Made by a program: the position numbers and the translations under genes. A DNA stretch of 64,000 bases from positions 25,110,001-25,174,000 of the forward strand of contig NW_027362764.1 in NCBI RefSeq assembly GCF_046119375.1, written 5' to 3'. Position 1 is the first letter of the stretch, and each line of letters opens with the position of its first letter. The notes beneath the pieces were generated by a model. That model was given only the letters and a program-made list of their open reading frames with translations. It did no database searches and was not told the DNA's origin. Positions 1 to 64,000 of the stretch are shown piece by piece. This DNA comes from Phyllobates terribilis (lineage: Eukaryota).

Positions 1-3000
1 TATTTGTGTGCGCACAGGTGTGTTTCTGCGGCTCCTCACTATTTGTGTGCGCGCAGGTGTGTTTCTGCGGCTCCTCACTATTTGTGTGCGCGCAGGTGTG
101 TTTCTGCGGCTCCTCACTATTTGTGCGCGCGCAGGTGTGTTTCTGCGGCTCCTCACTATTTGTGCGCTCGCAGGTGTGTTTCTGCGGCTCCTCACTATTT
201 GTGTGCGCACAGGTGTGTTTCTGCGGCTCCTCACTATTTGTGTGCGCACAGGTGTGTTTCTGCGGCTCCTGACTATTTGTGCGCGCACAAGTGTGTTTCT
301 GCGGCTCCTCACTATTTGTGTGCGCACAGGTGTGTTTCTGCGGCTCCTCACTATTTGTGTGCGCGCAGGTGTGTTTCTGCGGCTCCTCACTATTTGTGCG
401 CGCGCAGGTGTGTTTCTGCGGCTCCTCACTATTTGTGTGCGCGCAGGTGTGTTTCTGCGGCTCCTCACTATTTGTGTGCTCGCAGGTGTGTTTCTGCGGC
501 TCCTCACTATTTGTGTGCGCACAGGTGTGTTTCTGCGGCTCCTCACTATTTGTGTGCGCACAGGTGTGTTTCTGCGGCTCCTCACTATTTGTGTGCGCAC
601 AGGTGTGTTTCTGCGGCTCCTCACTATTTGTGTGCGCACAGGTGTGTTTCTGCGGCTCCTCACTATTTGTGTGCGCGCAGGTGTGTTTCTGCGGCTCCTC
701 ACTATTTGTGCGCGCGCAGGTGTGTTTCTGCGGCTCCTCACTATTTGTGTGCGCACAGGTGTGTTTCTGCGGCTCCTCACTATTTGTGCGCGCACAGGTG
801 TGTTTCTGCGGCTCATTACTATTTGTGTGCGCACAGGTGTTTCTGCGGCTCATTACTATTTGTGTGCGCACAGGTGTGTTTCTGCGGCTCCTGACTATTT
901 GTGCGCGCACAGGTGTGTTTCTGCGGCTCATTACTATTTGTGTGCGCACAGGTGTTTCTGCGGCTCCTGACTATTTGTGTGCGCACAGATGTTTCTGCGG
1001 CGCCTCACTATTTGCGTGCGCACAGGTGTGTTTCTGCGGCTCCTCACTATTTGCGCGCGCACAGGTGTGTTTCTGCGGCTCCTCACTATTTGTGTGCGCA
1101 CAGGTTTCTGCGGCTCCTCACTATTTGTGTGCGCACAGGTTTCTGCGGCTCCTCACTATTTGTGTGCGCACAGGTTTCTGCGGCTCCTCACTATTTGTGC
1201 GCGTACAGGTGTGTTTCTGCGGCTCCTCACTATTTGTGTGCGTACAGGTGTGTTTCTGCGGCTCCTCACTATTTGTGCGCGCACAGGTGTGTTTCTGCTG
1301 CTCTATTTGCGTGCGCACAGGTGTGTTTCTGCGGGTCCTCACTATTTGTGCGCGCACAGGTGTGTTTCTGCGGCTCCTCACTATTTGTGCACGCACAGGT
1401 GTGTTTCTGCGGCTCATTACTATTTGTGCGCGCGCAGGTGTGTTTCTGCGGCTCCTCACTATTTGTGTGCGCACAGGTGTGTTTCTGCGGCTCCTCACTA
1501 TTTGTGTGCTCACAGGTGTGTTTCTGCGGCTCCTCACTATTTGTGTGCGCACAGGTGTGTTTCTGCGGCTCCTCACTATTTGTGTGCGCACAGGTGTGTT
1601 TCTGCGGCTCCTCACTATTTGTGTGCGCACAGGTGTGTTTCTGCGGCTCCTCACTATTTGTGTGCGCACAGGTGTGTTTCTGCGGCTCCTCACTATTTGT
1701 GTGCGCGCAGGTGTGTTTCTGCGGCTCCTCACTATTTGTGCGCGCGCAGGTGTGTTTCTGCGGCTCCTCACTATTTGTGTGCGCACAGGTGTGTTTCTGC
1801 GGCTCCTCACTATTTGTGCGCGCACAGGTGTGTTTCTGCGGCTCATTACTATTTGTGTGCGCACAGGTGTTTCTGCGGCTCCTGACTATTTGTGCGCACA
1901 GATGTTTCTGCGGCGCCTCACTATTTGCGTGCGCACAGGTGTGTTTCTGCGGCTCCTCACTATTTGCGCGCGCACAGGTGTGTTTCTGCGGCTCCTCACT
2001 ATTTGTGTGCGCACAGGTTTCTGCGGCTCCTCACTATTTGTGTGCGCACAGGTTTCTGCGGCTCCTCACTATTTGTGTGCGCACAGGTTTCTGCGGCTCC
2101 TCACTATTTGTGCGCGTACAGGTGTGTTTCTGCGGCTCCTCACTATTTGTGTGCGTACAGGTGTGTTTCTGCGGCTCCTCACTATTTGTGCGCGCACAGG
2201 TGTGTTTCTGCTGCTCTATTTGCGTGCGCACAGGTGTGTTTCTGCGGGTCCTCACTATTTGTGCGCGCACAGGTGTGTTTCTGCGGCTCCTCACTATTTG
2301 TGCACGCACAGGTGTGTTTCTGCGGCTCATTACTATTTGTGTGCGCACAGGTGTGTTTCTGCGGCTCCTCCCTATTTGCGCACGCACAGGTGTGTTTCTG
2401 CGGCTCCTCCCTATTTGCGCGCGCACAGGTGTGTTTCTGCGGCTCATTACTATTTGTGCGCGCACAGGTGTGTTTCTGCGGCTCCTCACTATTTGTGCAC
2501 GCACAGGTGTGTTTCTGCGGCTCATTACTATTTGTGCGCGCACAGGTGTGTTTCTGCGGCTCCTCACTATTTGTGTGCGCACTGGTTTCTGCGGCTCCTC
2601 ACTATTTGTGTGCGCACAGGTTTCTGCGGCTCCTCACTATTTGTGTGCGTACAGGTGTGTTTCTGCGGTTCCTCACTATTTGTGTGCGTGCAGGTGTGTT
2701 TCTGCGGCTCCTCACTATTTGTGTGCTCACAGGTTTCTGCGGCTCCTCACTATTTGTGTGCGTACAGGTGTGTTTCTGCGGCTCCTCACTATTTGTGCGC
2801 GCACAGGTGTGTTTCTGCGGCTCATTACTATTTGTGTGCGCACAGGTGTGTTTCTGCGGCTCCTCACTATTTGTGCCCGCACAGGTGTGTCTGCGGCTCC
2901 TCACTATTTGTGCGCGCACAGGTGTTTTTCTGCGGCTCCTCACTATTTGTGCGCGCACAGGTGTTTTTCTGCGGCTCCTCACTATTTGTGCGCGCACAGG

Positions 3001-6000
3001 TGTTTTTCTGCGGCTCCTCACTATTTGTGCGCGCACAGGTGTGTTTCTGCGGCTCCTCACTATTTGTGCGCGCGCATGTGTGTTTCTGCGGCTCCTCACT
3101 ATTTGTGTGCGCACAGGTTTCTGCTTCTCCTCACTATTTGTGTGCGTGCAGGTGTGTTTCTGCGGCTCCTCACTATTTGTGCGCGCACAGGTGTGTTTCT
3201 GCGGCTCCTCACTATTTGTGCGCGCACAGGTGTGTTTCTGCGGCTCCTCACTATTTGTGCGCGCGCAGGTGTGTTTCTGCGGCCCCTGACTTTGTGTGCG
3301 CACAGGTTTCTGGGGCTCCTCACTATTTGTGCGCGCGCAGGTGTGTTTCTGCGGCTCCTCACTATTTGTGTGCGCACAGGTTTCTGCGGCTCCTCACTAT
3401 TTGTGTGCGCACAGGTTTCTGCGGCTCCTCACTATTTGTGCGCGCGCATGTGTGTTTCTGCGGCTCCTCACTATTTGTGTGCGCACAGGTTTCTGCGGCT
3501 CCTGACTATTTGTGCGCGCGCAGGTGTGTTTCTGCGGCTCCTCACTATTTGTGTTCGCACAGGTTTCTGCGGCTCCTCACCATTTGTGCGCGCGCAGGTG
3601 TGTTTCTGCGGCTCCTCACTATTTGTGCGCGCGCAGGTGTGTTTCTGCGGCTCCTCACTATTTGTGTGCTCACAGGTTTCTGCGGGTCCTCACTATTTGT
3701 GCGCGCGCAGGTGTGTTTCTGCGGCTCCTCACTATTTGTGTGCGCACAGGTTTCTGCGGCTCCTCACTATTTGTGTGCGCACAGGTTTCTGCGGCTCCTC
3801 ACTATTTGTGCGCGCACAGGTGTGTTTCTGCGGCTCCTCACTATTTGTGCGTTCACAGGTGTGTTTCTGCGGCTCCTCACTATTTGTGTGCGCGCAGGTG
3901 TGTTTCTGCGGCTCCTCACTATTTGTGTGCGCACAGGTGTGTTTCTGCGGCTCCTCACTATTTGTGTGCGCACAGGTGTGTTTCTGCGGCTCCTCACTAT
4001 TTGTGTGCGTGCAGGTGTGTTTCTGCGGCTCCTCACTATTTGTGTGCGTGCAGGTGTGTTTCTGCGGCTCCTCACTATTTGTGTGCGCACAGGTTTCTGC
4101 GGCTCCTCACTATTTGTGTGCGCACAGGTGTGTTTCTGCGGCTCCTCACTATTTGTGTGCGCACAGGTGTGTTTCTGCGGCTCCTCACTATTTGTGTGCG
4201 AGCAGGTGTGTTTCTGCGGCTCCTCACTATTTGTTTGCGTGCAGGTGTGTTTCTGCGGCTCCTCACTATTTGTGTGCGCACAGGTTTCTGCGGCTCCTCA
4301 CTATTTGTGCGCGCACAGGTGTGTTTCTGCGGCTCCTCACTATTTGTGCGCGCACAGGTGTGTTTCTGCGGCTTCTCACTATTTGTGCGCTCACAGGTGT
4401 GTTTCTGCGGCTCCTCACTATTTGTGCGCGCGCAGGTGTGTTTCTGCGGCTCCTCACTATTTGTGTGCGCACAGGTGTGTTTCTGCGGCTCCTCACTATT
4501 TGTGTGCGCACAGGTGTGTTTCTGCGGCTCATTACTATTTGTGTGCGCACAGGTGTGTTTCTGCGGCTCCTCACTATTTGTGTGCGCACAGGTGTTTCTG
4601 CGGCTCCTCACTATTTGTGTGCGCACAGGTGTGTTTCTGCGGCTCATTACTATTTGTGTGCGCACAGGTGTGTTTCTGCGGCTCCTCACTATTTGTGCGC
4701 GCACAGGTGTGTTTCTGCTGCTCTATTTGCGTGCGCACAGGTGTGTTTCTGCGGGTCCTCACTATTTGTGCGCGCACAGGTGTGTTTCTGCGGCTCCTCA
4801 CTATTTGTGCACGCACAGGTGTGTTTCTGCGGCTCATTACTATTTGTGTGCGCACAGGTGTGTTTCTGCGGCTCCTCCCTATTTGCGCACGCACAGGTGT
4901 GTTTCTGCGGCTCCTCCCTATTTGCGCGCGCACAGGTGTGTTTCTGCGGCTCATTACTATTTGTGCGCGCACAGGTGTGTTTCTGCGGCTCCTCACTATT
5001 TGTGCACGCACAGGTGTGTTTCTGCGGCTCATTACTATTTGTGCGCGCACAGGTGTGTTTCTGCGGCTCCTCACTATTTGTGTGCGCACTGGTTTCTGCG
5101 GCTCCTCACTATTTGTGTGCGCACAGGTTTCTGCGGCTCCTCACTATTTGTGTGCGTACAGGTGTGTTTCTGCGGTTCCTCACTATTTGTGTGCGTGCAG
5201 GTGTGTTTCTGCGGCTCCTCACTATTTGTGTGCTCACAGGTTTCTGCGGCTCCTCACTATTTGTGTGCGTACAGGTGTGTTTCTGCGGCTCCTCACTATT
5301 TGTGCGCGCACAGGTGTGTTTCTGCGGCTCATTACTATTTGTGTGCGCACAGGTGTGTTTCTGCGGCTCCTCACTATTTGTGCCCGCACAGGTGTGTCTG
5401 CGGCTCCTCACTATTTGTGCGCGCACAGGTGTTTTTCTGCGGCTCCTCACTATTTGTGCGCGCACAGGTGTTTTTCTGCGGCTCCTCACTATTTGTGCGC
5501 GCACAGGTGTTTTTCTGCGGCTCCTCACTATTTGTGCGCGCACAGGTGTGTTTCTGCGGCTCCTCACTATTTGTGCGCGCGCATGTGTGTTTCTGCGGCT
5601 CCTCACTATTTGTGTGCGCACAGGTTTCTGCTTCTCCTCACTATTTGTGTGCGTGCAGGTGTGTTTCTGCGGCTCCTCACTATTTGTGCGCGCACAGGTG
5701 TGTTTCTGCGGCTCCTCACTATTTGTGCGCGCACAGGTGTGTTTCTGCGGCTCCTCACTATTTGTGCGCGCGCAGGTGTGTTTCTGCGGCCCCTGACTTT
5801 GTGTGCGCACAGGTTTCTGGGGCTCCTCACTATTTGTGCGCGCGCAGGTGTGTTTCTGCGGCTCCTCACTATTTGTGTGCGCACAGGTTTCTGCGGCTCC
5901 TCACTATTTGTGTGCGCACAGGTTTCTGCGGCTCCTCACTATTTGTGCGCGCGCATGTGTGTTTCTGCGGCTCCTCACTATTTGTGTGCGCACAGGTTTC

Positions 6001-8490
6001 TGCGGCTCCTGACTATTTGTGCGCGCGCAGGTGTGTTTCTGCGGCTCCTCACTATTTGTGTTCGCACAGGTTTCTGCGGCTCCTCACCATTTGTGCGCGC
6101 GCAGGTGTGTTTCTGCGGCTCCTCACTATTTGTGCGCGCGCAGGTGTGTTTCTGCGGCTCCTCACTATTTGTGTGCTCACAGGTTTCTGCGGGTCCTCAC
6201 TATTTGTGCGCGCGCAGGTGTGTTTCTGCGGCTCCTCACTATTTGTGTGCGCACAGGTTTCTGCGGCTCCTCACTATTTGTGTGCGCACAGGTTTCTGCG
6301 GCTCCTCACTATTTGTGCGCGCACAGGTGTGTTTCTGCGGCTCCTCACTATTTGTGCGTTCACAGGTGTGTTTCTGCGGCTCCTCACTATTTGTGTGCGC
6401 GCAGGTGTGTTTCTGCGGCTCCTCACTATTTGTGTGCGCACAGGTGTGTTTCTGCGGCTCCTCACTATTTGTGTGCGCACAGGTGTGTTTCTGCGGCTCC
6501 TCACTATTTGTGTGCGTGCAGGTGTGTTTCTGCGGCTCCTCACTATTTGTGTGCGTGCAGGTGTGTTTCTGCGGCTCCTCACTATTTGTGTGCGCACAGG
6601 TTTCTGCGGCTCCTCACTATTTGTGTGCGCACAGGTGTGTTTCTGCGGCTCCTCACTATTTGTGTGCGCACAGGTGTGTTTCTGCGGCTCCTCACTATTT
6701 GTGTGCGAGCAGGTGTGTTTCTGCGGCTCCTCACTATTTGTTTGCGTGCAGGTGTGTTTCTGCGGCTCCTCACTATTTGTGTGCGCACAGGTTTCTGCGG
6801 CTCCTCACTATTTGTGCGCGCACAGGTGTGTTTCTGCGGCTCCTCACTATTTGTGCGCGCACAGGTGTGTTTCTGCGGCTTCTCACTATTTGTGCGCTCA
6901 CAGGTGTGTTTCTGCGGCTCCTCACTATTTGTGCGCGCGCAGGTGTGTTTCTGCGGCTCCTCACTATTTGTGTGCGCACAGGTGTGTTTCTGCGGCTCCT
7001 CACTATTTGTGTGCGCACAGGTGTGTTTCTGCGGCTCATTACTATTTGTGTGCGCACAGGTGTGTTTCTGCGGCTCCTCACTATTTGTGTGCGCACAGGT
7101 GTTTCTGCGGCTCCTCACTATTTGTGTGCGCACAGGTGTGTTTCTGCGGCTCATTACTATTTGTGTGCGCACAGGTGTGTTTCTGCGGCTTCTCACTATT
7201 TGTGTGCTCACAGGTGTGTTTCTGCGGCTCCTCACTATTTGTGCGCGCACAGGTGTGTTTCTGCGGCTCCTCACTATTTGTGCCCGCACAGGTGTGTCTG
7301 CGGCTCCTCACTATTTGTGTGCGCACAGGTGTCTGCGGCTCCTCACTATTTGTGTGCGCACAGGTGTTTTTCTGCGGCTCCTCACTATTTGTGCGCGCAC
7401 AGGTGTTTTTCTGCGGCTCCTCACTATTTGTGCGCGCACAGGTGTGTTTCTGCGGCTCCTCACTATTTGTGCGCACGCATGTGTGTTTCTGCGGCTCCTC
7501 ACTATTTGTGTGCGCACAGGTTTCTGCGGCTCCTCACTATTTGTGCGCGCGCAGGTGTGTTTCTGCGGCTCCTCACTATTTGTGTGCGCACAGGTTTCTG
7601 CGGCTCCTCACCATTTGTGCGCGCGCAGGTGTGTTTCTGCGGCTCCTCACTATTTGTGCGCGCGCAGGTGTGTTTCTGCGGCTCCTCACTATTTGTGTGC
7701 TCACAGGTTTCTGCGGGTCCTCACTATTTGTGCGCGCGCAGGTGTGTTTCTGCGGCTCCTCACTATTTGTGTGCGCACAGGTTTCTGCGGCTCCTCACTA
7801 TTTGTGTGCGCACAGGTTTCTGCGGCTCCTCACTATTTGTGCGCGCACAGGTGTGTTTCTGCGGCTCCTCACTATTTGTGCGTTCACAGGTGTGTTTCTG
7901 CGGCTCCTCACTATTTGTGTGCGCGCAGGTGTGTTTCTGCGGCTCCTCACTATTTGTGTGCGCACAGGTGTGTTTCTGCGGCTCATTACTCTTTGTGTGC
8001 GTACAGCTGTGTTTCTGCGGCTCCTCACTATTTGTGTGCGCGCAGGTGTGTTTCTGCGGCTCCTCACTATTTGTGCGCGCACAGGTGTGTTTCTGCGGCT
8101 CCTCACTATTTGTGTGCGCACAGGTGTGTTTCTGCGGCTCCTCACTATTTGTGTGCGCACAGGTGTGTTTCTGCGGCTCCTCACTATTTGCGTGCGCACA
8201 GGTGTGTTTCTGCGGCTCCTCACTATTTGCGTGCGCACAGGTGTGTTTCTGCGGCTCCTCACTATTTGCGTGCGCACAGGTGTGTTTCTGCGGCTCCTCA
8301 CTATTTGCATGCGTACAGGTGTGTTTCTGCGGCTCCTCACTATTTGCGTGCGCACAGGTGTGTTTCTGCGGCTCCTCACTATTTGCGTGCGCACAGGTGT
8401 GTTTCTGCGGCTCCTCACTATTTGCGTGCGCACAGGTTTCTGCGGCTCCTCACTATTTGTGTGCGTGCAGGTGTGTTTCTGCGGCTCCTC
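1..8490. repeat. 39-bp minisatellite array (35/37-bp variants), >210 units, inside the ARF1 intron preceding the penultimate coding exon
   Basis: Unit tatttgtgtgcgcacaggtgtgtttctgcggctcctcac runs from the window start to ~8490; shorter variants lack gtgt or gt. Confidence 0.97.
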
Positions 8491-8563
8491 GTTGTGTTTA
8501 GCTCCTCCGCTCTGGTTACCGGCTCATCTTCACCTCCAGATTATATACGCGTTGTCTCTCTGA

Positions 8564-8806
<243 letters not shown>

Positions 8807-8809
8807 TGA

Positions 8810-8995
<186 letters not shown>

Positions 8996-9494
8996 CACAC
9001 CAATCATCTTCATATTATATATTTTTTTTCTTCCTCTTTTGGGGTATTTTCTTTATTTTTTGTCCTGCCCCATCTTCTCTTCATGCCGCCCTCCTCCTCC
9101 TCCTCCTCCTCCTCTTCCTCTTCTTCCTCCGCTTCTATCTAATGTGGCAAACTGTTTGACTTTGCGGCAGTGAGAGCCGCTGTCTGCCCGTCCGTTCCTC
9201 CGTCTGTATCGCCCTGTGCTGTACGTGTGGCCATGAAGAGCCCGATACCTTAGGTCTCCTATTTAATGTAAATAGTTACTACTTTTTGTTTCCACTGAGG
9301 CAGTTTCTGGTTCTCCTATGCAATATTACGCTCCATTGGGTTTCTTTTTTATGTCATCAGAATACCATGTCCGGGGAGGGAGCTCACATCATCCACCGGG
9401 CCCAGGATGCCGTATTTACTATGAAAATGCTCGTTTGTCTTTTAAGAATTAACACTTTGGCCGGTTTACCTCACACAAGGGCGCAGTTTATCCC

Positions 9495-9835
9495 TGTTGA
9501 CGCTGCTGGTGGAGGGGCTACACATGGCCATCAGGCAGAGTTCATCCCTGTTGGCCGAGAGGCCACACGTGTATAGTTAGTCAATGTCAGCGCTGGTGGT
9601 GGAGGGGCTACACATGGTCGTCAGGCAGAGTTCATCCCTGTTGGCTGAGGGGCCACACGTGTATAGTTAGTCAATGTCAGCGCTGGTGGTGGAGGGGCTA
9701 CACATGGTCGTCAGGCAGAGTTCATCCCTGTTGGCTGAGGGGCCACACGTGTATAGAGTTAGTCAATGTCAGCGCTGGTGGTGGAGGGGCTACACATGGT
9801 CGTCAGGCAGAGTTCATCCCTGTTGGCGGAGGTGC
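9495..9835. repeat. ~90-bp tandem repeat, ~4 copies, in ARF1 3'UTR
   Basis: ggaggggctacacatgg recurs at 9511, 9601, 9691 and 9783 (periods 90, 90, 92). Confidence 0.9.
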
Positions 9836-10975
9836 TTCATGCGGGTAGAATTCATCCATGCTTGCACTCCTGGCAGAAGGTCTCTGTTGACTCCATCACA
9901 GCAGACTGGTTGGGGCGTGGGGCGTGGGACTGTCACCTTGTTGGGGTCACGAGGGTGCTCAGCTCTCTTTTCGTTGCTTGCATGGTTATCGGCAGCTCCA
10001 GTACTTGCGATGCTGCTGGATCTGTCTGCGTTTTGCAGCTGCTTCTGTTTGCGTTCAAGTGATAACTTGGTTAGAAGATGACAAGCCACAAAAGTAAGGA
10101 ACATGGGCGACTCGTCTGTTGGGTGACACTGGGGCTACATCTGTGTTTCCGGCGGTTATCGCCCGATTTTGCTGCAGTTTTTCCTGGATTTTGGGTTTGC
10201 TGGCCTTTGATTTACTTGAATTCACAACCATTTTGTGGAGCTTTGTGCGCCGGTCAGCTCCGGATTTGTTAGCGGTTCCCTACGGAGTTGTGCGCTTTCT
10301 GATGGACTACACAGTGGTGAATGTTTGTCTAGTTACTGTCAATCAGTCTAGTCACACGAGGGCAATCAATGTTGTGGTCTCCTGTGCAAGGAGAATCCTG
10401 CAGCAAGGACCACCCGTCAGAAGTTCCTCGGGGGCTCGCAGTGTGTTGTATGAGCCGCCATGCATGTACAGATGCGGTGCTCAGGCTTGTTTGCTCCCGT
10501 AGCGCTCTCGTGTCAGTGCCTCTGCCGGACATCCTATAAGGTCTGTGCTGGTGTGGAGAAGGTGCTGCGGGGTTGGGTTGTAGACAAGATGTCAGGTTTC
10601 CACTTTATTGGTACCCTTATTACTAGGACAGGATTACAAAGGTTGATGGTGGTTGGGCTCGGTCTTCTGGGCGTGTGGCGCTCGTGCCCGTCCAAGCGGC
10701 AGTCATTCCTTTCTCCGATCTGGAGTCATTCCCCGGCCGCATGCCTCTTGCTGCAAGGCTCAGATTTGCCATTTGATAATTGAATCCTTTTATTTCCCCT
10801 CTTTACTCTGATCAAACACTGAAATGCTGTCGCTGTTGGATCTGGGCTCAGTGGTCGCTGTGCGGACGGGTCCTCTAGTCAGGTGGATTCTCGCTTTCAG
10901 TAAATGAATTGTAATCAACCGTTTTGTAAACTTGTTTTCTTTTGGACAAACGAGCACTGTAATTAAAGCTAGTAG

Positions 10976-10981
10976 AATAAA
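10976..10981 (+). promoter_or_regulatory. ARF1: Putative ARF1 polyadenylation signal AATAAA
   Basis: AATAAA follows gcactgtaattaaagctagtag, resembling the end of the mammalian ARF1 mRNA as I recall it. Confidence 0.7.
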
Positions 10982-11193
10982 GTCATCTATTTCACACTCC
11001 GAGCGTTGGTCGTCTTCTGTGTCAGCGGTGGACACCGGACTGAAGTGTGGCACAGGTAAACTTGGGAACCATGGCAGCAGTAATCGACTTATAAGATGCA
11101 AGAAGCCGTTGGTGATGAACTGGTCTGCGGGCAGTGTTATAGGGATCCAGAATGAAAGGGGTTGTCGGGTGTGTAATGAGCGACCCTCTCCCT

Positions 11194-12256
11194 GAGCGTC
11201 GGCGTCGCGCCGTGTCTGCTGTCTGGAGCGAGCGTCGCGCCGTGTCTGCTGTCTGGAGCGAGCGTCGGCGTCGCGCCGTGTCTGCTGTCTGGAGCGAGCG
11301 TCGCGCCGTGTCTGCTGTCTGGAGCGAGCGTCGGCGTCGCGCCGTGTCTGCTGTCTGGAGCGAGCGTCGCGCCGTGTCTGCTGTCTGGAGCGGGCGTCGG
11401 CGTCGCGCCGTGTCTGCTGTCTGGAGCGGGCGTCGGCGTCGCGCCGTGTCTGCTGTCTGGAGCGAGCGTCGCGCCGTGTCTGCTGTCTGGAGCGGGCGTC
11501 GCTGTCGCGCCGTGTCTGCTGTCTGGAGCGGGCGTCGCTGTCGCGCCCTGTCTGCTGTCTGGAGCGGGCGTCGCTGTCGCGCCCTGTCTGCTGTCTGGAG
11601 CGGGCGTCGCTGTCGCGCCCTGTCTGCTGTCTGGAGCGGGCGTCGCTGTCGCGCCCTGTCTGCTGTCTGGAGCGGGCGTCGCTGTCGCGCCCTGTCTGCT
11701 GTCTGGAGCGGGCGTCGCTGTCGCGCCCTGTCTGCTGTCTGGAGCGGGCGTCGCTGTGGCGCCGTGTCTGCTGTCTGGAGCGGGCGTCGCTGTGGCGCCG
11801 TGTCTGCTGTCTGGAGCGGGCGTCGCTGTGGCGCCGTGTCTGCTGTCTGGAGCGGGCGTCGCTGTGGCGCCGTGTCTGCTGTCTGGAGCGGGCGTCGCTG
11901 TGGCGCCGTGTCTGCTGTCTGGAGCGGGCGTCGCTGTGGCGCCGTGTCTGCTGTCTGGAGCGGGCGTCGCTGTGGCGCCGTGTCTGCTGTCTGGAGCGGG
12001 CGTCGCTGTGGCGCCGTGTCTGCTGTCTGGAGCGGGCGTCGCTGTGGCGCCCTGTCTGCTGTCTGGAGCGGGCGTCGCTGTGGCGCCCGGTCTGCTGTCT
12101 GGAGCGGGCGTCGCTGTGGCGCCCGGTCTGCTGTCTGGAGCGGGCGTCGCTGTGGCGCCCGGTCTGCTGTCTGGAGCGGGCGTCGCTGTGGCGCCCTGTC
12201 TGCTGTCTGGAGCGGGCGTCGCTGTGGCGCCCTGTCTGCTGTCTGGAGCGGGCGTC
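11194..12256. repeat. CpG-rich 36-bp minisatellite (30-bp variants), ~30 units
   Basis: Unit gtcgctgtggcgccgtgtctgctgtctggagcgggc; the TPAPDSRQGATA repeat ORF is its translation. Confidence 0.95.
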
Positions 12257-12359
12257 ATGTATTGAGTTCGAAGAGTAAGTCTAAGACTCACACTGAGTGT
12301 GTGACGTCCATGTCACAAACGCTGAGTGACTTGCCAAATCCTCATTTAGTATGAGCTCC

Positions 12360-13447
12360 ATGGACAATGCTACCAGGTGCATCTTGAGATGTCTCCAGGC
12401 CTTGACATGCCGTTTGAGGGTGAATATGTCTGCGCTCGATGTCAGCGAGTTACATGTTTGAAGCCCAGATACTGGATCTAAATGTGCAGCATTGCAAACC
12501 GGGAGAGGAGTCTAGAGCTCACTGAGTGGCTTTGGCTGGGGCCAGTGATATGGAGGTGGGGAAGATCAGGACCCAAAAGTAGATGGGTAAGGGGGGAAAG
12601 TGCCAGGGAGCCCAGTCCTGATCTGGCACAATCTCGTAAATATGCCTGTTTGGTTGATAGTAGGATGGCGGGCCCTGGGGGACTGGCTGTCACTGCGGCG
12701 GGATGTTGCCCATAGAAACCAAGAAAATGGCTGCTGTAGGAAGGAGGGAATCAGAAGTGCAGCGAAGGCCAGACAGGTTGGTGGTAGACGGCTCTATAAT
12801 ATCGGTACCAATGACAGAGGGTGGTGGAAGGTCCTTTAAAAATGATTACAGGGAACTAGGAGAGAAGCTGAAGGCCAGGAGCTCCAAGGTGGTGTTTTCA
12901 GACATACGGCCGATGCCACGTGCGTCACTAGATGGACAGCCGAAGCTTAGGGAGATAAATAAGTGGCTTGGAAATTGGTGCAGGAAGGAAGGGTTTGGAT
13001 TCATGGAGAACTGGGCTGATTTCGCTGTTGGCTACAGGCTCTACGCTAGGGACAGGCTGCACATCAATGGGGAGGGTGCAGCTGTGCTGGGGGAGGGGAC
13101 TGGTCAGACAGATGGAGGAGCTTTTATAGTGTACTTGTGCTAATAAGGGGATAGAGTAGACAGTAGGGGTTAATGTGGATTTAGGGGGGGCTGGGATATG
13201 CTATGATAGTAGGGAGGTGAGGCGGAGTAACAAATGTGCTGATAGTATTAAATGTCGGCTGGAAAATATTAGAAGCCTCACAAATAAAACTAATGAACTG
13301 GAGACTCTTATGTCGGTCATGGAATATGATGTGCTGGATGGAAGCCATGACTGGGTGACCAACAGGGAAGGATATACTACATTCAGAAAGGACAGGAGGA
13401 AAGACAAAAAAGGTGGAGGGAGGGTGTGTATTTTCATAAGATCCAAC
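12360..13447 (+). mobile_element. CR1-type LINE fragment 1: degenerate ORF1 (Cys-rich N-terminus, SGNH esterase-like domain) and start of ORF2 endonuclease
   Basis: ORF 12703-13143 has EINKWLGNWCRKEGFGFMENW..YARDRLHINGEG (DxLH esterase motif of CR1 ORF1p). ORF 13175-13462 has NIRSLTNK..EGYTTFRKDR..GGGRVCIFI (APE N-terminus). Frameshifted. Confidence 0.85.
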
Positions 13448-13451
13448 TTAA

Positions 13452-15825
13452 CCCCTTCCTGACGTGTGACCTAATAGTACATCATGGTGACCTGGACCAA
13501 TGACACATATTTGGTATCGCCGCGTCTGGAACGACTTGACCTATAAAACTGTCCCACTAGTTAACCCCTTTAGTGAACACGGTAAAAAAATAAATAAAGC
13601 AAAAAACAATGCTTTATCACCATACCGCCAAACAAAAAATGAAATAACACGCGATCAAAAAGACAAATATAAATAAAAATGGTACCGCTGAAAACATCAT
13701 GTTGTCCTGCAAAAAAACAAGCCGCCATACAGCTCCATCAGCCGAAAAATAAAAAACTTCTAGCTCTCAGAATAAAGCGATGCAAAAAAATATTTTTTTC
13801 TATAAAATAGCTTTTATTGTGTAAAAGCTCCAAAACATAGAAAAACGATATAAATGTGGTACCGCTGTAAACGTACTGACCCGAAGAATAAAGCCGCCTT
13901 ATCAATTTTACCACACGCGGAACAGCATAAAAAAATATATATATTTTTTTTGAATTGCTGGTTTTTGTTTATTCTGCCTCCCAAAAATCAGAATAGAAAG
14001 CGATCAAAAGATGTCACGTGCCTGAAAATTGCGCCAATAAAAACGTCAAGTCATCCCGCAAAAAACGAGCCGTCACATGACTGTCTGCCAAAATCTGGAA
14101 AAATTATAGCTCTCAAAATATGGCGATGCAAAAACTAGATTTTGCAAAAAAAAAAAAGTGTCTTTTAGTGTGTGACAGCTGTCAGTCATAAAAACCCCAT
14201 ATGAATCTGGTATCGCTGTAATCGCACCGACCTGAAGAATAAAGTCTTCTAATCACTTATACCGCACAAGGAACGGCGTAAAAAATAAACTCTCGGGTTA
14301 GGGTTAGGCTTGGCGTTGGGCTTGTGCTAGGGATTTTTTTCAAAAGTGTAAAAAAAAAAAAAACGATATGGCGACTATTGTTGAGCGCAAGTGCTCGCTA
14401 CTTGAGTTTGCATCGGGTGCTCGGGTATGCACCGAGTATCGCGGGTGCTCGAGTGACATGCTCGAGTCTCCGCCTCATATGCTTCGAGGCCAAAAAAAAC
14501 TCGCGGGGATTGCCTGCCATGCACGAGCGATCCCCCGCATGTTTTTTTTGGGTGTCTAATAACCGTGAAACATGTGGGCGGGGACTGGAGCATGTCACTC
14601 GAGCACACGCGATACATGGTGCATACCTGAGTACCCGATGCAAACTCAAGTAGCGAGTACTTGCGCTCAAGACTAATGACGACAACTTATTCAATATGAT
14701 GACCTAATGTTATCAAATTCTGTGTCGTACTTCTGGGTTCAAAATGTTCACTATACCCCTTGATAAAATCCTTGAGGGGTGTAGTTTCCAAAATGAGGTC
14801 ACTTGTGGGGGGTTTCCACTATTTAGGCACACAGGGGCTCTCCAAACGCGACATGGCGTCCGCTCTCGATTCCAGCCAATTTTGCGTTCAAAAAGTCACA
14901 CAGTTCTCCTTCCCTTCTGAACTCTGCCGTGCGCCCAAACACTGTATTTTCCCCACATATGGGGTATCGTCGTACTCAGGAGAAATTGCACAACAGTTTT
15001 TGGGGTCCATCCAAGAAATCCTCTTACCCTTGTGAAAATAAAAAATTGTGGCTAAAACATTATGTGGACAAAGTTTTTTTTTTTTTTTTTTTTAATTTTC
15101 ACGGCTCCATGTTATAAACTTCTCCAAGGTACCTGGGGGTTCAGGGTACTCACCATGCATCTAGATAAGTTCCCTGAGGGGTCTAGTTTCCAAAATGGAG
15201 TCACTTGTGGGGGGTTTCCACTGTTTGGGGAGCCCCTGATGTGCCTAAACGCATAATGGCGTCCGCTAATTATTCAAGCAAATTTTACATTCAGAAAGTC
15301 AAATGGCGCTCCTTCCCTTCCGAGCCCTGCCGTGCGCCCAAACAGTGGTTTTTCCCCACATATGGGGTATCTGCTAACTCAAGAGAAATTGCACAACAAA
15401 TTTTAGGGTCCATTTTTTCCTGTTACCCCTGCGCAAATAAAAAAAATATTGGGTCTAAAGTAACATTTTTGTGAAAAAAGTTAAATGTTAATTTTTTTTT
15501 CTTTCACATTCCAAAAATTCCTGTGAAGCACCTGAAGGGTTAATAAAGTTCTTGAATGTGGTTTTGAGCACCTTGAGGGGTGCAGTTTTTAGAATGGTGT
15601 CACTTTTGGGTATTTTCTGTCGTAAAGACCCCCTCAAAGTGACTTCAAATGTGATCTGGTCCCTAAAAAAAAAATGTTTTTTGTAAATTTTGTTGGAAAA
15701 ATGAGAAATCGCTGGTCAACTTTTAACCCTTATAGCTCCCTAATAAAAAAAAAATAAAAATTTGGTTCCAAAATTGTGCTGATGTAAAGTAGACATGTGG
15801 GAAATGTTATTTATTAACTATTTTG
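13452..15825. mobile_element. Non-autonomous DNA-transposon-like insertion beginning TTAA|CCCCTT (piggyBac-like terminus), right end truncated
   Basis: Starts at TTAA 13448-13451 exactly where CR1 ORF2 breaks; CR1 resumes ~15826. AT-rich and non-coding; no matching right terminus seen. Confidence 0.55.
14376..14675. mobile_element. hAT-type palindromic MITE (300 bp)
   Basis: Termini tattgttgagcgcaagtgctcgctacttgagtttgcatcggg / cccgatgcaaactcaagtagcgagtacttgcgctcaagacta; 8-bp TSD atggcgac/atgacgac (7/8). Confidence 0.85.
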
Positions 15826-16383
15826 TGTGCTCAATGATGACATTGGGGGGGCGCTGTGACAATGTAGAGTCAGTCTGGGTAAATGTACATGGGGATGGCC
15901 ATAATGGAAAGCTGCTGATTGGAGTTTGTTACAAGCCTCCTCATATAGCTGAGCTTGTAGGGGATGAAATGCTGGAGCAAATTAAAAATGCAGCAAATAA
16001 TAATAGGGTCCTTATTATGGGGGATGGTAACTATCCAGATACTCAATGGGACATAGTATCGTCCGGTTTTGCTAAAAGTTCTTATCTACAGTTCAGAACA
16101 ATGACCTCTCTCAGCTGTAGATGAACCGACCAGGGGAGGTGCTCTGCTGGGTCTGGTGCTCTGCTGGGTCTGGTGCTCTGCTGGGTCTGGTTTCAAATCT
16201 ACAAGTCCGGGAGTATTTGGAAAACAGCGACCATAATATGGTAAGATTCAATGTAATATTTAAAAAAAAAAAAAGAGAAATGCAAAAACCTGGAATTTAG
16301 GAAAGCTGATTTCAGCAAATTAAGGGAAGAGCTTAATCATGTAGACTGGGACCATGTCATGGTAACTGGGGATACCGAACATA
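15826..16383 (+). mobile_element. CR1-type LINE fragment 2 (ORF2 endonuclease continuation)
   Basis: NVESVWVNVHG..LIGVCYKPP..RVLIMGDGNYPD (degenerate YRPP and GDFN motifs), then PTRGGAL and SDHNMV remnants. Confidence 0.85.
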
Positions 16384-16470
16384 CAAGTGCGCTCACTAAA
16401 TTAGAATATCATCAAAAAGTTTATTTATTTCAGTTCTTCAATACAAAAAGTGAAACTCCTATATTATATA

Positions 16471-19400
16471 CACTGTGTTCCAAATTATTATGCAAATAAT
16501 AGTTTCTCAGATTTTCCCAAATTCCCTATATGAATTGCAGTCATTGTAATTTTCCAGTCAAATAACTATTAGAGGACAATTGAAAGGTTTTTGTATAATC
16601 TGCCGATGATAACAGGATATTTTTAAAAAATAAAACACTCAAGCTGCACTCAAAATGCATGTTCCAAATTATTATGCACAGCAGAGTTTTCAACCTTTTC
16701 ATTTTAATAAAGAACAAAAAAATGGTAATTTTTGCAATTATAAGCATTAGCAGGTTATTACACACTGAAATCAAACAGTTTACAACTCAAAACTTTATTC
16801 TAGGTGATGTTACATTTGCACATAGGACCCCTTGTTGGAAAGGAGCTTCTGAACTCTCTCGCCCATTGAATTTGTCAGGTTTTGGATGGTTTCTGCTTCA
16901 ATTGTTTTGCATGAGGACAGAATACCCTCCCAGAGCTGTTGCTTAGATGTGAACTGCCTCCCGCCATCATAGACACTCCTTTTGATGATGCTCCAGAGGT
17001 TCTCAATGGGGTAGAGGTCAGGGGAGCATGGGGGTCACACCATAAGTTTGTCCCCTTTTATGCCCATAGCAGCCAGAGATGCAGATGTGTTATGTGCAGC
17101 ATGAGACGGGGCATTATCATGCATGAAATGATCTCGATGGTCCAGATGGATGGAGTGGAGGATGGCTGGTTGATGGACACCTCATGCAAACACGGCTACG
17201 GCGCCAACAAGGAGGAGGTGGAGTAATGTTTTGGGCTGGAATCATGGGGAGAGAGATTGTCGGCCCTTTTAGGATCCCTGAAGGGGTAAAGATGAACTCC
17301 ATAATGTATGTTGAGTTTCTCAAACAGCACTTCCTTCCATGGTTCAAGAAGAAGAACCGTGTATTCCGCAGCAAGATCATTTTCATGCATGATAATGCCC
17401 CGTCTCATGCTGCACATAACACATCTGCATCTCGCTGCTATGGGCATAAAAGGGGACAAACTTATGGTGTGGCCCCCATGCTCCCCTGACCTCAACCCCA
17501 TTGAGAACCTCTGGAGCATCATCAAAAGGAGTGTCTATGATGGTGGGAGGCAGTTCACATCTAAGCAACAGCTCTGGGAGGGTATTCTGTCCTCATTAGT
17601 GTTGAGCGATACCTTCCGATATCAGGAAATATCGGATCGGATTGGACCGATTCCGATACCGGAAACCAATGCAAGTCAATGGGACACAAATATCGGAATG
17701 AAAATAAACCCTTTCTTTCCTTGTAGGTTAATTCTACATGAAGGAAAACAACTAACAATAATGTAAAATGTATTGGGGGAGGTGGTTGCCCAAATCGATG
17801 GGAACAGTGCTCACAGTGAAACATGAAAAGCGGCAATTCAGCAGCGGCATACACCGGTACCCGACAATTTAGAACAGAAAGAATAGAGCATCACACATAG
17901 ATTAGATAGATAGAAACATGCCAGTCACATATATAAGAAGTACAGTGATAGTGTTGCTTACTGTACTTGTCATTTAGTGTTAAAGGATTTATTAAAAAAA
18001 AAAATTGGCGTGGGGTTCCCCATAATTTTAGTCTCTAGCGGAGGTTAAGCAGACGGCTGGGGCAGATGTTTGAAGCCTGGGAAGGGGGTAATACCCACGG
18101 AGCTTCCCAGGCTACTAATATCAGCCCCCAGCTGAATACCTAGCCTTTACAAGCTATTAAAATGGGGGACCCCCAAAAAAATGATGTGGGGTCCCCCCTA
18201 TTTTAATAGCTAGCAAAGGCTAGGCAGACAGCTGGGGCTGATATTAATAGCCCAGGAAGGGTGCCATGAATATTGGCCCCCTCCCAGGCTAGAAACACCA
18301 GCCGTCAACCTCCCCAGAAATGGCGCATCCATAGGATGCGCCAATTCTGGCACTTAGCCTCGCTCTTCCCACTGCCCTGGTGCGGTGGCAGTGGGGTAAT
18401 AGTGGTGGGGTTCATGTCAGCTTATAATGTCAGCTGACATCAAGCCCAGGTTAGTAATGGAGAGGCGTCTATAAGACACCCCCATTACTAACCCCATAGT
18501 CAAAGTTAAAAAAAAACACAAACACCCAGAATAAAGTCCTTTAATTGAAATAAACACACAATTCTTTATTGTTCTAAATTAAACCATACTTACCGTCACG
18601 CCCATTCCAGCTGAAGCCAACGATCTCCTGCAATAAAAGTAAAATAATAAAGCAACCTCATCCTTACCTTTCCATGGTTCCCAGGACGGCTCCAGCTCTG
18701 CTACATCGAGATGACAGGCTGGACCGCAGCAGAACGCTGCCATCCAGCCTGTCATCCCGCAGACACTGAGAAGCGCAGGCTTGCTTGTGCTCCTCAGTGG
18801 CTCGCTGTGACGGCATAAAGATGAGCCGAGGTCATGTCCAATGAACTCGGCTCACCTCATGCACGTCACTGACAGTGTGGGAAAATTCTCCTGCACTCAG
18901 CGCTTCAGCGTGAGAATTTTCCCACGCTGTCAGTGACGTGCATGAGGCGAGTTCATGTCCAATGAACTCAGCTCACCTCATGTACGTCACTGACACAGCG
19001 TGGGAAAATTCTCCTGCATTCAGCGCTTCAGCGTGAGAATTTTCCCACGCTGTCAGTGACGTGCATGAGGTGAGGTCATGTCCAATGCACTCAGCTCACC
19101 TCATGTACGTCACTGACAGCGTGGGAGAATTCTCACGCTGAAGCGCTGAGTGCAGGAGAATTTTCCCACGCTGTCAGTGACGTACATGAGGTGAGCCGAG
19201 TTCATTGGACATGACCTCGGCTCATCTTTATGCTGTCACAGCGAGACACTGAGGCACGCAAGCATGCCTGCGCTTCTCAGTGTCTGTGGGATGACAGGCT
19301 GGATGGCGGCGTTCTGCTGCGGTCCAGCCTGTCATGTGAATGTAGCAGAGCTCAAGCTGTCCTGGGAACCATGGAAAGGTAAGGATGAGGTTGCTTTATT

Positions 19401-22400
19401 ATTTTTCTTTTATTGCAGGAGATCGTTGGCTTCAGCTGGAATGGGCGTGACGGTAAGTATGGTTTAATTTAGAACAATAAAGAATTGTGTCTTTATTTTA
19501 ATTAAAGGACTTTTTTCTGGGTGTTTGTGTTTTTTTTAAATACTTTACTAGAAATTCATGGCGGTCATGTCTAATATTGGCGTGACCCCATGAATTTCGG
19601 GCTTGGGGCCAGCTGATAATACCAAGCTGGCCCTAACCCCTTTATTACCCAGTGAGCCACCGCACCAGGGCCCTGGATGAGTTGGGTACAGCGCCAGAAG
19701 ATGGCGCTTCTATGAACGCGCCATTTTCCGGGGTGGCTGCGGACTGCAATTAGCAGGGGGGGGGGGGGGGGCAGAAAGCTTGGGCCTCCCTGCGCTGCAG
19801 ATTCCAGCCCCCAGCTGCCTAGTTGTACCTGGCTGGACACAAATATAGGGCGAAGCCCCACCTCAATTTTTTTTTAATTATTTCATGAATTTCCTGAAAT
19901 AATTTAAAAAAAAATTGACGTGGGGCTTCGCACTATATTTGTGTCCAGCCAGGTACAGCAGGCAGGAACGGGCTGCCCCCAACCACCAGCTGCCTATTTG
20001 TACCTGGCCGGACACAACAATATAGGGAAGCCCTTTTTTTCTTAATTATTTCATGAATTTCATGAAATAATTAAAAAAAAAAAATACGTGGGGCTTCGCC
20101 CTATTTTTGTGTCCAGCCAGGTACAACTAGGCAGCTGGGGGCTGGAATCTGCAGCGCAGGGAGGCCCAAGCTTTCTGGCCCCCCCCCCCCCCCCGGTGCA
20201 AATTGCAGTCCGCAGCCACCCCAGAAGTTCATAGAAGTGCCATCTTCTGGCGCTGTACCCAACTCATCCAGGGCCCTGGTGCGGTGGCTCACTGGGTAAT
20301 AAAGGGGTTAGGGCCAGCTTGGCATTATCAGCTGGCCCTAAGCCCGAAATTCATGGGGTCACTCCAATATTAGACATGACCGCCATGAATTTCTAGTAAA
20401 GTATTTAAAAAAACACAAACACCCAGAAAAAAGTCCTTTAATGGAAATAAAGACACAATTCTTTATTGTTCTAAATTAAACCATACTTACCGTCACGCCC
20501 ATTCCAGCTGAAGCCAACGATCTCCTGCAATAAAAGAAAAATAATAAAGCAGCATCGTCCCTACCTTTCCATGGTTCCCAGGACCGGTCCAGCTCTGCTA
20601 CATCGAGATGACAGGCTGGACCGCAGCAGAACGCTGCCATCCAGCCTGTCATCCCGCAGACACTGAGAAGCGCAGGCATGCTTGCGCTCCTCAGTGTCTC
20701 GCTGTGACGGCATCCAGATGAGCCGAGGTCATGTCCAATGAACTCGGCTCACCTCATGCACGTCACTGACAGCGTGGGAGAATTCTCCTGCACTCAGCGC
20801 TTCAGCGTGAGAATTTTCCCACGCTGTCAGTGACGTGAAGGAGGTGAGGTCATGTCCAATGAACTCGGCTCACCTCATGTACGTCACTGACAGCGTGGGA
20901 GAATTCTCACGCTGAAGCGCTGAGTGCAGGAGAATTCTCCCACGCTGTCAGTGACGTGCATGAGGTGAGCTGAGTTCATTGGACATGACCTCGGCTCATC
21001 TGGATGCCGTCACAGCCAGACACTGAGGAGGGCAAGCATGCCTGCGCTTCTCAGTGTCTGCGGGATGACAGGCTGGATGGCAGCGTTCTGCTGCGGTCCA
21101 GCCTGTCATCTCGATGTAGCAGAGCTGAAGCTGTCCTGGGAACCATGGAGAGGTAAGGATGATGCTGCTTTATTATTTTTCTTTTATTGCAGGAGATCGT
21201 TGGCTTCAGCTGGAATGGGCGTGATGGTAAGTATGGTTTAATTTAGAACAATAAAGAATTGTGTCTTTATTTCCATTAAAGGACTTTTTTCTGGGTGTTT
21301 GTGTTTTTTTGTAACTTTGACTATGGGGTTAGTAATGGGGGTGTCTTATAGACGCCTCTCCATTACTAACCTGGGCTTGATGTCAGCTGGCATTATAAGC
21401 GGACATCAACCCCAACCCTATTACCCCCTGCCACCGCACCAGGGCAGCGTGGAAGAGCGAGGCTAAGTGCCAGAATTGGGGCATCCTATGGATGCGCCAT
21501 TTCTGGGGCGGCTGACGGCTGGTGTTTCTAGCCTGGGAGGGGGCCAATATTCATGGCACCCTTCCTGGGCTATTAATATCAGCCCCCAGCTGTCTGCCTA
21601 GCCTTTGCTAGCTATTAAAATAGGGGGGACCCCACATCATTTTTTTGGGGGTCCCCCATTTTAATAGCTAGTAAAGGCTAGGTATTCAGCTGGGGGCTGA
21701 TATTAGTAGCCTGGGAAGCTCCGTGGGTATTACCCCCTTCCCAGGCTTCAAACATCTGCCCCAGCCGTCTGCTTAACCTCCGCTAGAGACTAAAATTACG
21801 GGGACCCCCACGCCAATTTTTTTTTTAATAAATCCTTTATTTTAACACTAAATGACAAGTACAGTAACCAACACTGTCACTGTACTTATTATATATGTGA
21901 CTGACATGTTTCTATCTATCTAATCTATGTGTGATGCTCTATTCTTTCTGTTCTAAATTGTCGGGTACCGGTGTATGCCGCTGATGAATTGCCGGCCGGC
22001 TTTTTTTAAGAGACGGTGCATGAAAACACTATTGTTTTTTTTAATAAATCCTTTACACTAAATGACAAGTACAGTAAGCTGAGCGCTGCCATCCAGCTTG
22101 TCATCCTTCAGAGACGCTGCAGAGCGCAGGCATTATGGGAACTTCCGATTCCGGTATTCGATATTCTAAAAGTATCGGAACTCGGTATCGGAATGCTCAA
22201 CACTAGTCCTCATGCAAAACAATTGAAGCAGAAACCATCCAAAACCTGACAAATTCAATGGACGAGAGAGTTCAGAAGCTCCTTTCCAACAAGGGGTCCT
22301 ATGTGCAAATGTAACATCACCTAGAATAAAGTTTTGAGTTGAAAACTGTTTGATTTCAGTTTGTAATAACCTGCTAATGCTTATAATTTCACAAATGACC

Positions 22401-22654
22401 ATTTTTTTGTTCTTTATTAAAATGAAAAGGTTGAAAACTCTGCTGTGCAGAATAATTTGGAACATGCATTTTGAGTGCAGTTTGAGTGTTTTATTTTTTT
22501 AAAAATATCCTGTTATCATCGGCAGATTATACAAAAACCTTTCAATTGTCCTCTAATAGTTATTTGACTGGAAAATTACAATGACTGCAATTCATATAGG
22601 TAATCTGTGAAAATCTGAGAAAATATTATTTGCATAATAATTTGGAACACAGTA
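16471..22654. mobile_element. Tc1-B: DD37E (TRT-like) fold-back derivative inserted in the left TIR of Tc1-A
   Basis: Termini cactgtgttccaaattattatgcaaataat / attatttgcataataatttggaacacagta with TA flanks. Transposase remnant [36 protein letters not shown]. Confidence 0.85.
17597..22205. mobile_element. hAT-type non-autonomous element (TIR TAGTGTTGAGC) with a 4.2-kb internal nested palindrome
   Basis: Perfect 8-bp TSD gtcctcat at 17589-17596 and 22206-22213; removal restores the Tc1-B transposase 3' sequence. Confidence 0.9.
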
Positions 22655-22667
22655 TAGTGTGACCAAG

Positions 22668-23190
22668 CCAGAGGGATCTATTATATAGAGTCATTACACA
22701 CAGAGGGATCTATTATATAGAGTCATTACATACAGAGGGATCTATTATATAGAGTCATTACACACAGAGGGATCTATTATATAGAGTCATTACACACAGA
22801 GGGATCTATTATATAGAGTCATTACACACAGAGGGATCTATTATATAGAGCCATTACACGCAGAGGGATCTATTATATAGAGCCATTACACGCAGAGGGA
22901 TCTATTATATAGAGCCATTACACGCAGAGGGATCTATTATATAGAGCCATTACACGCAGAGGGATCTATTATATAGAGTCATTACACGCAGAGGGATCTA
23001 TTATATAGAGTCATTACACGCAGAGGGATCTATTATATAGAGTCATTACACGCAGAGGGATCTATTATATAGAGTCATTACACGCAGAGGGATCTATTAT
23101 ATAGAGTCATTACACGCAGAGGGATCTATTATATAGAGCCATTACACGCAGAGGAATCTGTTATATAGAGCCATTACACACAGAGGGATC
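22668..23190. repeat. 32-bp tandem array (~16 units) within the left TIR of Tc1-A
   Basis: Unit tattatatagagtcattacacacagagggatc; the TIR resumes as tatttcacgtgtttatttc at 23191. Confidence 0.95.
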
Positions 23191-23357
23191 TATTTCACGT
23201 GTTTATTTCTGTTAATGTTGATGATTATGGCTTACAGCCAATGAGAACACAAGAGTCATTATCTCAGTAAATTAGAATAATTAACAAAAAAACAGCTGCA
23301 AAGGCTTCCTAAGCTTTTAAAGTGGTCCCTTAGTCTGTTTCAGTAGGTTCCACAATC

Positions 23358-24647
23358 ATAGGGAAGACTGCTGACTTGACAGATGTCCAGAAGGCAGTCA
23401 CTGACACACTCCACAAGGAGGGAAAGCCACAAAAGGTCATTGCTAAAGAATCTGTCTGTTCACACAGTGCTGTATCCAAGTAGATTAATGGAAAGTTGAG
23501 TGGAAGGAAAAAGTATGGTAGAAAAAGGTGCAGAAGCAACCGGGATAACCGCAGCCTGGAAAGGATTGTTAAGAAAAGGCCATTCAAACATTTGGATGAG
23601 ATTCACAAGGAGTGGACTGCTGCTGGAGTCATTGCTTCAAGAGCCACCACACACAGACGTATCCAGAACATGGGCTACAAGTGTCACATTCCTTGTGTCA
23701 ACCCACTCATGACCAATAGACAACGCCAGAAGCCTCTTACCTGGGCCAAGGAGAAGAAGACCTGGACTGTTCTCAGTGCTCCAAGGTGTTTTCAGATGAA
23801 AGTAAATTTTGCATTTCATTTGGAAATCAAGGTCCCAGAGTCTGGAGGAAGAGTGGAGAGGCCACAATCCAAGCTGCTGGAGGTCTGGTGTGAAGTCTCC
23901 ACAATCAGTGATGGTTTGGGGGGCCATGTCATCTGCTGGTGGAGGTCCACTGTGTTTTATCAAGACCAAAGTCAGCGCCGCCATCTACCAGGACATTTTA
24001 CAGCCCTTCATGCTTCCCTCTGCCGACAAGCTTTATGGAGATGGAAATGTCCTTCTCCAGCAGGACTTGGCCCCTGTCCACACGGCCAAAAGTACCAATA
24101 CCTCGTTTACACACAACAGTATCACTGTGCTTGATTGGCAGCAAACTCGCCTGACCTTAACCCCATAGAGAATCTATTATAGAGAATCTATGGGGTATTG
24201 TCAAGAGGAAGATGAGAGACCCCAGACCCAACAATGCAGACGAGCTGAAGGCTGCTATCAAAGCCACCTGGGCTTCCATAACACCTCAGCAGCCACAGGC
24301 TGATCCCTCCATGCCACAGGCTGATCCCTCCATGCCACAGGCTGATCCCTCCATGTCACAGGCTGATCCCTCCATGCCACAGGCTGATCCCTCCATGCCA
24401 CAGGCTGATCGCCTCCATCCCAAAGGCTGATCCCTCCATGCCACAGGCTGATCGCCTCCATGCCACAGGCTGATCGCCTCCATGCCACAGGCTGATCCCT
24501 CCATGCCACAGGCTGATCGGCTCCATGCCACAGGCTGATCGCCTCCATGCCACAGGCTGATCCCTCCATGCCACAGGCTGATCCCTCCATGCCACATTGC
24601 CGCACTGATGCAGTAATTGATGCACAAGGAGCCCGACCAAGTATTGA
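23358..24647 (+). pseudogene. Tc1-A transposase pseudogene (DD34E)
   Basis: Mutated start (ATA-GGG-AAG-ACT), HTH region, [28 protein letters not shown] remnants with 34-aa D-E spacing, ends PTKY*. Multiple frameshifts. Confidence 0.88.
24292..24595. repeat. 21/22-bp tandem array (~14 units) inside the Tc1-A transposase 3' end
   Basis: Unit gccacaggctgatc(g)cctccat, bounded by gccac direct repeats. Confidence 0.93.
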
Positions 24648-24796
24648 GGCATTTACTGAACAGACATTTCAGATTTTAAAAACCTTTTTCCAGCTGGTGC
24701 TATTAAGTATTCTAATTTACTGAGATAATGAGTTTCACGTTTTCATTGGCTGTAAGCCATAATCATCAACATTAACAGAAATAAACACGAGAAAGA

Positions 24797-27700
24797 GATC
24801 CCTCTGTGTGTAATGACTCTATATAATAGATCCCTCTGTGTGTAATGACTCTATATAATAGATCCCTCTGTGTGTAATGACTCTATATAATAGATCCCTC
24901 TGTGTGTAATGACTCTATATAATAGATCCCTCTGTGTGTAATGACTCTATATAATAGATCCCTCTGGGTGTAATGGCTCTATATGATAGATCGCTCTGTG
25001 TGTAATGACTCTATATAATAGATCCCTCTGTGTGTAATGACTCTATATAATAGATCCCTCTGTGTGTAATGACTCTATATAATAGATCCCTCTGGGTGTA
25101 ATGACTCTATATAATAGATCCCTCTGGGTGTAATGACTCTATATAATAGATCCCTCTGTGTGTAATGATTCTATATAATAGATCCCTCTGTGTGTAATGA
25201 CTCTATATAATAGATCCCTCTGGGTGTAATGACTCTATATAATAGATCCCTCTGTGTGTAATGATTCTATATAATAGATCCCTCTGTGTGTAATGACTCT
25301 ATATAATAGATCCCTCTGTGTGTAATGACTCTATATAATAGATCCCTCTGTGTGTAATGGCTCTATATGATAGATCGCTCTGTGTGTAATGACTCTATAT
25401 AATAGATCCCTCTGTGTGTAATGACTCTATATAATAGATCCCTCTGTGTGTAATGACTCTATATAATAGATCCCTCTGGGTGTAATGACTCTATATAATA
25501 GATCCCTCTGGGTGTAATGACTCTATATAATAGATCCCTCTGTGTGTAATGATTCTATATAATAGATCCCTCTGTGTGTAATGACTCTATATAATAGATC
25601 GCTCTGTGTGTAATGGCTCTATATAATAGATCCCTCTGTGTGTAACGGCTCTATATAATAGATCGCTCTGTGTGTAACGACTCTATATAATAGATCCCTC
25701 TGTGTGTAACGACTCTATATAATAGATCCCTCTGTGTGTAACGGCTCTATATAATAGATCCCTCTGTGTGTAACGACTCTATATAATAGATCCCTCTGTG
25801 TGTAACGGCTCTATATAATAGATCGCTCTGTGTGTAACGACTCTATATAATAGATCCCTCTGTGTGTAACGACTCTATATAATAGATCCCTCTGTGTGTA
25901 ATGACTCTATATAATAGATCCCTCTGGGTGTAATGACTCTATATAATAGATCCCTCTGTGTGTAATGACTCTATATAATAGATCCCTCTGTGTGTAATGA
26001 TTCTATATAATAGATCCCTCTGTGTGTAATGACTCTATATAATAGATCCCTCTGTGTGTAATGACTCTATATAATAGATCCCTCTGTGTGTAATGACTCT
26101 ATATAATAGATCCCTCTGTGTGTAATGACTCTATATAATAGATCCCTCTGTGTGTAATGGCTCTATATAATAGATCGCTCTGTGTGTAATGACTCTATAT
26201 AATAGATCCCTCTGTGTGTAATGACTCTATATAATAGATCCCTCTGTGTGTAATGACTCTATATAATAGATCCCTCTGGGTGTAATGACTCTATATAATA
26301 GATCCCTCTGGGTGTAATGACTATATAATAGATCCCTCTGTGTGTAATGACTCTATATAATAGATCCCTCTGTGTGTAATGACTCTATATAATAGATCGC
26401 TCTGTGTGTAATGACTCTATATAATAGATCACTCTGTGTGTAATGACTCTATATAATAGATCACTCTGCGTGTAATGACTCTATATAATAGATCCCTCTG
26501 CGTGTAATGACTATATAATAGATCGCTCTGTGTGTAATGACTCTATATAATAGATCCCTCTGGGTGTAATGACTCTATATAATAGATCCCTCTGTGTGTA
26601 ATGACTCTATATAATAGATCGCTCTGTGTGTAATGACTCTATATAATAGATCCCTCTGTTTGTAATGACTCTATATAATAGATCCCTCTGTGTGTAATGA
26701 CTCTATATAATAGATCGCTCAGTGTGTAATGACTCTATATAATAGATCCCTCTGTGTGTAATGACTCTATATAATAGATCCCTCTGTGTGTAATGATTCT
26801 ATATAATAGATCCCTCTGTGTGTAATGATTCTATATAATAGATCCCTCTGTGTGTAATGACTCTATATGATAGATCCCTCTGTGTGTAATGGCTCTATAT
26901 GATAGATCGCTCTGTGTGTAATGACTCTATATAATAGATCCCTCTGTGTGTAATGACTCTATATAATAGATCACTCTGTGTGTAATGACTCTATATAATA
27001 GATCCCTCTGGGTGTAATGACTCTATATAATAGATCCCTCTGGGTGTAATGACTATATAATAGATCCCTCTGTGTGTAATGATTCTATATAATAGATCCC
27101 TCTGTGTGTAATGACTCTATATAATAGATCGCTCTGTGTGTAATGACTCTATATAATAGATCCCTCTGTGTGTAATGGCTCTATATAATAGATCGCTCTG
27201 TGTGTAACGACTCTATATAATAGATCCCTCTGTGTGTAACGACTCTATATAATAGATCCCTCTGTGTGTAACGACTCTATATGATAGATCCCTCTGTGTG
27301 TAACGGCTCTATATAATAGATCGCTCTGTGTGTAACGACTCTATATAATAGATCCCTCTGTGTGTAATGACTCTATATAATAGATCCCTCTGTGTGTAAT
27401 GACTCTATATAATAGATCCCTCTGGGTGTAATGACTCTATATAATAGATCCCTCTGTGTGTAATGACTCTATATAATAGATCCCTCTGTGTGTAATGATT
27501 CTATATAATAGATCCCTCTGTGTGTAATGACTATATAATAGATCCCTCTGTGTGTAATGACTCTATATAATAGATCCCTCTGTGTGTAATGACTCTATAT
27601 AATAGATCCCTCTGTGTGTAATGACTCTATATAATAGATCCCTCTGTGTGTAATGGCTCTATATAATAGATCGCTCTGTGTGTAATGACTCTATATAATA

Positions 27701-29425
27701 GATCGCTCTGTGTGTAATGACTCTATATAATAGATCCCTCTGGGTGTAATGACTCTATATAATAGATCCCTCTGGGTGTAATGACTCTATATAATAGATC
27801 CCTCTGGGTGTAATGACTCTATATAATAGATCCCTCTGTGTGTAATGACTCTATATAATAGATCCCTCTGTGTGTAATGACTCTATATAATAGATCCCTC
27901 TGTGTGTAATGACTCTATATAATAGATCGCTCTGTGTGTAATGACTCTATATAATAGATCACTCTGTGTGTAATGACTCTATATAATAGATCACTCTGCG
28001 TGTAATGACTCTATATAATAGATCCCTCTGTGTGTAATGACTATATAATAGATCGCTCTGTGTGTAATGACTCTATATAATAGATCCCTCTGGGTGTAAT
28101 GACTCTATATAATAGATCCCTCTGTGTGTAATGACTCTATATAATAGATCGCTCTGTGTGTAATGACTCTATATAATAGATCCCTCTGTTTGTAATGACT
28201 CTATATAATAGATCCCTCTGTGTGTAATGACTCTATATAATAGATCCCTCTGTGTGTAATGACTCTATATAATAGATCCCTCTGTGTGTAATGAGTCTAT
28301 ATAATAGATCCCTCTTGGGTGTAATGACTCTATATAATAGATCACTCTGTGTGTAATGACTCTATATAATAGATCGCTCTGTGTGTAATGACTCTATATA
28401 ATAGATCCCTCTGTGTGTAATGACTCTATATAATAGATCCCTCTGTGTGTAATGATTCTATATAATAGATCCCTCTGTGTGTAATGATTCTATATAATAG
28501 ATCCCTCTGTGTGTAATGACTCTATATAATAGATCGCTCTGTGTGTAATGACTCTATATAATAGACCGCTCTGTGTGTAATGACTCTATATAATAGATCA
28601 CCCTGTGTGTAATGACTCTATATAATAGATCCCTCTGTGTGTAATGACTCTATATAATAGATCCCTCTGTGTGTAATGACTCTATATAATAGATCACTCT
28701 GTGTGTAATGACTCTATATAATAGATCCCTCTGCGTGTAATGACTATATAATAGATCCCTCTGCGTGTAATGACTCTATATAATAGATCCCTCTGTATGT
28801 AATGACTGTATATAATAGATCCCTCTGTGTGTAATGACTCTATATAACAGATCGCTCTGTGTGTAATGACTCTATATAATAGATCGCTCTGTGTGTAATG
28901 GCTCTATATAATAGATCGTTCTGCGTGTAATGACTCTTTATAATAGATCGCTCTGCGTGTAATGACTCTATATAATAGATTGCTCTGCGTGTAATGACTC
29001 TATATAATAGATCCCTCTGCGTGTATTGACTCTATATAATAGATCCCTCTGCGTGTAATGACTCTATATAATAAATCCCTCTGTGTGTAATGGCTCTATA
29101 TAATAGATCCCTCTGTGTGTAATGACTCTATATAATAAATCCCTCTGTGTGTAATGGCTCTATATAATAGATCCCTCTGTGTGTAATGACTCTATATAAT
29201 AGATCCCTCTGCGTGTAATGACTCTATATAATAGATCCCTCTGTGTGTAATGACTCTATATAATAGATCCCTCTGCGTGTAATGACTCTATATAATAGAT
29301 CCCTCTGTGTGTAATGGCTCTATATAATAGATACCTCTGTGTGTAATGACTCTATATAATAGATCCCTCTGTGTGTAATGACTCTATATAATAGATCCCT
29401 CTGTGTGTAATGACTCTATATAATA
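24797..29425. repeat. 32-bp tandem array (~145 units) within the right TIR of Tc1-A, inverted relative to 22668-23190
   Basis: Unit gatccctctgtgtgtaatgactctatataata is the reverse complement of the left-TIR unit. Confidence 0.97.
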
Positions 29426-29498
29426 TAGGAGTTTCACTTTTTGTATTGAAGAACTGAAATTAATAAACTTTTTGATGATATTCTAATTTAGTGACTTG

Positions 29499-30072
29499 TA
29501 AATGTGACATGTTTAAGGAAATACTTCTAGAATTCTGTAGAAACTTTATACCCTCTGGTACTAAAATGTCCAGGAATAAAAAGAAACCATTATGGATAAA
29601 TAAGACAGTACAAAGTTTAATAATACGAAACCAAACGGCCGAGAAATCAGAAATAACATTTCAGGAGTATAAAGATCTCAATAAGAAATGTAAAAATGAA
29701 ATCAAGCAGCAAAGTTATCTACAGAGAAATAAATCCCAAAAATGTTATAAATAAATCAACGCCAAAAAGAAAAAAAAACAGATGATATCGGCCCCTTAAG
29801 ACGATAATAACAAGATAATTATAGAGGACAAAGAAAAGGCTGAGCTATTAAACTGGCACGTCTCATCCGGGTTCACAATGAACGGTCTGTACCAGGGATC
29901 TTTCAACTGGGCAAAAATCAAAGTTCATCACCGGATATAACTCGTTCAACACAAAAAGAAGTACGCCTGCTTCTGAGCAAATTAAACATTGACAAATCCC
30001 AGATGGCATTCACCTATGGATACTGTGGGAGCTGAGCTCAGTAATTGACAGACCGCTGTATCTCATATTCTA
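29499..30072 (+). mobile_element. CR1-type LINE fragment 3 (ORF2 linker up to the RT N-terminus), 3'-truncated
   Basis: MFKEILLEFCRNFIP..KKPLWINK.., then DGIHPWILWELSSVIDRPLYLIF (degenerate PGPDGIHPRVLKEL motif). Confidence 0.85.
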
Positions 30073-30590
30073 ATAAATAAAAGGATATCAGCATAGTTAA
30101 GGAAGGGCCTTCTACGCCATATACAAATTTATACCAAAAAATAATGAGTACATAATGGCCCAAATAAGAACACAGAATGTCCATGCTAGTGCTCAAAATT
30201 CAATTCCGTTTATTAATCTGTTACATTGTGGACGGCTTATACAAATCATGGAGGCAATAACGGGATAAACAAAGGACTGAGCAGAGAGGCAAGGTAGGGG
30301 AAAAGAATAACACGAAGGCAGCAGAGGGAAGATAAAGTGCATCTGGTACAGGTAAGGGTCCTTGTGCAAAGTAACAAAACTGGGTCCCAGTATTATGACA
30401 AGGGTAGAAGAATCCGTCCCTATATCCCTCTCTAAAGTGCTAACCGGTCCCCACATGTAAATTATTGCTCACCCATACTGTATCCAGGAGTCGTGCGTCC
30501 CTCCGTGTCAAAGTGCAGCCCCGACACGTGTTTCTCTAGATGCACATGCTCCCCCCGGAAGCAGCATCTAGCGAAACACGTGTCAGTAGT
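30073..30590 (-). mobile_element. Possible Penelope-like terminal-repeat fragment
   Basis: Replaces the CR1 3' end. Carries GAAAC-ACGT-GTC hammerhead-like half cores and a downstream GTGAG donor-like motif on the minus strand. Inference only. Confidence 0.3.
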
Positions 30591-30625
30591 GTGCAAAGTT
30601 CTTGAGGGCATCATAAGAAATGGGC

Positions 30626-31630
30626 CACAGGGATCTGTGCCGGGAGCAGTGGGGACCGCAGGGATCTGTGCCGGGAGCAGTGGGGACCGCAGGGATCTGT
30701 GCCGGGAGCAGTGGGGACCGCAGGGATCTGTGCCGGTAGCAGTGGGGGCCGCAGGGATCTGTGCCGGTAGCAGTGGGGGCCGCGGGGATCTGTGCCGGGA
30801 GCAGTGGGGACCGCGGGGATCTGTGCCGGGAGCAGTGGGGACCGCGGGGATCTGTGCCGGTAGCAGTGGGGGCCGCGGGGATCTGTGCCGGGAGCAGTGG
30901 GGATCTGTGCCGGGAGCAGTGGGGATCTGTGCCGGGAGCAGAGGGGGCCGCGGGAATCTGTGCCGGGAGCAGCGGGGGCTGCGGGGATCTGTGCCGGGAG
31001 CAGTGGGGATCTGTGCCGGGAGCAGTGGGGTTCTGTGCCGGGAGCAGTGGGGTTCTGTGCCGGGAGCAGAGGGGGCCGCGGGGATCTGTGCCGGGAGCAG
31101 TGGGGATCTGTGCCGGGAGCAGTGGGGTTCTGTGCCGGGAGCAGAGGGGGCCGCGGGGATCTGTGCCGGGAGCAGCGGGGGCCGCGGGGATCTGTGCCGG
31201 GAGCAGCGGGGGCCGCGGGGATCTGTGCCGGTAGCAGTGGGGGCCGCGGGGATCTGTGCCGGTAGCAGTGGGGGCCGCGGGGATCTGTGCCGGTAGCAGT
31301 GGGGTTCTGTGCCGGGAGCAGAGGGGGCCACGGGGATCTGTGCCTGGAGCAGTGGGGATCTGTGCCGGGAGCAGTGGGGTTCTGTACCGGGAGCAGAGGG
31401 GGCCGCGGGGATCTGTGCCGGTAGCAGTGGGGGCCGCGGGGATCTGTGCCGGTAGCAGTGGGGATCTGTGCCGGGAGCAGTGGGGTTCTGTGCCGGGAGC
31501 AGAGGGGGCCGCGGGGATCTGTGCCGGGAGCAGCTGGGGCCGTGGGGATCTGTGCCGGGAGCAGCTGGGGCCGCGGGGATCTGTGCCGGGAGCAGCGGGG
31601 ACCGCTTGGATCTGTGCCGGGAGCAGTGGG
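30626..31630. repeat. GC-rich minisatellite mosaic of ~31-bp and ~21-bp units
   Basis: ggatctgtgccgggagcagtggggaccgcag interleaved with ggatctgtgccgggagcagtg. Confidence 0.92.
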
Positions 31631-32900
31631 GGAACTATGGCCGTGTGAGGGCTTATTTTTTGTGGGACGAGTTGTACTTTTGAGCGAATTCACTGGTTTT
31701 ACCATGTCGTGTACTGGAAAACGGGGAAAAAAATTCCAAGTGCAGTGAAATTGCAAAAAAATGCAAGTCCACAGTTGTTTTTTTGTTTTTTTTTACCGTA
31801 TTCATTGAATGCTATAACTGCCCTGCCATTCTTATTCTCCAGGTCATTACGAGTTCGTAGACACCAAACATGTAAAGGTTCTTTTTTATTTAAGTGGTGA
31901 AAAAAAATCGAAAGTTTGCTTAAAAAAAAGGCGCCATATTCTGAGACCCGTAGCGTCTCCATTTTTCGGGATTTGGGGCCGGGTGAGGGTTTATTTTTTT
32001 GCTCGCCGAGCTGACGTTTTTATTGATACCATTTTGGGGTAGATACGATGTTTTGATCGCCCATTATTGCATTTTATTGCATTGTTGCAGCGAACAAAAA
32101 AAACGTAATTCTGGTGTTTAGAATTTTTTTCTCGTTACACCATTTACCGATCGGATTAATTCTTTTCTTATATTGATAGATCGGGCGATTCTGAACGCGG
32201 CGATACCAAATATGTGCATGTGTTTTTTTTTTATTGTTTTATTTCGAATGGGGCGAAAGGGGGCCTTTCCGACGTGGTCAGTAATAGTACGCACCACTTC
32301 GGAAAGGCCGGTTCAGCCCGGGCTCCGGCACTGAGCCCGCACTGAACCGGGCACAGGTCGACTGATTTATACAGCTGACATGTGCCCACAACAGCCGCAA
32401 TCTGACAGCGGCATTTAACAGCGCCACGATGGAAGCGCATCACTTACCCCGCCCATCGGTGACCCTGTCACGTGATCGCGGGTCACTGATGGGTGGGCAT
32501 GACAACCCTGGGTCTGCAGCAGACTCCAGTGGTTGTCATGTAAAGATTGCTATGAGCGCCACCTAGTGGTCGGCGCTCATGGCACAGGAGCATTTCTGCT
32601 ACATAGAGGTGATCTGCTCATCACCTCTATGTAGCAGAGGCGAATGGACAGTTGCTGCTTGTAGTCTCCTATGGAGACTATAGAAGCATGCAAAAAATGT
32701 AAAAAAAAAAGTTTTAAAAAATATAAGAGTTTAAATCACCCCCCTTTTGCCCCATTCAAAACTTTTGGAATTTTTTTTCATCACTTAAATAAAAAATAAC
32801 CTATACATGTTTGGTATCTACGAACTCGTAATGACCTGGAGAATAAGAATGGCAGCTCAGTTTTAGCATCCAGTGAACGTGGAAAGAAAAAAAAGAACAA
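31631..32900. mobile_element. Fragment of a large non-autonomous DNA-transposon-like repeat with an internal ~100-bp inverted repeat
   Basis: ctgccattcttattctccaggtcattacgagttcgtag (31823-) is reverse-complemented at ~32820-32856; composition resembles 13452-15825. No termini identified. Confidence 0.45.
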
Positions 32901-33443
32901 AAGAATAATTATATACAGGAGATTCCCAGGTTATACCAGCTGCACATATATAATTATATACAGGAGACGCCCAGGTTATACCGGCTGTGCATATATAATT
33001 ATATACAGGAGATGCCCAGGTTATACCAGCTGTACATATATCATTACATACAGGAGATGCCCAGGTTATACCAGCTGCACATATATAATTATATACAGGA
33101 GACGCCCAGGTTATACCGGCTGTACATATATAATTATATACTGGAGATGCCCAGGTTATACCAGCTGCACATATATAATTATATACAGGAGACGCCCAGG
33201 TTATACCGGCTGTGCATATATAATTATATACAGGAGATGCCCAGGTTATACCAGCTGTACATATATCATTACATACAGGAGATGCCCAGGTTATACCAGC
33301 TGCACATATATAATTATATACAGGAGACGCCCAGGTTATACCGGCTGTGCATATATAATTATATACAGGAGATTCCCAGGTTATACCAGCTGCACATATA
33401 TAATTATATACAGGAGACGCCCAGGTTATACCGGCTGTGCATA

Positions 33444-34587
33444 CACTACCGTTGAAATGTTTGGGGTTGTTTAGAAATTTCATTATTTTTGAAAGAAAAG
33501 CACATTTTTTTTCAATGAAGCTAACATTAAATGAATCAGAAATACACTCTATACATTGTTAATGTGGTAAATGACTATTCTAGCTGCAAACGTCTTGTTT
33601 TTATTGCAGTATCTACATAGGTGTATAGAGGCTCATTTCCAACAACCACCACTCCAGTGTTTTAATGGTACATTGTGTTGCTAACTGTGTAAGAAGCTAA
33701 TGGATGTTTAGAAAACCCTAGAAAACCCTTGCACAAGTATGTTAGCCCAGCTGAAAACGGTTTGGCTGATTTGAGAAGCTATAAAATTGACCGTCCTTTG
33801 AGCTAGTTGAGAATCTGGAGCATTACATTTGTTTGTTCTATGAAACTCTCAAAATGGCCAGAAAAAGAGAACTTTCATGTGAAACTCGACAGTCTATTCT
33901 TGTTCTTAGAAATGAAGGCTATTCCATGCGAGAAGTTGCCAAGAAACTGAAGATTTCCTACAACGGTGTGTACTACTCCCTTCAGAGGAGAGCACAAACA
34001 GGCTCTAACCAGAGTAGAAAGAGAAGTGGGCGCCACGCTGCACAACTGAGCAACAAGACAAGGACATTAGAGTCTCTAGTGTGAGAAATCGACGCCTCAC
34101 AGCTCCTCAACTGGCAGCTTCATTAAATAGTACACGCAAAACGCAAGTGTCAACGTCTACAGTGAAGAGGCGACTCCGGGATGCTGGCCTTCAGGGCAAA
34201 GTGGCAAAGAAAAAGCCATATCTGAGACTGGCTAATAAAAGGAAAAGATTAATATGGGCAAAAGAACACAGACATTGGACAGAGGAAGATTGGAACAAAG
34301 GTTTATGGACAGACGAATCAAAGTTTGAGGTGTTTGGATCACACAGAAGAACATTTGTGAGACGCAGAAGAACTGAAAAGATGCTGGAAGAGTGCCTGAC
34401 GCCATCTGTCAAGCATGGTGGAGGTAATGTGAAGGAGAAAATTATTCTTTCAAATAAAAATCATTATTTCTAACCTTGTCAATGTCTGGACGATATTTTC
34501 TAATCATTTTGCAACTCATTTGATAAATAAAAGTATCATGGAAAACACAAAATTGTCTGTGTGACCCCAAACTTTTGAACGGTAGTG
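33444..34587 (+). mobile_element. Tc1-C, internally deleted Tc1 element (1144 bp)
   Basis: TIRs cactaccgttgaaatgtttgggg / ccccaaacttttgaacggtagtg with TA flanks. Transposase from ATG 33854 (MARKRELS..) to VKHGGGNV, then deleted. Confidence 0.92.
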
Positions 34588-35667
34588 TATATAATTATAT
34601 ACAGGAGATGCACAGGTTATACCGGCTATACATATATAATTATATACAGGAGATGCCCAGGTTATACCGGCTGTACATATATAATTATATACAGGAGATG
34701 CCCAGGTTATACCAGCTGTACATATATAATTATATACAGGAGATGCCCAGGTTATACCGGCTGTACATATATAATTATATACAGGAGATGCCCAGGTTAT
34801 ACCGGCTGTACATATATAATTATATACAGGAGATGCCCAGGTTATACCAGCTGTACATATATAATTATATACAGGAGATGCACAGGTTATACCGGCTGTA
34901 CATGTATAATTATATACAGGAGATGCACAGGTTATACCAGCTATACATATATAATTATATACAGGAGATGCCCAGGTTATACCGGCTGTACATATATAAT
35001 TATATACAGGAGATGCCCAGGTTATACCGGCTGTACATATATAATTATATACAGGAGATGCACAGGTTATACCAGCTATACATATATAATTATATACAGG
35101 AGATGCCCAGGTTATACCAGCTGTACATATATAATTATATACAGGAGATGCCCAGGTTATACCAGCTGTACATATATAATTATATACAGGAGATGCCCAG
35201 GTTATACCAGCTGTGCATATATAATTATATACAGGAGATGCCCAGGTTATACCGGCTGTACATATATAATTATATACAGGAGATGCCCAGGTTATACCAG
35301 CTGTACATATATAATTATATACAGGAGATGCCCAGGTTATACCGGCTGTACATATATAATTATATACAGGAGATGCTCGGGTTATACCAGCTGTACATAT
35401 ATAATTATATGCGGGAGATGCCCAGGTTATACCAGCTGTACATATATAATTATATACAGGAGATGACCAGGTTATACCAGCTGTATATATATATAATTAT
35501 GTAGTTCATATAGAGCAATGACGTACAAGAACATTATGATGTAAAAATACAAAATTTATTATAATCCAAAATTAAATATTGACAAACAAATCAAAGTATA
35601 TTGGCGCAGATGCAATAGCAGCGGGCAAAAAAATAGGTACACAGGGCTCAATCCAACATATGATATA

Positions 35668-37269
<1,602 letters not shown>

Positions 37270-37559
37270 TAGATTAGTAGTAGAAAGTCACTAAAATAGG
37301 ACATTTATAAATCCAACACATGGTATAGATTAATAAATAAGAAGTCGCTGGAATGGGACATATATATAGATGTGAACATGTCAAACATGTATCATGGCCA
37401 GGTTGGTAGTATATAAACTATCAAGAAGGCTACAGTGAGCCACTAAAGTGCACAGTGCATGGCTAAATACAAGAAAGATAGTCACCATTAAGGAGCAAAA
37501 ATAAATGCAAGATAGCAGAACTTACATGTGTGGGTATCAGGAATGCATACCCGGGTACT

Positions 37560-37609
37560 GTCACCCCTACGCGCGTTTCGGCACTTTGCCTTCTTCTGGG
37601 GGTAGTGAC
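37560..37609 (-). ncRNA. Minimal type I hammerhead ribozyme-like motif (variant core CAGAAGA), left-arm copy
   Basis: Exact reverse complement of 38813-38862. Confidence 0.6.
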
Positions 37610-38812
37610 ATACTAGAATCGGTATTGTTTATATAGCCCCATTAGCCAATAGATGGACAGGATGCAAAAATAAATTTAGTACCTGACCAATCAATGATGG
37701 TGATGCATCCTAGCAAGAGGACGCATATCCGCATATTAGGCCCGCCCCTCCGGAAGTTTGCATTGTTATCCCTGGCAATGCAGCATTGGATCCACACCGC
37801 GCGTCACGTGATTGCAGGGAGTTCATGACCCCCCTCGCGCATCACGTGACCGCGGGTATACATACCACCCCATGTGTAGCTCAATGGTATGTCCAACCCC
37901 TAGTCAGGTGGACAAGGAATGTCATCGCGACTCACGTGATTGGGAGGAGCTAGAACCGCCCCTAACATCACGTGATCGCTAATCGGACACCGCCTCCAGC
38001 ATCACGTAGTAATATACTTACATCCCCGTCACAGATAAAGAATAATACAGCAATTGTAATGTAATCGAGAGGGGATGGTACATAATAGCGATGTGATGAT
38101 TGGACAAAGCGGACAGTTGGGGGGCTAGTAATATGTACGGTGCACATTAGTGGTATCTTCCTGACTTCTGTCTTCCTGACTTTCTGATTATCTATTGCCT
38201 TGCTATTTGCAAGATATATATATATATGCATTGCTATATATGGCTTATCTATATACCTAGTGTGGATACCACTAATGTGCATCGTACATATTACTAGCCC
38301 CCCAACTGTCCGCTTTGTCCAATCATCACATCGCTATTATGTACCATCCCCTCTCGATTACATTACAATTGCTGTATTATTCTTTATCTGTGACGGGGAT
38401 GTAAGTATATTACTACGTGATGCTGGAGGCGGTGTCCGATTAGCGATCACGTGATGTTAGGGGCGGTTCTAGCTCCTCCCAATCACGTGAGTCGCGATGA
38501 CATTCCTTGTCCACCTGACTAGGGGTTGGACATACCATTGAGCTACACATGGGGTGGTATGTATACCCGCGGTCACGTGATGCGCGAGGGGGGTCATGAA
38601 CTCCCTGCAATCACGTGACGCGCGGTGTGGATCCAACGCTGCATTGCCAGGGATAACAATGCAAACTTCCGGAGGGCCGGGCCTAATATGCGGATATGCG
38701 TCCTCTTGCTAGGATGCATCACCATCATTGATTGGTCAGGTACTAAATTTATTTTTGCATCCTGTCCATCTATTGGCTAATGGGGCTATATAAACAATAC
38801 CGATTCTAGTAT

Positions 38813-38862
38813 GTCACTACCCCCAGAAGAAGGCAAAGTGCCGAAACGCGCGTAGGGGTGAC
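38813..38862 (+). ncRNA. Minimal type I hammerhead ribozyme-like motif (variant core CAGAAGA), right-arm copy
   Basis: Stem I acccc/ggggt (plus gtc/gac); core CAGAAGA(A); stem II ggc-aaagt-gcc; GAAA; palindromic stem III acgcgcgt; GUA triplet at 38852-38854. Confidence 0.6.
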
Positions 38863-41800
38863 AGTACCCGGGTATGCATTCCTGATACCCACACATGTAA
38901 GTTCTGCTATCTTGCATTTATTTTTGCTCCTTAATGGTGACTATCTTTCTTGTATTTAGCCATGCACTGTGCACTTTAGTGGCTCACTGTAGCCTTCTTG
39001 ATAGTTTATATACTACCAACCTGGCCATGATACATGTTTGACATGTTCACATCTATATATATGTCCCATTCCAGTGACTTCTTATTTATTAATCTATACC
39101 ATGTGTTGGATTTATAAATGTCCTATTTTAGTGACTTTCTACTACTAATCTATATCATATGTTGGATTGAGCCCTGTGTACCTATTTTTTTGCCCGCTGC
39201 TATTGCATCTGCGCCAATATACTTTGATTTGTTTGTCAATTTTTAATTTTGGATTATAATAAATTTTGTATTTTTATATCATAATGTTCTTATACTTCAT
39301 TGCTCTATATGAACTATTGTCGGAGACGTTGAACGGATTTGGTCTACTTTGATATGTGACCTGTGTGGTCAAACAACTTTGTTTCATATATAATTCTATA
39401 CAGGAGATGCCCAGGTTATGCCAGCTGTACATATATAGTTATATACAGGAAAAGCCCAGGTTATACCATCTGTACATATATAATTTTATACATGAGATGC
39501 TCAGGTTATACCAGCTGTACATATATAATTATATACAGGAGATGCCCAGGTTATACCAGCTGTACATATATAATTATATACAGGAGATGCTCAGGTTATA
39601 CCAGCTGTACATATATAATTATATACAGGAGATGCCCAGGTTATACCAGCTGTACATATATAATTATATACAGGAGATGCTCAGGTTATACCAGCTGTAC
39701 ATATATAATTATATACAGGAGATGCCCAGGTTATACCATCTGTACATATATAATTATATACAGGAGATGCTCAGGTTATACCAGCTGTACATATATAATT
39801 ATATACAGGAGATGCTCAGGTTATACCAGCTGTACATATATAATTATATACAGGAGATGCCCAGGTTATACCAGCTGTACATATATAATTATATACAGGA
39901 GATGTCCAGGTTATACCGGCTGTACATATATAACTATATACAGGAGATGTCCAGGTTATACCGGCTGTACATATATAGTTATATACAGGAAAAGCCCAGG
40001 TTATACCATCTGTACATATATAATTATATACAGGAGATGCCCAGGTTATATCAGCTGTACATATATAATTATATACAGGAGATGCCTGGGTTATACCGTC
40101 TGTACATATATAATTATATACAGGAGATGCCCAGGTTATACCAGCTGTACATATATAGTTATATACAGGAAAAGCCCAGGTTATACCATCTGTACATATA
40201 TAATTATATACAGGAGATGCCCAGGTTATACCATTTGTACCTATATAATTATATACAGGAGATGCTCAGGTTATACCGGCTGTACATATATAGTTATATA
40301 CAGGAAAAGCCCAGGTTATACCATCTGTACATATATAATTATATACAGGAGATGCTCAGGTTATACCAGCTATACATATATAATTATATACAGGAGATGC
40401 CCAGGTTATACCGGCTGTACATATATAATTATATACAGGAAAAGCCCAGGTTATACCATCTGTACATATATAATTATATACAGGAGATGCCCAGGTTATA
40501 CCAGCTGTACATATATAATTATATACAGGAGATGCCCAGGTTATACCAGCTGTACATATATAATTATATACAGGAGATGCCCGGGTTATACCGGCTGTAC
40601 ATATATAATTATATACAGGAGATACCCAGGTTATACCATCTGTACATATATAATTATATACAGGAGATGCCCAGGTTATACCAGCTGTACATATATAATT
40701 ATATACAGGAGATGCCTGGGTTATACCGGCTGTACATATATAATTATATACAGGAGATACCCAGGTTATACCATCTGTACATATATAATTATATACAGGA
40801 GATGCCCAGGTTATACCAGCTGTACATATATAGTTATATACAGGAAAAGCCCAGGTTATACCATCTGTACATATATAATTATATACAGGAGATGCCCAGG
40901 TTATACCAACTGTACATATATAATTATATACAGGAGATGCCCAGGTTATACCAGCTGTACATATATAATTATATACAGGAGATGCCCGGGTTATACCGGC
41001 TGTACATATATAATTATATACAGGAGATGCCCAGGTTACACCAGCTGTACATATATAATTATATACAGGAGATGCCCGGGTTATACCGGCTGTACATATA
41101 TAATTATATACAGGAGATGCCCAGGTTACACCAGCTGTACATATATAATTATATACAGGAGATGCCCAGGTTATACCGGCTGTACATATATAGTTATATA
41201 CAGGAAAAGCCCAGGTTATACCATCTGTAGATATATAATTATGTACAGGAGATGCCCAGGTTATACCAGCTCTACATATATAATTATATACAGGAGAAGC
41301 CCAGGTTATACCAGCTGTACATATATAATTATATATAGGAGATGCCCAGGTTATACCAGCTATACATATATAATTATATACAAGAGATACCCAGGTTATA
41401 CCAGCTGTACATATATAATTATATATAGGAGATGCCCAGGTTATACCAGCTGTACATATATAATTATATATAGGAGATGCCCAGGTTATACCAGCTATAC
41501 ATATATAATTATATACAAGAGATACCCAGGTTATACCAGCTGTACCTATATAATTATATACAGGAGATGCCCAGGTTATACCAGCTGTACATATATAATT
41601 ATATATAGGAGATGCCCAGGTTATACCAGCTATACATATATAATTATATACAAGAGATACCCAGGTTATACCAGCTGTACCTATATAATTATATACAGGA
41701 GATGCCCAGGTTATACCAGCTGTACATATATAATTATATACAGGAGATACCCAGGTTATACCAGCTGTACCTATATAATTATATACAAGAGATACCCAGG

Positions 41801-42493
41801 TTATACCAGCTGTACATATGTAGTTATATACAGGAAATGCCCAGGTTATACCAGCTGTACATATATAATTATATATAGGAGATGCCCAGGTTATACCAGC
41901 TGTACATATATAATTATATACAGGAGATGCCCAGGTTATACCAGCTGTACATATATAATTATATACAGGAGATGCCCAGGTTATACCAGCTGTACATATA
42001 TAATTATATACAGGAGATGCCCAGGTTATACCAGCTGTACATATATAATTATATACAGGAGATACCCAGGTTATACCAGCTGTACCTATATAATTATATA
42101 CAAGAGATACCCAGGTTATACCAGCTGTACATATGTAGTTATATACAGGAAATGCCCAGGTTATACCAGCTGTACATATATAATTATATATAGGAGATGC
42201 CCAGGTTATACCAGCTGTACATATATAATTATATACAGGAGATGCCCAGGTTATACCAGCTGTACATATATAATTATATACAGGAGATGCCCAGGTTATA
42301 CCAGCTGTACATATATAATTATATACAGGAGATGCCCAGGTTATACCAGCTGTACATATATAATTATATACAGGAGATGCCCAGGTTATACCAGCTGTAC
42401 ATATATAATTATATACAGGAGATGCCCAGGTTATACCAGCTGTACATATATAATTATATACAGGAGATGCCCAGGTTATACCAGCTGTACATA

Positions 42494-44137
42494 CAGTTGT
42501 GCTCAAAAGTTTACATACCCGGCAGCATTGTTCCTTTCTTGGCCTTGCTTCAGAGAATATGAATGATAATAAAATAACTTTTCCTCCCCTCATGGTTATT
42601 GGTTGGGTGAAGCCATTTATTGTCAAACTACTGTGTTTTCTCTTTTTACATAATAATAACGACCAAAAACATCCAAATGACCCTGATCAAAAGTTCACAT
42701 ACCCCAGTTCTTAATACCGTGTGTTGCCCCCACTAACATCAATGACAGCTGAAGTCTTTTGTGGTAGTTGTGGATGAGGTTCTTTATTTTCTCAGATGGT
42801 AAAGCTGCCCATTCTTCTTGGCAAAAAGCCTCCAGTTCCTGTAAATTCCTGGGCTGTCCAGCATGAACTGCGCGCTTGAGATCTCCCCAGAGTGGCTCAA
42901 TGATATTGAGGTCAGGAGACTGAGATGGCCACTCCAGAACCTTCCCTTTGTTCTGCTGTAGCCAATGACAGGTCGACTTGGCCTTGTGTTTTGGATTGTT
43001 GTCATGTTGGAACGTCCAGGTACGTCCCATGCGCAGCTTCCGGCCTGATGAGTGCAAATTTGCCTCCAGTATTTGCTGATAACGTGCCACATTCATCTTT
43101 CCTTCAACTTTCACCAAGTTTCCTGTGCCTTTGTAGCTCACACATCCCCAAAACATCAGCGATCCACTTCCATGCTTTACTGTAGGAATTGTGTTCCTTT
43201 CATCATAGGCCTTGTTGACCTTTCTCCAAATGTAACCTTTATGGTTGTGACCAAAAAGTTAAATTTTGGTCTCATCTCTCCAAATTACCTTGTTCCAGAA
43301 GTTTTGAGGCTTGTCTCTGTGCTGTTTGGTGTATTGTAGGCGAGATACTTTGTGGCATTTGCGCAGTAATGGCTTTCTTCTGGCGACTCGGCCATGCAGC
43401 CCATTTTTCTTCAAGTACCTCCTTATTTTGCATCTTGAAACAGCCACACCTCTAGTTTTCAGAGAGTCCTGAATTTCAGCTGATGTTGTTTGTGGGTTTT
43501 TCTTTGCATCCTGAACAATTTTCCCGGCAGTTGTGGCCAAAATTTTGGTTGGTCTACCTGACCGTGGTTTGGTTCTTACAGAGCCCCTGATTTTCCATTT
43601 GTTAATCACAGCATGAAAGCCGCTGACTGGCATTATCAGTTCCTTGGATATCTTTTGTGTATCCCTTTCCCGTGTTATACAGTTCAACTACCTTTTCCCG
43701 TAGATCCGTTGACAATTCTTTTGCTTTCCCCATGACTCACAATCCAGAAACGTCAGTGGCTGGATGAAAGATGCAAGAGTCTGTCTGGATCCCAGAAACT
43801 CACTCATCTTTTATGCACACACACTGATTACAAGCAAACAGGTCACAGGTGAGGATGTTACCTTTTGTAGCCATTCAAACCCATTTGTGTCAAATTCTGC
43901 GCATGTTATCAGACCAAAATCACCAGGGTATGTGAACTTTTGATCAGGGTCATTTGGATGTTTTTGGTTGTCATTATTATGTAAAAAGAGAAAACACAGT
44001 AGTTTGACAATAAATGGCTTCACCCAACCAATAACCATGAGGGGAGAAAAAGTTTTTTTGTTATCATTCATATTCTCTGAAACAAGGTCAAGAAAGCAAA
44101 AATTCAGCCGGGGTATGTAAACTTTTCAGCACAACTG
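42494..44137 (-). mobile_element. Tc1-E, full-length Tc1 (1644 bp) with degenerate transposase 42711-43733
   Basis: TIRs cagttgtgctcaaaagtttacataccc / gggtatgtaaacttttcagcacaactg, TA flanks. IWRDETKI, FQHDNNPKH, SPDLNIIEPLW. Confidence 0.95.
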
Positions 44138-44186
44138 TATATAATTATATAAAGGAGATGCCCAGGTTATACCAGCTGTACATATA

Positions 44187-45839
44187 CAGTCATATGAAAA
44201 AGTTTGGGCACCCCTATTAATCTTAAGCTTAATGTTTTATAAAAATTGGTGTTTTTGCAACAGCTATTTCAGTTTGATCTATGTAATAACTGTTAGACAC
44301 AGTAATGTTTCTGCCTTGAAATGAGGTTTATTGTACTAACAGAAAATGTGCAATCTGCATTCAAACAAAATTTGACAGGTGCATAAGTATGGGCACCTCA
44401 CCAGAAAAGTGACATTAATATTTAGTAGATCCTCCTTTTGCAAAAATAACAGCCTCTAGTCGCTTCCTGTAGCTTTTAATGAGTTCCTGGATGAAGGATG
44501 AAGGTATTTTTGACCATTCCTCTTTACAAAATAATTCCAGTTCCTGTAAGTTTGATGGTCGCCCCCGAGCATGGACAGCCCTCTTCAAATGATCCCACAG
44601 ATGTTCAATGATATCCAGGTCTGGGGACTGGGATGGCCATTCCAGAACATTGTAATTGTTCCTCTGCATGAATGCCTGAGTAGATTTGGAGCGGTGTTTT
44701 GGATCATTGTCTTGCTGAAAGATCCATCCCCTGCGTAACTTCAACTTTATCACTGATTCTTGAACATTATTGTCAAGAATCTGCTGATACTGAGTGGAAT
44801 CCATGCGTCCCTCAACTTTAACAAGATTCCCGGTGCCGGCATTGGCCACACAGCCCCAAAGCATGATGGAACCTCCACCAAATTTTACTGTGGGTAGCAA
44901 GTGTTTTTCTTGGAATGCTATGTTTTTTTGCCGCCATGTATAACGCCTTTTTGTATGACCAAACAACTCAATCTTGGTTTCATCAGTCCACAGGACCTTC
45001 TTCCAAAAAGAAATTGGCTTCTTCAAATGTGCTTTTGCATACCTCAGCCGACTCTGTTTGTGGCGTGCTTGCAGAAACGGCTTCTTTCGCATCACTATCC
45101 CATACAGCTTCTCCTTGTGCAAAGTGCGTTGTATAGTTGACCGATGCACAGTGACACCATCTGCAGCAAGTTGATGCTGCAGCTCTCTGGAGGTGGTCTG
45201 AGGATTGTCCTTGACTCATCTCACCATTCTTCTTCTCTACCTTTCTGATGTTTTTCTTGGCCTGCCACTTCTGGCCTTAACAAGAACTGTCCCTGTGTTC
45301 TTCCATTTCCTTACTATGTTCCTCACAGTGGAAACTGACAGGTTAAATCTCTGAGACAGCTTTTTGTATCCTTCCCCTGAACAACTATGTTGAATAATCT
45401 TTGTTTTCAGATCATTTGACAGTTGTTTTGAGGAGCCCATCATGCCACTCTTCAGAGGAGATTCAAACAGGAGAACAACTTGCAAGTGGCCACTTTAAGT
45501 AGCTTTTCTCATGATTGCATACACCTGGCTATGAAGTTCAAAGCTCAATGAGGTTACAAAACCAAAAAAAGTGCTTTAGTAAGTCAGTAAAAACTAGGTA
45601 GGAGTATTTAAAACAAGAAAATGATAAGGGTGCCCATACTTATGCACCTGTGAAATTTTGTTTGAATGCAGATTGCACATTTTCTGTTAGCACAATAAAC
45701 CTCATTTCAAGGCAGAAACATTACTGTGTCCAACAGTTATTACATAGATCAAACTGAAATAGCTGCTGCAAAAACACCAATTTTTATAAAACATTAAGCT
45801 TAAGATTAATAGGGGTGCCCAAACTTTTTCATATGACTG
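44187..45839 (-). mobile_element. Tc1-G, full-length Tc1 (1653 bp), DD34E transposase 44415-45443 with a premature stop
   Basis: TIRs cagtcatatgaaaaagtttgggcacccc and its reverse complement, TA flanks. WTDETKIE, QQD-(34 aa)-E in SPDLDIIE, GGSTKY*. ORFs 45237-45485 and 44415-45149 share a frame. Confidence 0.95.
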
Positions 45840-46259
45840 TATAATTATATACAGGAGACGCCCAGGTTATACCAGCTGTACATATATAATTATACACAGG
45901 AGATGCCCAGGTTATACCAGCTCTACATATATAATTATATACAGGAGATGCCCAGGTTATACCAGCTCTACATATATAATTATACACAGGAGATGCCCAG
46001 GTTATACCAGCTGTACATATATAATTATATACAGGAGATGCCCAGGTTATACCAGCTATACATATATAATTATAAACAGGAGATGCCCAGGTTATACCAG
46101 CTGTACATATATAATTATATACAGGAGATGCCCAGGTTATACCAGCTGTACATATATAATTGTATATGGGAGATGCCCAGTTTATACCAGCTGTACATAT
46201 ATAATTATATACAGGAGATACCCAAGTTATACGATGTGCAGAGCCCTATTACTGCGGGG

Positions 46260-46974
46260 TGTTATGGGTCCGGGTGGTGGAACCTCTGTGCTTCGCTGCA
46301 AGGAGGGACCAGAGGGGCGTAACTAAGTGCCTACTCGGCCTGACTAAGGTCGCACAGCGGCTCAATCGACTCCGTGAACCAGGGAGGGTCCGGGCAGGTG
46401 GACCAGGTGCCACTCTGGGACCGACCTTGTGTGAGAGCAGGTGACTCCCGCGGGTCAGATAACAGAGGCTGACAGGTACAGAGGATGAGCACGGCAGGAA
46501 GGCTGGCGGGTGGTCCAGGTAGATAAGAAGGCTGATTCGGCAGATAGCCAGACGGGTGCTCCGGGTAGGCAAGCAGGCGGGCACGGCAGGTAACTCGCAG
46601 GTGCTCCAGGTAAGCAGGCTGGTGAGCATGGCAGCTAACTGGCAGGCAGACTGGCGAGCAGGACTGACAGGCAGACTGGCGGACAGGACTGACAGGCAGC
46701 AGGACCTGAGGGCTGAAGCAAGTGTTAGCACACGGAACAACAACCTTGCACAGGCACCTCCATTTTGGAGGAGGTGCCTTATATAGGGGCAGTCCTCCGA
46801 CCATTGGTCGGGGACTCTATAGGACGGCGTGCGCAGCTCCTTTAAGAGGGAGGGAGCGCGCACACCCTAAGCACAGAGCCCGGGAAGCTGCGCGGAGTGT
46901 GCGCCACAGCAGCAGGGGAGCGGGAGGACGCCGGACCTGGACCGCGGCGGTGAGGGGGAACAGCCGATGGTACA
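46260..46974 (-). mobile_element. Probable solo LTR (715 bp, Ty3/gypsy-like)
   Basis: TG..CA ends (tgttatgg..ggtaca); flanks cgggg/tgggg (TSD with one CpG-type change); TATATAAG on the minus strand near 46778-46785; no coding sequence. Confidence 0.6.
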
Positions 46975-47433
46975 TGGGGTGTATCATGGCACTTGCCTTC
47001 TGCTTATTATGGCCTCACCCCCAGTAATACTTGGTGTTCAGACCCGGCTGCAGTCCTACGCCTCTCAGTCTCTTCCTGCAGGGGGCGCTCTGACCCAACA
47101 CCTTGTTATCTGCTGCCGCTACATTGTACATGACACATTATTGGCGCCTGGAGACAGAACATGACGTTATCCCACCGCCACCAGTCTTTCCTCTGCACCA
47201 TGTATGGAGCATCTGCAACAGCAGGTGTATGGGAATTGCTATAATCCGACATCTCTGAACTATCAGCACTGTGCATGCAGTAGGGACTGTACTTTACTGC
47301 GCTCCAGCTGCCGCCTGGCATTGTGCATGCTGAGGTGTACAAGGGGCTGCCGCCCATGGAGAGGCATTGGATGACGCTCCCAGCTCTTGTGCTGATATCA
47401 CTGCTGGCTCAGATCTCTGTGCTGGTTCCTCAT

Positions 47434-49066
47434 AGGAAAGGGGATGTGCCGAACAGGAAAGGGGAAGGGGATGTGCCGAACAGGAAAGGGGAAGGGGATG
47501 TGGCGCACAGGAAAGGGGAAGGGGATGTGCCGAACAGGAAAGGGGAAGGGGATGTGCAGCACAGGAAAGGGGAAGGGGATGTGCCGAACAGGAAAGGGGA
47601 AGGGGATGTGCAGCACAGGAAAGGGGAAGGGGATGTGCCGAACAGGAAAGGGGAAGGGGATGTGCCGCACAGGAAAGGGGAAGGGGATGTGCAGCACAGG
47701 AAAGGGGAAGGAGATGTGCCGAACAGGAAAGGGGAAGGGGATGTGCCGAACAGAAAAGGGGAAGGGGATGTGCAGCACAGGAAAGGGGAAGGGGATGTGC
47801 CGAACAGGAAAGGGGAAGGGGATGTGCCGAACAGGAAAGGGGAAGGGGATGTGCCGAACAGGAAAGGGCAAGGGGATGTGCCGAACAGGAAAGGGGAAGG
47901 GGATGTGCAGCACAGGAAAGGGGAAGGGGATGTGCCGAACAGGAAAAGGGAAGGGGATGTGCAGCACAGGAAAGGGGGATGTGCCGCACAGAGAAAGGGG
48001 AAGGGGAAGTGCCGCACAGGAAAGGGGGATGTGCCGCACAGGAAATGGGAAGCGCTGCACAGGAAAGGGGGATGTGCCGCACAGGGAAGGGGGAATGTGC
48101 CGCACAGGAAAGGGGGAATGTGCCGCACAGAGAAGGGGGATGTGAAGCACAGAGAAGGGGGATGTGCAGCACAGAGAAGGGGGATGTGCAGCACAGAGAA
48201 GGGGGATGTGCAGCACAGAGAAGGGGGATGTACTGCACAGAGAAGGGGGATGTACTGCACAGAGAAGGGGGATGTGCCGCACAGGAAAGAGGGATGTGCC
48301 GCACAGGAAAGAGGGATGTGCCGCACAGGAAAGAGGGATGTGCCGCACAGGAAAGGATGAGCCGCAGAGAGGGGGATGTGAAGCACAGGGAAGGGAGATG
48401 TGCCGCACAGGGAAGGGCAAGGGGATGTGCCGAACAGGAAAGGGGAAGGGGATGTGCAGCACAGGAAAGGGGAAGGGGATGTGCAGCACAGGAAAGGGGA
48501 AGGGGATGTGCCGAACAGGAAAAGGGAAGGGGATGTGCAGCACAGGAAAGGGGGATGTGCCGCACAGAGAAAGGGGAAGGGGAAGTGCCGCACAGGAAAG
48601 GGGGATGTGCCGCACAGGAAATGGGAAGCGCCGCACAGGAAAGGGGGATGTGCCGCACAGGGAAGGGGGAATGTGCCGCACAGGAAAGGGGGAATGTGCC
48701 GCACAGGAAAGGGGGAATGTGCCGCACAGAGAGGGGGATGTGAAGCACAGAGAAGGGGGATGTGCAGCACAGAGAAGGGGGATGTACTGCACAGAGAAGG
48801 GGGATGTACCGCACAGAGAAGGGGGATGTGCCGCACAGGAAAGAGGGATGTGCCGCACAGGAAAGAGGGATGTGCCGCACAGGAAAGGGGGATGTGCCGC
48901 ACAGGAAAGGGGGATCTGCCGCACAGGAAAGGATGAGCCGCAGAGAGGGGGATGTGAAGCACAGGGAAGGGAGATGTGCCGCACAGGGAAGGGGGATGTG
49001 CCGGACAGGGAAGGGGGATGTGCCGCACTGGGAGGGGATGTACCGCACTGGGAGGGGGAAGTGCCA
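47434..49066. repeat. Purine/G-rich minisatellite of 27-bp and ~21-bp units with a ~576-bp internal duplication
   Basis: aggaaaggggaaggggatgtgccgaac and gggggatgtgccgcacaggaaa; markers aatgggaagcg (48045/48621) and ggatgagccgcag (48355/48931) are 576 apart. Confidence 0.93.
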
Positions 49067-49327
49067 CACTCCATGTTCCTCAGCACTTGTTGGCGCTGTT
49101 CTGACAAGATCTTTGGGTCATCACTACGCCGTGGAGATGCGTGACTCCAGGAAATGTCAATGCCCCATGTACAGCCGCTCAGGAAGGCCCAGATAGTCTG
49201 TACGGCCCAGCGCCAGTCCTATGTGCCTGTGTGCAGGACTGCAGAAACCTGATACTCTGAGACTTGATACTCAGGAGGGGCTCATATACTTTTGGACATA
49301 TCTGCAGCTTTAATCATGTCTAACTCC

Positions 49328-49924
49328 GCACTGCGCAGGGGAGGGGCTACAGTGCAGAGATCTGCTGCTTGGGGGAGGGGCATACATGCACTGCGCAGGG
49401 GAGGGGCTACAGTGCAGAGATCTGCTGCTTGGGGGAGGGGCATACATGCACTGCGCAGGGGAGGGGCTACAGTGCAGAGTTCTGCTGCTTGGGGGAGGGG
49501 CATACATGCACTGCGCAGGGGAGGGGCTACAGTGCAGAGATCTGCTGCTTGGGGGAGGGGCATACATGCACTGCGCAGGGGAGGGGCTACAGTGCAGAGA
49601 TCTGCTGCTTGGGGGAGGGGCATACATGCACTGCGCAGGGGAGGGGCTACAGTGCAGAGATCTGCTGCTTGGGGGAGGGGCATACATGCACTGCGCAGGG
49701 GAGGGGCTACAGTGCAGAGATCTGCTGCTTGGGGGAGGGGCATACATGCACTGCGCAGGGGAGGGGCTACAGTGCAGAGCTGCTGCTTGGGGGAGGGGCA
49801 TACATGCACTGCGCAGGGGAGGGGCTACAGTGCAGAGATCTGCTGCTTGGGGGAGGGGCATACATGCACTGCGCAGGGGAGGGGCTACAGTGCAGAGATC
49901 TGCTGCTTGGGGGAGGGGCATATA
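49328..49924. repeat. Near-perfect 60-bp minisatellite, ~10 units
   Basis: Successive 60-nt lines are essentially identical: catacatgcactgcgcaggggaggggctacagtgcagagatctgctgcttgggggagggg. Confidence 0.97.
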
Positions 49925-50005
49925 CTCTATAGGAGAGGTCAGAGGGCATGCATACACTGTGGGAAGGGTCTCATCTATTATTGGGAGAGGCGAGGGAAGA
50001 TGAGA

Positions 50006-50011
50006 TTTATT
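50006..50011 (-). promoter_or_regulatory. C1orf35: Putative C1orf35 polyadenylation signal AATAAA
   Basis: tttatt on + strand, ~225 bp downstream of the C1orf35 stop codon. Confidence 0.55.
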
Positions 50012-50234
50012 AATATAAAACAGTATTTACAGAGAAATCTGGAAAAATAAAGCAATATCTAGAAAATCCCCTATAATGTCGGATTGGCCGGGGGTCCCGC
50101 TGAATGTAGGCTGCACTTCCATTCCACAGCTGTGGAGCCGCTGACCCCCACTGACCGCTCCAGCACATCAGTGACATGAGGCCGCGCTGTCCCTGAGTGA
50201 CACAGGAGGCTCCCCGCAGCTCGTCCTGCCACCA

Positions 50235-50484
50235 TCAATCCTCTGAGTCTGTGTCATGCCGTCGTTTGGCCCCACGCGGAGACGGTGACCCCCCCCTTCT
50301 CGTCTTGGTGGGGGTCCGTGCCAGGCGATGAGGGGAGCTGTCACTGGAAGAATGGGCATCGTAGCGATGTGTGCGGCGGGGCCCAGGCGAACGGCTCTGC
50401 TCTGATGAATGGCTGTCAGCTCTGCCGGCTCCAGGAGGACGAGACGATGATGGATGATGCTTGGAGGGGCCTATTCTCTTCCGC
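50235..50484 (-). CDS. C1orf35: C1orf35/MMTAG2 orthologue, last coding exon
   Basis: Acceptor ttctcctctattgttag; (R)RKRIGPSKHHPSSS..GAKRRHDTDSED*; phase matches the upstream exon; Arg/Ser/His-rich tail as in MMTAG2. Confidence 0.75.
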
Positions 50485-50640
50485 CTAACAATAGAGGAGA
50501 ACAGGTCACAACACAAGAAGCACAAAGAGGGGGAAAGTGCAGAGCCGAGCATGGCCGACACTAGAAGGGGCATGATGTATACAGCACCGTGTACTTTATA
50601 CTGCAGAGCGGTACGTCACATTACAGCATGGCATAGTACA

Positions 50641-53600
50641 CAGTGGCTTGCAAAAGTATTCACCCCCTTGGCTTTTTACCTGTTTTGCTACATTACAACC
50701 TGCGTGTAAATATTTCTGTAATCCGATTTGTGTGTGATGCATCAGCAATAAATAGTCTAAGCTGGTGAAGTCAAGTGAGAAAAATATTTGATTTCATAAA
50801 TTTAATTTATGACTATAACTATAAATTGTCACGTGCATATGTATTTACCCATTTTGCTATGAAGACCCTAAATATTTCTGGTGCAAGCAATTCCCTTCAT
50901 AAGTCCCATGCTTAGTGACCGGACGTCCCCCCAGTGTCACATGTCTGTCAGTATATACACTTTATCTTTTCTGAGAAGCCACAGAGGCTGCAACACCATT
51001 AATAAGAGGCACCACTAACCAAACAACACCATGAAGACCAAGGAGATCTCCAAACAACACCATGAAGACCAGGGAGATCTCCAAACAACACCATGAAGAT
51101 CTATAAGATCTTCAAACACCATGAAGATCAATAAGATCTCCAAACAACACCATGAAGATCTCCAAACAACACCATGAAGACCATGGAGATCTCCAAACAA
51201 CACAATGAAGACCATGGAGATCTCCAAACAACACAATGAAGACCATGGAGATCTCCAAACAACACAATGAAGACCATGGAGATCTCCAAACAACACCATG
51301 AAGACCATGGAGATCTCCAAACAACACCATGAAAACCATGGAGATCTCCAAACAACACCATGAAGACCATGGAGATCTCCAAACAACACCATGAAGACCA
51401 TGGAGATCTCCAAACAACACCATGAAGACCATGGAGATCTCCAAACAACACCATGAAAACCATGGAGATCTCCAAACAACACCATGAAAACCATGGAGAT
51501 CTCCAAACAACACCATGAAGATCAATAAGATCTCCAAACAACACCATGAACACCATGGAGATCTCCAAACAACACCATGGAGATCTCCAAACAACACAAT
51601 GAAGACCATGGAGATCTCCAAACAACACAATGAAGACCATGGAGATCTCCAAACAACACAATGAAGACCATGGAGATCTCCAAACAACACAATGAAGACC
51701 ATGGAGAACTCCAAACAACACCATGAAAACCATGGAGATCTCCAAACAGCACCATGAAGATCAATAAGATCTCCAAACAACACAATGAAGACCATGGAGA
51801 TCTCCAAACAACACCATGAAGACCATGGAGATCTCCAAACAACACAATGAAGACCATGGAGATCTCCAAACAACACAATGAAGACCATGGAGATCTCCAA
51901 ACAACACAATGAAGACCATGGAGATCTCCAAACAACACAATGAAGACCATGGAGATCTCCAAACAACACAATGAAGACCATGGAGATCTCCAAACAACAC
52001 AATGAAGACCATGGAGATCTCCAAACAACACAATGAAGACCATGGAGATCTCCAAACAACATCATGAAAACCATGGAGATCTCCAAACAACACCATGAAA
52101 ACCATGGAGATCTCCAAACAACACCATGAAGATCAATAAGATCTCCAAACAACACAATGAAGACCATGGGGATCTCCAAACAACACCATGAAAACCATGG
52201 AGATCTCCAAACAACACCATGAAGACCATGGAGATCTCCAACAACACCATGAAGACCATGGAGATCTCCAAACAACACAATGAAGACCATGGAGATCTCC
52301 AAACAACACCATGAAAACCATGGAGATCTCCAAACAACACCATGAAAACCATGGAGATCTCCAAACAACACCATGAAAATCAATAAGATCTCCAAACAAC
52401 ACCATGAAGACCATGGAGATCTCCAAACAACACAATGAAGACCATGGAGATCTCTAAACAACACAATGAAGACCAAGGAGATCTCCAAACAACACCATGA
52501 AGATCAATAAGATCTCCAAACAACACCATGAAGACCATGGAGATCTCCAAACAACACCATGAAGACCATGGAGATCTCCAAACAACACCATGAAGACCAA
52601 GGAGAACTCTAGACAAGTCAGGGACAAAGTTATTGACAAGTACAAGTCAGGGTTGGGTTCTAAAAAAAATATCCTAATCTTTGATGATCCAGCGGAGCAC
52701 CATCAAATCCATTATCATCAAGTGGAAAGAACATGGTACCACAGCAAACATGCCAAGAAAGGGTGCCCACCAAAACTCTCAAGAGACCAAACGTAACCCC
52801 TGAAGGAGCTGCAGAGTTCCCAAGCAGAGACTGGAGTATCTGTCCATACGTCCACAATAAGCCGTACACTCCATAGATGCGGTCTTTATGGAAGAGTGGG
52901 CATAAAAAAAGTCTTTGCTTACTCACAAAAATTGTACGGCTCGTTTTGAGTTTGCCAAAAGACATGTGGGAGACTCCCCAAATGTATGGAGGAAGGTGCT
53001 AAGGTCAGATGAGACTAAAATTGAACTTTTTGGCCACCAAGGTAACTGCTATGTCTGGCACCAAACCAACAGCTCATCACCCCAAGAACACCATCCCCAC
53101 AGTGAAACATGGTGGTGGCAGTATCATGCTGGGGAGATTGTTTTCCAGGAGCAGGGACAGGGAATATGGGTTGAGATGAGGAGAAGATGTATGGTGCGAA
53201 ATACAGGGATATTCTTGAGTAAAACCTGTTTGTAGGTCAGTGATTTGAGACTCGGACCGAGGTTTACCTTCCAACAAGAAAAAGACCAAACCATACTGCA
53301 AAAGCAACACTCGAGTGGTTTAAGGGGAAACGTGTAAATGTTCTGGAGTGGCTGAGTAACAGCCCAGACCTTCATCCAACGGAGAATCTGTGGTCAGACT
53401 TGAAGATTGCTGTTCACCAAAGGAAACCATCTATCCTGAAGGAGCTGGAGCAGTTTTGCCTTGGGGAATGGGCAAAAATCCCAGTGGCAAGATGTGGAAA
53501 GCTCATAGAGACTTATTCAAAGCAACTTACAGGTGGCTCTACAAAGTACTGACTTTAGGGGGGTGAATAGTTATAGTCACTGAAGTTTTCAGTTGTTTTG

Positions 53601-53768
53601 TTCTATTTGTTGTTTGCTTCACAATAAAAAGAAAACCAAATGTTCAGAGTTGTCGGCATGTTCTTTACATTAACTGATGCAAACCCTCAAAAAGAACAGT
53701 GAAATTCCAGGTTGTGAGGAAGCAAAACACAAAAAAAGTCAAGTGGATGAATACTTTGCAAGCCACTG
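50641..53768 (+). mobile_element. Tc1-F in the last C1orf35 intron; degenerate transposase 52590-53552
   Basis: TIRs cagtggcttgcaaaagtattcacccc / tgaatactttgcaagccactg; right flank TA, left flank CA. MKTKENSRQVRDKV.., RSDETKIELFG, SPDLHPTENLW. Confidence 0.92.
51019..52610. repeat. 31-bp tandem array (~51 units) spanning the Tc1-F transposase start codon
   Basis: Unit ccaaacaacaccatgaagaccatggagatct. Confidence 0.96.
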
Positions 53769-53829
53769 TACATTATACACCAGGGCAGCACAGATTGTAC
53801 AGGGCCCCTGATAAGAAAAGTGTAGGGGC

Positions 53830-55004
53830 CCCTCCTCTCTGCATCTAATATCAGAGGTCAGCCAGTGACCTCTCCTCCTCTCTGTATCTTATATCAGAAG
53901 TCGGCACTGACCTCTCCTCCTCTCTCTATCTAATATCAGAAGTCGGCACTGACCTCTCCTCCTCGCTGTATATAATACCGGGGTCGGCACTGGCCTCTCC
54001 TCCTCTCTGTATCTGATATCGGGCTTCGGCACTGGCCTCTCCTCCTCTCTGTACCTGATATAGGTACTGGCCTCTCTTCCTCTCTGTATCTGATATCGGG
54101 GATCGGCACTGGCCTCTCCTCCTCTCGGTATCTGATATCGGCACTGGCCTCTCCTCCTCTCTGTATCTGATATTGGGGGTCGGCACTGGCCTCTCCTCTC
54201 TGTATCTAATATCGGGCTTCAGCACTGGCCTCTCCTCCTCTCTGTATCTGATATCGGGGGTCAGCACTGGCCTCTCCTCCTCTCTGTATCTAATATCGGG
54301 CTTCGGCACTGGCCTCTCCTCCTCTCTGTACCTGATATAGGTACTGGCCTCTCCTCCTCTCTGTATCTGATATCGGGGGTCGGTACTGACCTCTCCTCCT
54401 CTCTGTATCTGATATCGGTACTGGCCTCTCCTCCTCTCTGTATCTGATATCGGCACTGGCCTCTCCTCCTCTCTGTATCTGATATTGGGGGTCGGCACTG
54501 GCCTCTCCTCCTCTCTGTATCTGATATTGGGGGTCGGTACTGGCCTCTCCTCCTCTCTGTATCTGATATCGAGGTAGTCACTGGCCTCTCCTCCTCTCTG
54601 TATCTAGTATTGGCACTGCCCTCTCTTCCTTTATGTATCTAATATTGGGGGTCAGCACTGGCATCTCTTCCTCAGTATCTAGAGGTTCGGCACTGGCCTC
54701 TCCTCTTGGTATCTAATATCGGGGATCGGCACTGGCCTCTCCTCCTCTCTGTATCCGATATCCGGGGTCAGCACTGGCCTCTCCTCTCGGTATCTGATAT
54801 CGAGGTTCGGCACTGGCCTCTCCTCTCGGTATCTAATATCGGGCTTCGGCACTGGCCTCTCCTCCTCTCTGTATCTGATATCGGGGTTCAGTACTGGCCT
54901 CTCCTCTCGGTATCTAATATCGGGCTTCGGCACTGGCCTCTCCGCCTCTCTGTATCTGATATCGGGGTCGGTACTGGCCTCTCCTCCTCTCTGTATCTGA
55001 TATC
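53830..55004. repeat. ~42-bp degenerate minisatellite abutting a C1orf35 splice donor
   Basis: Unit ggcactggcctctcctcctctctgtatctgatatcggggtc(c) with length variants. Confidence 0.92.
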
Positions 55005-55006
55005 AC

Positions 55007-55126
55007 CTCTCATGTTTTCCATCATCTGATGAAGAGTCCGACCTCCGACGCTTTTCCTTTTTCACTTTCTTTTCTTTCTTCCTTTTCTTCTTTTTCTCCT
55101 TTTTTGCCTTTTTCCTGCCCTCTGAC
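55007..55126 (-). CDS. C1orf35: C1orf35/MMTAG2 exon, Lys-rich (120 bp)
   Basis: ttacag acceptor, GTGATA donor; (R)SEGRKKAKKEKKKKRKKEKKVKKEKRRRSDSSSDDGKHE, matching the poly-Lys stretch of MMTAG2. Confidence 0.85.
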
Positions 55127-55239
55127 CTGTAACACAGAAATTCCCAAACACTTTAAGGGTTGCTCCACTCACAGGGTCCGCACCCATCAGTATATAGTCA
55201 CTGTGATCATGGCAGCCCCACTCCACCCATTGTGATCAC

Positions 55240-55319
55240 CTCGCCGGCGTCTCATCTTCGCTCTTCTCCACTGCCTGTTTCTTGTTCGGAAGATTCTCCC
55301 GCTCTCCAGTTTTCTGATG
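55240..55319 (-). CDS. C1orf35: C1orf35/MMTAG2 exon (80 bp)
   Basis: cttctttccatctgtag acceptor, GTGATC donor; HQKTGERENLPNKKQAVEKSEDETPA; phases 0/2 join the neighbouring exons in frame. Confidence 0.75.
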
Positions 55320-55557
55320 CTACAGATGGAAAGAAGAGGTCAGCGCTGGGGGAGGGGTGATTAACCCCTCTTGATCTGTATATCCATACACCGTGCTATA
55401 TTTCTCATGTATAGAAGAGATAAACCCAAAAGTCAACAGGACTGGTCACAGCCATAATGAAATGTCCAGTCATGTGACTGACAGAAAGTAAAGGCCCCCC
55501 CACCCCAGCGAGCTGTACAGGTCACTGCCCCCCGGACATCACCGGGCTCAGACTTAC

Positions 55558-55630
55558 GGTGAAGATGGAGAAGCCCATCTTTGCTGCCTCCTTATCTTCT
55601 TTAGAAAGGGTCACCCGGTTTGCGGAGACG
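55558..55630 (-). CDS. C1orf35: C1orf35/MMTAG2 exon (73 bp)
   Basis: cgcctgcag acceptor, GTAAGT donor; VSANRVTLSKEDKEAAKMGFSIFT vs human (recalled) [23 protein letters not shown]. C1orf35 is ARF1's convergent neighbour in human. Confidence 0.9.
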
Positions 55631-55877
55631 CTGCAGGCGACAATCACACGAGATTACAACATGGCACGAGTGCACGATGATACAAGCGCCTGAACCCCCG
55701 AGTATCGTGGCGTCTCCACTACACGCCATCTCACCTGGAGGTCCCCAGGCCCAGCACCCGGTCCACACCGCGCTCATCCCTCTCCGATCCCTCCCGCTTA
55801 CAGGCCTCTGCGAATTCCTAAATCACACAGGAAGGAGCCATCAGCCATGACTGTGCTTAGCTCTGGCATCTCAACGG

Positions 55878-56324
55878 AGGAGGGGCCCCTGTGTGTGTGT
55901 GTCAGGGGGAGGGGCTCCTGTGTGTCAGAGCCGGGGGGGAGGGGCTCCTGTGTGTGTGGGTGTCAGGGGGAGGGGCTCCTGTGTGTCAGAGCCGGGGGGA
56001 GGGGCTCCTGTGTGTGTGTGTCAGAGCCGGGGGGAGGGGCTCCTGTGTGTGTGTCAGAGCCGGGGGAGGGGCTCCTGTGTGTGTGTGTGTCATAGCCGGG
56101 GGGAGGGGCTCCTGTGTGTGTGTGTCAGAGCCGGGGGGAGGGGCTCCTGTGTGTGTCAGAGCCGGGGGGAGGGGCCCGTGTGTGTGTGTGTGTCAGAGCC
56201 GGGGGGAGGGGCGCCTGTGTGTGTGTGTGTGTGTCAGAGCCGGGGGGAGGGGATCCTGTGTGTGTGTCAGAGCCGGGGGGAGGGGCTCCTGTGTGTGTGT
56301 GTGTCAGAGCCGGGGGGAGGGGCT

Positions 56325-56364
<40 letters not shown>

Positions 56365-56633
56365 AGAGCCGGGGGGAGGGGGTCCTGTGTGTGTGTGTCA
56401 GAGCCGGGGGGAGGGGGTCCTGTGTGTGTGTGTCAGAGCCGGGGGGAGGGGCTCCTGTGTGTGTGTGTGTGTCAGAGCTGGGAGGGAGGGGCTCCTGTGT
56501 GTGTGTCAGAGCTGGGAGGGAGGGGCTCCTGTGTGTGTGTGTGTCAGAGCCGGGGGGAGGGGCTCCTGTGTGTGTCAGAGCCGGTGGGAGGGGCCCCTGT
56601 GTGTGTGTGTGTGTCAGAGCCGGGGGGAGGGGC

Positions 56634-56666
<33 letters not shown>

Positions 56667-56837
56667 AGAGCCGGGGGGAGGGGTTCCTGTGTGTGTGTCA
56701 AAGCCGGGGGGAGGGGCCCCTGTGTGTGTGTGTGTGTGTGTCAGAGCCGGGGGGAGGGGCTCCTGTGTGTGTGTGTGTGTGTCAGAGCCGGGGGGAGGGG
56801 ATCCTGTGTGTGTGTGTCAGAGCCGGGGGGAGGGGCT

Positions 56838-56871
<34 letters not shown>

Positions 56872-56890
56872 AGAGCCGGGGGGAGGGGCT

Positions 56891-56924
<34 letters not shown>

Positions 56925-57142
56925 AGAGCTGGGAGGGAGGGGCTCCTGTGTGTGTGTGTGTGTCAGAGCCAGGGGGAGGGGCTCCTGTGTGTTTGTGTGT
57001 GTGTGTGTCAGAGCCGGGGGGAGGGGCTCCTGTGTGTGTGTGTGTGTCAGAGCTGGGAGGGAGGGGCTCCTGTGTGTGTGTGTCAGAGCCAGGGGGAGGG
57101 GCTCCTGTGTGTGTGTGTGTGTCAGAGCCGGGGGGAGGGGCT

Positions 57143-57180
<38 letters not shown>

Positions 57181-58925
57181 AGAGCCGGGGGGAGGGGCTC
57201 CTGTGTGTGTCAGAGCCGGGGGGAGGGGCTCCTGTGTGTGTGTGTCAGAGCCGGGGGGAGGGGCTCCTGTGTGTGTGTCAGAGCCGGGGGGAGGGGCCCC
57301 TGTGTGTCAGAGCTAGGGGGAGGGGCTCCTGTGTGTGTGTGTGTGTGTATCAGAGCCGAGGGAAGGGGCTCCTGTGTGTGTGTGTGTCAGAGCCGGGGGG
57401 AGGGGCTCCTGTGTGTGTGTGTCAGAGCCGGGGGGAGGGGCCCCTGTGTGTGTGTGTCAGAGCCGGGGGGAGGGGCTCCTTTGTGTGTGTGTGTGTGTAT
57501 CAGAGGCGGGGGAAGGGGCTCCTGTGTGTGTGTCAGAGCCGGGGGGAGGGGCTCCTGTGTGTGTGTGTGTCAGGGGGAGGGGCCCATGTGTGTGTGTCAG
57601 GGGGAGGGGCTCCTGTGTGTGTGTCAGAGCCGGGAGGGAGGGGCCCCTGTGTGTGTCAGGGGGAGGGGCTCCTGTGTGTGTCAGAGCTGGGGGGAGGGGC
57701 TCCTGTGTGTGTGTGTGTCAGAGCCAGGGGGAGGGGCTCCTGTGTGTGTGTGTGTGTGTGTGTGTCAGAGCCGGGGGGAGGGGCTCCTGTGTGTGTGTGT
57801 GTGTGTGTGTCAGAGCTGGGGGGGGGGGCTCCTGTGTGTGTGTCAGAGCCGGGGGGGAGGGGCTCCTGTGTGTGTGTCAGAGCCGGGGGGAGGGGCTCCT
57901 GTGTGTGTGTTTCAGAGCTGGGAGGGAGGGGCCCCTGTGTGTGTGTCAGGGGGAGGGGCTCCTGTGTGTGTGTCAGAGCCGGGGGGAGGGGCTCCTGTGT
58001 GTGTGTGTGTCATAGCCGGGGGGAGGGGCTCCTGTGTGTGTGTGTGTGTGTCAGAGCCGGGGGGAGGGGCTCCTGTGTGTGTCAGAGCCGGGGGGAGGGG
58101 CCCGTGTGTGTGTGTGTGTGTGTGTGTGTCAGAGCCGGGGGGAGGGGCGCCTGTGTGTGTGTCAGAGCCGGGGGGAGGGGATCCTGTGTGTGTGTCAGAG
58201 CCGGGGGGAGGGGCTCCTGTGTGTGTGTGTGTCAGAGCCGGGGGGAGGGGCTCCTGTGTGTGTCAGAGCCGGGGGGAGGGGCCCGTGTGTGTGTGTGTGT
58301 GTGTGTCAGAGCCGGGGGGAGGGGCGCCTGTGTGTGTGTCAGAGCCGGGGGGAGGGGATCCTGTGTGTGTGTCAGAGCCGGGGGGAGGGGCTCCTGTGTG
58401 TGTGTGTGTGTGTCAGAGCCGGGGGGAGGGGCTCCTGTGTGTGTGTGTGTGTGTGTGTCAGAGCCAGGGGGAGGGGCTCCTGTGTGTGTGTGTGTCAGAG
58501 CCGGGGGGAGGGGCTCCTGTGTGTGTGTGTGTGTCAGAGCTGGGAGGGAGGGGCTCCTGTGTGTGTGTGTGTGTGTGTCAGAGCCGGGGGGAGGGGCTCC
58601 TGTGTGTGTGTGTGTGTGTGTCAGAGCCGGGGGGAGGGGCTCCTGTGTGTGTGTGTGTCAGAGCCGGGGGGAGGGGCTCCTGTGTGTGTGTCAGAGCCGG
58701 GGGGAGGGGCTCCTGTGTGTGTGTCAGAGCCGGGGGGAGGGGCCCCTGTGTGTCAGAGCTAGGGGGAGGGGCTCCTGTGTGTGTGTGTGTGTGTGTATCA
58801 GAGCCGAGGGAAGGGGCTCCTGTGTGTGTGTGTGTCAGAGCCGGGGGGAGGGGCTCCTGTGTGTGTGTGTCAGAGCCGGGGGGAGGGGCCCCTGTGTGTG
58901 TGTGTCAGAGCCGGGGGGAGGGGCT

Positions 58926-58962
<37 letters not shown>

Positions 58963-59761
58963 CAGAGGCGGGGGAAGGGGCTCCTGTGTGTGTGTCAGAG
59001 CCGGGGGGAGGGGCCCCTGTGTGTGTGTCAGGGGGAGGGGCTCCTGTGTGTGTGTCAGAGCCGGGAGGGAGGGGCCCCTGTGTGTGTCAGGGGGAGGGGC
59101 TCCTGTGTGTGTCAGAGCTGGGGGGAGGGGCTCCTGTGTGTGTGTGTGTGTGTCAGAGCCAGGGGGAGGGGCTCCTGTGTGTGTGTGTGTGTCAGAGCCG
59201 GGGGGAGGGGCTCCTGTGTGTGTGTGTGTGTGTGTGTGTCAGAGCCGGGGGGAGGGGCTCCTGTGTGTGTGTCAGAGCCGGGGGGGAGGGGCTCCTGTGT
59301 GTGTGTCAGAGCCGGGGGGAGGGGCTCCTGTGTGTGTGTTTCAGAGCTGGGAGGGAGGGGCCCCTGTGTGTGTGTGTCAGGGGGAGGGGCTCCTGTGTGT
59401 GTGTCAGAGCCGGGGGGAGGGGCTCCTGTGTGTGTGTGTGTGTGTGTCAGAGCTGGGGGGAGGGGCTCCTGTGTGTGTGTGTGTCAGAGCCGGGGGGAGG
59501 GGCTCCTGTGTGTGTGTGTCAGAGCCAGGGGGAGGGGCTCCTGTGTGTGTGTGTGTCAGAGCCGGGGGGAGGGGCTCCTGTGTGTGTGTGTCAGAGCCAG
59601 GGGGAGGGGCTCCTGTGTGTGTGTGTGTCATAGCCGGGGGGAGGGGCTCCTGTGTGTGTGTGTGTGTGTGTGTGTGTCAGAGCCGGGGGGAGGGGCTCCT
59701 GTGTGTGTCAGAGCCGGGGGGAGGGGCCCGTGTATGTGTGTCAGAGCCGGGGGGAGGGGCG

Positions 59762-59792
<31 letters not shown>

Positions 59793-61403
59793 CAGAGCCG
59801 GGGGGAGGGGATCCTGTGTGTGTGTCAGAGCCGGGGGGAGGGGCTCCTGTGTGTGTGTGTGTCAGAGCCGGGGGGAGGGGCTCCTGTGTGTGTGTGTGTG
59901 TGTCAGAGCCGGGGGGAGGGGCTCCTGTGTGTGTGTGTGTGTGTGTCAGAGCTGGGAGGGAGGGGCTCCTGTGTGTGTGTGTGTGTCAGAGCCAGGGGGA
60001 GGGGCTCCTGTGTGTGTGTGTCAGAGCCGGGGGGAGGGGCTCCTGTGTGTGTGTGTCAGAGCCGGGGGGAGGGGCTCCTGTGTGTGTGTCAGAGCCGGGG
60101 GGAGGGGCTCCTGTGTGTGTGTCAGAGCCGGGGGGAGGGGCCCCTGTGTGTCAGAGCTAGGGGGAGGGGCTCCTGTGTGTGTGTGTGTGTGTATCAGAGC
60201 CGAGGGAAGGGGCTCCTGTGTGTGTGTGTCAGAGCCGGGGGGAGGGGCTCCTGTGTGTGTGTGTCAGAGCCGGGGGGAGGGGCCCCTGTGTGTGTGTGTC
60301 AGAGCCGGGGGGAGGGGCTCCTGTGTGTGTGTGTGTGTGTGTGTGTATCAGAGGCGGGGGAAGGGGCTCCTGTGTGTGTGTCAGAGCCGGGGGGAGGGGC
60401 TCCTGTGTGTGTGTGTGTCAGGGGGAGGGGCCCCTGTGTGTGTCAGGGGGAGGGGCTCCTGTGTGTGTCAGAGCTGGGGGGAGGGGCTCCTGTGTGTGTG
60501 TGTGTGTCAGAGCCAGGGGGAGGGGCTCCTGTGTGTGTGTGTGTCAGAGCCGGGGGGAGGGGCTCCTGTGTGTGTGTGTGTGTGTGTGTCAGAGCCGGGG
60601 GGAGGGGCTCCTGTGTGTGTGTCAGAGCCGGGGGGGAGGGGCTCCTGTGTGTGTGTCAGAGCCGGGGGGAGGGGCTCCTGTGTGTGTGTTTCAGAGCTGG
60701 GAGGGAGGGGCCCCTGTGTGTGTGTGTCAGGGGGAGGGGCTCCTGTGTGTGTGTCAGAGCCGGGGGGAGGGGCTCCTGTGTGTGTGTGTGTGTCAGAGCT
60801 GGGGGGAGGGGCTCCTGTGTGTGTGTGTGTGTCAGAGCCGGGGGGAGGGGCTCCTGTGTGTGTGTGTCAGAGCCAGGGGGAGGGGCTCCTGTGTGTGTGT
60901 CATAGCCGGGGGGAGGGGCTCCTGTGTGTGTGTGTGTCAGAGCCGGGGGGAGGGGCTCCTGTGTGTGTCAGAGCCGGGGGGAGGGGCCCGTGTGTGTGTG
61001 TGTGTGTCAGAGCCGGGGGGAGGGGCGCCTGTGTGTGTGTGTGTATGTCAGAGCCGGGGGGAGGGGATCCTGTGTGTGTGTCAGAGCCGGGGGGAGGGGC
61101 TCCTGTGTGTGTGTGTGTCAGAGCCGGGGGGAGGGGCTCCTGTGTGTGTGTGTGTGTGTCAGAGCCGGGGGGAGGGGCTCCTGTGTGTGTGTGTCAGAGC
61201 CGGGGGGAGGGGCTCCTGTGTGTGTGTGTGTGTCAGAGCTGGGAGGGAGGGGCTCCTGTGTGTGTGTGTGTGTGTGTCAGAGCTGGGAGGGAGGGGCTCC
61301 TGTGTGTGTGTGTGTCAGAGCCGGGGGGAGGGGCTCCTGTGTGTGTCAGAGCCGGTGGGAGGGGCCCCTGTGTGTGTGTGTGTCAGAGCCGGGGGGAGGG
61401 GCC

Positions 61404-61437
<34 letters not shown>

Positions 61438-64000
61438 AGAGCCGGGGGGAGGGGCTCCTGTGTGTGTTTGTGTCAGAGCCGGGGGGAGGGGCTCCTGTGT
61501 GTGTGTGTGTGTCAGAGCCGGGGGGAGGGGTTCCTGTGTGTGTGTCAGAGCCAGGGGGAGGGGCCCCTGTGTGTGTGTGTCAGNNNNNNNNNNNNNNNNN
61601 NNNNNNNNNNNNNNNNNNNNNNNNNNNNNNNNNNNNNNNNNNNNNNNNNNNNNNNNNNNNNNNNNNNNNNNNNNNNNNNNNNNNNNNNNNNNNNNNNNNN
61701 NNNNNNNNNNNNNNNNNNNNNNNNNNNNNNNNNNNNNNTCCTGTGTGTGTGTGTGTCAGAGCCGGGGGGAGGGGCTCCTGTGTGTGTGTGTCAGAGTCGG
61801 GGGGAGGGGCTCCTGTGTGTGTGTCGGAGCCGGGGGGAGGGGCTCCTGTGTGTGTGTCAGAGCCGGGGGGAGGGGCCCCTGTGTGTCAGAGCTAGGGGGA
61901 GGGGCTCCTGTGTGTGTGTGTGTGTGTCAGAGCCGGGGGGAGGGGCTCCTGTGTGTGTGTGTGTGTATCAGAGCCGAGGGAAGGGGCTCCTGTGTGTGTG
62001 TGTGTGTCAGAGCCGGGGGGAGGGGCTCCTGTGTGTGTGTGTGTCAGAGCCGGGGGGAGGGGCCCCTGTGTGTGTGTGTCAGAGCCGGGGGGAGGGGCTC
62101 CTGTGTGTGTGTGTATCAGAGGCGGGGGAAGGGGCTCCTGTGTGTGTGTCAGAGCCGGGAGGAGGGGCTCCTGTGTGTGTGTCAGAGCCGGGGGGAGGGG
62201 CTCCTGTGTGTGTGTGTCAGAGCCGGGGGGAGGGGCTCCTGTGTGTGTGTGTGTCAGAGCTGGGGAGAGGGGATCCTGTGTGTGTGTGTGTCAGAGCCGG
62301 GGGGAGGGGCTCCTGTGTGTGTGTGTCAGAGCTAGGGGGAGGGGCTCCTGTGTGTGTGTGTCAGAGCTAGGGGGAGGGGCTCCTGTGTGTGTGTGTCAGA
62401 GCTGGGGAGAGGGGCTCCTGTGTGTGTGTGTCAGAGCTAGGGGGAGGGGCTCCTATGTGTGTGTGTCAGAGCTGGGGAGAGGGGATCCTGTGTGTGTGTG
62501 TGTGTCAGAGCTGGGGGAGGGGCTCCTGTGTGTGTGTGTGTGTCATAGCTAGGGGGAGGGGCTCCTGTGTGTGTGTGTGTGTCAGAGCCGGGGGGAGGGG
62601 CTCCTGTGTGTGTGTGTGTCAGAGCTGGGGAGAGGGGCTCCTGTGTGTGTGTGTGTGTGTGTGTGTCAGAGCCGGGGGGAGGGGCTCCTGTGTGTGTGTG
62701 TGTCAGAGCTGGGGAGAGGGGATCCTGTGTGTGTGTGTCAGAGCTAGAGGGAGGGGCTCCTGTGTGTGTGTGTCAGAGCTAGGGGGAGGGGCTCCTGTGT
62801 GTGTGTGTCAGAGCTGGGGGGAGGGGCTCCTGTGTGTGTGTGTCAGAGCCGGGGAGAGGGGCTCCTGTGTGTGTGTGTCAGAGCCGGGGAGAGGGGCTCC
62901 TGTGTGTGTGCGTCAGAGCCGGGGGGAGGGGCTCCTGTGTGTGTGTGTCAGAGCCGGGGGGAGGGGTTCCTGTGTGTGTGTGTCAGAGCCGGGGGGAGGG
63001 GCTCCTGTGTGTGTGTGTGTCAGAGCCGGGGGGAGGGGCTCCTGTGTGTGTGTGTGTCAGAGCCGGGGGGAGGGGCTCCTGTGTGTGTCAGAGCCGGGGG
63101 GAGGGGCTCCTGTGTGTGTGTGTCAGAGCCGGGGGGAGGGGCTCCTGTGTGTGTGTCAGAGCCGGGGGGAGGGGCTCCTGTGTGTGTGTGTCAGAGCCGG
63201 GGGGAGGGGCTCCTGTGTGTGTGTGTGTCAGAGCCGGGGGGAGGGGCTCCTGTGTGTGTGTGTGTCAGAGCCGGGGGGAGGGGCTCCTGTGTGTGTGTGT
63301 GTGTGTCAGAGCCGGGGGGAGGGGCTCCTGTGTGTGTGTGTGTCAGAGCCGGGGGGAGGGGCTCCTGTGTGTGTGTGTGTCAGAGCCGGGGGGAGGGGCT
63401 CCTGTGTGTGTGTGTGTGTGTCAGAGCTGGGGGGAGGGGCTCCTGTGTGTGTGTGTCAGAGCCGGGGGGAGGGGCTCCTGTGTGTGTGTGTGTGTGTGTC
63501 AGAGCCGGGGGGGAGGGGCTCCTGTGTGTGTGTGTGTGTCAGAGCCGGGGGGAGGGGCTCCTGTGTGTGTGTGTGTGTCAGAGCCGGGGGGAGGGGCTCC
63601 TGTGTGTGTGTGTGTGTGTGTGTCAGAGCTGGGGGGAGGGGCTCCTGTGTGTGTGTCAGAGCTGGGGGGAGGGGCTCCTGTGTGTGTGTGTGTCAGAGCT
63701 GGGGAGAGGGGATCCTGTGTGTGTGTGTCAGAGCCGGGGGGAGGGGCTCCTGTGTGTGTGTGTGTGTCAGAGCCGGGGGGAGGGGCTCCTGTGTGTGTGT
63801 GTGTCAGAGCCGGGGGGAGGGGCTCCTGTGTGTGTGTGTGTGTGTCAGAGCTGGGGAGAGGGGATCCTGTGTGTGTGTGTCAGAGCCGGGGGGAGGGGCT
63901 CCTGTGTGTGTGTGTCAGAGCCGGGGGGAGGGGCTCCTGTGTGTGTGTCAGAGCTGGGGAGAGGGGATCCTGTGTGTGTGTCAGAGCTGGGGAGAGGGGA
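55878..64000. repeat. Compound minisatellite [cagagccggggggaggggctcct + (GT)n], >8 kb, in a C1orf35 intron, running off the window
   Basis: Constant ~23-bp G-tract core alternating with variable-length (GT)n tracts. Confidence 0.97.
61584..61738. other. Assembly gap (155 N)
   Basis: Run of n within the compound array. Confidence 1.

What the first reader, a model, noticed from the sequence alone, without database searches (positions are those of the whole stretch)
22668..29425. Satellite born inside a transposon TIR and amplified in both TIRs in mirror image
Seen: the 32-bp unit is an internal segment of the Tc1-A TIR, between gaaactcctata and tatttcacgtgtttatttc, bounded by tatt microhomology. 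It is expanded ~16x in the left TIR and ~145x in the right. Variants (cgcag for cacag, gccatt for gtcatt) are shared by both arrays. Inference: either a mobile master element already carried tandemised TIRs and disperses satellite seeds, or the TIRs exchange sequence by conversion after insertion. The two arrays could pair as a large inverted repeat around the transposase.
Basis: partly seen in the sequence, partly recalled or inferred. Interest (0 to 1): 0.7.

Follow-up and report, generated by a model that had tools for sequence, protein, structure and literature searches.

The report
Dead Tc1 transposon with satellite-swollen arms
A dead Tc1 (Sleeping Beauty-type) transposon in a probable poison-frog genome has had one 32-base piece of each inverted end copied head to tail, 17 times on one side and 145 on the other, which is a clear but ordinary example of repeat DNA arising from a transposon end.

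Summary
Mirror-image 32-bp arrays lie at 22669-23194 (16 full units plus one disrupted unit) and 24794-29421 (145 units), around a decayed Tc1 transposase.

The element is larger than the finding: 16384-29498, with TA duplications at both ends. Its left outer end lies 6.2 kb upstream, because a second Tc1-like composite (16471-22654) is inserted in the first left unit.

The unit lies in the spacer between the outer and inner transposase-binding repeats of an IR/DR-type end. A related element in a metagenome contig (L001) aligns end to end and holds exactly one copy, flanked by a 7-bp direct repeat. So the unit is native end sequence, not a captured satellite.

- **Growth:** the right array grew by multi-unit block duplications, and it turned over long after insertion.
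- **Independence:** the two arrays now evolve separately. Each has private haplotypes, which argues against ongoing conversion between the arms.
- **Open question:** two derived variants are shared. Whether a short array was already present at insertion is about even odds.
- **Other species:** contigs from four related organisms all hold the transposon, but unit-bearing contigs are numerous in only one.

The kind is known (Tetris, Galileo, miDNA4, Xstir). An unchecked earlier scan note describes a similar double-arm 32-base case elsewhere in this genome. No function is indicated.

The parts
16382..16383 (.). Left TA target-site duplication of Tc1-A
   Evidence: TA on both sides. Removing 16384-29498 plus one TA restores an open frame of over 100 aa in the host LINE.
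16384..16465 (+). Left outer TIR part, holding the outer transposase-binding repeat (DRo, 16392-16408)
   Evidence: 98.7% identical to the right outer part. The DR motif occurs exactly four times in the window.
16466..16470 (+). First 5 bases of the first left 32-bp unit, cut off by the nested insertion
   Evidence: Sequence read, compared with the right arm.
16471..22654 (.). Nested second Tc1-like element (B) with TA duplication at 16469-70 and 22655-56. Internally it is a rearranged, largely palindromic composite.
   Evidence: Terminal inverted arms 16469-16918 and 22206-22656 are 96-97% complementary, and many nested inverted pairs centre near 19970. Sequence read.
22657..22682 (+). Rest of the first left unit. 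It holds a 13-base patch (22657-22669) unlike the unit consensus.
   Evidence: the patch is unique in the window.
22683..23194 (+). Left array, 16 full 32-bp units
23195..23284 (+). Left inner TIR part, holding the inner binding repeat (DRi, 23263-23279)
   Evidence: 91% identical to the right inner part. DR motif.
23352..24633 (+). Decayed Tc1 transposase gene, with at least three in-frame stops and several frameshifts
   Evidence: tblastn against the 346-aa relative P0123 covers aa 11-342 in three frames. The HTH_Tnp_Tc3_2 domain is found.
24165..24191 (+). 14-bp tandem duplication inside the transposase gene, private to this copy
   Evidence: Contigs of other copies run through without it (loose ends at 24139 and 24179).
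24292..24596 (+). 21-bp x14 minisatellite grown from transposase codons (CHRLIASMP region)
24703..24793 (-). Right inner TIR part, holding DRi (24708-24724)
24794..29421 (-). Right array, 145 units, with multi-unit block duplications
29422..29498 (-). Right outer TIR part, holding DRo (29479-29495). It has a 6-bp deletion near the tip relative to the left arm and to L001.
29499..29500 (.). Right TA target-site duplication

Best explanation
This is a dead Tc1-family transposon of the Sleeping Beauty (IR/DR) type, inserted at a TA inside a LINE reading frame. Each of its roughly 200-bp inverted ends has two transposase-binding repeats. A 32-bp piece of the spacer between them is single-copy in the family's original end and is bracketed by a short direct repeat (TATT here, ATATATT in a relative). 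That piece was duplicated by mispairing between the two short repeats. It then grew by unequal exchange or replication slippage in multi-unit steps, to 17 units in the left arm and 145 in the right. Most of the growth and turnover happened at this locus long after insertion, and the two arrays now evolve independently. Whether the element already carried a short array in each arm when it inserted is open, at about even odds. The arrays have no indicated function. They are a by-product of a very array-prone genome region. Shown here: the anatomy, the native single-copy origin, block duplication, recent turnover and independence of the arms. Inferred: the slippage and unequal-exchange mechanism, the loss of mobility caused by the stretched spacer, and the lack of function.
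For: Anatomy: the TA duplications and the restored host frame. Outer arms are 98.7% alike and inner arms 91%. The motif CTCA[C/G]TAAATTAGAATA occurs exactly four times, in outer and inner positions on both arms. The transposase remnant has an HTH_Tnp_Tc3_2 domain. Its full-length relative P0123 has DDE_3 and matches the SB100X catalytic domain at E=1e-44. Origin: the end in L001 aligns 171/200 with the collapsed TIR with no gap at the unit. It has one copy, flanked by a 7-bp ATATATT repeat. Growth mode: right-array units 38-43 and 45-48 repeat as 86-91 and 93-96, units 121-127 repeat as 133-139, and a 30-bp variant unit recurs six times. Timing: only 12 variants private to a single unit in 4640 bp of right array (0.26%), against 3-5% of sites where this copy's unique part differs from the letters most family contigs show. 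Independence of the arms: Fisher tests. Context: 53% of the window is tandem arrays, and the same element holds a third array of 21 bp inside its gene.
Against: The duplication mechanism is inferred from the end products, not observed. The 3-5% figure may include subfamily differences already present at insertion, so the age gap is approximate. Units are not independent draws, so the Fisher p-values overstate significance. All five left-array variant types also occur in the right array (hypergeometric p=0.004), which a purely independent history does not predict unless mutation is strongly site-biased. Only one outgroup end was obtained.
Confidence: 0.8

Rival explanations
1. A mobile master element already carried tandem arrays in both ends. 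It spreads them by transposition, so the arrays here are largely inherited and the family seeds a genome-wide satellite.
For: Both arms hold arrays in the same register. C8 and G17 are derived states (T8 and A17 in L001 and in the common family variant) and are shared by both arms. G17 is concentrated in the outer 22 right units (8/21 against 3/116). That part resembles the left array, as if both kept an older common state. In organism A, 11,116 of 26,751 contigs laid on 23035-24291 fit two places, meaning they hold the unit. The 161 units of this locus seem too few to yield that many distinct contigs (my inference, not tested), so the repeat probably sits at many places.
Against: All four binding sites and an ordered assembly are needed for Sleeping Beauty transposition (PMC7827188). 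From my own knowledge of Sleeping Beauty end-structure studies, altering the spacer between the repeats lowers activity, so kilobase arrays should cripple mobility. The arrays turned over long after insertion (0.26% against 3-5%). Three of the five shared variants are single-unit in both arrays, which points to recurrent mutation at hot sites. Organisms B and C hold the family abundantly but few unit contigs (263 and 145).
Confidence: 0.3
2. After insertion the two arms exchanged sequence by gene conversion between inverted repeats, which keeps the arrays alike.
For: The unit consensus is the same in both arms except at position 17. All five left-array variants are also found on the right.
Against: Half of the right units carry C23, C17, G10, A7 or T23, none of which is on the left (0/16). 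The C8+G17 haplotype is 5/16 on the left and 0/137 on the right. The inner TIR parts next to the arrays differ by 9%, so no recent homogenisation has crossed them.
Confidence: 0.1
3. The transposon end captured a pre-existing satellite, as was proposed for miDNA4 in Xenopus.
For: That model exists for a frog Tc1/mariner MITE (PMC12628747).
Against: The segment is collinear, single-copy end sequence in a relative about 85% identical.
Confidence: 0.03
4. The arrays or their sizes are assembly artefacts.
For: Long tandem arrays and inverted repeats are hard to assemble, so unit counts may be off.
Against: Both arrays sit at the homologous point of two otherwise well-matched arms. They have distinct variant patterns and block structure. 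Unit contigs are abundant in independent runs.
Confidence: 0.02

Closest known systems
Tetris foldback transposon and its TIR-220 satellite, Drosophila virilis (PMC4079207)
   Same: Tandem repeats sit inside both TIRs between an outer and an inner domain. The repeat probably derives from TIR sequence. Copy number varies by unequal exchange. Kilobase arrays arise in a repeat-rich setting. The authors suggest large arrays disable transposition.
   Different: Tetris is non-autonomous and foldback-like, with 220-bp units. Here the host is an autonomous-type Tc1 with a recognisable transposase gene, the unit is 32 bp, and the single-copy ancestral state is seen directly in a relative.
miDNA4, a Tc1/mariner MITE with an internal satellite in Xenopus tropicalis (as summarised in PMC12628747 and PMC9659126)
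   Same: It is a frog Tc1/mariner element. The monomer is present as one copy or as arrays, and it is flanked by short AT-rich direct repeats thought to drive copy-number change.
   Different: miDNA4 is a MITE with one internal array, and its authors proposed capture of a pre-existing repeat. Here the arrays are in both TIRs in mirror image and the unit is native TIR spacer.
Galileo and FB foldback elements of Drosophila (Galileo as cited in PMC4079207; FB from my own knowledge)
   Same: The TIRs contain internal tandem repeats.
   Different: In Galileo the repeats carry extra transposase-binding sites. The 32-bp unit here does not contain the binding-repeat motif (four sites only, all outside the arrays). 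The transposase superfamily also differs.
Xstir / Xmix MITE-derived tandem repeats in Xenopus (PMC12628747)
   Same: Frog tandem repeats derived from the internal or TIR sequence of a DNA transposon.
   Different: A different element family and a different proposed mechanism (stem-loop processing of adjacent MITEs).
Sleeping Beauty IR/DR Tc1 elements (PMC7827188)
   Same: TIRs of about 200 bp with an outer and an inner binding repeat, TA target, and a related catalytic domain.
   Different: The normal spacer is about 170 bp. Here it is stretched to about 0.7 kb (plus a 6.2-kb insertion) and to 4.8 kb.

Membership tests
Tc1/mariner superfamily, Tc1 group with IR/DR ends | TA target-site duplication | tested here: met
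   TA at 16382-83 and 29499-500. The host LINE frame is restored when the element and one TA are removed.
Tc1/mariner superfamily, Tc1 group with IR/DR ends | Transposase with a paired-like HTH and a DDE catalytic domain | tested here: met
   The window piece hits HTH_Tnp_Tc3_2. The remnant aligns to aa 11-342 of P0123. P0123 has HTH_38, HTH_Tnp_Tc3_2 and DDE_3 and matches SB100X. The copy itself is broken.
Tc1/mariner superfamily, Tc1 group with IR/DR ends | Long TIRs, each with an outer and an inner direct repeat | tested here: met
   The 17-bp motif is found exactly four times, in symmetric positions. TIR arms match.
Transposon-derived satellite DNA | Monomer homologous to a transposon segment that is single-copy in unexpanded relatives | tested here: met
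   The L001 end has one collinear copy.
Transposon-derived satellite DNA | Long arrays at many genomic places, beyond the parent element | tested here: inconclusive
   11,116 unit-bearing contigs in organism A, against 145-1,123 in three other organisms. This suggests many places, but contigs built on 31-letter words cannot show array length or flanks.
Foldback elements (FB, Galileo, Tetris) | TIRs built largely of tandem repeats | tested here: met
   Arrays make up most of both arms at this locus.
Foldback elements (FB, Galileo, Tetris) | Non-Tc1 transposase or non-autonomous structure, with repeat-rich TIRs as a family-wide trait | tested here: not met
   The element encodes a Tc1 transposase remnant, and a relative has a plain TIR. 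It resembles a foldback element in form only.

The most novel reading that the evidence does not exclude
Array-bearing copies of this Tc1 family are still transposable, or were until recently. They carry short mirror-image arrays in both ends, kept alike by exchange between the arms, and so act as the vehicle that seeded a lineage-specific 32-bp satellite across one poison-frog genome.
Probability: 0.25. Interest if true: 0.55.

Novelty: new member of a known kind. Interest (0 to 1): 0.3.

Why it matters
The step from transposon to satellite is usually inferred from distant similarity. Here the parent segment, the microhomology that probably started the duplication, the block-wise growth and the independent fate of the two arms can all be read at one locus, with a single-copy outgroup. 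The unit is also far more common in one of four related genomes, which would make this family a convenient system for dating satellite birth in frogs with very large genomes. It does not change current understanding. Satellites born in TIRs and arrays swelling inside transposons are well documented, and unchecked notes of this scan describe other such arrays in this genome.

Tried and rejected
- **Fetching other copies of the family:**
  - Exact-pattern scans of viral contigs and genome contigs with two TIR patterns were blank.
  - The search for related loci with P0123 in viral contigs found nothing.
  - The single metagenome scan gave one useful contig, L001.
- **Protein searches:**
  - The word search with the 98-aa DDE piece returned only 57-70% identical fragments, because of the length filter.
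  - A 212-aa ORF scored on its first 92 residues was needed to reach full-length relatives.
- **Read laying:**
  - Contigs built on 31-letter words cannot count 32-bp units per arm, so unit number per copy could not be tabulated. Depth was not used as copy number.
- **Regular higher-order repeat in the right array:** rejected. There is no periodic signal in the autocorrelation, only discrete block duplications.
- **Unit as an extra transposase-binding site (the Galileo model):** rejected. The binding-repeat motif is absent from the arrays.
- **Rfam on 16000-30000:** no match.
- **Paper search for the TIR sequence:** none.
- **Findings search by sequence:** blank.
Full report
**Observation**

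Tandem Repeats Finder reports a 32-bp repeat x16.4 at 22669-23194 and x145.0 at 24796-29425. The two consensus units are reverse complements. I segmented both arrays in register.
- The left arm has 16 full units at 22683-23194.
- The right arm has 145 units at 24794-29421: 137 of 32 bp, six of 30 bp, one of 33 and one of 31.
- Both named variants (C at unit position 8, G at position 17) occur in both arrays.

**Anatomy, wider than the finding**

The 18-mer next to the right array also occurs at 16446. Reading there shows the missing outer part of the left arm at 16384-16465. It is 98.7% identical to the right outer part.

That outer part is followed by a second Tc1-like element (B, 16471-22654) with its own TA duplication. 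B is inserted five bases into the first left unit. B is itself a rearranged, largely palindromic composite.

The whole Tc1-A element is 16384-29498, with TA at 16382-83 and 29499-500. Removing it together with one TA gives an uninterrupted open frame of over 100 aa across the joint, in what looks like a LINE ORF. This fixes the boundaries.

Between the arrays lies a decayed transposase gene.
- Its pieces align to aa 11-342 of the 346-aa relative P0123 in three frames, with stops.
- One piece hits HTH_Tnp_Tc3_2.
- P0123 has HTH plus DDE_3 domains and matches the Sleeping Beauty SB100X catalytic domain at E=1e-44.
- The closest named relative is from Ranitomeya imitator, 83% identical over 92 aa. 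This fits an earlier scan note that the genome is probably a poison frog.

**IR/DR ends**

The motif CTCA[C/G]TAAATTAGAATA occurs exactly four times in the 64 kb (0.01 expected by chance):
- 16392, plus strand (outer left)
- 23263, plus strand (inner left)
- 24708, minus strand (inner right)
- 29479, minus strand (outer right)

This is the two-repeats-per-end layout described for Sleeping Beauty (PMC7827188). The 32-bp arrays lie in the spacer between the outer and inner repeats. Collapsed to one unit, that spacer is about 170 bp. The unit does not contain the motif, so the arrays do not multiply binding sites, unlike the model cited for Galileo (PMC4079207).

**Origin of the unit**

One exact-pattern scan of metagenome contigs found L001. 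It is animal DNA, with an intact 964-aa LINE reverse-transcriptase ORF. It ends 200 bp into a related Tc1 element.

That end aligns from tip to inner repeat with the Tc1-A arm collapsed to one unit: 171 of 200 aligned bases are identical, with no gap at the unit. It holds exactly one copy of the 32-bp segment, four bases different from the array consensus. In L001 the segment is bracketed by a 7-bp direct repeat, ATATATT. In the frog element the remaining microhomology is TATT.

Capture of a pre-existing satellite, the model proposed for miDNA4 (PMC12628747), is contradicted here.

**How the arrays grew**

The right array has no regular higher-order period. It does contain discrete block duplications:
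- units 38-43 and 45-48 recur as 86-91 and 93-96
- units 121-127 recur as 133-139
- a 30-bp variant unit, with the same neighbour, recurs six times

This is the signature of unequal exchange or slippage in multi-unit register.

Only 12 variant types are confined to a single unit in 4640 bp, which is 0.26%. By contrast, contigs of the family in four organisms disagree with this copy's unique part at 61 listed sites of 1257. About 37 of the 40 sites shown have the other letter in the majority in organism A. That is 3-5% divergence, plus private frameshifts, a private 14-bp duplication and stops. So the units coalesce roughly ten times more recently than the copy's own decay began. The bulk of the arrays was made or remade at this locus after insertion. 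One caveat applies: part of the 3-5% may be subfamily differences already present at insertion.

**Are the arms exchanging?**

All five variant types of the left array, all transitions, are also found in the right array. The right array holds 12 of the 32 possible transitions (hypergeometric p=0.004).

L001 and the commonest family variant seen at the last unit (letters between joints) both have T8 and A17. C8 and G17 are therefore derived and shared.

Against that, three points argue for independence:
- Three of the five shared types are single-unit in both arrays, which points to recurrent mutation at hot sites.
- Half of the right units carry C23, C17, G10, A7 or T23, and none of the 16 left units does (Fisher p=6e-5).
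- The C8+G17 haplotype is 5/16 on the left and 0/137 on the right (p=7e-6).

Units are not independent draws, so these p-values are generous. Still, the pattern is clear: the arms are not being homogenised with each other now.

G17 in the right array is concentrated in the outer 22 units (8/21 against 3/116). That part resembles the left array. One reading is that both arms once held a similar short array and the inner right part then expanded with new variants. I put about even odds on a short array having been present in both arms at insertion.

**Other genomes**

The internal part is held by runs of at least eight coded organisms from seven studies, at 0.39-0.60 of sampled words. All are kept as contigs built on 31-letter words, which cannot count 32-bp units.

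On 23035-24291, in four organisms, the internal region is covered by 20,000-42,000 contigs each. Contigs that fit two places of the stretch, meaning they hold the unit, number 11,116 in A, 1,123 in D, 263 in B and 145 in C.

The 161 units at this locus seem too few to yield eleven thousand distinct contigs. This is my inference, not a tested result. If it holds, the repeat in organism A sits at many places, and its amplification is lineage-specific. I did not use depth as copy number, as the tool instructs. Internally deleted derivatives of the family (about 380-420 bp missing) are present in all four organisms.

**Context**

53% of the window is tandem arrays. The same element carries a third array, 21 bp x14, grown from transposase codons.

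Unchecked notes of this scan list several other Tc1-derived arrays in this genome. One is a dead Tc1 with the same-sized 32-base piece expanded in both arms at another locus (s1-218010). Another is a 16.8-kb satellite inside a Tc1 IR/DR end (s1-237611). I could not test whether these belong to the same family. They are leads that the trait recurs.

**Comparison and verdict**

The structure works like the TIR-internal repeats of Tetris, Galileo and FB elements, and like the frog cases miDNA4 and Xstir (PMC4079207, PMC12628747, PMC9659126). It is a member of the Tc1 IR/DR group, not of the foldback families. No function is indicated.

All four binding repeats and an ordered assembly are needed for Sleeping Beauty transposition (PMC7827188). 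From my own knowledge, changes to the spacer lower activity. A spacer stretched to kilobases should therefore prevent mobility, which favours in-situ growth for the large arrays.

This is a clean new member of a known kind.

As a result, the decisive table of units per arm per copy could not be made.

Noticed in passing
window 16471-22654: The element nested in the left arm has Tc1-type ends (CACTGTG..., TA duplication), but inside it is a large rearranged palindrome. Arms 16469-16918 and 22206-22656 pair, and many further inverted pairs centre near 19970. The C-terminal part of its transposase appears to be present in three copies (two adjoining the termini, one in a local palindrome at 16911-17128 / 17381-17596). 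The third copy is inferred from the inverted pairs, not tested directly.
   Followed up: partly
window 22657-22669: A 13-base patch next to the right end of the nested element replaces 14 bases of the first left unit and matches nothing else in the window. It may be filler or a repair scar from the insertion, but it is unexplained.
   Followed up: partly
window 24292-24596 and 24165-24191: A 21-bp x14 minisatellite has grown from codons near the transposase C-terminus, and there is a 14-bp tandem duplication in the DDE region. Contigs of other copies run through without the duplication; the minisatellite lay outside the stretch laid and was not compared.
   Followed up: partly
window 1-64000: About 53% of the window is tandem arrays of at least 12 unrelated units (21 to 60 bp). 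The region is exceptionally array-prone.
   Followed up: no
window 23407-23828 (read laying joints): Contigs in all four organisms skip about 380-420 bp between about 23407-23418 and 23798-23828. This indicates abundant internally deleted, non-autonomous derivatives of the family.
   Followed up: no
window 16233-16383 and 29501-29700: The host of the insertion is a LINE-like ORF that stays open for over 100 aa across the reconstructed empty site.
   Followed up: partly
window 29490-29498: The right tip of Tc1-A lacks 6 bases that are present in the left tip and in L001, so the outermost end sequence of this arm is damaged.
   Followed up: yes
L001:988-3882 and 4486-4696: A contig filed as metagenome (ERZ506812) is animal DNA. 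It holds an intact 964-aa LINE reverse-transcriptase ORF followed by the end of a Tc1 element related to Tc1-A.
   Followed up: partly
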